Shown: positions 1 to 64,000, numbered from the stretch's first letter. The stretch: DNA of 64,000 nucleotides from Octopus sinensis (GCF_006345805.1 NC_043005.1:62186001-62250000), one strand, 5' to 3'. A program made the numbers and translations. Notes: a model not told the origin generated them from the letters alone.

Positions 1-19
1 CATCAAGTGCCATAGTTTG

Positions 20-505
20 TTTTGGCTTGGTTTCTACAGCTGGATGCCCTTCCTGATGCCAGCCACTTTACAAAGTGCACTGGATGCTTTTTACTTGGCA
101 CCATCACTAGTGTTTTTTACATGGCACCAGCACTGCGGCATTTTGTTTGACACCAGTGCCAGTGCATTTTATGTTGCACCAGCACCAACACCAATGCTTT
201 TTACATGGCACCTTGGTTTATCTATATATAATTTAGTTATAGAATATGTATGTGCATATCATCATCATCATCATCATTTAACATCCATTTTCCATGCTAA
301 TATGCGTTGGACGGTTTGACCTGGGTCTGGGAAGCCAGGAGGTTGCACCAGGCTCCAGTCTAATCTGGCAGTGTTTCTACAGCTGGATGCCCTTCTTAAT
401 GCCAACCACACCGTGAGTGTAGTGGGTGCTTTTTACGAGCCACCGGCACAGGTGCCAGGGGAGGCTGGCAATGGCCACAATCGGTCAGTGCTTTTTACAT
501 GCCCT
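20..505 (-). repeat. Two adjacent copies of the (ATG)n-tailed SINE/LINE-3'UTR family (family A): old copy ~20-210, younger copy 258-505
   Basis: Core ctacagctggatgcccttcct..gcca(a/g)ccac occurs twice. (CAT)n tail at 258-277 is followed by ttaacatccattttccatgct. Confidence 0.85.
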
Positions 506-3500
506 GCATATGTTACAACTTATGTAACAAGCATTGCTTTGCTATGAAATGTTATAGTCCATGTTTTATTCATTCCATTTCTTACTTTTAAAAATTTTTA
601 TTCACACTTTCAGCAACTTTAATTGCTAAACCACGAGTTGTATGGTGACCCTCACTTTATTGAAATTCCTTTATTTTCGATATGGGACAAAGTGTGTAAC
701 TTGCAATGTTAATAAATTTGTTTTACTGTATGTTGTCCACCTTTTGTCATCTGTACAAGCTGCATTGATGCTTGAAGCTTACTAACTTCCTACTCTTGGA
801 TTCCTGGACTGTCTTATCTATTACTATATACATATACATAGATGTACACATATTTCATAATCATAACTGAATTATTTTTTAATATTTTAATTAAAAAATG
901 CCAGCTCCAGAATGTTTGATGGTTTAAACATAAAGATATAATCAAAAGTTTAGTGTGGTTTTTAAAAAATCCATGTTTAAATGTTAAGTACATTATTTTC
1001 CTGTGACAATATCCACATGTGCGGCCTTGTTGTACAAATTGAGTACTAAACTTGAGTATAAACTTATATAAAATACTATATTAAAATCTAATTGATTTTT
1101 TAGAAAACTTAAAACAGAAATATGTGATTCCAGCAATGTTGACTTTACTGGTGTAGGTCATAAAAGTGCAATTGCTGTAAAGTTCAAAGATTGTTATCAA
1201 AGTTACTTTACTGTTTTGATTTGGCTTTCTGAACTTTTTCAGTTTATTTAACACAGCAATTACTATAAATCCGACTAAACTCGTTTTCCCATACATCATA
1301 GTATTAAAAAATAGAGTGTATTATAGATGAGAGATAGTTTTTGCAGGATTTCATTGCTCATAATTAGTAATGTGTATTTTACATGTGTGCGTATTTGGTT
1401 CAAATAAATATGGTAATTACTTTTAGTAAAGACAAGAAAATAAAACATAATCTATTCCTTATTGACTATCTTTCTACTGATAATATTAAAAACCTTTGTT
1501 AACAGCTCATGAGGTCTGAAACCATTTTAGACAAAGGGTCACTACATAAAGCAAATATTTAGAGCAATTTAGCCTGGCCAAGTCTACTCTGTATTTAACT
1601 GTTAGTAGTCAACAACTGAAAGCTGAGTTAAAATATTCAGCAATGAAGTTTTTATCCTTGGATAGCTAAATGAATGTAAATCATTACATTTATTACAGAA
1701 GGTCTACTATGGTAATGGCTAGGAATTTATTGATAGTAGCACAGAGAGAAACATTATAGCAGAATACGCTTTGAAAGAAGATCACAGGCTTGTTTGAAAA
1801 TCCATTTTACTATTTTAACAATGTCATGTTAAAAAAGGAAAAACATTTATGGGTTAATCAGGGGTTGAAAAGGTCAACATCCACGATTCTTTCCTTAAGG
1901 GTCTCTGAGTCTGATCAGAAGATGCTATTTTTAGACTAGAGACCATTACAACAGAGCGGACAATGTTAAAGACATCCAAAGGCCATTTCTATGTGCTTGG
2001 CAAATATTAAAAAATTCAGTTAGTCGTTTTTATAGCATTATAAATACTAGTCTTCTAACATAAGAAACTGAAAGAGAAGTTTCATTATTTAAGGAGAAAA
2101 TAAAATTTCATAAATCAAATTAAATTTTAGCTAATTTTTATCTATTTTGTTTGGCAAGTTTTTAGGTAGTAAAACAGAAAACTGTGCTATTTCTGAGCTT
2201 ATTAAATGAAGAATGTGATTTCTGTTATGTTTAAAGCAGATATATAAGTTTCTTCATTGATAAAATCAGTATTTGGAGTGAAGCAAAAGGGATCAATACT
2301 GATGAAAGAATGGTGAAACATTAATCTCTACTAGTGACTAAAAATCAAATAAAAGGAGTGTTTTGTTATCCCAGTGGATAAGTGGTTACTTTTCCATCAA
2401 AATTATACTAATGGAAAATATTTCATCCAAGCTGCAATTTCGTTTAAATTATTGTTGCATTACAGTGTACAGTGCTTACATCCAATATTATATTATCCAG
2501 GGCTTGTGGTTAGTTAGTTAGTTGAGAGAAATGTTCTTCACAAGACCAATAATTTTCTTGTGTAGCCCAAAACTAAAATCAGAATGCCGATATCTTAAGC
2601 AAATATATTAGCGATTTCATCAATCCTGAGATATACAAGTAAAATTAATGTATTTATGTTCAGTCTGTATACCTAACAGGGCATACTCAAACATCATTAT
2701 TAATGGTGATGATATTGTTTACATTTTTAGTTCTATGTTTTAGCTATGCACTCTATAATTTACTATGGAGCACTTGCAAGGTAATTCAAGGGTTGAAGAT
2801 ATTTAAAATGTTGGTGAGAGTAGTTACCTTTCTGGAAGCGATCTTATACATCAGTAATTTTAGTCAGGTTTGAAAAGGTCAGCAGAGAAAGATAATTTTG
2901 AGAATCAACTTATTTAAAGCTCATGTTGATAGCCTTGTGATATTATAACAACACATCAGATAGGTCAATTACTATACTTTAGTTGCCAGGCCAATCCATT
3001 ATTACAGAGGCTAACATACTCTGGTAGCTTTAAAAAATTGTGAATCAGGTTAATGAGATGATAATTTATGTTCCCTCACCTACTTTACCATCTGTATCAT
3101 TTTAAATAAGTGAGCCTCAATATAATTGCTTGACTTGCTAGAAAATAATGGTCAAATCTTCAAACTAGTGTTTGTTATAAAAAAATAAATTTTCATTTGA
3201 TAATGTAATCCAGAATAAATTGTCTGAAAAATGTGGGATGATTATGGCTGGAATGTCTTTAACCATAGACTAGTGTTGACCAGGGTCTAAGAAATAATAA
3301 CATCATTATTGTCTTTCCTAAAATGGGAAAATGTAAGGATCAAAAACTAGATAATTTCAATTGATTAATAAACCATATTATATATAAAGCAACTCAAATT
3401 AAACATTGTTTTGGGGGCTAACAAATATGTAGGACCTAAGAAATTACTAAGACAATTAAGTGAATTTATTTACTTCCAAGGAAAATAATAAATATTTAGA

Positions 3501-6500
3501 TATTAATTTTTCTTGATACAATCTAAAACTTTCCAGTAAATTAATTCTTTACAAAGTTACAATTGAGCCATATATTTCATTGTAAATTTGTAAACATATA
3601 AAAACTATGAAAATGTAGCATGTTGTCTTGACAACTATATTATTTTCCAAAATATACGATTGGTTAATTATTTACTAATTAATACATTAGGTTCTTTTCT
3701 AATTGTGAAGCTAGCCAAAAATTCATGTGTTATTCATATGTTTCATAAAATATAATTAGATATGAAAACTTGGATGGAATAAACTAATAGTTTATTTGAA
3801 ATTTTTAATTAAAAATTTATAAAAAGTCGAGTAAAGTTTTGCTTCGCTATAATTTGTTGCTAATTTAAAAGAATTATTTTGCTTTTAATTAGAGGAAGTT
3901 AAATTAGTTCCTATTTTCCCTTCTAGTTTAGAAGAAAACAATTATAATTTCATCATCTAGAATGTATCTAATATAGTATTTTCCTATTATAAAGAGATAC
4001 AGAGAGAAAAAAGAAAAGTGTTATATATTAATCATATACTTGTTAAAACTTGTTGCCATTAACTGTGAAATTGTAACTATTGAGTTTTGTATTGATGAAG
4101 CAAAGAAAAAAGAAGAGTATGGATATTTTCTTTTTCACTTTGTTGATATTATAAGCACTAAAAAATTGATTTCAAGGTGCCAGCACAAACCACCATTCTG
4201 CCAATGAATACAAACACGACTGCTGGACTTACAGGCTAAGTTGTGCAAGAAGACTACAACTTGGTTGTAACAGGCTGTTTGAGATGCTTGTCATGAGAAA
4301 CATGTTTTAGTTGTGCAGGCTTATTTGCACTTCCATTCTTTGGCTTGACTCTGCTGGATAGGTTTTGAAAATTTGGAGGTTTACAAATTGTTTATTATTA
4401 TTTTCTTTTAACATCTACATTACCATACTTTTACTTGCCACTAAATATCCCAGCAGAAAAAAATGGAAAAGACATTGCCCCAGAGTAGCCACTCTGAATC
4501 ATGGTGCTTACACTTGCAGATAGCCATCTTCACCCTGACAGCAGTGAGAGGGGATATCTTCTGGGGTCTGAGAATGCCAGAGGGCTCCATAGCCATAAGC
4601 TCAACTGTAAACCTACCAGAGACTGACCGATACTTTGGCAGTTTGCCTTTCTCAGCCTGATGAGTAGTGGGGCCTACTTACTCATAAAGTAGGCATAGAA
4701 ACTGTTTTCTGCTATGTAAAATAAGCAATGTACGTAGATATTTAAAAAAGGTGTTATTTTAAAGAATATTTTTTATTACTTTTAATATTTTCACTGGTTA
4801 TTAAATTCAAAACTACCCACTCCAGATATTTAAAAATCAGTATTAACATTTTATCAAACTCTTTCTATAATCCAGTATCTGGATTATAAGGAAAATAACT
4901 TATAAAAATTAATCACCTTCAAAAGTGCTGTATGTGTGTATATAAATCTGTGATTCTGTGTGTATGTATATGCATGCATACATATGTGTATGTATGTATG
5001 TATATCTTTCTTTCTCTCTCCCTCTAAATATATATATATATATATATATATATTTGTAGACAGACATGTATGTGTGTATAGATATACACACATACATACA
5101 TGTATATTATATATATTTGTGTATTTATGCATATATATAATTATATAAAACATATAAAGGAATGAAGATATTTGTGTCACATTGATTACTTGGTTGCAAT
5201 CATTTCAATTACAGGTTGCAAAGATCAATCATTTAACATGCTGGAACAAAAATAAACAATGATTGTTCAACTTCATGTGATATCTAATGAAATCCAATCC
5301 TGTCATTTCATCATAACCCTCAAATGGTATAATATGCTTGGATATAGATACAGTTATAAGTACAATAAGTAGGAGGAGCGTAGAATGTCATAGTAAGAAA
5401 ATAATCACATTGATATGCCTAGGGAAAGACACAAAGTAAAGGGGTTAAAAAGGCAGAAATGTGTGTATACTACTACATAATATCAATAGTGATGCCAAGA
5501 CCAATTAACTCAGGTAAGGCAAAAATGGACACTGTAATAAGCTGTCCAAGCAGAGAGGAGGGTATTCGAATTTGGATAGCAGTAAACATAGTGATACTTG
5601 TAAACAGGCATTAATTAGAGGGAATGGGTATGTCAAGAGTAACATCAAAGAAACAAGGATGAGAAAAGAGAGAGAGAGAGAAAGAGATGGAAAAATGTAA
5701 GAAGATAATGAAGGATAGAAAGATAGAAGTAAAACTGTTCAACTAAAAAGGGCTGATTAACATCTCATGAAATTAAATAGAATAGTTAAATCATAATCAA
5801 AATATAATACAATAATATATTAATATAGTAGAATAATACTAATAATAGTAGTAGTAGTAGTAGTAAAATTAATACAACATACTGAATCAGTATATGGTTA
5901 TACAAGAAAGTGAAAAATTGACATGGGAATTATTAAGATACTTGGGATCAATTTAATAAATGGATGATTAATATCCTAGAAAGTAGTTAATACCTTTACA
6001 AGGGATTAAAAGGGGTTGTAGGACTATAAAATATGGAAAGAGATTAGAGAAGAATAATAGTAACAGTGAAAATTGAAGTGCAATTAATAGAAATGTATAT
6101 CTAATTTTATATAAATTCACATAAGTTAGCTAAATGGAATCTTTAAAAAGGTTTTATTAAATTAATGTGAATAATGGATTTACAACTCAATAAGTTTATT
6201 AATTAGTCCAGAATTACAGCTTAGGATTTCAAGTGCCTCTCTGCAACATAAATTACAACTACCTCACTTCCTTTCATGTACTATCTGTATAATTGAATAT
6301 GAAATAGAGTAATCAGTTTCTATCATTGGGGTACCAAATGAATTGTGCTAATGATGTAGTATGTAATGTATACCTATTGAAAGAATGTCCGTGATATTTC
6401 CATCTTGATTTGAATTTTGATGCTATGGCACCAAGGCAGCAGTATACTTTATTGGGTGTCTGGACAGAACATTTAAATACTATATTTGTCCAGAGACAAT

Positions 6501-6916
6501 AGTTTCTCAAAGGAAATTAGTTTGATATGTACAGTTACACATATCACCAGGTCTACAGAGTAGTAAAGAATTATTGGTTGTATTGTTAATAGAGCTATTT
6601 TCAAGAAGAGGTATGGATATTTAGATGTGTGTGTGTATGCATCTATATATATGTAAATCAAAAAATCAGACGGTAGGAGAGGTGAACACATATCTACTTA
6701 ACCACATGATATCCTTAGAATTACTGCCATTTGGTAACCTTCTTCATGAAGTATTTTAATTTTCGCATGGAAGAAATTATGTTTACATGTTTGCATTGAT
6801 ATGTATGCTTAATATTGTACAATACAATTGTATATTCACAAATTAATGTAAATAAAGAAAGCTAGCTCATCAGACCACCAGATATAATAATTCAACTATA
6901 TGTATGTATGTTTGTT

Positions 6917-6960
<44 letters not shown>

Positions 6961-7536
6961 GGTGAAGGAGAGAGAGAGAGGGGGGGAAGTAATTATGTGG
7001 ATAAACAAATTAAATATAACAGCTTGGGTTTGATATACAAAATATGTATATATGCAAAAATGAGAGAAAGCAAAGACTGAAGACTTTCAGACAATGAATA
7101 TTTAAATATAAATATATAGGTATTTATACAAATAGACCACATTGGACAAAGAAAATTAAAGGGGAGGAAATAAGGTGTTATAAGTTCAATAACTGTTTCT
7201 GGGGGATCAAAAATCCATCATAATGTTAGTAGATGTAGTTCATCACAATATGCAGGTTGTTATGGAAGCAATCAACATTGGATAAATTGAGTCTTTGTCA
7301 TCAATGTAGGAAAGATCTTACATTTTACATCATGATACAGAGAAGCTGTTATATTTAATTTGTTTATCCACATAATTGCTTCCATATTGGTTTAACTTTA
7401 TTCCTCTTATAGCTATTCTTTACCTCATGGAATTTGCTCCTCATGAAGACATTAAAGTCTAAGTTTGAATCATTGGAGTGATACTAAGTGTTTTCTATAC
7501 TGAGAATCTCTGGATTACATCTGTTGATTATATATA

Positions 7537-8726
7537 CAGGGTGTTTAAGGTATTTGAGGACATAGCTTTTTGGGTCATTGCTGCACTTTTTGCTAACTCT
7601 GTATAATTTTTGTTTCTGAAAATAATAATGGCAGACCCTCAGCTTACTCAAGAAATGAGTTATGCTGTTATCATGGTTATAAAGGCTGAGCATAGAAATT
7701 TAGAAATATCTTGATTTTAAAAGTTGCCGTATCTTTTGTCTGTAAAGTTTGTAAGGAGCTAGAGACTGAAGATGGAAACATATCACCAGTATCAAAGTAT
7801 AAAAAGCATTCTAAATGCTCTGAAATCATCAGAACACCTGAATTTATCCAGCAAGTTCAACAGAATTTATCCAGAAAGTTCATGAGGTCAATTGCAAAAG
7901 ATCTCTATATGTCAGAAGGAACAGTCAGAAATGTTGTCCATGAAGACATCAGATATAAGTCTTATATGATGAAAAAAGGTCAAGTTGTCTGAAAAAGCTA
8001 AAGAAAATCACTATATCAGATGTAAAAGACTCTTAAATAAACTGAGAAATCCAGCAGAAGATTTGATTTGTGTTTTCTCAAATGAGAAAAATTTCAACCA
8101 ACATCAAAAAGTTAACGGAAGAAATGACAGATGGTTATGTGCAGATCCTTCTGAAGTTCCAAGTGTTATGCATACAAAATTTCCTGTAACTGTCATGGTT
8201 TTAGGAATTGTCAGCAATGAAGGACATGTGATGCCTCCCTACTTCTTTCCACAAGTTAACTCTGCCACCTACACTGAGGTCCTGGAAATAATTGTTAAGC
8301 CCTGGATAGACAGTGTATGCAATGGAAGGCCATATGTGTTTCAGTAAGACTGCACTATTACACATGACTCTAGTAACACAGGAATGGATGGCTGAACATT
8401 TTCATGATCATATAGCTCCTAACATTTGGCTTCCTGATTCCCCAGATCTCAATCTATTGGACTATTATATGAGGAGCGTTGTTGAGAGAGAAAGGTCAAT
8501 GAACATGTCCATAACACCAAAGATTCTTTGAAAGTTGCCATAGTCAGAGTAATGTCCAAAATGAACAAGGACCACTTGATTCAAGCATGTAGATGATTTA
8601 GATCTCATACAGAAGCAGCTGTTGAAGCTGAAGATGGCTTTATTGAATATCATTATAGCATTTTTTGCTAAATATATTATCTGTTATTATATATCTGTTT
8701 TTTTTTTATAAACATAAATCTGTCCT

Positions 8727-8732
<6 letters not shown>
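7537..8732 (+). mobile_element. Degenerate Tc1/mariner-superfamily transposon (DD37D, maT/mori-like)
   Basis: TA|CAGGGTGTTTAAGGTATTTGAGGACA left TIR at 7537. Partial right TIR tgtcctcaaata at 8721-8732 runs into (TA)n. Frameshifted transposase with an HTH region (SIAKDLYMSEGTVRNVVHED), FSNEKNF, VFQ*D and WLPDSPDLNLLDYY; restoring the frameshift gives 37 residues between the 2nd and 3rd D. Confidence 0.9.
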
Positions 8733-8790
<58 letters not shown>

Positions 8791-8792
8791 TA
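8731..8792. repeat. (TA)n(CA)n microsatellite replacing the outer right TIR of the mariner element
   Basis: Direct reading. Confidence 0.95.
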
Positions 8793-11700
8793 CATGTGGC
8801 TACATCCACTATATTATGAAGTACTTCTGGGGATTTTCATATAACTATGAAAAAATAATACTGGAACTTTACTAATTCACTGAATAAATCAGGTTTTTCA
8901 TGTTTATGCTATTAAAGAGAACAATCTTTAATGAGATGATATTGTTGTTGGTAGTGGTGAAGGTATTTATATCAGTACTGTCTTAGTCATTGGGCTAAAT
9001 GCTAATCTATGTATGCTGTGACTTGTCAATAGATAAATACTATATACCTCACAATATTGTTTTGTTTTGGGGCCTATAATGCTGTTAACACAGCTCTGAT
9101 TGATAATACAGATGATTTCAATAATCTCTTCATACAATCATAGTAATCTGCTAAATAATAATTACTCTAGGTTTTACTGAGGTTCTTTGTGTCTCATCTC
9201 TAATAACTACATTTTAGCTGGCCATTTTGAAACTTGTAGAAATTAATAATTCACTCGCATTTTACAGAATCATGTGCTTAGTCTCATGTTGATATTTAAT
9301 CTACATTAAATATTATAAACAAATATTGTAAACTCTTACATGTTATTTTGAGTGGCAGTTTTATTTTAAATGTCAATACACAATGCAGCAATTACAAAAT
9401 GTCCTCAGTTTTTCAATTTCAAACACAAAGATGACACTTTTACCACCAAACTATACATTAATGTGCACAATATGGATTATGACTGAACAGGTTAATACAA
9501 TTACATATCCCCAAGCTCAAAGACAGACAATATTTACTTGCTGTTTCAACCCAACTGTCAAAGTTTCTTTGATAGTTAGGTTGAAACAGCAAGTAAATAT
9601 TGTTGAATCAATTTTAGAGGTTTTAACATATAACTGACTACAATTTATAAATGATTTTAGCCATTAATCCAAACTCCATAATAGTTATAATCCTGGCGAG
9701 TCATTTTCAAAATTACATGCTGTTTTCAAATTTAGTTATAAAGTAGAATTCTCATGATATATAATCATCACTTCATAGCTTTGTTAAAAGAAACTTAAAC
9801 AAAACAACCAAAAATGATACAGCAAAACAAATGAATTTTTTTTTAAATGTTTTCATAATTAAATTCTAGAAATTTAGCTAATAAAAACAAATTAAGAAGA
9901 CAAAAACAAAATCAAAATGTTATTTTATGAGGATATAAAAACATTTACTTCAGAGTAAATGCTTTAGTAAAATATTTTAAGTGGATGAAGTGATGGAGTG
10001 AATTTTATGAGAAGAACATATCATCAAAAAGTCAGAAACATTTAGTATTTAGTGTTCTACAAAAAGAGAAAGTGTAGGCTGAAAGCTTTTTATTCTATTT
10101 CACTAATCAATTACTTTATGTTCATAGATATGTAGGTTATTAGCTTACTAATAGTATCAACTTCAAAGCCATTATTCTTGTTCCTACATTTATTTAGTAA
10201 TGTAATTTTAATCCTAATTAGCATTAATGATCTTTATGATTTGTTTTCTCTGCATAGTTTAAATAAAGGCTATTTGTTTTTCTTGTGGGTACTCCAAATA
10301 TAAAATTACCGATACTATCCTTTTTTGATTTAACAAGGTTTTCTCACTTTCGTTATCAGCTTCTGTACTGTCATATTGGCTGGTTTCATTTCTGTTTCAA
10401 ATATCAAGCTTTGCCAGTCATTTAATATTTTGTTTCTCATTCAGTTCTTAATATTCAAATGAAGACAAGTGAATTCAAAAATGTCTTTGATCCATTTTTT
10501 TGCTTCAGTCGCCTATCTCGTTTCCCATTTATATTAATGTTTCAAGTAGAAATTATCCTCTCCAGTGGGAGAGAATCAACCAAGAACTACAAGAATCTAT
10601 AGTAAAAGCATTTCCTTACAAGAAATTGCTGAAGGAAATAGTTTGGAATATTTTTTGCAGATGTGAAATTAAAAGTAAAAATAAAGAACAAATATAAATA
10701 TTTTTATGTCTCTATTTCAGCAACAAATAAATCTGTCTTTTAAAAGATTAATATGTTTATAGCTAAATGCCAACAGTATTGTAGCCATCCTATATAGTGA
10801 GTGGATTAATAGGTATTTCTCAGTGTTTTCTCAAATGATATTACGTAATGTTTGTGAAAACTGAGAACCATGTATCTGAAACCTTAACAAATCAGCCTAA
10901 AACATCTAAATGTAAGATGCATCAAGAGAAAGTATATATTATTTAATTTGATTTATTGCTAAGTTTTCTGGTTAATATTTGTTGCTGAGTTTAACATTTT
11001 ATATTACAGTGGTTAGTTAATGCAGGGAAAAGATTTGATTGTCAAAAGTCTGTCAATAATAAAAATTCTCTGTCCTCTTGTGATAAGCTTCTTCATATGT
11101 CATTGCTATACTAAATCTAATTTCTTGGGCTACACAGTAATATTCAATGATTAATGCTTTTATTCTTTATCTGTAAGGTTGAATAGATATTAATAAATTT
11201 ACCTGTAGTACTAATCAAATTTACACTAATATCAGAAGGCACATATATGTGGAAAGACATAAAAATATAGAAAACAGGTGTAGAATTGTGACAAGTCTTT
11301 CACCTAAAATTTGCTCAAGTACAATACATATATTTACATTCCCATGAAAGATTATTATATTTTCATTTTCCTTTCTACTCATATGTCTAGTTTTTTTTTC
11401 TTGTTCTGGTCTTCATAATTGTTTTTATGAAATTCTATACTTTTTTCCCATTGTGACTGTATGATAATTGAGTTAGCAAAAAGACACTGTTGAAATAAAG
11501 CCTAGAGACCTTTATAATCCCTGTCCAATTCATTAATTGCAAGCAACATATATTATTTTTATATATTTTTTATTCTGACAGTGACTGACAACATTAAATT
11601 AAAAGGGTAAGCCTAGAAATCCTGAACCTAGGATGCAAACAACACAACTCAACAAACATATATATTTGAAATATGGAAATAGAAATAGTGTGAAGTACGC

Positions 11701-12728
11701 TGTTTCAAAATTATTATTATTTGAGTAATGTGTACATACACATGCAAGATAATGAATCATTATTATAATTATCATCATCATGTCATCATTAATAATAATA
11801 ATGATAATAATAATAGAATTATTTTTATTTACACACATATAGTTTCAGATAAGGAAGTGAACTCTTAAGGTTAAGGGAATGGTTGCAAAATTGGAATCTT
11901 TATATTTCTACCAGATACTGAGTTAGTAGTGAACAGGGGAAGGAAGATAGAGGGTGACAGTGAAGAATCATGATACAGGGATCACATTTTGTATTCTGGT
12001 ACCTACCTTAGATTGCTGACAAGGGATGAAGAACGTCTGAAATATTGTGGAAATATAAACAGTTTATTGTCAAGTGCATTTTGAAACTTGCTCAAGAGTA
12101 TACAATTATCCCTGACTACACCTAGAAATATCTCGGCTCTTTATCGCATAGTTTTCATTCAGGGGAGACTTATCAAATAAAATTTATAACAAAACAAAAT
12201 GCTTAGAAGGACAAAAAAATGGAAATCAAAAGTTATAACAACTCATTATTTGTATCATTAACATTTTTCTTTTAAAAGTCATTAAAGACAACAGAGATGG
12301 ATAAAAATTCCTGTGTATTCCTCAGCAAAAAATCTTGATCATTATATTTTGAAGAGAAAAATTTCTTGAAATACTTTTTATTGTAAATAAAGATTTTTTC
12401 TTGAATGTGTACTTTTAATAAAAAAATGAAATTTTAAAGATTACTAGATAAACATATTAGAGAATTTTTAATGACATCCAAACATTAAATTCTTCTGTCT
12501 ATAATTCTGTATATTTTTAATTTGAATGTTCTGATGCATATCATGTGTAATTTCAACTTCAAAATCAGATATGTTTGTTGAATTAGGACACATGCACTGT
12601 AAGTATATAATGGGTTTGTAATATGTGTTCTGTTATAAAACTTCAAGTTCAGTACTCTATTCATATAAGTATTTTAATGCTATAATCCACTATAGAATAA
12701 TTCTTTTGTCAATAATGTGTGGGTTTAT

Positions 12729-13070
12729 ATCATCATCATCATTTAACGTCCGCTTTCCATGCTAGCATGGGTTGGACGATTTGACTGAGGACTGGCAAAC
12801 TAGATGGCTGCATCAGGCTCCAATCTGATCTGGCAGAGTTTCTACAGCTGGATGCCCTTCCTAACGCCAACCACTCCGAGAGTGTAGTAGGTGCTTTTAC
12901 GTGCCACCGGCATGAGGGCCAGTCAGGCGGTACTGGCAATGGCCATGCTCGAAATGGTGTTTTTTACGTGCCACCTGCACAGGAGTCAGTCCAGCAGCAC
13001 TGGTAACTACCTCACTCGAATGTTCTGTTCATGTGCCACCGGTACAAGTACCAGTAAGGTGACGCTGGAC
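12729..13070 (-). repeat. Family A (ATG)n-tailed retro-element copy with three ~67-bp 5' modules
   Basis: (CAT)n tail plus conserved core. The module core (t)tacgtgccacc or variant recurs at ~12897, ~12965 and ~13030. Confidence 0.9.
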
Positions 13071-13651
13071 ATATATAGACACACACATACATAGCTGTTA
13101 TTAAACTTAAGGTCTTTTTAGATCAGAGAAACCAGCTTGTAGATATAACACATTTTTAGCAACTGGTTTGATTAATAAATTACTTGTCTAAAGTCCAATG
13201 ATTGAAGGAAGGAAAAAAAAGTTTTGTTTTTGATTTTATAATGCAGTGTTTCTCATGTAGTTGGGGTGGAGCTGCAATGATTTAAAAGAGAGCAGATAAA
13301 TTGCAATGTTTAACAAAAATTGAAATAGTGAAGCTTTTAACTTTTCAAACACCTTGGCAAAGGAAAAAGAATTATATGGATGCAAACTCTATTTTATCTT
13401 ATAAATAATGATGGATGGGGGACAAAAAATTTCATATCTTTTAACAAGGCCTGGTACTTCTCTCTTGAGAATCACTACTGTAACATCTGTAGAATAAATC
13501 TATAGATGTTGGTCAACAGTCTAGTATATCATAACATAAAGAAAACAATTACTACTAAACCACAAGTAATTTATTAATCATATTAGCTGGCAAAAATAAA
13601 TTGTGTTTGAGAATTGACTTATCTGATTTAATAAAACTTTTTTAATAGCGA

Positions 13652-13695
<44 letters not shown>

Positions 13696-15361
13696 TATAT
13701 TGTAATATTTTGAATTCGCCTATAATGGTCCCTTTACATACTGAACACTTGGTGAAACTGATTAATAATTAATTAATTTTACCCTCAATTGTTGAAATTA
13801 TATATATATATTATATATATATATAGTTGACTAAGAATCCATGTCAGAAAAAATATACATTTGTATGTGGGTATATAAATAAAAAAATATACAATATTAT
13901 TAATCCATTTACAGCTGATCTTCTCAATCTGTTTTAAACTAGTTATTAAAACTGTATGTTAGATAACTGCTCAGTTAAGTTGTAAAGTGCACTATTTTTT
14001 TCAATTCCTGTCATCTCTGAAGAGCATGTGATATTACATTACTATTCCGTTATCTAACACCTGGTTTTAATACCCTGTGTGAAACTAATTGATAAGATTG
14101 GCTGCACAGGTACAGTCCCACTGTGAAGTAGCTTTCTAGTAATTTGACTAGAAATTCTTCAAAGTGGCACCCCAGTATGGCTCCAATCTAATGTCTGAAA
14201 CAAGTAAAATATAAAGATAATACACACACATGCATAAGAATTTCTAGTTGAATGACTCTACTCCAGTACTTATTTTATTTTAAAGCCTGGTACTTATTCT
14301 ATCAGACACTTTTTTCTTAAACCATTAATTTACATGGAAGTAAATACTCCAACACTGGTTATCAAGTGCTGGTGTAATCAGTTGCTTCACACACACAATA
14401 TTGGCTGAAATATATAGGTTTCTTTTGTAGTATATTATAATTAAAAAATGAACACTGCTAACACATCTGCAATGCATTATGTCAATAACAGTGTAGTGAT
14501 GATTGATAAAATGATTGACAAAGAAGTCCATAATAATAGAAATACTTTTACTTTTATTTCTAAAAAATGTCTATCTGTCTTAATATTAATTCTATTTCTT
14601 GAGGAAGCTTAATTAAACTCTTTAATTGTAAGGATTGAATGAAATTTATGATACGAGTTTCTATGTTTTTAAAACTGCTTTCTGAAAATTTGGAAATCTT
14701 ACCATATAAAAATTATGTCTATTGAATTTTAAGCTTATATTTCTAAAAGAAATGCATACATTCTTGTAACTATGAACAGATTAAAAAAGTTCTTACTGAG
14801 AATATTTTTGTACAAATAAATAAATACATGCATTTTACTTTTATGCATTGAGCACTTCGCTTTAAATTGAGCTTTCTCCTTATTGTTTTTGTTATATGAA
14901 TACTCAACAATACCAACAGATACATAAAGTATTTCAGCTGATCATATATTGCCTGTGCTTTGGCAGAGTTTCTGTTTACCAAACTAGCACTGTCAAACTG
15001 AGAGTATGATATAAAATACCTGCCAAAATTGCCATGCAGTGTGATTGAGAATAGTACAATGTGATTGTGAAGTAAATTTCTTAGTTACACAGACAAGCTT
15101 GTATGTGCGGTAAAGACGATTCATATTTCCTATAAATTTAATTGGTAATTGCAACATACTCAATACAGACTAGTCTTATCTATTCACTCCATCTTGAAGA
15201 AAAAAATGGTAAATGAAAGGTTTGTGGTAAACACTTGAATGTAGAACGAAGAAATACAAATATAGATTTCATTAAAATGTTACCACTGTTCTACCAGTGC
15301 TTAAATGTGATATGAATAAATGGCTGCAATGTGAAATCAAAATAAGTAGAAAGATTCTAAA

Positions 15362-15806
15362 GCTGTGTGGTTAAGAAGCTCACTTTGTAACAACGTGGTT
15401 TCAAGTTTAGTTCCATTGTGTGGCACCTTGGTCAAGTGTCTTCTATTGTAACAATTGGCTAACCAATGCTTTGTGAGTGAATTTGGTAGACAAAAACTTT
15501 ATTGAAGAAAATCTGTGTGTGTATACATACATTCACACATGTATATATATATGTATGAATATATATATATATATATATTTGCATGTGAGTATGTATGTCT
15601 TTGTATTTACATTTGTCCCCTGCTGTTTCTTGAAAATGGGTGTTGATTTTCTTACATCCCTATGACTTAATGGCTTGGTAAAAGAGACTGATTGAATAAG
15701 TACCAGACTTTAAAAAAATATTTACTAGGGTCAACTTTTAAATGGAACTCAAAGCGATGCCCCAGAATGGTTGCAATTCAATGACTGAAACAAGTAAAAG
15801 ATAAAA
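15362..15806 (+). mobile_element. tRNA-derived SINE with CORE-like central motif (family B), older copy
   Basis: Head gctgtgtggttaagaagct, then gtggcaccttggtcaagtgtcttct, internal TA/TG microsatellite, and 3' end atgactgaaacaagtaaaagataa as in the copies at 46118 and 46818. Confidence 0.85.
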
Positions 15807-15989
15807 GGCAAAAATTTTAATATAACATACACACACAACCTTTTAAATTTATTCATTATCAAATACCCAAATATTCTAAATGATTACTCATAATTACCAA
15901 TGGATGTGTAATGACTTTTCTTCTTTTACTAGTTTCAGTCATTGAGCTGTAGCTATGCTGGGACATTTCCATTAATAATATTGTCAATT

Positions 15990-16150
15990 ACATGGAACTG
16001 GTGTAAAATTCATCAACTAGTACTTTTTGTATCATTGAAAGGATGACAAGCAAAGTGTACCTCAACAGGATTTGAACTCAGAAAACAAATGGATGTTGAC
16101 AAATATCATAAGGTATGCCATCTGACATTACCAATGCTGTCAACCACCCA
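15990..16150 (-). mobile_element. tRNA-derived SINE family C fragment
   Basis: gaaaggatgacaagcaaagtgtacctcaacaggatttgaactcagaa matches the family C core seen at 50128-50522. Confidence 0.7.
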
Positions 16151-19100
16151 TTATATTCTTATTTTTCATGGAAACAAACTAATTCTTGGAAATATTTTTC
16201 TTGCAAATTACTTGGCTCTCCAGTTAAATATTGTATTTATTTGTAAGTTTGAAAAACTCAATAGCACAGACGATAAATAAAATCTTTTCTAACTAGATAT
16301 ACTTTTGAACAACTGCCAAGTATTTTTCTTTAAATTAATTTCATTCGTCATAATTGCTTTGTAGAGTAAAATTACTTTTAGGAAAGTAATTCTTAAAACT
16401 TGCCTTATTATCTTGAATATGTTTTAAAAATGTATGTTCTACAGTCATTATAAGCTAGAGAGTTGTTCATCATGTTACTTAAACTATTTAGCCAAGCTTG
16501 TAAAAGTTTATAAATAAATGTGCTACTTTCTGTTACAGTGTAATAATAATTAGTGTATTAATAGTTAAGTATATAGGACTGGTGAACAGCTCAATTTTAT
16601 CTGTGTTTTAGTTGGTAAAAGAACCTTCCCCCTCCTATCAATATACTCACTCATTTATCATAGATTGTTTTCCTAATAAAAATATGACACTGTTGGGTAA
16701 CAAACTATTCCTTTGTTCCAGAGTGAGGTTTCTTCTTGTGAAGCCTACTTAAAGCTAGATGGAACCAACTGCTATAAATTAACTGTTATGGTTAAGGACT
16801 GACTATAAAATATAAATCAGCTGTGTCATCTATGGTTCTTATTGTAATATCATAAGTAATAATTAAAATTTATCATGCCATATTTTTTATGATAACCAGA
16901 AGTTGCTACATATACACAAAAGGAAATTAGCTTAGCCACATTACTTTTAATATCACATTGCCTCAGAACACTTTTGATTTTAAAGTTATATTGTAATTAG
17001 CCTGCCTGCCAATTTCAGCTTAATGAAAGTACTATTTCTTCACTAAATCACTCCAAATTCTTGATTCTTTTCAAAATTAATCATAACATATAAGCTATGC
17101 ATTTCATTAAAGATATAGCTGGAATGATTGTTTTTTAAAATTTCAAGAAAAATAAACTTCAAGGAATGATTTCAGAAATTTAAATTAAAAATATCTCTCA
17201 CCTATCTATCAAATGAGATTTCTTTAACAAAAATAATGTGAAATAACTTTATACAAATATAACTTGTGGAAAAAATATTAGAACCTTTCAACTATTGTTC
17301 AAGTGGTTTTGTTGAAAATGATTTTAAACTTCAAAAAGAGTCATTCAGTCAGTGTTATTCTTTAATTCTTGGAAAAGTTGTCATGATTTGCTTTGAGGTA
17401 TTTCTGAAACATGTTTCAATTTTGTGTGTGAATTATTGTCCAAACAATAGAAGTGAGAATATGGGTAGTTAGTTACAGTTCTATAATACAGGCATAATTA
17501 AAGAAAAGAATATTGGCAATGGCATGCCAGTGTTTCTAATATGAGTAACAGTAGCATATAATGTAGATTATCCTTGATTAGGCTATGCACATTGCATTTC
17601 ACTTCAGTAAATTCTCCAATCGTCATGTAGAATATTTCTCATTATACACACTTATAATGCACACTTATACGATTTTGCTTATCCAGTTCATACTCCTCTT
17701 CAATATCAGAATGATTGTCGTCATCGTCATCATCATCAATGCCATTGTTACTGCTACATCCTACTTGACAAACTGATAGAATCATTACAACTTCAAATGA
17801 AATACTTTGCAGTATTTATTTTGATTTCTTGCATTCTGAGTTCCATTCCCTCTGAGAGCAACTTTGCCTTTCACCCTCCTGGGATCAATAAATTAAGTAA
17901 AAGTTTAGGGTAGTAGACTGGCCTGAACTCTTTATATTCTGCATTCAGTTGTTGTGCTGATCTACTTAGATAGTAGCTTTTATATGTTACCTGGTTTAAG
18001 AACATCACACATCCCAATCCACTCTGTTACAAACATTCAGATCAATTTGAAGAAAACTTTCTCCTTCTCTTCCACTAGTCTCAAAGGTTTTGAAAACGGG
18101 TCTTGAGCATTGCCCTTCTCTTCTGACTAAGTGATAAAACTAAATTTTTTAGATGCTGAATCTCTTGTTGAACTAACAGAGAACCAACATTTAGTCCATT
18201 TATTTTTGATCAATTTATTTTTACTTTCTTCCCCACTTTACTCACACCTCATACAACCTGCCCTATCAGAGGTAAATGACACTGAATTTTGATGTACTTT
18301 TTACACAGGTCATTATGATTTCAAGTGAATTCATGTTGATAAATATTCTTGTCTGTATGGTGCCGCTGGAGTTCTAATTTCCTGCTAGTATGTAACATAT
18401 TACATTTCATATTTTATATAAAGCTAGTTAAACAAAGTATGTGGTAGTAACATATATAATGGCTCCTCCAAGCCTCTTTCTTTTTCTGAATTATTAAAAG
18501 AAAGTGCACCATCATCCATACACATGTATGTGTATATATATATAAATACACACACACACACATATACATATTATAATTCCTGTTTACCAAAGTAATACCA
18601 ATAACCAGGTGACAAATATTCTTAGACATGTAATGCACAGTATTATTAAATTCTGTTCGCAAAGTGGTATGAATTTCACTGACACATACACATTATAATA
18701 TATTTAGTTCATAAATATATTATGCATTAAATGTATCATATAATCATATGTAAAATATATACAGTGCATACATAAATGCACACTTAACCATGTAACTCAT
18801 TTTCCTTAACGATCTGCTGTCAAGTATGAACTGATCGATAAAGAAAGTTTTTAACTTGTCTGTAAGTCATGTAGTTACTACACCACCCATAAATGAAGAG
18901 TTATAACCAAACAGAGTGTAATGAATACATGCAAACGTTTATTATCTGTATTTTAAAGATGTTATTACCCTGTTTAAAAATACTTATATTCATAACAATT
19001 TTATTTCATGACCATTGCTGATATCACACACACACACACACACACACTCACTCATACACACACACACACACTCACTCATACACACACAAAATGGCAGTCA

Positions 19101-19734
19101 TTATATCGTGTTTAGCATGGATGTATTATTAGGACACAGTATTACTGTAGTATTTGACTTGAGAGATTCTCCCATAGACAATCACTTGCAGACAAGAATC
19201 GTCTAGCATGGGAGGCAGAACAGTAAGATCATGTAATTTCAGCATTTCTGTACTACATTAGTGGCAGGTGGAAAAGAAAGATATCTCTATATATTTGTCT
19301 ATCTCTTCTGTTTATGCTTTTCTCATTGTAAACTTTCACTCTCTCAATCTCTCTATCTCTGTATATATACTTATCACATGCTCTCTCTCTCCTCTCTCTG
19401 TATATATACTTATCACATTCTCTTTCACTCTCTGTATATAAATATCACTCATGTTGAGTGTGTGCTTGTCAGTGTGTATGTATGTATGCATGTATGTAAG
19501 GAATTTCATTAAGGTGACAGAGTCGAAAGACACAAAGCATCGCCAACAAGCTAAAACAAAAACTTAGTTTATTGATACATTGCCCCAAATAATGCAAAAA
19601 TCTGTCCTGATCAAGAGGCCTATCCATTGGGAAAGATATGGTCTGACAAGGAACAAAAAATTGATATAAAGGCATTTTAATGTGAAAATTGTCCAGCAAC
19701 GATGGGATACTTGGGTAGTGTGTGTGTGTGTCTT

Positions 19735-20110
19735 CTTTTACATGCGTCAGTCATTGGACTGCGACCATGCTGGGGCACTGCCTTGCAGGCTTTATTTGAA
19801 CAAATTAACCCTGGTATTTTTCTTTTTAAAACTGATACTTATTCTACCAGTTGCTTTTGCCAAACTGCTAAGTTATAGGGAGATAAACAAACCAAATGGC
19901 AGGGGAAAGATAAACACAAAAACACACTCATGCTCACATTACACATATACAACATGCTTCCACACACTTTCCAGTTACCAAATCCACTCACAAGGCATCA
20001 GTTGGCCCAGGGCTACTGTAGAAGATATTTGCCCAAGGTGCCATGCAGTGGGCTTGAACCTGAAACTATGTAGTTACAAAGCAAGCTTTTTAACTACTTA
20101 GGCACGCCTC
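19735..20110 (-). mobile_element. Family B SINE copy
   Basis: Reverse complement of the family B tail (cagtcattggactgcgaccatgctgg) and head (ttgcccaaggtgccatgcagtgggcttgaacc). Confidence 0.8.
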
Positions 20111-20176
20111 TCTGTGTGTATACATATAAATACATACATGCTTATATACATGTACATACATACACATGTGTATATG

Positions 20177-20214
<38 letters not shown>

Positions 20215-21300
20215 TTCATACACACACACGCTAGACTCTATGAAACTTTCTGCCAGTGTCTATTGAGTTTTTTAGTGTTTTACCCACAAAAAAGGAAAAG
20301 TGTCTAACTACACTCTATACATCATTGCCATCACCACCACAGCTACCACCATCACCATAAATTCACATCAATTTTTCTGTGCTGACATGAGTTGTATATA
20401 TGTGGCATAAAGAACTTGGTTCAATGTAGCTTTATATATGTATAAATATACTTGTTTGTATCAAATTCTCAGACTTGTCTACTTTGTCTAGAATTTAAAC
20501 ATTTATTCTTTTTATGAACCACAAATGTAAAGTTTTTTATATTTTCTTTCAATGTCCATTTTTGAAAAGTACTCTTTGAAATCTTGATATAATATTCATC
20601 ATAAGTTAGTAAATGTTTTTACACACACACACACACATACATGCACACACACAACATTCACTTATGCGCATTCACACATACACGAATATCTAATGTTCAC
20701 ATGCACACAAACATAAATGTAAACGCACATGCATATATCAAACTTGTATATATGTCCCTGTCAATAATGGCCCAATAATATTTTCATTTTTATTTTTCTG
20801 AATATGGTTCTTTAATTCATTTAATCTATAACTAACATCAAAATGAAATTATGACTATGACATACCATAAAAACATAAGAGGCTTATGTTTTTCTTCTCT
20901 TATCAGTCCATTACTTGATATGTTAGCTGCTCTTCCCATTCAACCATTCATGTGGTACAGTGTGTTGATTCAATGGCAACTTGGATGACAGCCAACTAGG
21001 TGATGTATAACTGGATAACTAACTTGGCTATCTAACATCCTAAGTGACTGGGTTGCATAAGTTTAGTCAGAAAAAAGTATTATTGATGCTGCTTAGCTCC
21101 AGATCAACCCCTATTTAGCAAATCATTCCAGTTGCGATTACATTTTTTTTTTTCAATCTGAGGGTCTACATGTGTCAGCTGTCCCCACTTTTTGATATAC
21201 TCTCATCTCTCAATCACACACCCTTTATTTTATTCACTGCATTATGCTTCTTGTATAACTGAAGATACCAGTGAATCTTTCCTATTCACTGTATCATATT

Positions 21301-21670
21301 AATGCATTCGAGCTTTGGTGCTGGAGAAGACTTTTAAGGATTCCATGGACAGCAGCGAGGCTCACCAATGGAGAAGTTCTTAAGCAGGTCAGGCCGAAAA
21401 TGTCGCCAGAAGCTAAGATCACCAAGCATAGATTGGCATATTTCGGTCATATTATGTGGAGAAAATCCCTGGAGAAGGACATCATGCTTGGAAAGGTCAG
21501 TGGCAAGAGAGGAAGAGGCTGACCAAGAACCCGCTGGCTTGACACCATCAAGAGGGATACCGGAATGGACATAGCCAATCTGAAAGAAGCTGCCCAGGAT
21601 AGAACTGACTGGAGGACACTGATCCAACAAGTGACCGAGAGTCGATTTCAACTGAGCAGATAGATAGATA
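21301..21670 (+). mobile_element. 5'-truncated RTE-clade LINE (ORF2 C-terminus) with (TAGA)n tail and 10-bp TSD
   Basis: Translates INAFELWCWRRLLRIPWT...RLAYFGHIMWRKSLEKDIMLGKVSGKRGRG*PRTRWLDTIK..., the RTE signature. Perfect TSD GTATCATATT at 21291-21300 and 21671-21680. Confidence 0.92.
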
Positions 21671-22089
21671 GTATCATATTGTCCATGTTGGGTTGTCATT
21701 GGACATTTCTCCGTTTGTCTGTCTATCTGTCTCTCTACTAAGCTGCCTGTGTAATGAGGGATAGCAGTGGGGCTACTTGAACTTAATCTCTTCTCTGTCA
21801 TATTTATGTACTCATTACACCTGAGCATTGCTTTCTCTGTACGAACAGTCAACATTTCCTCTCTCTCCTGCTCTTCACCCCCTCACTCCAATCACTCTGT
21901 TTCCATTATCATACTCTTATTCTATCCATCCACACATCCTCTCTCTTGTACTTAGACTCTTAAGTTTTCATCTGCTTCTAATAATTTGGCAGTTGCACAG
22001 CGACACTATGAGATGACATAGCTGTAAATTTATTGTCTCTTATTTTCAGTGTTATCAGTATCTTTCTTGCTAGACATCTGAATGGTGAA

Positions 22090-22480
22090 ATCATTTTAGT
22101 ACTAACATTATTAAATGAGGTGTCACTAATTATTACAATTTCCAGGTGATTATTTACTAATATTTTCAGAAGTTAAATAGATTCTGATTTTGATATTACA
22201 AACTCTGCTGGCATTGTGTATTGAGGTTACAATGTGTTGATAGGAAAATGCTTGAAGCTTTCCAACATTGAGTTACATCTTGTTTGCATTAGCTAACTTG
22301 CATATATTGTAATAAATTCCTTCTGAAACTTCTTGAAATCATTGATAATGTTAATTGAGGATATATCTGAAAGAGCTATTATCAACATTAATAACATTTC
22401 TTTTGAGATGATGACTTGGAATAGCTGACTTTGTTTTGAAATGGAATCTTTAGCTGCATCAGCTTGACTGTTGTGGTTTC
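22090..22480 (-). mobile_element. Highly degenerate non-LTR reverse transcriptase fragment (possible)
   Basis: Minus-strand frames give VDNSSF (YADD-like position) followed by ANANKM*LNVGKLQAF (resembling W...N...FN..KTQ). Many stops. Confidence 0.3.
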
Positions 22481-22844
22481 AAAAGTAATGCGAATGCTCC
22501 ATGATTCTATGTTGTCACGAAAGTGACCATGCTCAATATGCAAGGTAGGAATTTGTAGGAATCCCATAAGGTGTTTATAAACTGTTAACACATTAAAATT
22601 TAAATGGCATAACAACCAGGTTGACAGTGAAAATAGACTTTTATAAGTGGAAGATGTATAGGAATAGTGAGCAGTAAGAATACATGTGAAATAAGTTTCT
22701 TCAGATGTTTGGAAGGCTTCCTTGAAGTAGCTGAAAGCTTTTTTTTTTTTTTTAGGACACTTAGAGTGGAGGTACATGTTCTGAAATCATATTTTCTAGA
22801 AAAAGTCAATGAGCAGTAAAGGTTTCTCCCTCAGAGTGAAGAGC

Positions 22845-23292
22845 AGGTTTCTGTATGGTGTGCAATGTTGCATGGTAGTAAGTTGTGGGCATTGAATGCA
22901 TAGAATTCCAGAAAGAAATGAAGTGAGTATACACTGCTGGATTGAATATCTAATGTGTTAATGTACATGAATGATGGAACACAAATGTGTTGGAAAAAAA
23001 AATTGGATTAAAGATGACTTGGATGTAATATGTGAGAGAAGACTACCATAGTTCAAGCAAGTGATTTATATGGAGGATGACAGTGGTGTAAATAAGTGCC
23101 TATTCTTAAAAGTACATAAAATCTGTTGCAAAGGGAGACTAAGGAAGACATAGGGTAAAGTGGTGGAAATTGATCTCAAGAAGCTGATCCTCCTGAAGAG
23201 ATGACAAACTACCATAAAATGTGGTTAAACATAATGCTGTAGAAGGCATTTCAAACCCAAACAAGCATAGGAAGGTGTAAAGAATGATAGTG
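22845..23292 (+). mobile_element. Degenerate RTE-X-like LINE 3' end
   Basis: Frameshifted AMLHGSKLWALNA*..ERNEVS...ERRLP*FKQVIYMEDDSGVNKC...KGRLRKT*GKVVEIDLKKL. Ends with aacccaaacaagcataggaaggtgtaaagaatgat, resembling the family A terminus. Confidence 0.7.
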
Positions 23293-24040
23293 TTGAAGGA
23301 AAGTTAGATGAATGATATTTACACTTAGGGCTCTCCCAAAAAATTTTATATTAAATCTCCATCAACTGTTCTCTCTTCTCTTCATTACTCTCTCATTTAT
23401 CACTCAACTTCTTTCCTATCTACAGACTCCTCTATTATCACTCATTCTCTTTTCAATCAAAATACCTGTGTAATGAAGGATAGCATTGCATTAGTTACAT
23501 CCATATTAAATCCTCCTCTTTCTGTCACCTTTCTTTATCACTAGACATTATTCTCTCCCTTATCATTCATAACCGGCATCCATCACTTTCATTACTTCTA
23601 TCACTAATCATTGTTCTCCATCACTCTCTTTTATTTCTGATATTCCTTCTTATTTCACTCTGTTTCTTTTCACCTCTGCTTTCAACCCTCATGCAGTTTC
23701 TATCCAATCTCCCTACCAATGATTTTCATGTAGCTGTCTTAGTCTGTCTGTTTGTCTCAACTCTCTCCTACTATTCATTGCTCTATCTCCTTCCTATCAA
23801 TCCAGTTTTCCTCACCATCCTCTTACTCTGATTCTTTTTCATCACTTTCTTTTTTATTACCCTCTCAGTTATGTTGCTTCAATCCAATTTCTGTACCAAC
23901 AATTGATATGTAACTGTCTAGCATTCCTTACACTGTCTTATTATTTTAACTCAGATTTTGTTGGCACTTCTGGAGTCTTGCATGCATAGCAGGCTTGCTA
24001 CCTGCAGCCCATGGCACCAGGCTATCTGTTCTTTTCAACT

Positions 24041-24133
24041 GTTATTATTATTATCATTATCATCATCATTATTATTATTATCATTATTTTCATTATTATG
24101 ATGATTATTATTATTATCATCATCATTATTATT
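24041..24133. repeat. Compound (ATT)n/(ATC)n trinucleotide repeat
   Basis: Direct reading. Source of the poly-I and poly-N/D spurious ORFs. Confidence 0.95.
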
Positions 24134-24134
24134 A

Positions 24135-24313
24135 ACATCGTGCCGGTGGCATGTAAAAGTACCCGCTACACTCTCGGAGTGGTTGGCATTAAGAAGGGCA
24201 TCCAGCTGTAGAAACTCTGCCAGATCAGATTGAAGTCTGGTTCGCCAGACCTCAGTCAAATCGTCCAACCCATGCTAGCATGGAAAGCGGACGTTAAACT
24301 ATGATGATGATGA
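24135..24313 (+). repeat. Family A copy
   Basis: cggagtggttggcattaagaagggcatccagctgtagaaa ... ccaacccatgctagcatggaaagcggacgttaaac(tatgatga)n. Confidence 0.9.
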
Positions 24314-24371
24314 TATTATATCACTCATAAATTCCTATCACGCTGGTTCTCATTTTAATATCCTACCATCC

Positions 24372-24650
24372 TCATTTCTTTCCTTCACTATTGCGTGGGA
24401 AGCCTGAGTGAGAGGATGATAGAATATTGGTTTCAAATTTTGGCACAAGGCCAGCAGTTTTAGGAGGAGTGGGTATATTGATTACGACCCTAGCGCTTAA
24501 GAAATAAGTTCCAAAGTACCAGCTGAACATGGTGGGTGGGGATCGATGTAACCCCTGCTCTAAAAATTGCTGGCTTGTGCCAAAATTTAAAACCAATATT
24601 CTATCATTCTCTCACTCAGGCTTACCACCCAATTATGGTGGAAATGAATG
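24372..24650. repeat. Imperfect inverted duplication (~100-bp arms) containing family C SINE tails
   Basis: gcctgagtgagaggatgatagaatattggtttcaaattttggcacaaggccagca (from 24402) is the near reverse complement of tgctggcttgtgccaaaatttaaaaccaatattctatcattctctcactcaggc (ending 24621). Weaker pairing extends outward. Confidence 0.85.
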
Positions 24651-27057
24651 AATGAATGAGTGAATGGAGACACCACAGGAAAGAGAGGACATCCTTCTAG
24701 TGCTGTAAATGAATGAATGGAGACAGCAAAGAAAAGAAATGACTCTTTAGGTTTGTTAGAAACAAGGTGGTGTCACTAGTACTAGTATCATGATAAAACA
24801 TACCCAGTATCTTATTCAAAGTGATTCACTGAAAAGGTATCCAGTCATAGAAGGCATACAAAAATGGAATGCATGAATGAGATGTGCTTGTGATTTACAC
24901 TCCAAATAGGATTTGATTTCAATCCTGACAACTCATCAATCTCAGCCCAGCATCAAAAAGCATAAAAATGATGTTATGATGTGTATATATATATATATAT
25001 ATAGATATATAAACATGCATATACTTATGCAAACAAATATATAGATATATATATACACATATATATAATCTATCTATCTATTTATCTGTGTGTCTGTCTG
25101 TCTTTCAGTCTGTGTCCATCCATCTGTCCATTGTCCATCTGTCTGTTTGTCTCTCTCTCTCTACCAATGTGTGTGTGTGTACACACACACACACACATAA
25201 ATGTGCATACATACACACACACACAAAGAATGAGACTTAACATGCATACTTCACTGCTCACATTAAGGAATGTGAGTGTGAAAAAGAAGAATAAACTATG
25301 TGCCTGTTAATACTGGTGTTGATGACAGCAGTTGACAATCTGATATAATCATTCTCCAATTCCTCTGGAAATGTTCTTTGTTTAGTGTCAGTCAGACATA
25401 AATATCGTCTAAATATGAACATAAACTATCAAATGTTTAGAATGTTAGAATAAATGCACTAATGAAGTAGTTTACACACTTAAAATATCTCGAAAGGCAT
25501 CTCTATTCAACTGGTGCATGAATGGATGTAGTTGTGAATAACAAATGGCCACAATCCAGAGAAGATTTAACACTTATTGAACCTTTCAAATGCATTTTTA
25601 GATATGGTGATTGTCTCAAGTTTTCAACTTCTGCAGCTTGGTTAGCTGAATTAGTTATGTACACCACCTCATACTCACCTTTCCATGCATCACATAAAAA
25701 AAAAGCCATAATGTTTTTTATAGATTTCACTTCAGTATTTGATTATAGCTTTCGTTTTGCAAAGAATACATTTAAATGTTTTGGGAAATGTTACAAATTT
25801 TTAAAGGCAACCCATTTCATTTTTATAATTTTATACTATATAATAATTATAATTTTCAATTTTGGCATTTTTTTTTTTTCTTCTTGTGTAATTTATGTAA
25901 AAGTGGATATAAAAGCTATACAGAAACATAATGAATAAGTTGATTGGAAATTATTGGAAAATTAACACTAACAAATACTTTTAATAAATGTGACCTAGTT
26001 ATAGAATTTTTGTATTGGTAATTATCTGCAAACCATTCCTAACATTAAGCAATTAGGAAAACTTTAAAAGGTGAAATTATAGGTTTCAGTATTTCTTTCA
26101 ATGTTGCATTGTTTTTAAGAGTTGTTTACAAACCCTCAGCTCAAATTCGCCTGCAGTTTTAAAAATAGCCTTGAAAAAGCAGTAAATAAAAGAAAAAGGA
26201 AGAAGATAAGGTAAAATTTATATCCTGTTTTAATTCTTCCTTAAATTCTGAAAAGATTTTTTTTTATTTGAATATTACAGCTTTTTTAATTACATCTCAA
26301 CAACACTGACTACAATAAAAGCAAGCTGAACAAAATAAGATGGGAAGAAAGAGCTAAATTACTTTCTCAAACTATTAATAACAGCAATAACAGCAAAAAC
26401 TAAAGCTTCCCTCATTTATTTTATTGAAAGTGAAACCAAATGTAACTTTTCTTCAGTTAGTGTGAACATATTTAATGCAGTGTGAGTTAAAAAGCTAATT
26501 GGAGATAATTATGTGGCAAGTATCAAACAATATAAGTCAATGACAAATATTTTAATTATTTCAGCAAGTACAGGAGACAACTCTGGAATATTTCAGCTTT
26601 ATTATAACCTCAAAGGTAAAGCATAAAGTTCATTGTACTTGCTGAAGTAGTAATGTGAGAATTACTAAGTAAATATACAAGGCTATGTACCTGTTGGTGT
26701 AGAAAAATAGCATTTTTAGCGGATACATACCAAGCCTAGTATACCAGACCAAAAAACATAAGGACAAACTGGTAGCAAAAACAGTTTCCTACCATGCATA
26801 GTTGATGTTATTTTGAGTACACATCTTCTCATGAAGGACTGGATCGTTATAATATTTACTATACTGGTATGGATAATTCAGTTCTAACTTTGTAAGATGT
26901 TTCTGCCTCTGTCACCGCATTATCAGTCCAGTATTATTAGACAGTGGTCTTTATCAGAGGTGATTGGTAATATACAGAAGAATTATGTCTCTTCACAAAA
27001 AGCTACCAGGTTGTATATACATTAGCAATTAGTAACAGAAGCAGCCTTTGTGACAAA

Positions 27058-27452
27058 TATTGATCAACGCATCCAACCTGACCTGGATGTGTTAGACTGC
27101 AGTGAATATCATGAGAAATCATCTTGTGTAGACGACAAATGCTTAAAAGCACAGATAATATCAATTGATGATATTTCACCAGTATTGGCAGGTGGTAGTG
27201 TTGTATCACATGATTTCATAGTATTTAGAATCATCAGTAACAGACAGCCAAACATTGAATGTTGATGATCTGAAATATGGTGAAATTACATGATACAACA
27301 GTGCCATCTGTTGGTGCTGATGAAATATCAATTGATATTATCTGTTCTTTTTAGCATTTGTTGTCTACATGTGATGGTTTATCAGGACATTTACTGCAGT
27401 CTGAGGTATTATAAATAACACATCCAAGTTAGGTTGGATGTGCTAACTTATA
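27058..27452. mobile_element. Foldback/MITE, ~170-bp inverted arms, TA-bounded
   Basis: The left arm gcatccaacctgacctggatgtgtta...gaatcatca pairs with the right arm tgatgatctg...taacacatccaagttaggttggatgtgc at roughly 75-80% by eye, around a ~25-nt loop. TA at both ends. Confidence 0.85.
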
Positions 27453-28228
27453 TCCCTTCGTTTTAGTAATATTAATTTTCTTCTTCAGCATACATTTTAA
27501 TGTCTGTTATTTAGAGATACTTTGTATGTGTTCAGTTCATTGTTGTCTAAGATTTCCTTATAATATAACAACTTCTGAAATGAATTTACCCAAAGTCCAT
27601 CATCCTCCAGACACTTTTCTGAACAATAAAGACGCCTAGGATTTTAAACTACCTGAGGGATTATTTATTTATCATCTTCATCAATGAATGAAATGTTAAA
27701 ATGTGATAAATGAAATGGATTTGAATCACACAAAAAAAAAATCATGCAGAAATCAAATAAGAAATATGTAAAAGGATCCATTGGAAAATTTGTCCTTATA
27801 AATATCTGTGGACTTTGGTCCAACTTTGGCTCACTATTTTCTAATACAAGCCATATCTACTATTCCTCAAAAGTTTAATCTCTCATTCCAAATCTGTAAA
27901 TCCATATCTGCTGTCCATATTACACATATTTTAAGTACTTTCCTAAATGTAGTGTATGTGCTTATGTATATTCCATATTCCTCAACACAGCACTCTGACC
28001 TGGAGATCAGCAATAATGACTTTCATATACTATACTGAAGTCTTCTCTATTCTTCTAAATCCATCTGCAGTCTCTTACTTTATCCACAGTTTTTCAGTCA
28101 TTATTAAATGTACTATCACACCCATTACAGTCCAAACCCCTTTGTAGTTCTGTTGCAGCTGGGTTCTCTATTGCTGTTCTACAACATTTGGAGGAAATTC
28201 TTCACTGTCACCAGCCCAGAAGTATTTA

Positions 28229-28274
<46 letters not shown>

Positions 28275-28329
28275 TAATAAATGTGACTTTTGGCCTGATT
28301 GGACTTTTGGTGGAGTCAGTTTATTCAGA

Positions 28330-28933
28330 GATTTGGCTGCTGGAAGATTTGCAGCTCAGCTACTGGATCAAGGAAATGGAAGCATTCAGCAAGACAGCAA
28401 TGAAGACAACACTCTTCCAAATGGCTGAGGTATTTGGGTTAAAACTGTAGAAGAGTTGATTACCGAGTTTTAGCTAAACATTGAACATAATTTTCAAGAT
28501 CATCATTGGCTTTGTGAAAGAGCCGTACTTGCACCAAAGAATGAAGCTGTCCAGATTGTCAATTGGAAACTTATGCAATCAATCAATACTGAGGAAAAAA
28601 ATCATTTCTAAGTTGATACTGTTGTGAACCCCAATGAGGATGTGAATTATCCTACTGAGTTTCTTAACTCTTTGGGTCTTCCTAGAATGCCTTCTCACAA
28701 ACTGACATTGAAGAAAGGTGTTCCAGTCATGCTTTTGAGAAATCTGGATCTGCTAAAGCTGTGCAATGGAACAGGACTGACTGTCAAGCAAACACATCCA
28801 CACCTTTTCGAAGCAACAATCCTCACCGGACAAGGAAAGGAAGAAAATTTGTTTATTCCAAGAATTCCACTGATTCCAGCAGACATGCCCTTTGAATTTA
28901 AGAGACTTCAATTTCCAGCAAGAATTAATTTTG
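28330..28933 (+). mobile_element. Helitron RepHel PIF1-like helicase fragment (pseudogenised)
   Basis: FAAQLLDQGNG...WLCERAVLAPKNEAV...YPTEFLNSLGLPRMPSHKLTLKKGVPVMLLRNLDLLKLCNGT..TVKQ...EATILTGQGKEENLFIPRIPLIPADMPFEFKRLQFP is the typical Helitron helicase C-terminal half. In-frame stops upstream; truncated by (TA)n. Confidence 0.92.
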
Positions 28934-28959
28934 AATATATATATATATATATATAAAAT

Positions 28960-29262
28960 CACCGTCCGTTCGTGGCCGTTTGCCAGCTCTGTCTGGCCCC
29001 ATGTCGGTGGCACGTAAATGCACCATCCGTTTGTGTTCATTGCCAGCCTCGGCTGGCCCCCGTGCCGGTGACACATAAAAGCACCGTCCGTTCGTGGCCG
29101 TTTGCCAGCTCTGTCTGGCCCCGTGTCGGTGGCACGTAAAAGTACCATCCGTTCGTGTTCGTTGACAGCCTCGGATGGCCCCCGTGCCGGTGACACGTAA
29201 AAGCACCGTCCGTTCGTGGCCGTTTGCCAGCTCTGTCTGGCACCTGTGCAGGTGGCACGTAA
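28960..29262 (+). repeat. GC-rich tandem array, 61-bp monomers alternating a/b (122-bp higher-order repeat), ~5 monomers
   Basis: Monomers start at 28960, 29021, 29082, 29143 and 29204. Units 1/3/5 begin caccgtccgttcgtggccgtttgccagctctgtctgg; units 2/4 begin (c/t)accatccgtt(t/c)gtgttc. Confidence 0.92.
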
Positions 29263-29439
29263 AAAACACCCACTACACTCGCGGAGTGGTTGGCGTTAGG
29301 AAGGGCATCCAGCCGTAGAAACACTGCCAGATCTGACTGGGCCTGACGAAGCCTTCCAGCTTCACAGACCCCAGTTGACCCGTCCAACCCATGCTAGCAT
29401 GGAAAGCGGACGCTAAATGATGATGATGATGATGATGAT
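29204..29439 (+). repeat. Family A copy continuous with the 61-bp array, (TGA)n tail
   Basis: The last monomer runs into gtggcacgtaaaaaacacccactacactcgcggagtggttggcgttaggaagggcatccagccgtagaaa...gacgctaaa(tga)n. Confidence 0.9.
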
Positions 29440-30854
29440 ATATATACATATATTCACATAATCACATAACCATACAGCAAACTCTCAAACTGCATTTAGG
29501 TATTTTGATCCTTGTCAACTTTATGAAATGGTCTTATCTATAAGCAGATCCCCTTTCATTAAACCCACTGTACCTAGTCCACAGTTTGCTTCTAATTCCA
29601 CTCAACACATGGAAGAACAGAATAAAACCTATCCTCTTAAACCCACCAGTCTTACACAGTCACCAATCAGGGCAACATTTCCGGTTACTTGAGCTCAATA
29701 GAGTGAAATTTCTCAATAATGTTCCTGCTATCATCTTTAAACAGTATACTCTTGAGCTGATCTTTGTTCTCAATAAATTTCCAGCCGTCTTCCTTTATGG
29801 GTATTGATGTAAACATATGAAAACAGAAGGTACTGTGTTCTATTTTGAAGGAAGGTAACATCTCTGACGTTGTCAACAACTCCTTTGTCATTCAAAGTCT
29901 CAATGTAAAGGATTCAGTTAAAGATGATTGCCTCCTTCATATCTCTTTATGTTTCTTCTCCCCCTCCTCAGTAGCTATTAATAATACTTATCATAGAGTT
30001 AGATCCTCAGGAGATCCACTATTTCACATTAGGAATAACTTGTTTCTTATGCCAATGAAAAAGACTCTATGTTGTCTATTAAGTTACTGCAAATTTAGTT
30101 GTCAAACTCCTCTGCCACTTTAAGAAAGAATGGTGTGGTCACAGCTGGAGCAAGTTTGATCTAAATCTGCTTAGTCAGGGCTGACCTGGGGCAAGACAAC
30201 AACAATAAGTACACCTCATGAGAAAGTTATTGTTCTTGACGTTTCTAAACTGAGCAAATTTCTACTGCAACACCTGTTGGTGTGGTTCTCCTTAATCCAC
30301 ACTTTATCAACTCTAGTGCTTCTCAAAGCTTCAGTCATGTCTTCTGTACTCTTCTTTTTGTTTTTAATTAGACATTCCTATGCAGGTAATTTTATTCTAA
30401 TCTTCTACACCAGGAATCTTCGGCATGCAATGTAGACATCTAATTCTAAATTTTGCACCATTTCCATAAATAGAAACCTTGAAAACATCCTACAATAGCA
30501 ACATATAACCTAGTCTTTGTATGTGGTGCCAATACATAGACAATGTATATATATCAAGAGAAAAGTCTTCTAACATTACATCTTTCTCACCCATGAATAA
30601 TACACATCTGAAACACTCAAACTTATTACCTATGTCACACATTTCAATCTCCTACGACCTTTCTTGTATCCATACACCTATGACAACATGAGACTTTTCT
30701 CAAAGGCAAGGTAAGCAAATACAAAGAACAACAGTAAACTACCCTAGAGTTCTGCTTTCATATAAGGAATGGTGCAACTGCATTCTAAAACAGATCTGGC
30801 AGATTCACTCACATTCCCAGATTCTTTGTCAGTTATGATGAGTGTTCCAGCTGA

Positions 30855-31130
30855 TTTGATTAATAGAACAGCTTGCTCATACAATTAACATGCAAGTGGC
30901 TGGGCACTCCACAGACAGGTATACCATTAATGTAGTCCTCAGGGAGATTCAGTGTGACACACTGAATGTGACAAGGCTGGCTATTTGAATTAAAGATAGA
31001 ACTCATTTCTGCCAGCTGAGTGGACTGGACCAATGTGAAATAAAGTGTCTTGCTCAAGGACACAAAGCACTGTCAGGAATTGGCCTTATGATTGTGAGCT
31101 TAATACCCTAACCACAAAGCCACATGCCTT
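30855..31130 (-). mobile_element. tRNA-derived SINE family D (CORE-like); second copy ~45095-45312
   Basis: Minus-strand head ggcatgtggctttgtggttagggtatt (A-box-like) and tgtccttgagcaagacactttatttcac. Near-identical motifs at 45190-45310. Confidence 0.7.
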
Positions 31131-31387
31131 CACACATAATTTACATTACAACCACAAGCATACTAATGCACTCTTCCCGTTGTCTGTCTTCTATTTCTAC
31201 TGTAGTGGAATCTGCTTCTTTTTAACTAGCAAACTGTGTACTCCTTGATATACAACATTGCCTCTTGTCAGCATCACTTCAACTGTATGTCACCCACGAA
31301 ACGCCACACAAAGTATTTTATTAAATCTACACCAACAGTTTATTAGTTCATTATATAAATTATAAGTAAGAAAATAATTTTTTTTAC

Positions 31388-31605
31388 CTTTCTTGTAACT
31401 GTTTTCCAGGAATAAGTCCAGCACGGAGATTGCTATCTCCTTCTTTACGTGCCTGCCACCAAAGTGGATCTTCTTGACTAACAATCTGAAGAACATCTCC
31501 CTTCTGGAAAGGAAGACCTGCTTCTGGGCAAGGAATAATGGGGTCATCAAAGGGATCATAATCAAATAGAGCTCGAAGTCTTATTTGAGTTGAACGATAA
31601 TATGG
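31388..31605 (-). CDS. MPP7: MAGUK p55-subfamily (MPP7-like) coding exon: SH3 domain
   Basis: Minus-strand acceptor tttttcag|CCA at 31606-31608 and donor AG|gtaaaa at 31386-31387. 218 nt, phase 0 to 2. Encodes [72 protein letters not shown](R), matching the MPP7/MPP3 SH3 signature (ALFDY..D..IPC.EAGL.F.KGD.LQI.SQ.D..WWQA..E.D.N.RAGLIP.K..QER). Confidence 0.95.
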
Positions 31606-32684
31606 CTGAAAAATAAAGAGAATAATCACGGATCAATTAAGATTTTATTCACACTGAAATAAGCTAGATAATTTTATTTAAATCTAACAAGAAATTTGAT
31701 TTTGTTGGATTTTGAACTTTTAGATGAAAATAGAGGCAACATCTATTTCTATCATATTGAGCAAAACAGACCCACAATTAATTCCTTTTTTTTTCTAGAA
31801 AATGTTGAATATTTTTTATGTTTATGTATTTGATTTGCAAGATTTTTGATGTGAAATTGTGTATTGAAACAGATATTGTTATATTTGGTGATGGTCATAT
31901 TTTACTAATTAAACACACATGCATAATATGTTTGGTCTTCACTTCAGCTTTATTATCATTATTTTACTTTCTTTGTCAAAACTCAATTGTCACATATCCT
32001 GCGACCTCTTCAGTGACTCTTTATCCCATATGTCCCAAGCAGAACAAGAAAAGACACATTGGATTAAAAGTCATTGAAGAGGTCACAGGATGTATGACAA
32101 AAGAGCTTTGACAAAGAAAATAAAATGATACTAATAAAGTTGAAGTGAAGACCAATATAAAGTACATATGTTTAATTGGCAAAATATGATCATCCTCACT
32201 AATTTATTAAAAACAAAATGATCATTTTTTTTTATGATTTAGTAAGCAGTAGAGGGACAGTGCCCATGACTTTTTTCTGAGACTGTTGGTACAAGGAGAA
32301 GAAGAAACCATGATTTACAGGTTGTTGCAATAAGAAACAGCTCATCAGAGATCTGTTCTGAATGCTTACAAGAAATTGAACAGTGAAAGGTACTCCATAG
32401 GCCAGTGGTGGAGTTAAAACCAAGCAAAGATTAAATCTAATGTCTTAGAACATGTTAAGTCAATCCAACTATTGACAAAATGCAATAGTAAAATAGACAT
32501 GCCCAAGATGCCACATGGTAGGTCCAAGTCAGGAATCATATGAACCTGAAACAAACTTCTTACAACCTACCTTAGACCTCCCTTAGTTCTATGATGCAAA
32601 CTTCCTGTTTTAAAGTGATCTAAATAAAAACCTTCCATCAACATTTTATGTTAATTCATGTTCCATGCACCAGTTTAATAATGA

Positions 32685-33085
32685 TTTTAAATTTTGGCAC
32701 AAGGCCAGCAAGTTCGTGGGAGGGGGTAAATTGTTTACAGTGACCTGAGTGTTCCACTGGTACTTGCTTTATTAACCCTGAAGGGATGAAAGGCAAAGTT
32801 AACCTCAGCAGAATTTGAACTCAGAAAGTACAGATGAATGAAATGTTGCTATGCATTTTGCCTGGCATGCTAATAATTCTACCAGCTCACCACCTTAAAT
32901 ACCAGTTTAATAATCCTTTCTTCTATTGGCACAAGGCCTGACATTTTGTGGGAGGGGGCCAGTTGATTAAAAGGATGAAAGGCAAAGCTGACCTTGGTGG
33001 AATTTGAACTCAGAATGTAGCAATGGGTGAAATACCGCTAAGCATTTCATCCAGTATGCTAATGATTCTGCCAGCTTGCCACCTT
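32685..33085 (-). mobile_element. Two tandem family C SINE copies/fragments
   Basis: The core aaggatgaaaggcaaag(t/c)t(a/g)acct..g..gaatttgaactcagaa occurs twice (~32780 and ~32970). Tail ttttggcacaaggcc at 32691 and 32927. Confidence 0.85.
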
Positions 33086-33478
33086 GAATATCAGTTTGAT
33101 AATGGCAGTTATTTTACTAAATTCTTCATTTTTCAAATTAATTGAAACAAAAGTTGTGTTTCTCAACAGAAATATGGCAACTAACATAGGATCAAAACAT
33201 GCAGCAAATATATTGTTTGTCCTGAGATTAAAATTATTATTTCCTTTTGTTTACTTAGTTGGAATACTATGTTAGACATTAGCCAAAAGAAGAACATCTA
33301 TGTAGTCATTTGACTTATGAGTATTAGCAACCAAATTTTTCTTACCCTACCATTCAGACTATGCTGCCAACAGTAATGCTTATTTATTTTAATTGTTTTG
33401 AATTACTCATGTAGCATCATGTAGATTATTTACCTTATTTACATTCGACGGATATTTGTCCTCATCTTGTTTGTTGTT

Positions 33479-33524
33479 AACACAACGTTTTGGCTGATAT
33501 ACCTTCCAGCCTTCTTCAGGTGTC
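33479..33524 (-). ncRNA. Minimal type I hammerhead ribozyme motif, G12>A mutated
   Basis: GACAC CUGAAGA A GGCUG-gaagguauau-CAGCC AAAAC GUU GUGUU; the core GAAA is mutated to AAAA (CpG-type transition). Confidence 0.7.
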
Positions 33525-33572
33525 TTGGGGGGAATTTCGAACATGGGTTCTCATTCCTAAGGTATTTTTGGA

Positions 33573-33603
<31 letters not shown>

Positions 33604-33692
33604 GTTGTTGGTGTTCAGGTCACTGCTTGGAATCGAACTTGGAATCTTGGGGTTAGTACCCCACACTCTTAACCACTATGCCATATTCCCGT

Positions 33693-33765
33693 GGGCATAT
33701 GGTGTAGTGGTTATGAGCATGGGCTACTAACCCCAAGATTCCAAGTTCGATTCCAGGTAGTGACC
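33693..33765 (+). other. tRNA-Arg-like Pol III head (not a functional tRNA)
   Basis: GGGCATA TGGTGTAGTGG (A box) ... CTACTAA CCCCA AGATT CCAAG TTCGATT CCAGG (B box). The layout parallels eukaryotic tRNA-Arg(ACG) (…CTACGGA TCAGA AGATT CCAGG TTCGACT CCTGG) as recalled, but the stems are broken. Confidence 0.7.
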
Positions 33766-33836
33766 TGGATAATAATAATAATAACAACATCGAAAAATAC
33801 CTTAGGAATGAGAACCCAGGTTCAAAATTTCCCCAA

Positions 33837-33879
33837 GACACCTGAAGAAGGCTGGAGGGTATAGCAGCCAAAACGTGTT
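33837..33879 (+). ncRNA. Degenerate hammerhead motif (G12>A, 3-nt deletion at the cleavage triplet)
   Basis: GACAC CUGAAGA A GGCUG-gaggguauag-CAGCC AAAAC GUGUU. Confidence 0.55.
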
Positions 33880-34687
33880 AACAACAAACAAGATGAGGAC
33901 AAATATCTGTCGAATGTAAATAACGTAGATAATGTACATAATTCCTTATCTCTTAAATATAGAACTGTAGTAGCATGTAGCTTTGAGGTTTCAATGATGT
34001 ACTCATTTCTTTTTAGAATGACATTGTAGGGCTGGTGTGAGAGGCTCAATATGGCCAATTTGAACATAAAACAGGTACATTATTTGGGCCAGATATGGCC
34101 AGTTTAAATGCTTAAAGGTAAAATCACATGTAGCATTTTTAAAAAGAGAAGAACATCTTGAACAAAGTTGTTTAAGATATACCAAAGTTATGAGATAATA
34201 GGATAGATATAGTAATAGGTGGAATGCCTTTGATCATAGGTCTGCTTAACTGCAGTTGATCTGGGACTAAGCAACAATAACTGGATATACAGTAGTCTCA
34301 TTTTGCAACAGGACGTTTAATTCAAAATAAATAACAATTTCAGACAGGATATCAATACTTTTTATAAATATCTCAATTGGAAGTACTAACAATTTTAATA
34401 AAGATGTTTGAAAAAAAAAAAATGAAGCAAAATAAATAAACAAAAGTAATAAAAAACAAAACCAAAAAACAGCAAAAATAACTCAGTATTCCCTTCTATC
34501 AAATAAAAGAATTTGTTATCAAGTCATGTGCTAATTTTATTAGCTACTAAAATACTGCATGAATTTGTTTTTTTTCTAATATGAACTTGAAAAATTTATT
34601 ACCTCTATATAAATTGAGACATTAAATCTGCATCAATTACCATTAAAAACATATTCTTTTTGTCTCTCTCATACAATCACACACACA

Positions 34688-34834
34688 CGTATTATATATA
34701 TATGTATGTATATATAAAGATATATATATATATAAAAATATGTATACATATAAATATATATATATAAATGTATATATATATATATGCATGCATGTTTGTG
34801 TATATATATATATACATAATACATGTATACATAT

Positions 34835-34878
<44 letters not shown>

Positions 34879-34890
34879 ATACATGTATAC

Positions 34891-34923
<33 letters not shown>

Positions 34924-34930
34924 ATATATG
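34688..34930. repeat. Complex (TA)n/TACA microsatellite with internal ~64-bp duplication
   Basis: tatatatacataatacatgtatacatatatatat occurs at ~34805 and ~34868. Confidence 0.9.
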
Positions 34931-35621
34931 CACTTCTCTGTTTCCCACCACCATAATAAAATCATTATTTAAATCCAATAATGGAAAATATTCTATGATA
35001 AGTTTACATTTGGTGAAATCAGTATAAATTGAATTAGTGTAATGTTATGGAAGTAAATATTAGATAAATATTTCTTTTTTAATTACAGGAAGTTTTCATT
35101 CAAACATTTTTTTAAAGCTATTCATTCAACATAAATTGTAATATAAATGGGTTTATGAGAATCTATACTTTTAGCTATTATCATAGAAACATTAAGCTGA
35201 TTATCAACAAATTTAAGCAATTTTCAATGAGAGAGTCTCTACATGGTCAGACGATTGGCAAGAAATAGCAACTAAATATTCCTCAAGTGACATCCTACTT
35301 TGGAAACATGGGTTTCGATCCCAGCACTGCCAGTGATACTTTGATGTTTTGAGCCAAATAGGAAGATTCTACATGTTTACTTAACCTGATGAAAACCATA
35401 GCCAAATCATCTTCACATCATATATTGAATACAGACACAGTTCATATAATCCAGTATAACTCTAAAAGGTCAGTATAGTTGTAACTGGGATGCCATTGAT
35501 AGTAAATCTGTTCAACTAGGATTGACTTGGAGCTAAGCAGAGGTAACTAGTATACAGGAAGGAAGTTTCTTTGTGGCTGGCTGATCTAGTAGAAATGACA
35601 GTCTAATCTCTTTCAAATCAT

Positions 35622-35764
35622 TATTTACATTTGACGGATATTTGTCCTCATCTTGTTTGTTGTTAACACATTTTGGCTGCTATACCCTCCAGCCTTCATC
35701 AGATGTCTTGAGGGGGAAATTTCAAACCTGGGTTCTCATTCCTAAGGTATTTTTTGATGTGTTG

Positions 35765-35800
<36 letters not shown>

Positions 35801-35880
35801 TCACTGCCTGGAATTGAACTCAGAATCTTGGGGTTAGTAGCCTGTGCTCTTAACCACTACGCCACATGCCTGTGGGCAAT
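35622..35880 (-). mobile_element. Single tRNA-like + (AAT)n + hammerhead unit (3' UTR/pseudo-LTR of the adjacent Penelope element)
   Basis: Same sequence as one arm of the palindromes. tRNA-like segment 35799-35871; degenerate hammerhead 35665-35707 (GACAU CUGAUGA A GGCUG…CAGCC AAAAU GUGUU). Lies directly 3' of the Penelope ORF stop on the same strand. Confidence 0.88.
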
Positions 35881-35893
35881 TATGGAGTGAATT

Positions 35894-36420
35894 TTAGGGC
35901 TTCTTCCTTAATACCAGTTCCCATATGATACTCATATCTGCACTTGGTCTGCTTAGGAGGTTGTTGTGCTGCTTCTTTTAGTTTTTGTATTTTCCAGTGG
36001 TGTTCTCTGTCTATCATTTTAACTTCATTCCCACTGGGAGGGGGGGGGTTGTCTCCATCTCTCCATACATGATCAGCTATACCCGATATATCAATATCTC
36101 CTCATGTCACAGCTTTGTGATGTGCACTTTGGTGGGGTGGCATGTTTTGCCTTTGTATAACCTACCACAGCTGCATGGGATGGAGTACAGTTCTTAGTCA
36201 TATTCTCTTCTATTGGTGGTTTTACTCTAAGAAAATATTTGCAAAGTGTATTACTCTTGAATACTGTCCTGATGTCATATGGGCTACATATCTTTTGTAT
36301 CTTTTCAGAGAGGCCTTTCACATAGGGTAGTCAGACTGTGGACAGTTTATTGGTTTCATCCTGTCTTTTCTTCATAATTGGAGTGGATAGTATGTTTTGG
36401 GGGTAGTTGTTGCTTGATAG
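35894..36420 (-). mobile_element. Penelope-like element ORF remnant: RT thumb/linker plus GIY-YIG endonuclease
   Basis: Across frameshifts: LSSNNYPQNILS..*LPYVKGLSEKIQKICSPYDIRTVFKSN..RVKPPIEENMTKNC/IPCSCGRLYKGKT…HKAVT*GDIDISGIADHVWRD…EVKMIDREHHWKIQKLKEAA/NNLLSRPSADMSIIWELVLRKKP*. NYP, LPYV, VY.IPC.C..Y.GET, S.IA.H and R..KEA are the PLE signatures. Confidence 0.9.
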
Positions 36421-36481
36421 AAATGATCAATAACAATCTATTAAGCAATAACTTGGTGGAGTATTCCAGTTCTATATTTAA

Positions 36482-36690
36482 CCCCTTTTAGTTACCAACC
36501 TGGCTGAAACCGGCTCTGGGCTTTGAGTACAAATGTCTTGTTTTCATAAGTTTTGAATTAAAATCTTCCACCAAACCTTATTCACAATTGGAATACTGGA
36601 ATACCAACTTAAAAAATTCTTTGTTATATTTAAAGTAATTGAAAGAAACACAGAGCATCTAAAAAAAAAAAAAATACAGTAACGAAAGGG
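36482..36690. mobile_element. piggyBac-like MITE with TTAA TSD
   Basis: TTAA (36478-36481) ccccttttagttac ... gtaacgaaaggg TTAA (36691-36694). Confidence 0.75.
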
Positions 36691-37103
36691 TTAAGAATGA
36701 CACTACCAAATGAGAGCTAGCTTAACTCACTCATTGAATGGTTAATAATAGTCTCCACTATGAGCACAATGCAGTGTCTGTCTGTGACAATATGCACTAT
36801 GTTATTATCGCATTTAGCATGTTATAGGTATCTGATTGTCAAAGCTATTCTTCATCTGAAAATATGTAAATATTTGAATATTCTGACCACTCAACTGGGC
36901 TAGGCTTTCAAAAAATATAGATCACTTGAGTCTATTTGTTTGGTAATACAGAAACAAAATAACTCAAACTAGTCATTTTGTTTTCCTTCTTAAGAAATTG
37001 AAACCTGAACCATAAACCACAGCTTTGATTTCCTTGTTTAAATTAAGCTTTATTGAGTAACTAAGACTGCTTCTAGAAGATTGAACTTTTATATATTATT
37101 TAA

Positions 37104-37782
37104 TCCTTTAGCATTCAAATTATTTTGTCAAATGTAATGATTATGTATTCACATGACAGGTCGTCATCAACTTACGACTGATTGACTTTATGAGGATTGG
37201 TGCACCAGCTCCTGGCAGCAATAGTAAATAGTCTAGTGGAAATCTAATGGGTTTAATTTCTTAGAAATTAACCTGTCTACAGGTGATGTCAGCTAACAAA
37301 TGCTTCCCATAGGTTTGATTATCGATCGCCACTGTAGTTATCCCAAATGTTGGATGAATATCTTGTCAAGGAGACATTGAGGCAACCTCGTATTTGTTTA
37401 TAATACGTCTACTTGAGACTCCGAAATTTTTCACTAATGCCAGTATAATAGTATAATACAGAATGCTGTGTGGGATTTTTACCTGAGAATGTATCTTATC
37501 AATGTAAGAATATAAACAAAGCTATGTAGACCTATAGGCCAACTTATGACCGAATTGACTTATGACCAGTTCGTTGGAAACAATTGTGGTTGTAAGTTGA
37601 CAACGACCTGTATTTTTAATTGATCATGTATTGTCTTGTAGCTTTCAGAGTTCAATGTTGTGACTGTGTATGTTTAAAGAGATAATGTCAGGTAGGGGTG
37701 AGAGGCCAAATCTGGCCACTTTCAACATAAAACAGGAAGAATATTTGGGCTGGATATGGCCAGTTTTTTAAATGCTAAAGAG
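37104..37782. mobile_element. piggyBac-like MITE (TTAA TSD) interrupted by a nested MITE
   Basis: TTAA (37100-37103) tcctttagcatt ... aatgctaaagag TTAA (37783-37786). Its 3' part resembles 34000-34115. Confidence 0.78.
37157..37610. mobile_element. Tigger/pogo-like (Tc1/mariner superfamily) MITE
   Basis: TIRs caggtcgtcatcaacttacgac / gttgtaagttgacaacgacctg|TA. Subterminal (a)acttatgac repeats. Confidence 0.82.
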
Positions 37783-38231
37783 TTAATTTCAAGTTGGTTA
37801 TGATTAAGCAGATCTATGATCATGGGCTTACAAACACTGACTATCCTGTTCCACTGGCTATGTTATCTTCTATGTATTTTTTTTTTCAAGACAGCATGGT
37901 GATGTCAGAAGGAAAATTAGCTGCTCTTTCTCCTCTTTCTAGCAGATGAAATGACCCTTGCTAGTTCAACTTTTAGTTCTTTGAAGCTCAGATGTCACTA
38001 AATGAAGGTAAAAAGAAAGCTGGGCATGCTATAAAGATTTATTACTTGAGCAAAGATGATATATTTGAAAGGATGCTATAAAACTGGTGTAATTATTGTC
38101 AAATTAATGGTGATGTTAACTCCATGGAAGTTGAGATAAAACATGATTTTATCAACTAAATAACAGACACAAGCCACAGATTTTACTGACAGAAAGTAAC
38201 AAAGGAAATAACTAAGGCTAAAGTTCTCTAA

Positions 38232-38445
38232 AAATATTGGTTTCAAATTTTGGCACAAGACCAGCATTTTCAGGGGTTGGAGAGGGAGTAAGTCAATTGC
38301 ATTGACCCCACTTATTTTATTGATCCTGAAAGGATGAAAGGCAAAGTCGGCTGTGATAGAATTTAAACTCAGAATGTAAAGACAGATGAAAATCCAGTAA
38401 ACATTTTGACTGGCATGCTAACAAACCTACTAACTTGCCACCTAT
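38232..38445 (-). mobile_element. Family C SINE copy
   Basis: aatattggtttcaaattttggcacaag tail and gaaaggatgaaaggcaaagtcgg…gaatttaaactcagaatg core. Confidence 0.8.
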
Positions 38446-41400
38446 AAGTGACGACAATATTAGCATACAGGTCTAAACTATAGGAGCAATGACAAAATAT
38501 GTTGTTTTCTTGGAGGTACATTCATTGAATTTAATCATTGAGTAACAATGAATATATTACTGAGTGTTGAGGTCAACAAGTATATGAGACAAAAAAGATG
38601 TTATGTTCATGTCAAGGGGCTGAAATTCTTACAGATCGGAAGAAAAAGTCATGTATAAAGCATGCATACCCACTATTGTATGTAAGATGGTAAGGTAAGT
38701 ACAACATATGCAAAGCATAAAAAGAAACACAGCAGCAAGCTATTCTATACAACATATTAAACTGTTTCTGAGGTTTCAGCTCAGGAGTTTTGGGGAGCAT
38801 GGAGTTAGCCCTAAGTCTTTACCATTCCTTGGTTCATCTGGTCAGGGAGGGCAGCTCTTTCTGTTCAACAGTCCCAGTTATGTGTTAAACAGATGAATAC
38901 GACCCTGTGGCTAAGGCATATAGTACTCAGAGGAGTCAGTCTCTAGATATATGTTATAGAGGCCCACCAATAAGTGGACATAGCTTGATTTTATGCAAAA
39001 CCAGTCCTCCTGCCTAAGGATTACATAAGCCCTGTACTTCAAGGGTAAGTTCTGGATAGCAGGTGGCTGCCAAAGTAAACTCTAGATAAGGTAATGGGAA
39101 ATCAATGCCATATCTTTTCCAAGAAAAGTTATGAAGCTTCAGACTTTGGCTTGGTGGTCCATGACTGCTGATTCCTATAGACATGACACATAAAGCAAGA
39201 GAAAGGGAGTTGTTAGCACTTGTGTTAAAACAAATTTTTGAGATTGGTGTGACAGAATACTAAATGGGACCCCTTTATAAGCTAATAAATCCAGTATGTA
39301 CACAGAATTCTAATACCATAGAATTTTCTACCTAGCAACAGAATGACTGCTTTCTCAATGCATTTTCTTAACTCAGAACTAGGAAAAGATCAGATTGATT
39401 CACAGATTACAGATAAAACATGATTTGATAATGCTTTAATGATAGTTGAAAACTGACTGAAAATTATTAGCTAACATCACCACCAGGCTTACTCCATTGC
39501 AACAGTTTATACCAGGTTTCTGGTCTAAGAATAACTCAGTATCTTGATGTGCTGTTTTACTCTATGACAAATTCTAAGTCTTTCCTCCTTCCTGCTTTTA
39601 TTCCTGTGAGTCTTGGAGGCTCTGCAAATATCATTAATGTTTCCTTGTTCCTCTGACTAAGCCATAAAAAATGTATAAATCATATCTATTGGGATTTGAA
39701 CAATGAAGAAGAAGGCCAAAGAACAGAAAAATTGGGATTTGGAACACAAGAAACAAATGTGGCACAAAATTCTACAGTATATGGGCAATAGCAGCTCTTT
39801 CATAAACCACCTTTCCAGTTACAACAATGCAGTTTTAAGGCAAACATATATTGTCATTTATGACTAAAGGAAGTTTATTATGGATGTCAGATCATTTAAC
39901 AAGCTGTTAAATTCACAATAACTTCATGAATACAGCAAAGTTAAAAGTAAAATAGCAATTATTTTAATGAAAATGAAGATAAGAGTGGTATTAAAATAGC
40001 TAATGCTATACAGAGAAAATTTATTTCATGTTGTAAATATTTGATACACTATTCTAATCTTCCTCAAAATATTTGTATGCAAGTAAACAAATTTACTTTT
40101 GAAATATTGAATCTTCCCCAACTTAAATGTGTAAGTTTTAAAATATTATATTTTAATAGCTATTTTTAATAGGCACAACCTCTTCAACAGTCCCTCAGAA
40201 TATACAGCAGGAATAAAAAAAGAAGGATCTTTGGGGAAGTTTAACACTGAAGTTGGCAGAGTTAATCAGTTTGGTCAAGTAAGAATTAATATTGTCCTTA
40301 TAAAATGTTAATTTTATCTATATCTGTTTATCAATGCTTAATTTATATGGCCTTCTGCAAATTATTTTACTTTACTAAGTGACAGTTTAACCTAAACAGA
40401 AAATATTTGCTAATTTTTTTAACATTTTATGAGGGAGAAGGGTTAATTGCAAGGTTATATCTAGTATTAAAAACATTCAATAAATGCAAATAAACGTTTG
40501 AGTCTGTAGAATGTCTAACTTGTGTCAAAATATAAAATAGAAAATAGAATAGAAAGTATTAACTAAAAAACAAATAAACAAAACAAAAAACCTGCTTTAG
40601 CTTTGACTGCTGGCATTATTTTTATGATTATGATAGGCCATTCCCAGTTTTGAAATGAGTTATGGTGGCATAACAACTTTCCTGTTCTGGAACAGGAATA
40701 TTATATTTGAAAAGTGATATTATTGATGCTACCAACATCAAAGTAGTGTACAGCAAATGTCTGCTCGCTATTTCAAGTATTTTCTTTTTTTAATTAATGG
40801 TTAAAATATTTTTATATTTTCAATACATATTAATGTTTATCAAGCAATACCTTTGATATTTCTTAGAGCTATACATGTATAGCTCTAATGGCAAACTTAC
40901 ACAATATTTGTTAGCTTTTAGCAACAATCACAAATGTCAGTTTATATTTATTAATTAGGTTTCATTTCATTTTATATAGCTAAAACTTCGAGATCACTGT
41001 CAACCTTTTCCTTGTAAAAACAAGAATGATATTCTACTTAAACATATTGAGTAATACTTCAATTAATATTCAACTGTTTTATGTATAACTCTACAAACAA
41101 GCAAACATTAAAACACAGAGACATATATTTATATGTCTTTAGAAGAAACTGAAGAGTCATACCATTGCAGTTCAGAGCCTCTTGCTGCATTGCAATCATT
41201 CAAGCAATAAAAAGATTTTCCTTTCTGTTGCTTCAATGACAGAGTGAATCATCAGCTCCTTCTAAATAAATAACTTCTACTATATGTAATAAGTACATTT
41301 TCTCATTTGTACACCCACTTGCATGTGTGAGCATGCACACACACACACATTATGCACATATTCACCCCCCCACCCATGAAACTATACATACATTATACAT

Positions 41401-41501
41401 ATACATATTATATATATATATATAATTATATATATGCATCTATATCAATATGTATGTGTGTATATATATATATACACATTACATATAATAAATAATTATA
41501 T

Positions 41502-41535
<34 letters not shown>

Positions 41536-41841
41536 AATCCCCAAAAAGAACACCAAACAGAATAAAACAACAATTCAAGGATGTGGCACATGTAAAGTAT
41601 TAGCAGACTCTCAGGGAAGGAAAGAAAGATGTTTTAACGTTTTGAGCAATGCTCTTCTTCAGAAACAGAGGGAAGTCCAGTAGAAAGGAAGATGGAGGTA
41701 GAAAATTGCTAACAATTCACATGTGGTTACATTTGTACATGTATATGTAGATATGTATGTATGTATGTATGTATCTATCTGTCTATATATGTATACATAC
41801 ATATACATACACACACACACACATATATATATATACATATT

Positions 41842-42505
41842 ATCACCATCGTTTAACGTCCGTTTTCCATGCTAGCACAGGTCGAACGGTTTGACCGGGG
41901 TCTGGGAAGCCAGGAGGCTGCACCAGGCTCCAGTCTGATCTGGCAGTGTTTCTATAGCTGGATACCAACCACTCGCGGCCACAATCGGTTGGTGCTTTTT
42001 ATGTGCCGCCAGCACAGATATCATAACTACAATTACCATTTGATATTTACTTTGTTGTTGATGTACTTGACTCAATAGGTTTCCTCAAGCACAGCAGGTC
42101 GTTCTGCAATCCATATATATATACATATATATATATATCATCATCATTATCAACATTTAACATCCATTGTCCATGCTGGCATGGGTTGGATGATTTGACC
42201 AGAGCTGGTAAGCTGCACCAGACTCCAGTCTGATTGTGCATGGTTTCTATGGCTGAATGCTCTTCCTAACATCGACCATTCTGAGAGTGCAATGGGTGCT
42301 TTTACATGCCACTGACATTGGTATCATTTGCATGACACCAGTATTTGCTATGATTTTTTATTTTATTTGGTTTAATGGGTCTTCTTCTCAAGCACAGCAT
42401 AATGCCAAAGGTCTCAGTTATTCATCATTGCCTCCGTGAGGCCTGACACTTGAAAGGTGCTTTTCATGAGCCACCAGCATCAGCCACAACTACAGTTTCA
42501 CTTGG
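41842..42505 (-). repeat. Two family A copies (41842-42020 internally deleted; ~42138-42505 older)
   Basis: Tails atcaccatcgtttaacgtccg and (atc)n…tttaacatccattgtccatgctggcatgggttgg. Confidence 0.8.
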
Positions 42506-42983
42506 CTTGCACATACACACATGTATACAATTATGTGCTTTGACTGCAGCATTAGAGACATTTAGCCCTTATTTCTAGCAATGTCGGTGTTTTTAACACC
42601 CTCTGTCATATTTAATGACGATTATAGTTTTCCCTTTTAGTACACACACACACACATGTGTGTGTTTGTGTGTGTGTGCGTATAAGCATACACCTGCATA
42701 TTACTAGTTAGAAAGAGATTATGATACAAAAATTAGATTGTCTACTTTCATAAAAGTGTGTCTCTCTCTCCCACTATGACATCAAATGAGGCATTTAAGT
42801 TATGGCTCTCCCACCATCAACTGATTTCCTAACCAGTTCTTTCATGTGTTGTTTGGTTTTCCTCTGCCATAGGTAACTTCTTTTGTTAGCATACAATACT
42901 TTACATGTAACTGGGGTGCCATCTCTATCACATTTCCACACAAGTGCAGCCATCTGCCTTTTCAGTTTCTAAACATTTGCTAT

Positions 42984-44238
42984 TGTTACGGAATCACCCG
43001 TCGTCGCCCGTCCCGAACAGCTTACACAAGTTCCGCCACGGAACCCAAAGAGGCGGAGAGAGGAGATACAGATAGATACTGCCACAACCTCAACAGCACA
43101 GAGATACAGAGGCACAACCCGAGATACAACCCAAAGAGGCAAGGCAACAACTGGCAACACTGGCTTATATTCAAACAACAGTTTATACGACAATCAATTG
43201 CTACACATCAAATACATTTAAGGCAAACAACAAATCAATACATCATACGGTACACCACAGATCAAAGCATTTAACAACATGCATGTAACAATATAACAGT
43301 GTTCAGTAACGACACAACAAGTCCAGATCAAATAATGTTCACGATACGTCACAGTCCAATCAGAACACTTCGATACATTATACAATGTTCGTATCACAAC
43401 AGTTCACGTTACAATTCAACAAGTCCTTTACTCAATTCACAATGTTCTTTATCGACTACATCGACAGAGTCCTTCTTTTTCTCTCTTCTTTTCTTTTACA
43501 TCGTGACACATATCAATGCACAACACATACCTTAATTCCTAACTGAATCGCCAGTGTCCCATTCTGCACTCATCTCTTAATACTGCTAAATCCTCTGAAT
43601 ACTCTGCTAATTCCCCTCTGTGCATATTCCAATCGCTTGCTCCTAGGCCTCCTCGCATCCCAGCTCGCTCCCAGGAATTCCAACGCTTGCTCCTTAAATC
43701 CAAGGTTCCATCTACTCGCTCTGACCTCCAGAGTCCGTCTGTCTTCCTCGAGGGCCGGCCAGCGACTACAGGATCCGTCTGTGTTCCTCGACGACCGCTC
43801 AACGACTGCCCTTCTTGACGACCAGCTACCAACTACCCAGATCCGTCCTTCCTGACGACCAACTGCGAACTACCAGACCTCACTTCGTCTCTGTCCTTCT
43901 TCCACTCCCCTCATCTCCCTCTGTCTATATCGCTCTTACCCTTTCTAACTGCCCTGGTCCTTATACCCTATCTATATCGCCTGCTGTCTCTTAGCCTCTC
44001 CATCCGTCCCTTTAGCCTTATACTCTATCTCTATTTGCTCTCAGCCCTTAATCTGTCTTCCTCTTTACTTCTTCAAGGGGTGCTCAGAATGACCTCCAAT
44101 CGACCGCACAAGGTCAGAAAGGTCCCTCCAAAACCCATTAGTCTTCCGTGAACAAAAGACTGTCACTTTTCTACTAGACATGCCGGAACCATAATTCCAA
44201 TGTGGGTCACCGGGAAATGTACCAGCTAAAACGTAACA
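42984..44238 (-). mobile_element. Solo LTR (Gypsy-like), 1,255 bp, with 4-bp TSD
   Basis: Termini TGTTACG…CGTAACA (7-bp inverted repeat). TSD CTAT at 42980-42983 and 44239-44242. CpG-rich, no coding capacity. Orientation inferred only from a TATA-like ggtataagg on the minus strand (~43960). Confidence 0.88.
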
Positions 44239-45694
44239 CTATGTTAATTAATCTCTTAGTAATTAAGAAAAGAAAATGATTATTTGTGTAAGATTACTTC
44301 ACCTGAGATGAGTCTGTTCAGAAAACCAAAACTAATTTGTAAACAAGTGCAAAGCTACAGTCATATTTTACTACAACAATAGCAGTAACAGAAATATAAC
44401 TACTTGGAACAGTCATCAATATCACAGAGGCACAAAAGGAGATTGTAGAAGAACTTAGGCTAACAATATCAGTGTTAATTGCATCACTAATTAATATTCC
44501 CTCTTCTTTCAATCTTAGTACAGTTTATATCTTCTGGCTGACTTTCATAGTTAGCAGCATGTTCAGTAGGATATATGTTTCCTAATGATAGTAATTTGAG
44601 CAAGAAATAAGAATTGTGGAACCCATGTTTTTCCAAAGTCCATTACAACTCCAGAGCAATGAAATAATTAATGTTGACTGGTAATAAAAAATGGATTGTA
44701 GACTTAAAAAATTTTTAGAGCTTACATTTTATTTTTTACTATACTTAAATTATAGTTCTGATAAAATGTATTTTTCTGAATAAATGTTTAGATCAAAGCA
44801 TTATAAGCCAACTCAATAGTGCTCAACCCACAGTACAGGATGTTGGACGAATGAGGTCTTGTGCTAGTTAAGTTATGAAACCCTTGATTTTGAACGTCAG
44901 GCATACATGCTCAGGAAATTCATCGTTAAAATTTGGGGTTGGGGTTGGGGAAGAAGATGGGCTCCACCGCCCTGCCACTGGTCAACAGGGCCCTGTGCTT
45001 AAGCACACCTAAGCACAATAGTAAATCTGGCACTGTCAACCCTATAGACTTAGGATCATAAATCTGGAGCTTAACATGGCTTCCATGGCATATAATTGAC
45101 TGGTATTACAACACTCTTCATCTGAATGTGACACTAAGCCATCACAAGGTTGACTTCCAAGCTAATACTGGAACTCATTTATAGCTGAGTGGAGTGCAGG
45201 AATGTGAAATGAAGAGTTTTGCTCAAGAACACAATGCCTTGCTCAGTCAAAGAATTGAAACCACTATCTTATGATCATGAGTGTAATACCCTAACCACTA
45301 GGCTATGTGCCTATACAACATGAAATAAGTTTACAGTGAGCTGAATCACAGAACAATTTTGACTCCTCTTATTAGTTTTTTTGTGGTAACTATTGAGTAA
45401 TTAGGATGATATAGTGTTTTGTTGGTTCCTATTACTTGTAATATGTTAGTGAGTAGAGACTAGACAATTAGTCAATTGTATTTTTTCAAAGCAGTATCTA
45501 CAAATACAGCAGCTGTGGTTGCTCTTCATATATAAACAAGCAGATAAGATATACTTTGAGTTAAAATTCTGTTTTTCTTAATGCTTCTAAAGTAGACATA
45601 AGTTAAAGTGACTGTTTAACTAGCTGCATACATTACACATAAAAAACAAGTCTTGTAGATAGTCATCTCCATCCCACCCTACCCCCCAAAAGTG

Positions 45695-45903
45695 GAGTCT
45701 AGGATATTTACCCCCACTCCATGGATAATAATCCCCCAAGGACAATTACCTCTGAGGACCACAGATGATGATTTAAAACTTCTTAATATACTGGAGAAGT
45801 GGATTATTAACCAAGGGGGTAAGTGACTTAGGGAGTAGTTGTCGTCAGGGAGAATTGTTCTACGGGGGTGTAATTGTTCTAGTGGGGTGACTGTCCTGAT
45901 ACA
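45695..45903. mobile_element. Small DNA-transposon-like element with inverted subterminal ggacaattaccc/gggtaattgtcc-type repeats
   Basis: Left gtctaggatatttacccc and ggacaattacc; right ggagaattgttc, ggtgtaattgttc and ggggtgactgtcctgatac. Confidence 0.4.
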
Positions 45904-46117
45904 AAAAAGAGTACTGTAAAAACTATAAACTAAAGATCTTAAATACTATCGCATTGCATATATAAAATTTGTTTTTGGTAATTAGGAAACAAGGTGGTTC
46001 TATGATAAGAAGGTAAGAAGTTTGCTTCCCAACCACATGGTTCCGGTTTCAGTTCCACTGAACATACACTGGGTATGTGTAACCTACGATAGCCTTGAGT
46101 TGACCAAAGCCTTGTCA

Positions 46118-46520
46118 GGCGCAGGAGTGGCTGTGTGGTAAGTAGTTTGTTTACCAACCACATGGTTCCGGGTTCAGTCCCACTGCGTGGCACCTTGGGC
46201 AAGTGTCTTCTACTATAGCCTCGGGCCGACCAAAGCCTTGTGAGTGGATTTGGTAGATGGAAACTGAAAGAAGCCCGTCGTATATATGTATATATATGCA
46301 TGTGTGTGTTTGTGTGTCTGTATTTGTCCCCCTAGCATTGCTTGACAACCGATGCTGGTGTGTTTATGTCCCCGGTACTTAGCGGTTCGGCAAAAGAGAC
46401 CGATAGAATGAGTACTGGGCTTACAAAAGAATAAGTCCTGGGGTCGAGTTGCTCGATTAAAGGCGATGCTCCAGCATGGCCGCAGTCAAATGACTGAAAC
46501 AAGTAAAAGAGTAAAGAGAG
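46118..46520 (+). mobile_element. Young full-length family B SINE nested in an older family B copy (~46000-46117 and ~46521-46762)
   Basis: ggcgcaggag TGGCTGTGTGG (A box) … GGTTCAGTCCC (B box) … cttgggcaagtgtctt … (gtaaaaga)n tail; CpGs retained. Confidence 0.92.
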
Positions 46521-46817
46521 ATATGGTCAACAGGAAGAACTCTTAGTGTGTGTGTGTTTGCACCAGTGTTTGTGCCACACTACTGCTTGATATCTGATGT
46601 TGGTTTGTTTACATATCTGTAACTTAAGTAGTTCAACAAAAGACCAATAGAATAGCTTATCAAAAATATGGTCAGTACTGGGGTTGATTCATTTGACTAA
46701 AATTCTTCAAAGTCATGCCCCAGCATGGCCACAGTCTAATGACTGGAACAACTAAAAGATAACAGATATAATAAAAATGTCTAACAGACTCATCTTGTAT
46801 TTGATTTTAATCATATA

Positions 46818-47183
46818 GGCGCAGGAGTGGCTGTGTGGTAAGTAGCTTGCTAACCAACCACATGGTTCTGGGTTCAGTCCCACTGCGTGGCATCTTGGGC
46901 AAGTGTCTTCTGCTATAGCCCCGGGCCGACCAATGCCTTGTGAGTGGATTTGGTAAACGGAAACTGAAACTGTGTGTTTGTGTTTGTCCCCCTGGCATTG
47001 CTTGACAACCGATGCTGGTGTGTTTACGTCTCCATCACTTAGCGGTTCGGCAAAAGAGACCGATAGAATAAGTACTGGGCTTACAAAGAATAAGTCCCGG
47101 GATCGATTTGCTCGACTAAAGGTGGTGCTCCAGCATGGCTGCAGTCAAATGACTGAAACAAGTAAAAGAGAGTAAGTAAAAAG
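46818..47183 (+). mobile_element. Young full-length family B SINE
   Basis: Same head, A/B boxes and tail as the 46118 copy. Confidence 0.92.
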
Positions 47184-47336
47184 ATGTAAATTTTCTACTT
47201 TTCACTTTTCAGACATTGCTAATATGCCACCCAAAGATAATCAGAGATGTTACCAATTGAAATTTTGTGAAAATCAAGTAGATGAATCAAACTAATCATT
47301 ACAAGATGTTTTTTTTTTTTTTCAAATGGAACTTAC

Positions 47337-47411
47337 CTTGCCCTCTCGTGTTAAACCCTTCTCATTATTTGCAGGAAAAAGCTTTAAAGTAACTGGTCCA
47401 CTGAATTTGGC
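47337..47411 (-). CDS. MPP7: MPP7-like coding exon: C-terminal end of PDZ domain plus PDZ-SH3 linker
   Basis: Acceptor tttctcttttcag|GCC (AG at 47412-47413) and consensus donor AAG|gtaagt (47331-47336). 75 nt, phase 0-0, encoding AKFSGPVTLKLFPANNEKGLTREGK, colinear with vertebrate MPP7 [25 protein letters not shown] as recalled. Phase is compatible with the SH3 exon. Confidence 0.88.
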
Positions 47412-47539
47412 CTGAAAAGAGAAAGAAAGAATCACTTGTAATATAACAGAACTGACTATCATTATGAAACAAACTTTTAATCTGTTTGCTTTTACAACGT
47501 TGCTGCTGTGCCACAAATATTTAATATTAATTTCATTAA

Positions 47540-48040
47540 CAAGGTGGTGAGCTTGCAGAATTGTTAGCATGCAAAGCAAAATATTTAGCAGCATTTTGTC
47601 TGTCTTTACATTCTGAGTTCAAATTCCATGGAGGTCTACTTTGCCTTTCATCCTTTCAGGGTCAATAAAATAATTGCCAGTTGAGCATTGGAATTGAAGT
47701 AATTGACTTAACCCTGAAATTGCTGGCCTTGTGCCAAAATTTGAAACCAATATTAGTTACATTAAAGTTAGCTAACTTCAAAAATTAATAGGTTTCTTAA
47801 AGATTAATCAACAATGTATTCAATGTTTTAGAATTTTCAAATGTGGTGAGTTAGTAGAATTGTTAATACACCAGTGGCATTTTGTCTGTCTTTGTGTTCT
47901 GAGTTCAAATTCTGCCAAGGTCAACCGTGTCTTTCAGGGATCAATAAAATAAGTGCCAGTTGTGCACTGGGGTTGATGTAATTGACTTTTCCCCACTTTC
48001 CCAAAATTGTTGGCCTTGTGCCAGAAACCTGAAACTAATA
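47540..48040 (+). mobile_element. Two family C SINE copies (~47540-47752, ~47845-48040)
   Basis: ttctgagttcaaatt(c)c…ctttgcctttcatcctttcagggtcaataaaataa…ggccttgtgcc in both. Confidence 0.8.
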
Positions 48041-49254
48041 TTTTAGAAATTTCAAAAAAAAAAAAAAATCAAAAGATTATCAAATACATTTCTTGTTCCA
48101 TGATATGTAATTTTATATGTGATTTTATCAACAGGTTTTGACATAGTAAATGAAAATATATGAATAATACAAATAAGAAGGTGACCAATCATGAGGATTT
48201 TACAAAAACTATATTCACTCAATAGTTAGGCTCTAAGAAACATAAACTTTGAGCTTCTAAAAAATGTAAATATTAAGCATGATTAAAACAGTTTAAATGT
48301 CTGAAAAGATGTGTTGTTAATATGGATATGATTTTTATGAATGTTAGCCCCATCTTTAGAGAAAGGAAATATTAAAAAATTTGTATGATCTGTTGATTTG
48401 TGTCAAATCCTTCAATGCATGCCAGTATAGAATACTGATGATGATGATGAAGATGATGATTAATATGTTTTGATTGATTAAACAGCTGATAATCATCATT
48501 GTCTGTTTCATTTACACAAGTCAAGAGATAAGAAAATTATTTCCCTTAATTTAGAAATAAAGATCATAACTAGTCCAGTACCTTGTACACATCCAGAAAT
48601 AAGTCACCAGAAGACAAGTGGACATTAAGCTGATCAAAATTTCATGAAGTGGTAAATATTATAATATCACCCTCCCCCCACCTCACCTTTAAAATGTGGT
48701 TAATAGTGAAAAGAATAATTGTATTAACCTCCAAATTATAATTATAAGTGCAGAAATGCACATTATGGTGGACTGTGATACTGAAATCATGTCAAAATCT
48801 AATGGTAATGAAGAAACCCATGGCTACTGTGTTGTAAACAGATGAACCTGCTATATTCCTATACGTTCTAATTTGTATATATATAAAACACTTGTTGCGT
48901 TTTACATGTTTAATAGAGAACACTACCTATTCTACATAGTACTAAATACACTGTGGTAGCTCTAAAGCATGTCATCAACTTCATGTTATTAGTTTGCAAA
49001 TATCTATATCATATGTGGATCATGGGTGGGTTGTGTGTTCAAACTTGTCTTGGTATATTTGATCTAATCACTTTAAGAATACTGAAGTAATAGTTGTTTT
49101 AGGTTTCCACTTATATTTTTACCATGTTTCCCTCCCATTTTTTTTTTAGCTGTATTTTAAAGAAGGTATCTCTTTCTACCTTTTGGGACCAAGATATATT
49201 GAGCTAAAAGCCAAGAAGGGAATTGACAGAAATTATTACCAAGAGTTGGATACA

Positions 49255-49445
49255 AGTCTAAAAAGACACTGTCTTCAAGCCAACTGTGCATCTACAGTCA
49301 TTTTAACTTGCTAGAAATAACATCCAAATTTTCTTTAAATCATATCCTACTATCTTAAAAAAGATAAATACACATCTCATGTTATGCTATATAACTTTAT
49401 GTCTGAACAATAGGTGGAATAGCCATAGATGAATTGTCCTTTGAT
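49255..49445 (+). repeat. Dispersed repeat family E fragment (also ~55375-55525, ~35230-35300, ~60310-60480, ~61020-61200 in reverse)
   Basis: Shared motif gctagaaataacatccaaat…aaatca…cctact.tcttaaaaaa. Confidence 0.55.
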
Positions 49446-50127
49446 AATATTTCCAAAATATAATTCCAAACCATATATCTACACCAATATTTCTCCATAG
49501 CATCACATATTACTGTAGTAAATTAACAGAAACACCAACTTTCAATAACTGGTTTGAAACATTCCTGTTAATTTTACATTCCTAAAATCTTTGGGTAAGA
49601 CAATCATAAGTTCTTTCTTCTTCCCTAAACTTTTGATTTTATTGCCTACTTTATAAGAAACAATTACCTCCTGTCAAGGAAAAGACTAATAAACCAATTG
49701 AGATTTCATAAATCAGAAGATAAGATCTCTGTTATATATTTATTACCTCTGAAATATATATAAGAGATTGATTATTATTTCTTTCTGTAGCTTCAATCCA
49801 TAGAATATCTGAGAAATAATTAAGTCTTCTTTATATTTATCCTTTCAATCTAACATTCACAGTATAATTAGTGACTAAATGGAATTGCCTTATAGCATTT
49901 ATTTTCCTTTTTTAAAAATTTATTTATTATTATTATCATATTTTCTAATTATTATCTCTTAGATACACTAATTTTATTTCATAATAGTGTGGAGCAATAT
50001 CTCACTTTCATGAATTGTGTAGTTTCCATTTTAACAGGCAATGGTGAGAAATAAAAGAAATACACTTACTAAAGTTGCCTTTCTTCTTTTATAATTCTTT
50101 TTTTGTACTTAATTTATATGGCTCTAA

Positions 50128-50522
50128 TAATCCTTTCTACTATAGACACAAGACCTGAATTTTTTTTTGTGGGGGGTGGGTTAAGTCAATTACTCAACTG
50201 GTACTTAATTTATCGACCCTAAAAGGATGAAAGGCAAAGTTGGCTTTGGCAGAATTTGAACTCAGCACGTAGTGGCAGACAAAATACCTATTTATTTACT
50301 ACCCACAAGGGGCTACACACAGAGGGGACAAATAAAGACAGACAAACAGATTAAGTCGATTATATCGACCCCAGTGTGTAACTGGTACTTATTTAATTGG
50401 CCCCGAAAGGATGAAAGGCAAAGTTGACCTTGGCGGAATTTGAACTCAGAACGTAGCGGCAGACAAAATACCGCTAAGCATTTTGTCTAGTATGTTAATG
50501 ATTCTGCCAGCTTGCTGTCTTG
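50128..50522 (-). mobile_element. Long-form family C SINE with internally duplicated core
   Basis: aaggatgaaaggcaaagtt…gaatttgaactcag.acgtag.ggcagacaaaatacc occurs at ~50223 and ~50407. Confidence 0.88.
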
Positions 50523-51094
50523 ATATGGCTGTAAATAATAACAGCAGGAGATATTTGTTCTGAAAGAACCAGAATGTTGTACTAAAATGTTCATTAATAT
50601 ATCATGCTGTACACGTAACCATAATTAATGGACATGTAATGTTAATATCTCAGGAAGGTTGAGAGCAAGCAAGTTAAGTAAGTGGATGTACATGAAAGTT
50701 AATATTTTCAGTGGAGATTACTGACTTGTTTGGTAAAGTAATATAAGTGGAGGATTAACATGGTTTAAAAGGTGCAGCATGCTGAAGTTGAAGGATTTCC
50801 ATACCAAAAATTATATCTATATTAATAAATGTGAAATTCTGTCTGTTTGGGACCCCTGTATCTCAGTCTAAATTTGCTCTACATAGACATATTATACCGT
50901 TTTGGAATCAGGATGACCCCAAGATTGAAAATTTGCCCTTCATTTGGTTCTTGAACACCCAGCATTGGGATCTGATTTAAAAGCATTTGGGTTGCTATTT
51001 CTAGCAAATAAAGTGACTGTGAGAAGTTTCAGTGACACAGTACAAGAGTTCCTCTCTTAGCTTAAAGTTTTACAAAAGAATATAGTGGTTCTTT

Positions 51095-51296
51095 TATCTT
51101 TTTCAGTCATCAGACTGTGGTCAAGCTGGGGCACCATCTTGAAGAATTTTAATCGAACAAATCAACACTAGTTCTTTCTTTTTTATTCCTGGCACTTTTT
51201 TTTTATTGGTCTCCTTTACCAAACTGCTAAGATATATGAATGTAAACATACCAACACCAGTTATCAAGCAGTGGTGGGAGACAAACACAAAGCCAC

Positions 51297-51300
<4 letters not shown>
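51095..51300 (-). mobile_element. Partial family B SINE (3' half)
   Basis: cagtcatcagactgtggtcaagctggggcaccatcttgaag…aaactgctaag…gtgggagacaaacac. Confidence 0.75.
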
Positions 51301-51345
<45 letters not shown>

Positions 51346-51534
51346 CTCTATTTTGCAGAAAAAAGTGTTGGTGGCCGCCAACACTTCTGCAAAATAGGGG
51401 GTAGCTTATCCTGTTCAGGCTATATTATTAGCATTACCCTGCGTTTGAGAATTTAACTTTCTAAGACATCTCAACTCTTCTAAAGCAAAGTTTGTTTGTT
51501 TTGTTTACAATCATCTTAATTTGAATTTAATATC

Positions 51535-51576
51535 TATATCTATCTATCTATCTATCTATATATATATATATATATA

Positions 51577-51608
<32 letters not shown>

Positions 51609-51635
51609 ATATATATATGTGTTTATATATAAGTG

Positions 51636-51694
<59 letters not shown>

Positions 51695-51727
51695 ATGTAT
51701 GTATATATATATATATACATATATATA
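51535..51727. repeat. Compound (TCTA)n/(TA)n/(TG)n microsatellite
   Basis: Direct reading. Confidence 0.95.
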
Positions 51728-51941
51728 CTCTCTCTCTTTTACTCTTTTACTTGTTTCAGTCAGTTGACTGCGGCCATGCTGGAGCACCGCCTTTCGTCGA
51801 GCAACTCGACCCCGGGACTTATTCTTTGTAAGCCCAGTACTTATTCTATCGGTCTCTTTTGCTGAACCGCTAAGTGACAGGGACATAAACACACCAGCAT
51901 CAGTTGTCAAGCAATGCTAGGGGGACAAACACAGACACGCA

Positions 51942-51983
<42 letters not shown>

Positions 51984-52148
51984 TACGACGGGCTTCTTTC
52001 AGTTTCCGTCTACCAAATCCACTCACAAGGCTTTGGTCGGCCCGGGGCTTTAGCAGAAGACACTTGCCCAAGATGCCACGCAGTGGGACTGAACCCGGAA
52101 CCATGTGGTTGGTTAGCAATCTACTTACCACCCAGCCACTCCTGCGTC
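51728..52148 (-). mobile_element. Young full-length family B SINE (antiparallel to the 46118 and 46818 copies)
   Basis: The reverse complement matches the 46118 head at about 90% or more by eye. Tail ctcttttactcttttac at 51733. Confidence 0.92.
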
Positions 52149-53459
52149 TATTAATATACCTTCTATTCAAATTTTAAAAGAACTCTGAAAATTTGTGAAC
52201 TTATAAGTTTTTCATTTAAACTGAACTTAAAATAATAACATATTGGTAGGGTATCAATAAATACTTTATCATTATTGCTCTCCTGAGTTCTGGGCCACAG
52301 GCGCAATTATCCCCTTGCAGGAGCTAGCTTAAAAGTCTGTACGGAGTGTAGCTTTTAAGCTAATACAGTATAAACTATAAGCATCAACTTTTAGAATAGG
52401 TACATGATATTCTTGCACATTCTAAGAAGTAATTAAAAGGGTTGGTGACAGCAAGAGCATCCAGCTATAAACCACTACCTCAGAAAAACCCTCTAGACCA
52501 TGCCAGCATAGAAAAGTGGACATAAAATGTTGCTGCTGTTGATGATAATGATGTTCAGATGATGTCGTAACTACCTAAATGATACTTTATGAATAAAAAG
52601 GACTAATAAATATGCATATATTATAGTTCTTTGCGGTGCAATGTTACATAACAAAGTCTGTATTGAAGATCAGTTATTACATCCAATATATGTTATATTA
52701 AATGTGCAATAGACTGATATTATCATTATTTAATTATCATTGTTTATAATAAATTGAAATACTAGCACTGAAAAACCTGAAATCTTTAAACAATAGATGA
52801 GTATAATATGTGTTCTGATTATTGTACCATGTTTCTTTTATAGCAGTTTGAAATATATCTCTTTTATTCCTGATTCTATGATATTAACCTCTCTTTTACT
52901 TTTGTCCACAGATCAGAACTTTTATTTTAGAATTCTTTATCTTATACTTATTATTTATGTCTTTTGTCATTTGATTTAGTTATGTTGTATTTTGGTGATG
53001 AATTATTACATTTAAACATAGAACCATCACAATTAGTTACAGAATTTGAGCTTTACTTTTACTTATGCTGATGAACAGAAAGAGAATTTTAGATCTTTAT
53101 ATATTATTTGTTTAATGCCTGATTTTCCATGATAGCATGGGTTAGGTGAATACCCATAACTAAGGTACTGTTTTACATCTGGATGGATGCCTTTCTTGCC
53201 ATTAAGCCATGCCTGTATTCAAATAAGAGATTACTCAATATAATTTGACCACTGGTTGAATTAAAAGTCAACTGATATCAAATACTAGTATGAATATCAA
53301 TATCTCTAAATTTTCAAAGATCTAAAGAGAGAAAAATCTGGATGTAGTTTTTTTTTTTTTCTGCAAACAAAACTGTCCAACATTGCATAAATCTTTTAGA
53401 ACTAAGTTTTGCAGCACAGAAGATTAGTAAATAATCCTGTCATTATTATTCTCATAGAG

Positions 53460-53680
53460 TAAGGTGGAGAGCTGGCAGAATCGTTAGCATGTCAGGCAAA
53501 ATGTTTAGTGGCATTTTGCTAGTCCTTATGTTCTGATTTCAAGTTCCACCGTGGTTCACTTTTCCTTTCATCCTTTCATAGTCAATAAAATAAGTACCAG
53601 TTGAGTACCAGGGTCAATATAATTGACTTACCCGCTCTCGTAAAATTGCTGGCCCCCTGCCAAAATTTGAAACCCTTATT
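53460..53680 (+). mobile_element. Family C SINE copy with tRNA-like head
   Basis: ggtggagagc TGGCAGAATCG ttagcatg … ttcaagttcc … tttcatcctttc … ccaaaatttgaaacc. Confidence 0.8.
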
Positions 53681-54294
53681 ATTCTCACAGAGTGGACTTG
53701 AATTTGTTCATTATTTCTTTTCAGCCATTTGGAAACCAGACAATTTCTTGCTCATCAATAATACATGTATGAAATATACTTTACTATATTCCTACATTAT
53801 AAAACCTTCTTGATGACCTTAATTTTTGGTTAATTTGTTACTTGACCCAATTTTGAAATATCTGGACATTAATGAACAAGTTATCTAAGATTCTACAATA
53901 TTTACATTGTTCTTCATAATATTTACATCTTCTTTATTTATATTAATAGTTATTAAATATAAATAATTTCAATGAAGTATCTCATTTCACGAATCATATT
54001 TCTAATTTCAATGTGGCTCGGGGGGGGGGGGGCATTTGGTTGATATTTCTAGCAATTCAAGTGACCATATGACGCAGGCAACTTTTTGGGAAGCAGGCTA
54101 CCTGGAACACAGCTCATCATTAGGCAGGCTAACCTACTAAAAAAGTGGTAGGTATTCTTTTGTTAGTTGTTTCACAGGCTGCAGATTGCCCATGATTGAT
54201 ATAAAAGCTTTCCATTAAAGGTAGGCAGAGATTAATAGGCTGAGGTAAAAATATATAGTCAAATGATCTGAATATGCCTTTTTCTTCTCCTCCT

Positions 54295-54485
54295 CGTCAT
54301 TCAGTGTCCATTTACCATGCTGGCATGGGTGGAACGGTTTGACAAGAGTTGACCAGCCAGAGAACTGCCCAGGCTCCAATTGTCTGTTTTGACATGGTTT
54401 CTATGGCTGAATGCCCTTCCTAATGCCAACCACTTTACAGAGTGTACTGGGTGCTTTTAAGTTGGCACCAGCATGGGTGCTTTAT
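54295..54485 (-). repeat. Older family A copy
   Basis: ccatgctggcatgggt…gcccttcctaatgccaaccactttacagagtg. Confidence 0.75.
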
Positions 54486-57400
54486 ACAGGGATGCTTTAA
54501 TTTTATATGTTGTTAAAACTTATTTTACGATCTCTTGATGAATTTATACCAAAGTAGACACTACAGCACAGCCAACATCTTTCATCAAATACACTAGTTT
54601 TTGTTAAATTATTATTTCGACATAGATTTTTGACTTCCTTCTTTCTTACAATGTACATATGAAATAAATATTGCTAGTAATATAACCTTGAATATTGTCG
54701 ATATTTTTATAAGCATAAGCATAAAAAAACATGTTTATTTAATTTTAATTTTATTTACGGCTAAGTAGAAGAAGGATGAGCTTTTTTCAGGGCTTCCTGG
54801 ATTGGTAGGAAGAAGTTACCGTCAGACTGGATATTTAGAAATGCAATGGATTCTGCAAAAGGAATCCAAGAATGAGAGATGGAGGTGAGGGTTGGGGGGA
54901 TATTAAACTGGTCATAAAATGATTTCTAATTAAATGAAGAAATTGAAATGTATTGTGACCTCCTTGATAATAGATTCAAAACTGTATCAATCTGGTTAAG
55001 TGCAATACTTAAATATCTAAGAAAAATACTTTGAAATTCTGATGATTTTGATTGTAACTTCATCAATTAGATTAGTAAATTACTGTAGGTCATTGCAAGT
55101 GAAAAGATCATATACAGAGAAGTTCAGAAATAATATCTAATTAAAATTAATGTGTAGAGAACAAAAGTCTGAATATATGTTATACAATAATAGAATTTCT
55201 TCAAATTAACCAAAGATATTATCTGTTTATTACTATAATATACATGTGTCTATGAGTGGGTGTTTGAACATTTGCAATTGTCTTAAACTCTAAATGCACA
55301 TTTTTACCAACTTTTAAATTCTTAAATTCTGAGGGAGATGAGTCAGGAATGTATTTGTTATTCAAGGAATCTTTCTTGCCTAAAGGCATGACATGTCTTT
55401 AGACAACCCAAGAACAGAAGCTTCTTTGTAGTTGCTTCATTTGCTGAAATAACATCTAAATCTCTCTCGAATCACATTCTACTGTTCTTAAAAAATTAAG
55501 ACTCACTGGATGATGATAATAGTCTCTCTCATGTTGATTTTTCATAAATGAGCATCAAGTCATTTGATCAAGTGAGTAACCTGCTCACTGAATGAGCATA
55601 TAAAGTAGCTGAGTATTTGATAGACATATGTATTTCAATGATATTCTCTGGTAGAATTAGTATGGCACAAGTGTTATAAACTTGGACCTTTTGAAGTACA
55701 GATGCAATCTATCTTAAGGGTTTCTACAATTTCTGTCCAGACAAATTCACTCACAAGTTTTATGTCAACCAAGGTTAAAATAAATGTACTTGCCCAAGAT
55801 GCCACCAGTAAAATTGAACTCAAGCCTGCTTGATCAGGGTTGGTCTGGGGTTAAACACCAAAAACAACATATCTACAGTAGCAAAGTTTTAATTCATATC
55901 ATATCTTGTAGTCAAGTATTTTAATTTAAAATCCAGTTTGTCTACTAATATTGAATTTATTTTCTATTTTATCAAACTATATATATTTTTATACTAACAT
56001 TAAATATAATTTTTTTAATATTTTATTAATATATTAAGATTGTTAATTTCCAGGCAAGTAAGTATTTTAGTTAATGCCAAAAGATATCATAAAAATACGA
56101 TAAAATAAAATTGAAAACAATTGATTAATTTAAAAATAATATCTTATCTTGTGAATCAAATAATATAAAAGAAGTCCATTATAAACGCTGGATAAAATAT
56201 TTTTGCATTTGAAATGATTCTTTATTTTAAAATGTTAGTTCAGGAAATAGCTGAAAATATTTCTATGTGGAAAGGAAATATAATATGAAAAATAAGTGAT
56301 TGTCTTTGTAGTTAAAATTTAATTGAATATGCAAGCTATGAACTTAAATAGAAACCTTTTAAGCTGATGCATTTGCAATGTTCTATCTCATTTATTTGTT
56401 TACACACACACACACACACACACACACAGAGAAACTTTTTCTTTTGATTTAGTTTCGTGCAGAATTAAATGAAGCTTCAGTTTCAAAATAGATTTTCAAC
56501 TTTCTCTTATGAAATAGCTTCATTACAACTACAAAAGAAAAAAAAAGCCTGAAATACTTATTTAAAGACTGCTCCCTTAATCTCACAGTTGAAGATTATT
56601 TAGGATGTAGTTAATATAAGAACTTTGACATGTATTAACTAAAATTTTTGTAAGAAAGAGAGTTATAAATTTCGAGTAAAGAATCAATATTTTAAACAAA
56701 TTTCTAAAATCATACTATCTTTGTTCAAGTGGCTCTTGAAATTATCTTTTAGAATAAATATATTATGGATGATATTTATATTAACTTATCAGCAATTATG
56801 AGATAATTCTCAAACAGAATTACTTAATATGATATAATAATTACAAATATAAAATAGTGATATAGGAATTATTGAAGTTGATGATTTTTAAAGCTATTTA
56901 TTCACTGATGCTGACATGAACATTAAATCATACAGAAACAAAATTTTCACAACATAGAAACAAAATGCAGCAAAACTAAAAATGAATTATATAAACTAGA
57001 AAAATCCTTCATTACATCACAGAAACTGATATTAAAATATTTATGAAAAGTGGGTTTTAGGCATTAAACAAGAATAACATTGTTTTGAAGAAGAGCTAAA
57101 TATAATTGCAATTTGTTTCAGTACCTGAAAAATGTTGCACTAGATTTGATATTAAAATGACTATTATGGAAGTGGGGGGAAAAAAATCAATGGTTTGTGG
57201 TATTTAAGAATGACAGATCATTCTGAGATAATATAACATATTACATTAATGTAGTTATTGACACCTGTACTTTTCCTTATATGCTAAGTGACATTTCTTA
57301 ATTCAAACAAATATCAATATATGTGTGCATATATATACATACACATGAACATGCTTTAAAAATTCCTTGGTGATGATATTACAAAGAAAACTTTGAGATC

Positions 57401-57971
57401 AAAGAAGAATAGGAAATATTAAATTAGCAAATAATTGTAAAAGAAATAAAACAAACTTTGACATACAGCATTGACTGGAAAACTAACAGAACATAAAAGA
57501 GAAATATATGAAATATGAATCAGGAGAATGTAGTCATCAAAGAAATGATAATCAATAATAGATTAGTGTATTAATTAAAGAGGAAAAGAGGCTTGGTAAG
57601 TAAATATTTAAAAGAAAAAAGAATTAGATTAACATCCAGTACAGCCGGAAGAAAGAAGCGGAAAAAAAGATAAGATGTAAGTGAGACCACCCCCACACAT
57701 TTATATTTATTAATACACGTGATGATTGTATGTGTGAATATATATATATCTTGTGTGTACAGTAAGAAATAAGATGTATAGGTTAGAGCTCCATGTAGAT
57801 TAACATTATCCAGTCAACTTCCAGTACAGTGGTTAGTTGACCACTGTACTTAGTAGTAATACTAGTTATCATATATAGGAAGAAACTAAGATGAATAACA
57901 GTTTGAATATTTAGTTACTAGAGAAATATTTTATTGCATTCTGTTACAGAAATCAAATATACATATATGTA

Positions 57972-58125
57972 CGCTCACGGAGTGGTTGGCATTAGAAAGG
58001 GTATCCAGCTGTAGAAAAACTGCCAGATCAGACTGGAGCCTAGTGCAGCCTCCTGGCTTCCCAGACCCTGGTCGAACCGTCCAACCCATGCTAGCATGGA
58101 AAACGAACGTTAAACGATGATGATG
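57972..58125 (+). repeat. Family A copy
   Basis: ctcacggagtggttggcattagaaagggtatccagctgtag…cgttaaac(gat)n. Confidence 0.9.
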
Positions 58126-58704
58126 TATGTATATAAGTATGTATATATAAGTATATATACATATGTAAGTACATATAAGTATATATTTATTATTCTTATA
58201 CAAGAATGTTGTTGAGTTTCAGTCAGTTAAGTCATTGTCTGATTGCTTAACTGGCCAAAACTTCAAAGTCACTGTCAACAATATTCTTGCATAAGAATGA
58301 TAAATTTAATCTCTACAAAAGTATAAAGTATAAAGTAACCCATCAAATTAAGGTTTTTATTATAATTGAACATAACCACAAATACTAATATAAATGTGTG
58401 TGTGTGTATATATATATGTGTGTGTATATATATGTGTGTGTGTATGTATATGTGTGTATATATATATATATATGCACGCACACACCACACACACAAACAC
58501 AATAAGTACATTTTGTGCTAATCTAACTTCCTGTCCAAAGTTAATAAAAGTGTTCTTAATTAATAATATACCATCTCATTTTAGAACAGTTCAGAATCTG
58601 TAATATTCATAAGATGGACTCCTGTATAGTGTCTCTCAACCTACACATGATGGCAATAAAATATTTTTTTACAAATCCTTAACATCGAAATGAGAACTAG
58701 CTAC

Positions 58705-59222
58705 TCATCATCATCATCATCATCATCGTTTAACGTCCGTTCTCCATGCTAGCATGGGTTGGACGGTTCGACCGGGGTTCTGGGAAGCCAGAAGGCTGCA
58801 CCAGGCTCCAGTCTAATCTGGCAATGTTTCTACAGCTGGATGCCCTTCCTAACGCCAACCACTCCGTGAGTGTAGTGGGTGCTTTTTACGTGCCACCTGC
58901 ACAGGTGCCGGGCGAGGCTGGCAACGGCCACGGTCGGATTGGTGTATTGTATGTGCCACCGGCACGGAAGCCAGTCGAGGCGATGCTGGCATCGGCCACG
59001 AGTCGGATAGTGCTTTTTACGTACCACCAGACCAGGGATCCTGGCTGGTTCAATTCGATTTCGATTTCGCTTGCCCCAACATGTCTTCACAAGCAAAGGG
59101 GGTTGGCATGGGTGCCTGTCGTACGGTCACATTGGAGTATTTTACGTGCCACGGCCACGAGTCGGATAGTGCTTTTTACGTACCACCAGACCAGGGATCC
59201 TGGCTGGTTCAATTCGATTTCG
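58705..59222 (-). repeat. Long family A copy with modular 5' extension and a perfect 71-bp internal duplication
   Basis: (CAT)n tail at 58705; 58993-59063 is identical to 59152-59222. Confidence 0.92.
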
Positions 59223-59664
59223 CTGAAGACAATGATATAGTCACAATAAATATAAAGCGATCAAGTCTAGAGCACAAATTGACATGAATGAATCACATGG
59301 AATAACATTTATGCTCATGTAGAGACTATTCAGAAACCTTATGGCATGAATTGTTCCAATAGAAAAATTACCAATCTGAAAGTAAGCACCTTTTAAAAAT
59401 GGCCTTAATATGTCTGCCAAGCTTGCAAGTGTAATGTTTTTTCAAGGATCCATTATCCATAAATAAGATCTTCCGACTCGTAGAAACTATATAAAGATTT
59501 AACAGCAGAGATATTTAACTGTTCTTTTTATCTTTTTATCTCTCCTTTTCTTCTTTCTAGTTTTTACTTTTGTTTAAATTTATTTTATTGTGTAAGGGTT
59601 ATTAAATACTTTCTAAATCTCTTATGGCCTGCCAGCTTTACATGAATTTTGAAATTGAGTTATC

Positions 59665-60030
59665 TTTTATCTTTTACTTGTTTCAGTCATTAGACTGCAG
59701 CCAAGCAAGGGTACCACCTTGAAGAATCTTAGTTGTATCAAACAACCCCAGTACTTAATTTTTTTAAAGTCTGGTACTTGTTCTATTTGTCTCTTTTAAT
59801 GAACCACTAGGTTACGGGGCTGTAAACATATCAATACTGGTTGTCAAGCAGTGGTGAGGGACAAACACACACACTTCTTTCAGTTTTCATCAACCAAATC
59901 CACTCACAAGGCTTTAGTTGACCTGAAGCTATTGCAGAAGACACTTGATCAAGATGTCACACAGTGGAACTAAACCTGGAACCATGTAGTTGAGAAAGAA
60001 ACTTCCGACTATACAACCATACCAGTGCAG
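59665..60030 (-). mobile_element. Older family B SINE
   Basis: cttttacttgtttcagtcattagactgcag…caaatccactcacaaggcttt…gaagacacttgatcaagatgtcacacagtggaactaaacc. Confidence 0.8.
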
Positions 60031-61717
60031 TAAGAAGTAAATAAATAACAAAATAATTTGGGGCCTAGGAATCAATGATATTTTGGATATTTGAAATAAC
60101 TCATTATAGAGCAGAACAATACCAAATATTTATGATTGTTGTGGAAAATGGTTTTGTTTGTAATATAGCATTAAATGACAAAAGTGAAAAAAAAAAAAAA
60201 GACTTTAAAGACAAGGTTGCCATCAAAACAAAAATCAACAAAAATGATTTTAGTGAAGGTCTAGACTCTTCCCAGAACCATAAAGGTAAAATCTCCTAGG
60301 GAATCCGTCAGGTCAATGATCTACTAGAAATAGCATTCAAAGCTTTCTGAAACCACACCATAACATTTTAAACAAAGAAGAATATATTTAAATAATGTAA
60401 TACTGGACATATTGTGTCTGAAAATAATGTGGAACGATAATGGCTAGAATATCTTTGATCATAGATTGTCTGATTATAGCCATTTTCGGAGTAAACAAGT
60501 GCATACTAATTCAGAACATGTACATTTGAAAACAGCAAACATAATGCATTAACAAGTCAATCTTACATTATTTCACACCTAATTTCAATATAGTAGGGCA
60601 ACAAATATTTTAACTAAGCTAGAAACATTAAACTCAGTCATCAAACTAATAGTAGATTCTCATCAATATTACCTGTTACCCAGATGACTTTGGATAAACA
60701 ACTACCCATTATCATTTGAACACATTCACACACATAAAAATATTTACCAATTGCAATATTGATTCTGGAACTAAATTCTGCACTGAGTTACCAACCACTA
60801 ACTCAGACTGAAATAAAGAACATAATACTCTTTGAACTGTGATACTGCATTCTACATAAACTGTTACTCCATATAGAATGTGTTGTCTGATCAGACTGAA
60901 GCATGTATCCTAATTTGCTTGATAAGAGCTGACCATCATTATAAAGCAACATTAACAATAATATTAACATCACCAACAACTACAAATCCTTAAAACCTCC
61001 ACTAAATGTTATTGATGTTAATCTGAGGTCATCCACGATCTAAGGTGTTATGTCTATATCCATTTTGCAATTTTCTATATCTAGAAATTTTCTATATCTA
61101 TATATTGCTCAGTGTGTCCTTCTTTTTAAGGTGGTAGATTGTGAATGGAAAGAGATGAGGATGCTATTTTGAGTAGGTCACGCGACCATGTGGAAGGATC
61201 CCCTCATTATCTTATCTCTACCAAATTACCAAAAGTTGGTGCTCGAAATTGCATTTGGTTTCTTAAGAACTACCAAAAATGTAAGAAATAATTAATTTCA
61301 GAAAACAACCAAAAACAAAAGAAATAACAAAAATTCAGTTCCAATTAGGATACGTTTTGCAATTTTTTTTTAAATCAATAAATGCCACTGTCAGGCAAGA
61401 ACATTGTAATGCTCAAAATTGCAGCATTAAAATAACTAGAAACAATGACTCACTAAAATTACTTGAGAAAATGGTATTAAAAAAAAATTGACAAGGAAAC
61501 TATAATGAAATGCCTGGGAGATAGGTGAGCAATATAATTAATGGTGTAACAAATATAAATCTCTACCTGATATATCTACATCACCAGATATATAATCAGC
61601 CATGTAGAAATGGCTTGTGGCTGATGTAGAAGAAAAAGAAAAAAAGTCTACATATATATCTATTTTTTCATATACATATATACATGCATGTATGTATATT
61701 TTATAAATATATATATA

Positions 61718-61760
<43 letters not shown>

Positions 61761-62255
61761 TTATGTCTGTATGTGTTTGTTTATATATATATAAAAATAT
61801 GAACTATTTCTCACAGTAATATACAATTTAGATTTTAAGAATATAATAAAAAATATTGTTAGTGAGGAATCTGTGATGTGTTTTTAGAAATGTCGAACAA
61901 AAATGAAAAAAAAAAAAACAAGAAAGAAGTGAGAAGAATATATAATATGAATGGAAAGTAATATCAGAAGTAGAACAAACATCAGTCTAAAGTTCACTAA
62001 CAACATAGACTTTGAATCAAGTAGAATTAAACTATGAACAGAAATACTAAACAGTGTAATTCTTTCTACAGCATCTGAAATTTTGGGGAAGGGGATTAGT
62101 TGATCAAATTGACTACAGTACTCAGCTGGTACTTATTTTTATTGAAGCTGACTACAGTGCTCAGCTGCAGTTCTATATTTAAGAGATGAGGAAGTATGTA
62201 CATTATTTACATTATTTACAATTGACGGATATTTGTCCCCATCTTGTTTGTTGTT

Positions 62256-62301
62256 AACACGACGTTTCGGCTGATATACCCTCCAGCCTTCATCAGGTGT
62301 C
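62256..62301 (-). ncRNA. Intact minimal type I hammerhead ribozyme (Penelope-type), GUC cleavage site
   Basis: 5'-GACAC CUGAUGA A GGCUG gaggguauau CAGCC GAAAC GUC^GUGUU-3'. Stem I GACAC/GUGUU, core CUGAUGA and GAAA, 5-bp stem II, loop-less palindromic stem III (ACGU). Predicted cut between 62261 and 62260. One extra A follows A9. Confidence 0.8.
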
Positions 62302-62556
62302 TTGGGGAAATTTCGAACCTGGGTTCTCATTCCTAATGTATTTTTCGATGTTGTTGTTGTTGTTGTTGCTGTTGTTATTATTATTCAGGTAACTGCCTGG
62401 AATCGAACTCAGAATCTTGGGGTTAGTAGCCCATGCTCTTAACCACCACACCATATGCCCACGGGCATACGGTGTAGTGACCTGAATAATAATAATAATA
62501 ATAATAGCAGTGAAAAATACCTTAAGAATGAGAACCCAGGTTTGAAATTTCCCCAA

Positions 62557-62599
62557 GACACCTGATGAAGGCTGGAAGGTATATCAGCCAAAACGTGTT
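62557..62599 (+). ncRNA. Degenerate hammerhead motif (G12>A, 3-nt deletion)
   Basis: GACAC CUGAUGA A GGCUG gaagguauau CAGCC AAAAC GUGUU. Confidence 0.55.
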
Positions 62600-64000
62600 A
62601 ACAACAAACAAGATGAGGACAAATATCTGTTGAATGTAAATAGTGCTCAGCTTGTACTTATTTTTATTGAAGATGAAAGGCAAAATCGACCTCACCAGAA
62701 TTTGAACTCAGAATGTAAAGCCAGAAGAAAATGCCATTGAGCATTTTGTTGGGTCTGCTAGTAATTCTGCCTATGCTGCCTTAGAAACACTACACAGTGT
62801 GACAGTAATGAAAATTTTCTTAAGAAACATTAATTAGAACTATAGGAGATAAACTAAAACACAAGGAATACAGATCAAAACCTTACAAGAATAACAATAT
62901 GAGATCCTCAATACACAATATACAGTTTAATGGATTTCAAGAAAGAGAAACAGAACTGTTTTGGTTTCAGTTATTCTATAATTTTGTTTTTAATGTTTAT
63001 TCATGTTAGCAATCTCCCATCAGTTATGAAAACATGGCATCATGTTATCTTACTCATTTACACTTTAGCCAATTAATTTCCTGAGAAGTGATACCACCTC
63101 AAAGCTTTCTGAACAAAAAAAATCAATACACAAATTTGTTCTTGTACATTATGATAGTTTTGTCCAATAGATTACTTCAAATTAATATAAAATTAGATAA
63201 AGTATTGCCACAATTTTAGAGCTTCACTACTTCACTGATGATACGATTTCACTTTTCTGTGGAAGTGAGAGTAAAAACACTTTTCATAAGTTCAGTGATT
63301 TATAGAAATATGAGACTTAAAGTAACTTAACATAATAAAGCAAAACATTGTTTGCTTGGTTAAGTTGCACGTACTTTAGATCCCCCTTCTGATACATTTA
63401 CTCATCAGTTTTATATTTGATTTTCTATGCTAGCATATGTAAGATCAATATGTATCGATGCATTATTTTACTGCTGGATCCCTTTCTATCACTAAGTATT
63501 ACATATTTTTCAAGTAATTGAATTTTCATTCTATTTATCTTTGAAAGAGCAAAGTTATGGTATAATTTTATTAGCAGAGAATATCTACAAATGTTACTGT
63601 TTTAAGATTCAACATTTTCATGCAAGGGTGTGGAACGTAAACATTCATATAGGCAAACACATACACACACACGTGCATGCACAAACATACATACACTTGT
63701 ACATACACACACGCACACAAACATACACACACACACACTACGAGCTTCTATACAGTTTCTGTCTACCAATTCCACTCAGCCTTAAGTTTCAGTAGAAGAT
63801 ACCAAAGGTACCACACAGTGTGACATAACTGCCTATACCTCAAATATTGTATATAAATAATAAATTGATACAAAGAATAAACGGTGCCATTTCAACTATA
63901 CCTGTCCTATGTATATAGATAAATGATAATAAAATTAAATAGGTCTGACATGTTAATTTAATGAACCTGAAGATTTCAAAGTTACCTTAATTGCAAAAAA

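What the first reader, a model, noticed from the sequence alone, without database searches (positions are those of the whole stretch)
62256..62301. One fully intact hammerhead (GUC site) on the sense strand of the MPP7-like pre-mRNA
Seen: of five hammerhead motifs in the window only this one keeps C3-A9, G12-A14, A15.1-U16.1 and an NUH (GUC) triplet. Its arm also keeps an intact B box (GAGTTCGATTCC) and a near-consensus A box. Known: loop-less palindromic stem III (ACGU) hammerheads from PLEs generally need to dimerise to cleave. Inference: this may be an active or recently active copy. If the host transcription unit extends past 62.3 kb, intronic self-cleavage could affect co-transcriptional splicing unless the palindrome hairpin masks it.
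Basis: partly seen in the sequence, partly recalled or inferred. Interest (0 to 1): 0.75.

Follow-up and report, generated by a model that had tools for sequence, protein, structure and literature searches.

The report
Relic Penelope-type hammerhead in octopus intron
The motif is a real, complete-looking minimal hammerhead ribozyme, but it lies in an old copy of a short Penelope-derived retroelement within what is probably a large intron of an octopus MPP7-like gene. It needs a partner molecule to cut and is locked in a long hairpin here, so it is most likely an inert relic of a known kind.

Summary
On the minus strand, 62301→62256 reads GACAC-CUGAUGA-A-GGCUG(loop)CAGCC-GAAA-CGUC|GUGUU. This is the only site in the window that fits a minimal-hammerhead descriptor (0 of 400 simulated windows). 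It is one of five copies of a ~270-300 nt element. The other four are dead: all have G12→A at a CpG, and three also lost 3 nt at the cleavage site.

The element is the 3'UTR of a Penelope-like retroelement (PLE). Copy C directly follows a GIY-YIG endonuclease remnant, and homologous PLEs from another animal assembly carry the same box A/B module and hammerhead in their 3'UTR. Head-to-head pairs, a one-sided 31-nt tail and a ~35-nt target duplication are also PLE hallmarks.

The "extra A" is a conserved feature of PLE hammerheads, not a defect. Helix III has no loop, so cleavage would need a dimer.

The only MPP7-like exon in the window (SH3, 31605-31388, minus) lies 30.7 kb downstream on the same strand, so the motif is probably intronic and sense. 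In that transcript it is fully paired with the antisense of its inverted partner (-269 kcal/mol, z = -21). The copy is ~4% diverged, so it is not recent.

Verdict: an ordinary relic. A side lead is the promoter-like tRNA-like head in this PLE lineage.

The parts
62256..62301 (-). Intact minimal type I hammerhead motif. Helix I is GACAC/GUGUU. The core is CUGAUGA plus one bulged A. Helix II is GGCUG/CAGCC with a 10-nt loop. Then come GAAA and the loop-less helix III palindrome ACGU. C17 is at 62261, with cleavage predicted between 62261 and 62260.
   Evidence: Sequence. Unique descriptor match, with 0 of 400 simulations matching. Homologous to the hammerhead in PLE 3'UTRs of loci L001-L004.
62165..62461 (-). 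Copy D of the PLE-3'UTR-derived short element. It consists of a 5-nt leader, a tRNA-like head, an (AAT/AAC)n stretch, the hammerhead, the tail and a 31-nt extension ending in TTAAATATAGAACTG.
   Evidence: BLAST; alignments A1 and A2; tail motif.
62443..62453 (-). A-box-like motif TGGTGTGGTGG, with two departures from TRGCNNAGTGG.
   Evidence: Sequence. Intact versions occur in copies A, B and C at tRNA-like spacing from the B box, and in 0 of 300 simulations.
62399..62410 (-). B box GAGTTCGATTCC.
   Evidence: Sequence.
62462..62642 (+). Copy E, the inverted (head-to-head) partner of D. It has a 54-nt deletion of the tRNA-like head and a dead hammerhead at 62557-62599 (G12→A, 3-nt deletion removing C17).
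   Evidence: It pairs base for base with D's hammerhead in the folded minus-strand transcript.
62117..62151 (.). Left copy of the ~35-nt direct repeat flanking the D/E unit, read as a target-site duplication. The target was the tail of another SINE.
   Evidence: the repeat finder family D3, 91% identity.
62642..62676 (.). Right copy of the flanking direct repeat.
33419..33690 (-). Copy A, left arm of a second head-to-head pair. Its hammerhead is dead through G12→A only (CUGAAGA...AAAACGUU).
33688..33970 (+). Copy B, right arm of the second pair. It has G12→A and the 3-nt deletion, and it carries the 31-nt tail extension.
35619..35893 (-). Copy C. The same element is here contiguous with a PLE reading frame, so it is the PLE 3'UTR. 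Its hammerhead is dead.
   Evidence: The junction sequence AAAATTCACTC...CAGG..CATGTGGCGTA is homologous to PLE 3'UTRs in L001-L004.
35894..36331 (-). Frameshifted remnant of a PLE C-terminal GIY-YIG endonuclease (...YSIPCSCGRLYKGKT...), with its stop codon at 35896-35894.
   Evidence: 162 homologues, E down to 4e-37, one named GIY-YIG endonuclease by JGI. 50% identity and E=1e-52 to P0027. Pfam is negative.
36467..36481 (-). TTAAATATAGAACTG at the 5' boundary of the truncated PLE. The same 15-mer ends the tail extensions of copies B and D.
   Evidence: 3 exact matches against 0.05 expected.
31388..31605 (-). SH3-domain exon of the MPP7-like (MAGUK p55) host gene, with a polypyrimidine-AG acceptor and a GT donor. 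It is the only recognisable exon in the window.
   Evidence: Pfam SH3_2/SH3_1. 64% identity to recalled human MPP7 residues 233-296, E=2e-22. Splice sites. tblastx against orthologous loci L005 and L006.

Best explanation
The motif is the minimal hammerhead carried in the 3'UTR (pseudo-LTR region) of a cephalopod Penelope-like retroelement. It survives here in one arm (D) of a head-to-head pair of short, non-autonomous copies of that 3'UTR.

Shown:
- The motif is complete.
- It is homologous to hammerheads sitting downstream of PLE endonuclease reading frames.
- The copies have PLE-type insertion anatomy.
- The copies are old.
- In a minus-strand transcript the motif is predicted to be buried in a ~200-bp hairpin.

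Inferred:
- In the life cycle of the element, the hammerhead acts only when two copies pair through the palindromic ACGU. Each core then cuts the other strand.
- A single short RNA stays uncut. This keeps the 3' tail that the element presumably needs to prime its reverse transcription.
- At this locus the copy inserted more than 10 million years ago into an intron of the MPP7-like gene and has been decaying neutrally.
- It stays intact by chance, because its three CpGs have not yet mutated.
- It does not cleave the pre-mRNA. It has no dimer partner, and it is sequestered co-transcriptionally by the upstream antisense arm.
For: Motif and chance: unique descriptor match, with none in 400 simulated windows.

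Family: five copies, of which four are inactivated by CpG-type G12→A with or without a 3-nt deletion.

PLE origin:
- Copy C follows the stop codon of a GIY-YIG endonuclease remnant.
- That remnant has 162 homologues and is 50% identical to P0027.
- In L001-L004 the same order is found: endonuclease ORF, box A/B-like module, hammerhead, tail.
- These 3'UTRs align throughout with the octopus copies.

Insertion anatomy as described for PLEs in PMC8557442:
- An inverted adjacent copy.
- A 30-40-bp tail at one end only (copies B and D).
- A long flanking duplication.

Motif features listed for PLE minimal hammerheads in PMC4209133, all present:
- G10.1-C11.1.
- Palindromic 15.2-16.2.
- Pairs on opposite strands 100-700 bp apart.

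Age: D is 4.1% from the consensus and pairwise identities are 88-93%. The duplication is 91% identical. CpG retention in D is 7 of 10.

Masking:
- MFE is -269.2 kcal/mol, z = -21.5.
- Every core nucleotide is paired to 62557-62599, with unpaired probability about 0.
- Alone, G5-G8 pair with C15.2-C17 (P about 0.85).
- The double-hammerhead fold (-21.3 kcal/mol) is less stable than two monomer folds (-28.4).

Host: the SH3 exon is on the same strand and is the only exon found in the window.
Against: - No cleavage or expression data exist for this locus, and folding energies ignore tertiary contacts, helicases and ADAR unwinding.
- D is the least diverged copy and keeps all three hammerhead CpGs, which weak selection or local hypomethylation could also explain.
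- Transcripts of other family members elsewhere in the genome, not visible here, could supply dimer partners in trans.
- Only five octopus copies and five copies from one other assembly were available. Covariation support for the helices is not significant.
- The PLE assignment of the endonuclease remnant rests on homology and motif, not on a Pfam hit.
- No reverse-transcriptase part is present in the window.
- The upstream exons of the host gene were not seen, so "intronic" is an inference.
Confidence: 0.8

Rival explanations
1. The hammerhead is an active intronic ribozyme that self-cleaves the MPP7-like pre-mRNA and influences its splicing or abundance.
For: The core and both helices are complete. 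It is on the same strand as the SH3 exon and probably intronic. [quoted passage not shown]
Against: Helix III has no loop, so a partner is needed. Single PLE minimal hammerheads showed no detectable cleavage, and dimers only weak cleavage (PMC4209133). The core is fully paired to the already-transcribed antisense arm. There is no sign of constraint: the copy is 4% diverged, its CpG retention is ordinary, and the four sister copies are dead. Intron cleavage need not disturb splicing in any case (from my own knowledge: exon tethering, Dye et al. 2006).
Confidence: 0.04
2. Copy D is a live source gene: a Pol III-transcribed SINE-like master copy that is still producing new insertions, kept intact for that reason.
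For: It is the lowest-divergence copy (4.1%) with the highest CpG retention. Its B box is intact. All four short arms share the same 5' end, 5 nt before the tRNA-like +1.
Against: The A box is mutated at two consensus positions. The copy is embedded in a hairpin-forming palindrome. It carries nine private substitutions. Its flanking duplication has already diverged by 9%. No younger daughter copies are seen in the window.
Confidence: 0.05
3. What matters at this locus is the ~200-bp intronic hairpin formed by D and E (and likewise by A and B), as a double-stranded RNA substrate for ADAR editing or small-RNA production. On this reading the hammerhead is incidental.
For: Very stable predicted hairpin, z = -21.5. 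There are two such palindromes on the same strand, within what is probably the same intron. Coleoid cephalopods edit RNA heavily (from my own knowledge).
Against: Nothing here tests editing or small RNAs. Such hairpins are a routine by-product of PLE insertion (PMC8557442). The arms are diverging freely (84-91% identity), so there is no sign of selection for pairing.
Confidence: 0.1
4. The motif is a chance match in AT-rich DNA.
For: A loose pattern (CTGATGA...GAAA) is only about three times enriched (6 found, 2 expected). No Rfam hit.
Against: The full descriptor matched in 0 of 400 simulations. The motif is homologous position by position with hammerheads in PLE 3'UTRs of another species.
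Confidence: 0.01

Closest known systems
Minimal hammerheads of Penelope-like elements (Cervera and de la Pena 2014, PMC4209133; Lunse, Weinberg and Breaker 2017)
   Same: Type I topology and a helix I of 5 bp. One unpaired nucleotide between A9 and G10.1. G10.1-C11.1 is present. Positions 15.2-16.2 are palindromic with no loop 3, so a dimer is required. The motif lies in the PLE 3'UTR or pseudo-LTR. Many dispersed, truncated and opposite-strand paired copies exist.
   Different: Helix II is 5-6 bp, against 7-8 bp in the Schistosoma families. This lineage has a box A/B tRNA-like module upstream of the hammerhead in the same UTR, which I did not find described in the papers I could search.
Schistosoma Sm-alpha / Sj-alpha SINE-like retroposons with hammerheads (Ferbeyre et al. 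1998; Laha et al. 2000; summarised in PMC6765202)
   Same: A short non-coding retroposon that combines a Pol III-type promoter module with a hammerhead, and whose helix III is too weak for efficient monomeric cleavage.
   Different: Sm-alpha carries a canonical hammerhead with loop-loop contacts and occurs in tandem arrays. The octopus element has a minimal hammerhead, occurs dispersed or head-to-head, and is demonstrably the 3'UTR of a PLE. No sequence comparison with Sm-alpha was made here.
Metazoan non-LTR retrozymes (Cervera and de la Pena 2020, PMC7229834; Li, Clavereau and Pollet 2026 preprint, 10.64898/2026.07.22.740005)
   Same: Non-autonomous hammerhead-bearing repeats thought to be mobilised by PLEs and related to the PLE pseudo-LTR.
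   Different: Retrozymes are head-to-tail tandem repeats with classical type I hammerheads. They accumulate as circular RNAs and are reported to lack promoters (PMC7761336). Here there is no tandem array, the hammerhead is minimal, and a promoter-like head is present.
Conserved intronic hammerheads of amniotes (Rfam HH9/HH10; from my own knowledge)
   Same: A hammerhead in the sense strand of an intron of a protein-coding gene.
   Different: Those are single-copy, deeply conserved and able to cleave as monomers, with a real helix III. This one is a decaying repeat copy with no helix III loop and does not match those Rfam models.
CChMVd (+) hammerhead with an extra A between A9 and G10.1 (De la Pena and Flores 2001, cited in PMC4209133)
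   Same: The extra nucleotide sits at the same core position and is compatible with catalysis.
   Different: That is a viroid type III hammerhead and is unrelated in origin.

Membership tests
Hammerhead ribozyme (catalytic core, Hertel numbering) | C3-U4-G5-A6-N7-G8-A9 box | tested here: met
   CUGAUGA at 62296→62290.
Hammerhead ribozyme (catalytic core, Hertel numbering) | G12-A13-A14, the A15.1-U16.1 pair partners, and H17 at the cleavage site | tested here: met
   GAAA at 62268→62265, U16.1 at 62262, C17 at 62261.
Hammerhead ribozyme (catalytic core, Hertel numbering) | Helices I and II flanking the core | tested here: met
   Helix I has 5 bp (one G-U) and helix II has 5-6 bp. Pairing probabilities are 0.7-0.99 in the stand-alone element.
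Hammerhead ribozyme (catalytic core, Hertel numbering) | A closed helix III that allows folding as a monomer | tested here: not met
   A15.1-C-G-U16.1 are contiguous with no loop. The monomer MFE pairs G5-G8 with C15.2-C17 instead.
Hammerhead ribozyme (catalytic core, Hertel numbering) | Match to a curated Rfam hammerhead covariance model | tested here: not met
   No hit at gathering score, nor at E<=10 in 1 kb or 226 nt. Minimal variants were originally found with descriptors rather than such models (PMC4209133).
Hammerhead ribozyme (catalytic core, Hertel numbering) | Site-specific Mg2+-dependent self-cleavage | not testable with these tools
   Needs in vitro transcription and cleavage assays.
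PLE-associated minimal hammerhead | [quoted passage not shown] | tested here: met
   A at 62289. It is present in all five octopus copies and in four of the five copies from L001-L004.
PLE-associated minimal hammerhead | G10.1-C11.1 closing pair | tested here: met
   G-C in 9 of 10 aligned copies.
PLE-associated minimal hammerhead | Palindromic 15.2-16.2 with no loop 3 | tested here: met
   ACGU in copies D and A and in four of the five L001-L004 copies.
PLE-associated minimal hammerhead | Location in the 3'UTR or pseudo-LTR of a PLE | tested here: met
   Copy C follows the endonuclease stop codon. The arrangement is the same in L001-L004.
PLE-associated minimal hammerhead | Compensatory changes in the helices across family members | tested here: inconclusive
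   There is one U-A to C-G change in helix II, with a U-G intermediate. 83% of cells are paired, but this is no better than shuffles.
Penelope-like element (EN+) | C-terminal GIY-YIG endonuclease | tested here: met
   Motif YSIPCSCGRLYKGKT. There are 162 homologues, one named GIY-YIG endonuclease, and 50% identity with E=1e-52 to P0027. Caveat: no Pfam hit for the remnant or its homologues.
Penelope-like element (EN+) | Telomerase-like reverse transcriptase upstream of the endonuclease | tested here: inconclusive
   Absent from the window, where the copy is truncated at about 36.48 kb. An RVT_1 reading frame lies in related locus L004, though downstream of its 3'UTR rather than upstream of its endonuclease.
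Penelope-like element (EN+) | Inverted 5'-truncated copy adjacent, and a 30-40-bp tail at one end (PMC8557442) | tested here: met
   Head-to-head pairs A/B and D/E. Inverted copies in L002 and L004. A 31-nt extension on B and D only, with its last 15 nt also at the 5' edge of the PLE remnant.
tRNA-derived SINE | Internal box A and box B at tRNA-like spacing | tested here: met
   TRGYNNA..GG followed 44 nt later by RGTTCRANNCY in copies A, B and C only. It matched in 0 of 300 simulated windows.
tRNA-derived SINE | Head recognisable as a tRNA (cloverleaf) | tested here: not met
   ARAGORN finds none. The Rfam tRNA model does not hit at E<=10. The acceptor stem is not complementary on inspection.
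tRNA-derived SINE | 3' part shared with an autonomous partner | tested here: met
   The whole element, head included, equals the PLE 3'UTR.
tRNA-derived SINE | A fixed 5' end of its own, and Pol III transcription | tested here: inconclusive
   All four short arms start at the same point (CCCAC|GGGCAT), seen in two independent insertions. That is only two events, and transcription cannot be tested here.
Non-LTR retrozyme | Head-to-tail tandem repeats with classical type I hammerheads | tested here: not met
   Only solo or inverted copies are found. The hammerhead is minimal, with no helix III.

The most novel reading that the evidence does not exclude
A cephalopod PLE lineage carries, as a conserved part of its 3'UTR, a tRNA-like box A/box B module just upstream of its minimal hammerhead. 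In octopus this UTR has become a separate ~270-300-nt SINE-like element with its own fixed 5' end, 5 nt before the tRNA-like +1, which would fit a Pol III start.

That would be a promoter-bearing non-autonomous derivative of a PLE. It would parallel Schistosoma Sm-alpha, and it would contrast with retrozymes, which are reported to lack promoters. The dimer-only hammerhead would spare single short RNAs, whose 3' tail the element presumably needs for reverse transcription.
Probability: 0.4. Interest if true: 0.5.

Novelty: new member of a known kind. Interest (0 to 1): 0.25.

Why it matters
For the host gene it probably does not matter: this is a masked, partner-less relic.

Its value is as a clean, dissectable example of how PLE hammerheads are scattered through animal genomes. 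One window shows the autonomous remnant, the short derivatives, the head-to-head insertion products, the one-sided tail and CpG-driven decay of the catalytic core.

The side observation links two things so far described separately. If the box A/B module is a working Pol III promoter shared by the PLE 3'UTR and its short derivatives, it connects PLE or retrozyme hammerheads with tRNA-type SINEs. It would also give a testable reason why these hammerheads are built to cut only as dimers.

Tried and rejected
- Rfam at gathering score over the whole window, and at E<=10 over 1 kb and 226 nt: no hammerhead or tRNA hit. The listed miRNA and lncRNA matches are artefacts of the palindrome and microsatellites.
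- ARAGORN on the window and on four loci: nothing.
- Pfam on the endonuclease remnant and on four homologues: no family.
Regex searches for PDZ and guanylate-kinase motifs found only the SH3 exon.
- I tried to harvest more octopus copies through the spurious reading frame across copy D. This gave one hit only (UniRef Octopus bimaculoides A0A0L8FV75, 81% identity), and its DNA is not on record.
- Two metagenome scans for the hammerhead sequence found nothing.
- Covariation counting on 10 copies was not significant.
- I considered that copy C might be a SINE inserted by chance next to a PLE. I rejected this because the junction is homologous to PLE 3'UTRs of another species.
- I considered the C-rich block at 42.95-44.25 kb as a possible internal promoter that would place the hammerhead outside the transcription unit. 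I found no evidence either way.
- The Lunse et al. 2017 paper could not be read.

Full report
**The observation**

Read on the minus strand, 62301→62256 is GACAC-CUGAUGA-A-GGCUG-GAGGGUAUAU-CAGCC-GAAA-C-G-U-C|GUGUU. All invariant hammerhead positions are present. Helix I has 5 bp, and helix II has 5-6 bp closed by G10.1-C11.1. The cleavage triplet is GUC, with the scissile bond between 62261 and 62260.

Helix III consists only of A15.1-C-G-U16.1 with no loop. That is a four-base palindrome which can pair only with a second copy.

I wrote a descriptor for this architecture. It matches only this site in the window on either strand, and it matched none of 400 simulated windows with the same dinucleotide transition frequencies. 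A loose pattern alone is only about three times enriched, so the whole architecture is what makes the match significant.

No Rfam hammerhead model matches at gathering score, nor at E<=10 in 1 kb or 226 nt. Minimal hammerheads of this type were originally found with structure descriptors (PMC4209133).

**The five copies**

BLAST of the surrounding sequence against the window finds five copies of a ~270-300-nt unit:

| Copy | Coordinates | Strand | Hammerhead |
|---|---|---|---|
| A | 33419-33690 | - | dead: G12→A only; triplet GUU |
| B | 33688-33970 | + | dead: G12→A, 3-nt CGT deletion |
| C | 35619-35893 | - | dead: G12→A, 3-nt CGT deletion |
| D | 62165-62461 | - | intact |
| E | 62462-62642 | + | dead: G12→A, 3-nt CGT deletion |

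The unit is made of these parts in order (alignment):
- a head with an A box (TGGYGTAGTGG) and a B box (GAGTTCGATTCC);
- a variable (AAT/AAC)n stretch;
- a conserved ~55-nt segment;
- the hammerhead;
- a tail.

G12→A is the CpG change CCG→CCA. The 3-nt deletion in B, C and E removes C17.

**What the element is**

Copy C is not free-standing. Read on the minus strand, it follows directly a frameshifted reading frame ending ...LLSRPSADMSIIWELVLRKKP*, with its stop codon at 35896-35894. Upstream of that lie ...LPYVKGLSEKIQKICSPYDIRTVF... and ...YSIPCSCGRLYKGKT....

- A stitched translation finds 162 homologues, E down to 4e-37, one of them named a GIY-YIG superfamily endonuclease by JGI.
- It is 50% identical (E=1e-52) to P0027 over its whole length, including the C-terminus.
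- Pfam does not recognise either the remnant or its homologues. The assignment to the C-terminal endonuclease of a Penelope-like element (PLE) therefore rests on the motif, the homologues, an RVT_1 reading frame next to one homologue, and the features below.

Four homologous loci were fetched from ENA assembly ERZ21867824, an unidentified animal with 34-37% GC. Downstream of the endonuclease stop codon they show the same order of parts:
- an A-rich run;
- the segment AAAATTCACTCTGAATTG...CAGGACACATGGCGTAACGGTTA, a box-A-like motif;
- GGTTCAATCC, a box-B-like motif;
- a spacer;
- ACAC-CUGAAGA-A-GGCCGG...CAGCC-GAAA-CGUU-GUGG;
- a similar tail.

These 3'UTRs align with the octopus copies along their whole length, including the 25 nt between copy C's stop codon and its head. 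The "element" is therefore the 3'UTR of a PLE. The hammerhead is the one that PLEs are known to carry in that region (PMC4209133, PMC8557442).

The features those authors list for metazoan PLE minimal hammerheads are all present:
- G10.1-C11.1;
- palindromic 15.2-16.2;
- a short helix I;
- frequent pairs on opposite strands 100-700 bp apart.

Covariation support is weak. Helix II shows U-A in octopus against C-G in L004, with a U-G intermediate in L003. With ten decayed copies this is no better than shuffles.

**Insertion anatomy**

A/B and D/E are head-to-head pairs joined at the same 8-nt centre, CCC(GT/AC)GGG, at 33688-33695 and 62458-62465.

- One arm of each pair (A, E) carries the native 5-nt leader CCCAC seen in the PLE-linked copy C. 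The other arm (B, D) starts at GGGCAT.
- This is what a jump of the reverse transcriptase from the 5' end of the RNA onto complementary DNA, through the GGG/CCC microhomology, would give. That is inference.
- B and D, but not their partners, carry a further 31 nt ending in TTAAATATAGAACTG.
- The same 15-mer marks the 5' edge of the truncated PLE at 36467-36481. That is three exact matches against 0.05 expected.
- The D/E unit is flanked by a ~35-nt direct repeat of 91% identity (62117-62151 and 62642-62676), lying inside the tail of another SINE.

An inverted adjacent copy and a 30-40-bp tail at one end of the unit are described as typical of PLE insertions (PMC8557442). Loci L002 and L004 show the same inverted arrangement.

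**Age**

The copies differ by 4.1% (D) to 7.5% (E) from their five-copy consensus, and pairwise identity is 88-93%.

- The arms of a pair are no more alike than copies at different loci. This is expected if all inserted at about the same time from similar sources.
- With the calibration used for O. vulgaris repeats (Jukes-Cantor 0.065 is about 18 million years; PMC13282606), this is of the order of 10-20 million years.
- D keeps 7 of 10 inferred ancestral CpGs. A keeps 6 of 10, B 4 of 9, C 2 of 9 and E 2 of 7. Keeping all three CpGs inside the hammerhead is therefore about a one-in-three event for D.
- One intact motif among five copies needs no selection. "Recently active" is not supported.

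**Host gene**

The only recognisable exon in the window is an SH3 exon at 31605-31388 on the minus strand.

- It has a polypyrimidine-AG acceptor and a GT donor.
- It hits Pfam SH3_2 and SH3_1.
- It is 64% identical to residues 233-296 of human MPP7. I recalled that sequence from memory and used it only as a probe (E=2e-22).
- Neither that probe nor tblastx with two orthologous loci from another assembly (L005, L006) finds PDZ, L27 or guanylate-kinase exons anywhere in the window.

In MAGUK p55 proteins the L27 and PDZ domains precede SH3. Their exons should therefore lie upstream on the minus strand, beyond coordinate 64000. The hammerhead, 30.7 kb upstream of the SH3 exon on the same strand, is then inside an intron of at least 32 kb. 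This is an inference and no transcript was seen.

The organism is an octopus. The reading frame across copy D has one database relative, an Octopus bimaculoides UniRef entry with 81% identity.

**Would it cut?**

Three lines of evidence say no.

1. The monomer cannot form helix III.
   - Alone, the 57-nt motif and the 299-nt element fold with helices I and II. However, G5-G8 pair with C15.2-C17 (P about 0.85).
   - The domain-swapped double hammerhead (-21.3 kcal/mol) is less stable than two monomer folds (-28.4) or an extended duplex (-32.4).
2. In a minus-strand transcript the antisense of arm E is made first and is complementary to D.
   - The 541-nt stretch folds into a ~200-bp hairpin of -269.2 kcal/mol (z = -21.5).
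   - Every core nucleotide is paired to 62557-62599, with unpaired probability about 0.
   - Only the three nucleotides G-U-C bulge out, because E lacks them.
3. Single PLE minimal hammerheads showed no detectable cleavage in vitro, and dimers only low activity (PMC4209133, PMC6765202).

The likely native logic, which is inferred, is that the motif cuts only in multimeric or paired RNAs. In a single short RNA, cleavage at C17 would remove the 3' tail that the element presumably needs to prime reverse transcription.

**Comparison and novelty**

The finding is a new (octopus) member of a well-described kind, the PLE minimal hammerhead.

- It resembles Schistosoma Sm-alpha in combining a Pol III-type promoter module with a hammerhead. 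It differs in hammerhead type and in genomic arrangement.
- It is not a non-LTR retrozyme, because there are no tandem arrays and no classical hammerhead.
- It is unlike the conserved intronic hammerheads of amniotes.

The one point I did not find in the searchable literature is the box A/B module conserved in a PLE 3'UTR, together with short copies that all start 5 nt before its +1 position. Reviews state that metazoan retrozymes seem to lack promoters (PMC7761336). The tRNA nature of the head is not confirmed by ARAGORN or Rfam, and only two independent short-copy insertions were available, so this remains a lead.

Noticed in passing
window 35862-35925 (-); L001 4790-4920; L004 3890-4010: The PLE 3'UTR itself contains the box A/box B tRNA-like module. 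It is conserved between the octopus copy and PLEs of an unrelated assembly (ERZ21867824). All four short octopus arms begin at the same nucleotide, 5 nt before the tRNA-like +1.
   Followed up: partly
window 62590-62594, 33870-33874, 35668-35672 versus 62260-62265 and 33484-33489: The same 3-nt CGT deletion at the cleavage site is found in B, C and E but not in A or D, so each head-to-head pair has one arm with it and one without. This could be recurrent slippage in CGTCGT, or two source variants. It is unexplained.
   Followed up: no
window 33953-33967 (+), 62168-62182 (-), 36467-36481 (-): The 15-mer TTAAATATAGAACTG ends the one-sided 31-nt tail of copies B and D and also marks the 5' edge of the truncated PLE (3 matches, 0.05 expected). 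It looks like the PLE "tail" described by Craig et al. 2021.
   Followed up: partly
window 62090-62165 and 62643-62800: The D/E pair inserted into the tail of another tRNA-type SINE in minus orientation, with B-box-like GAGTTCAAATTC at about 62698-62709. A related piece lies at 53582-53636.
   Followed up: no
window 42950-44250: A C-rich (+ strand), relatively CpG-rich block of up to 54% GC in a 33% GC window, with long open frames on both strands. There is no Pfam hit for two of the frames. Its nature is unknown (repeat, or possibly a promoter-like island).
   Followed up: partly
window 7696-8528 (+): Three consecutive open frames that look to me like a decayed Tc1/mariner-type transposase. 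Pfam gave no transposase hit for the one frame tested.
   Followed up: partly
window 62349-62520: Rfam low-score "miRNA precursor" matches (MIR1222, mir-885) are artefacts of the palindrome centre and its flanking (TTG)n/(AAT)n runs.
   Followed up: yes
L002 2749-3129 (-) and 4786-5126 (+); L004 2439-2860 (-) and 3786-4215 (+): In the other assembly too, PLE remnants are bracketed by inverted copies of the hammerhead-bearing 3'UTR. In L004 an RVT_1 reading frame follows downstream, which suggests a partial tandem.
   Followed up: partly
L006 14745-14900: In the orthologous MPP7-like locus of assembly ERZ25767047, a guanylate-kinase exon lies only ~4.5 kb downstream of the SH3 exon. In the octopus window none is found within 31 kb, so the octopus introns are much larger.
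   Followed up: no
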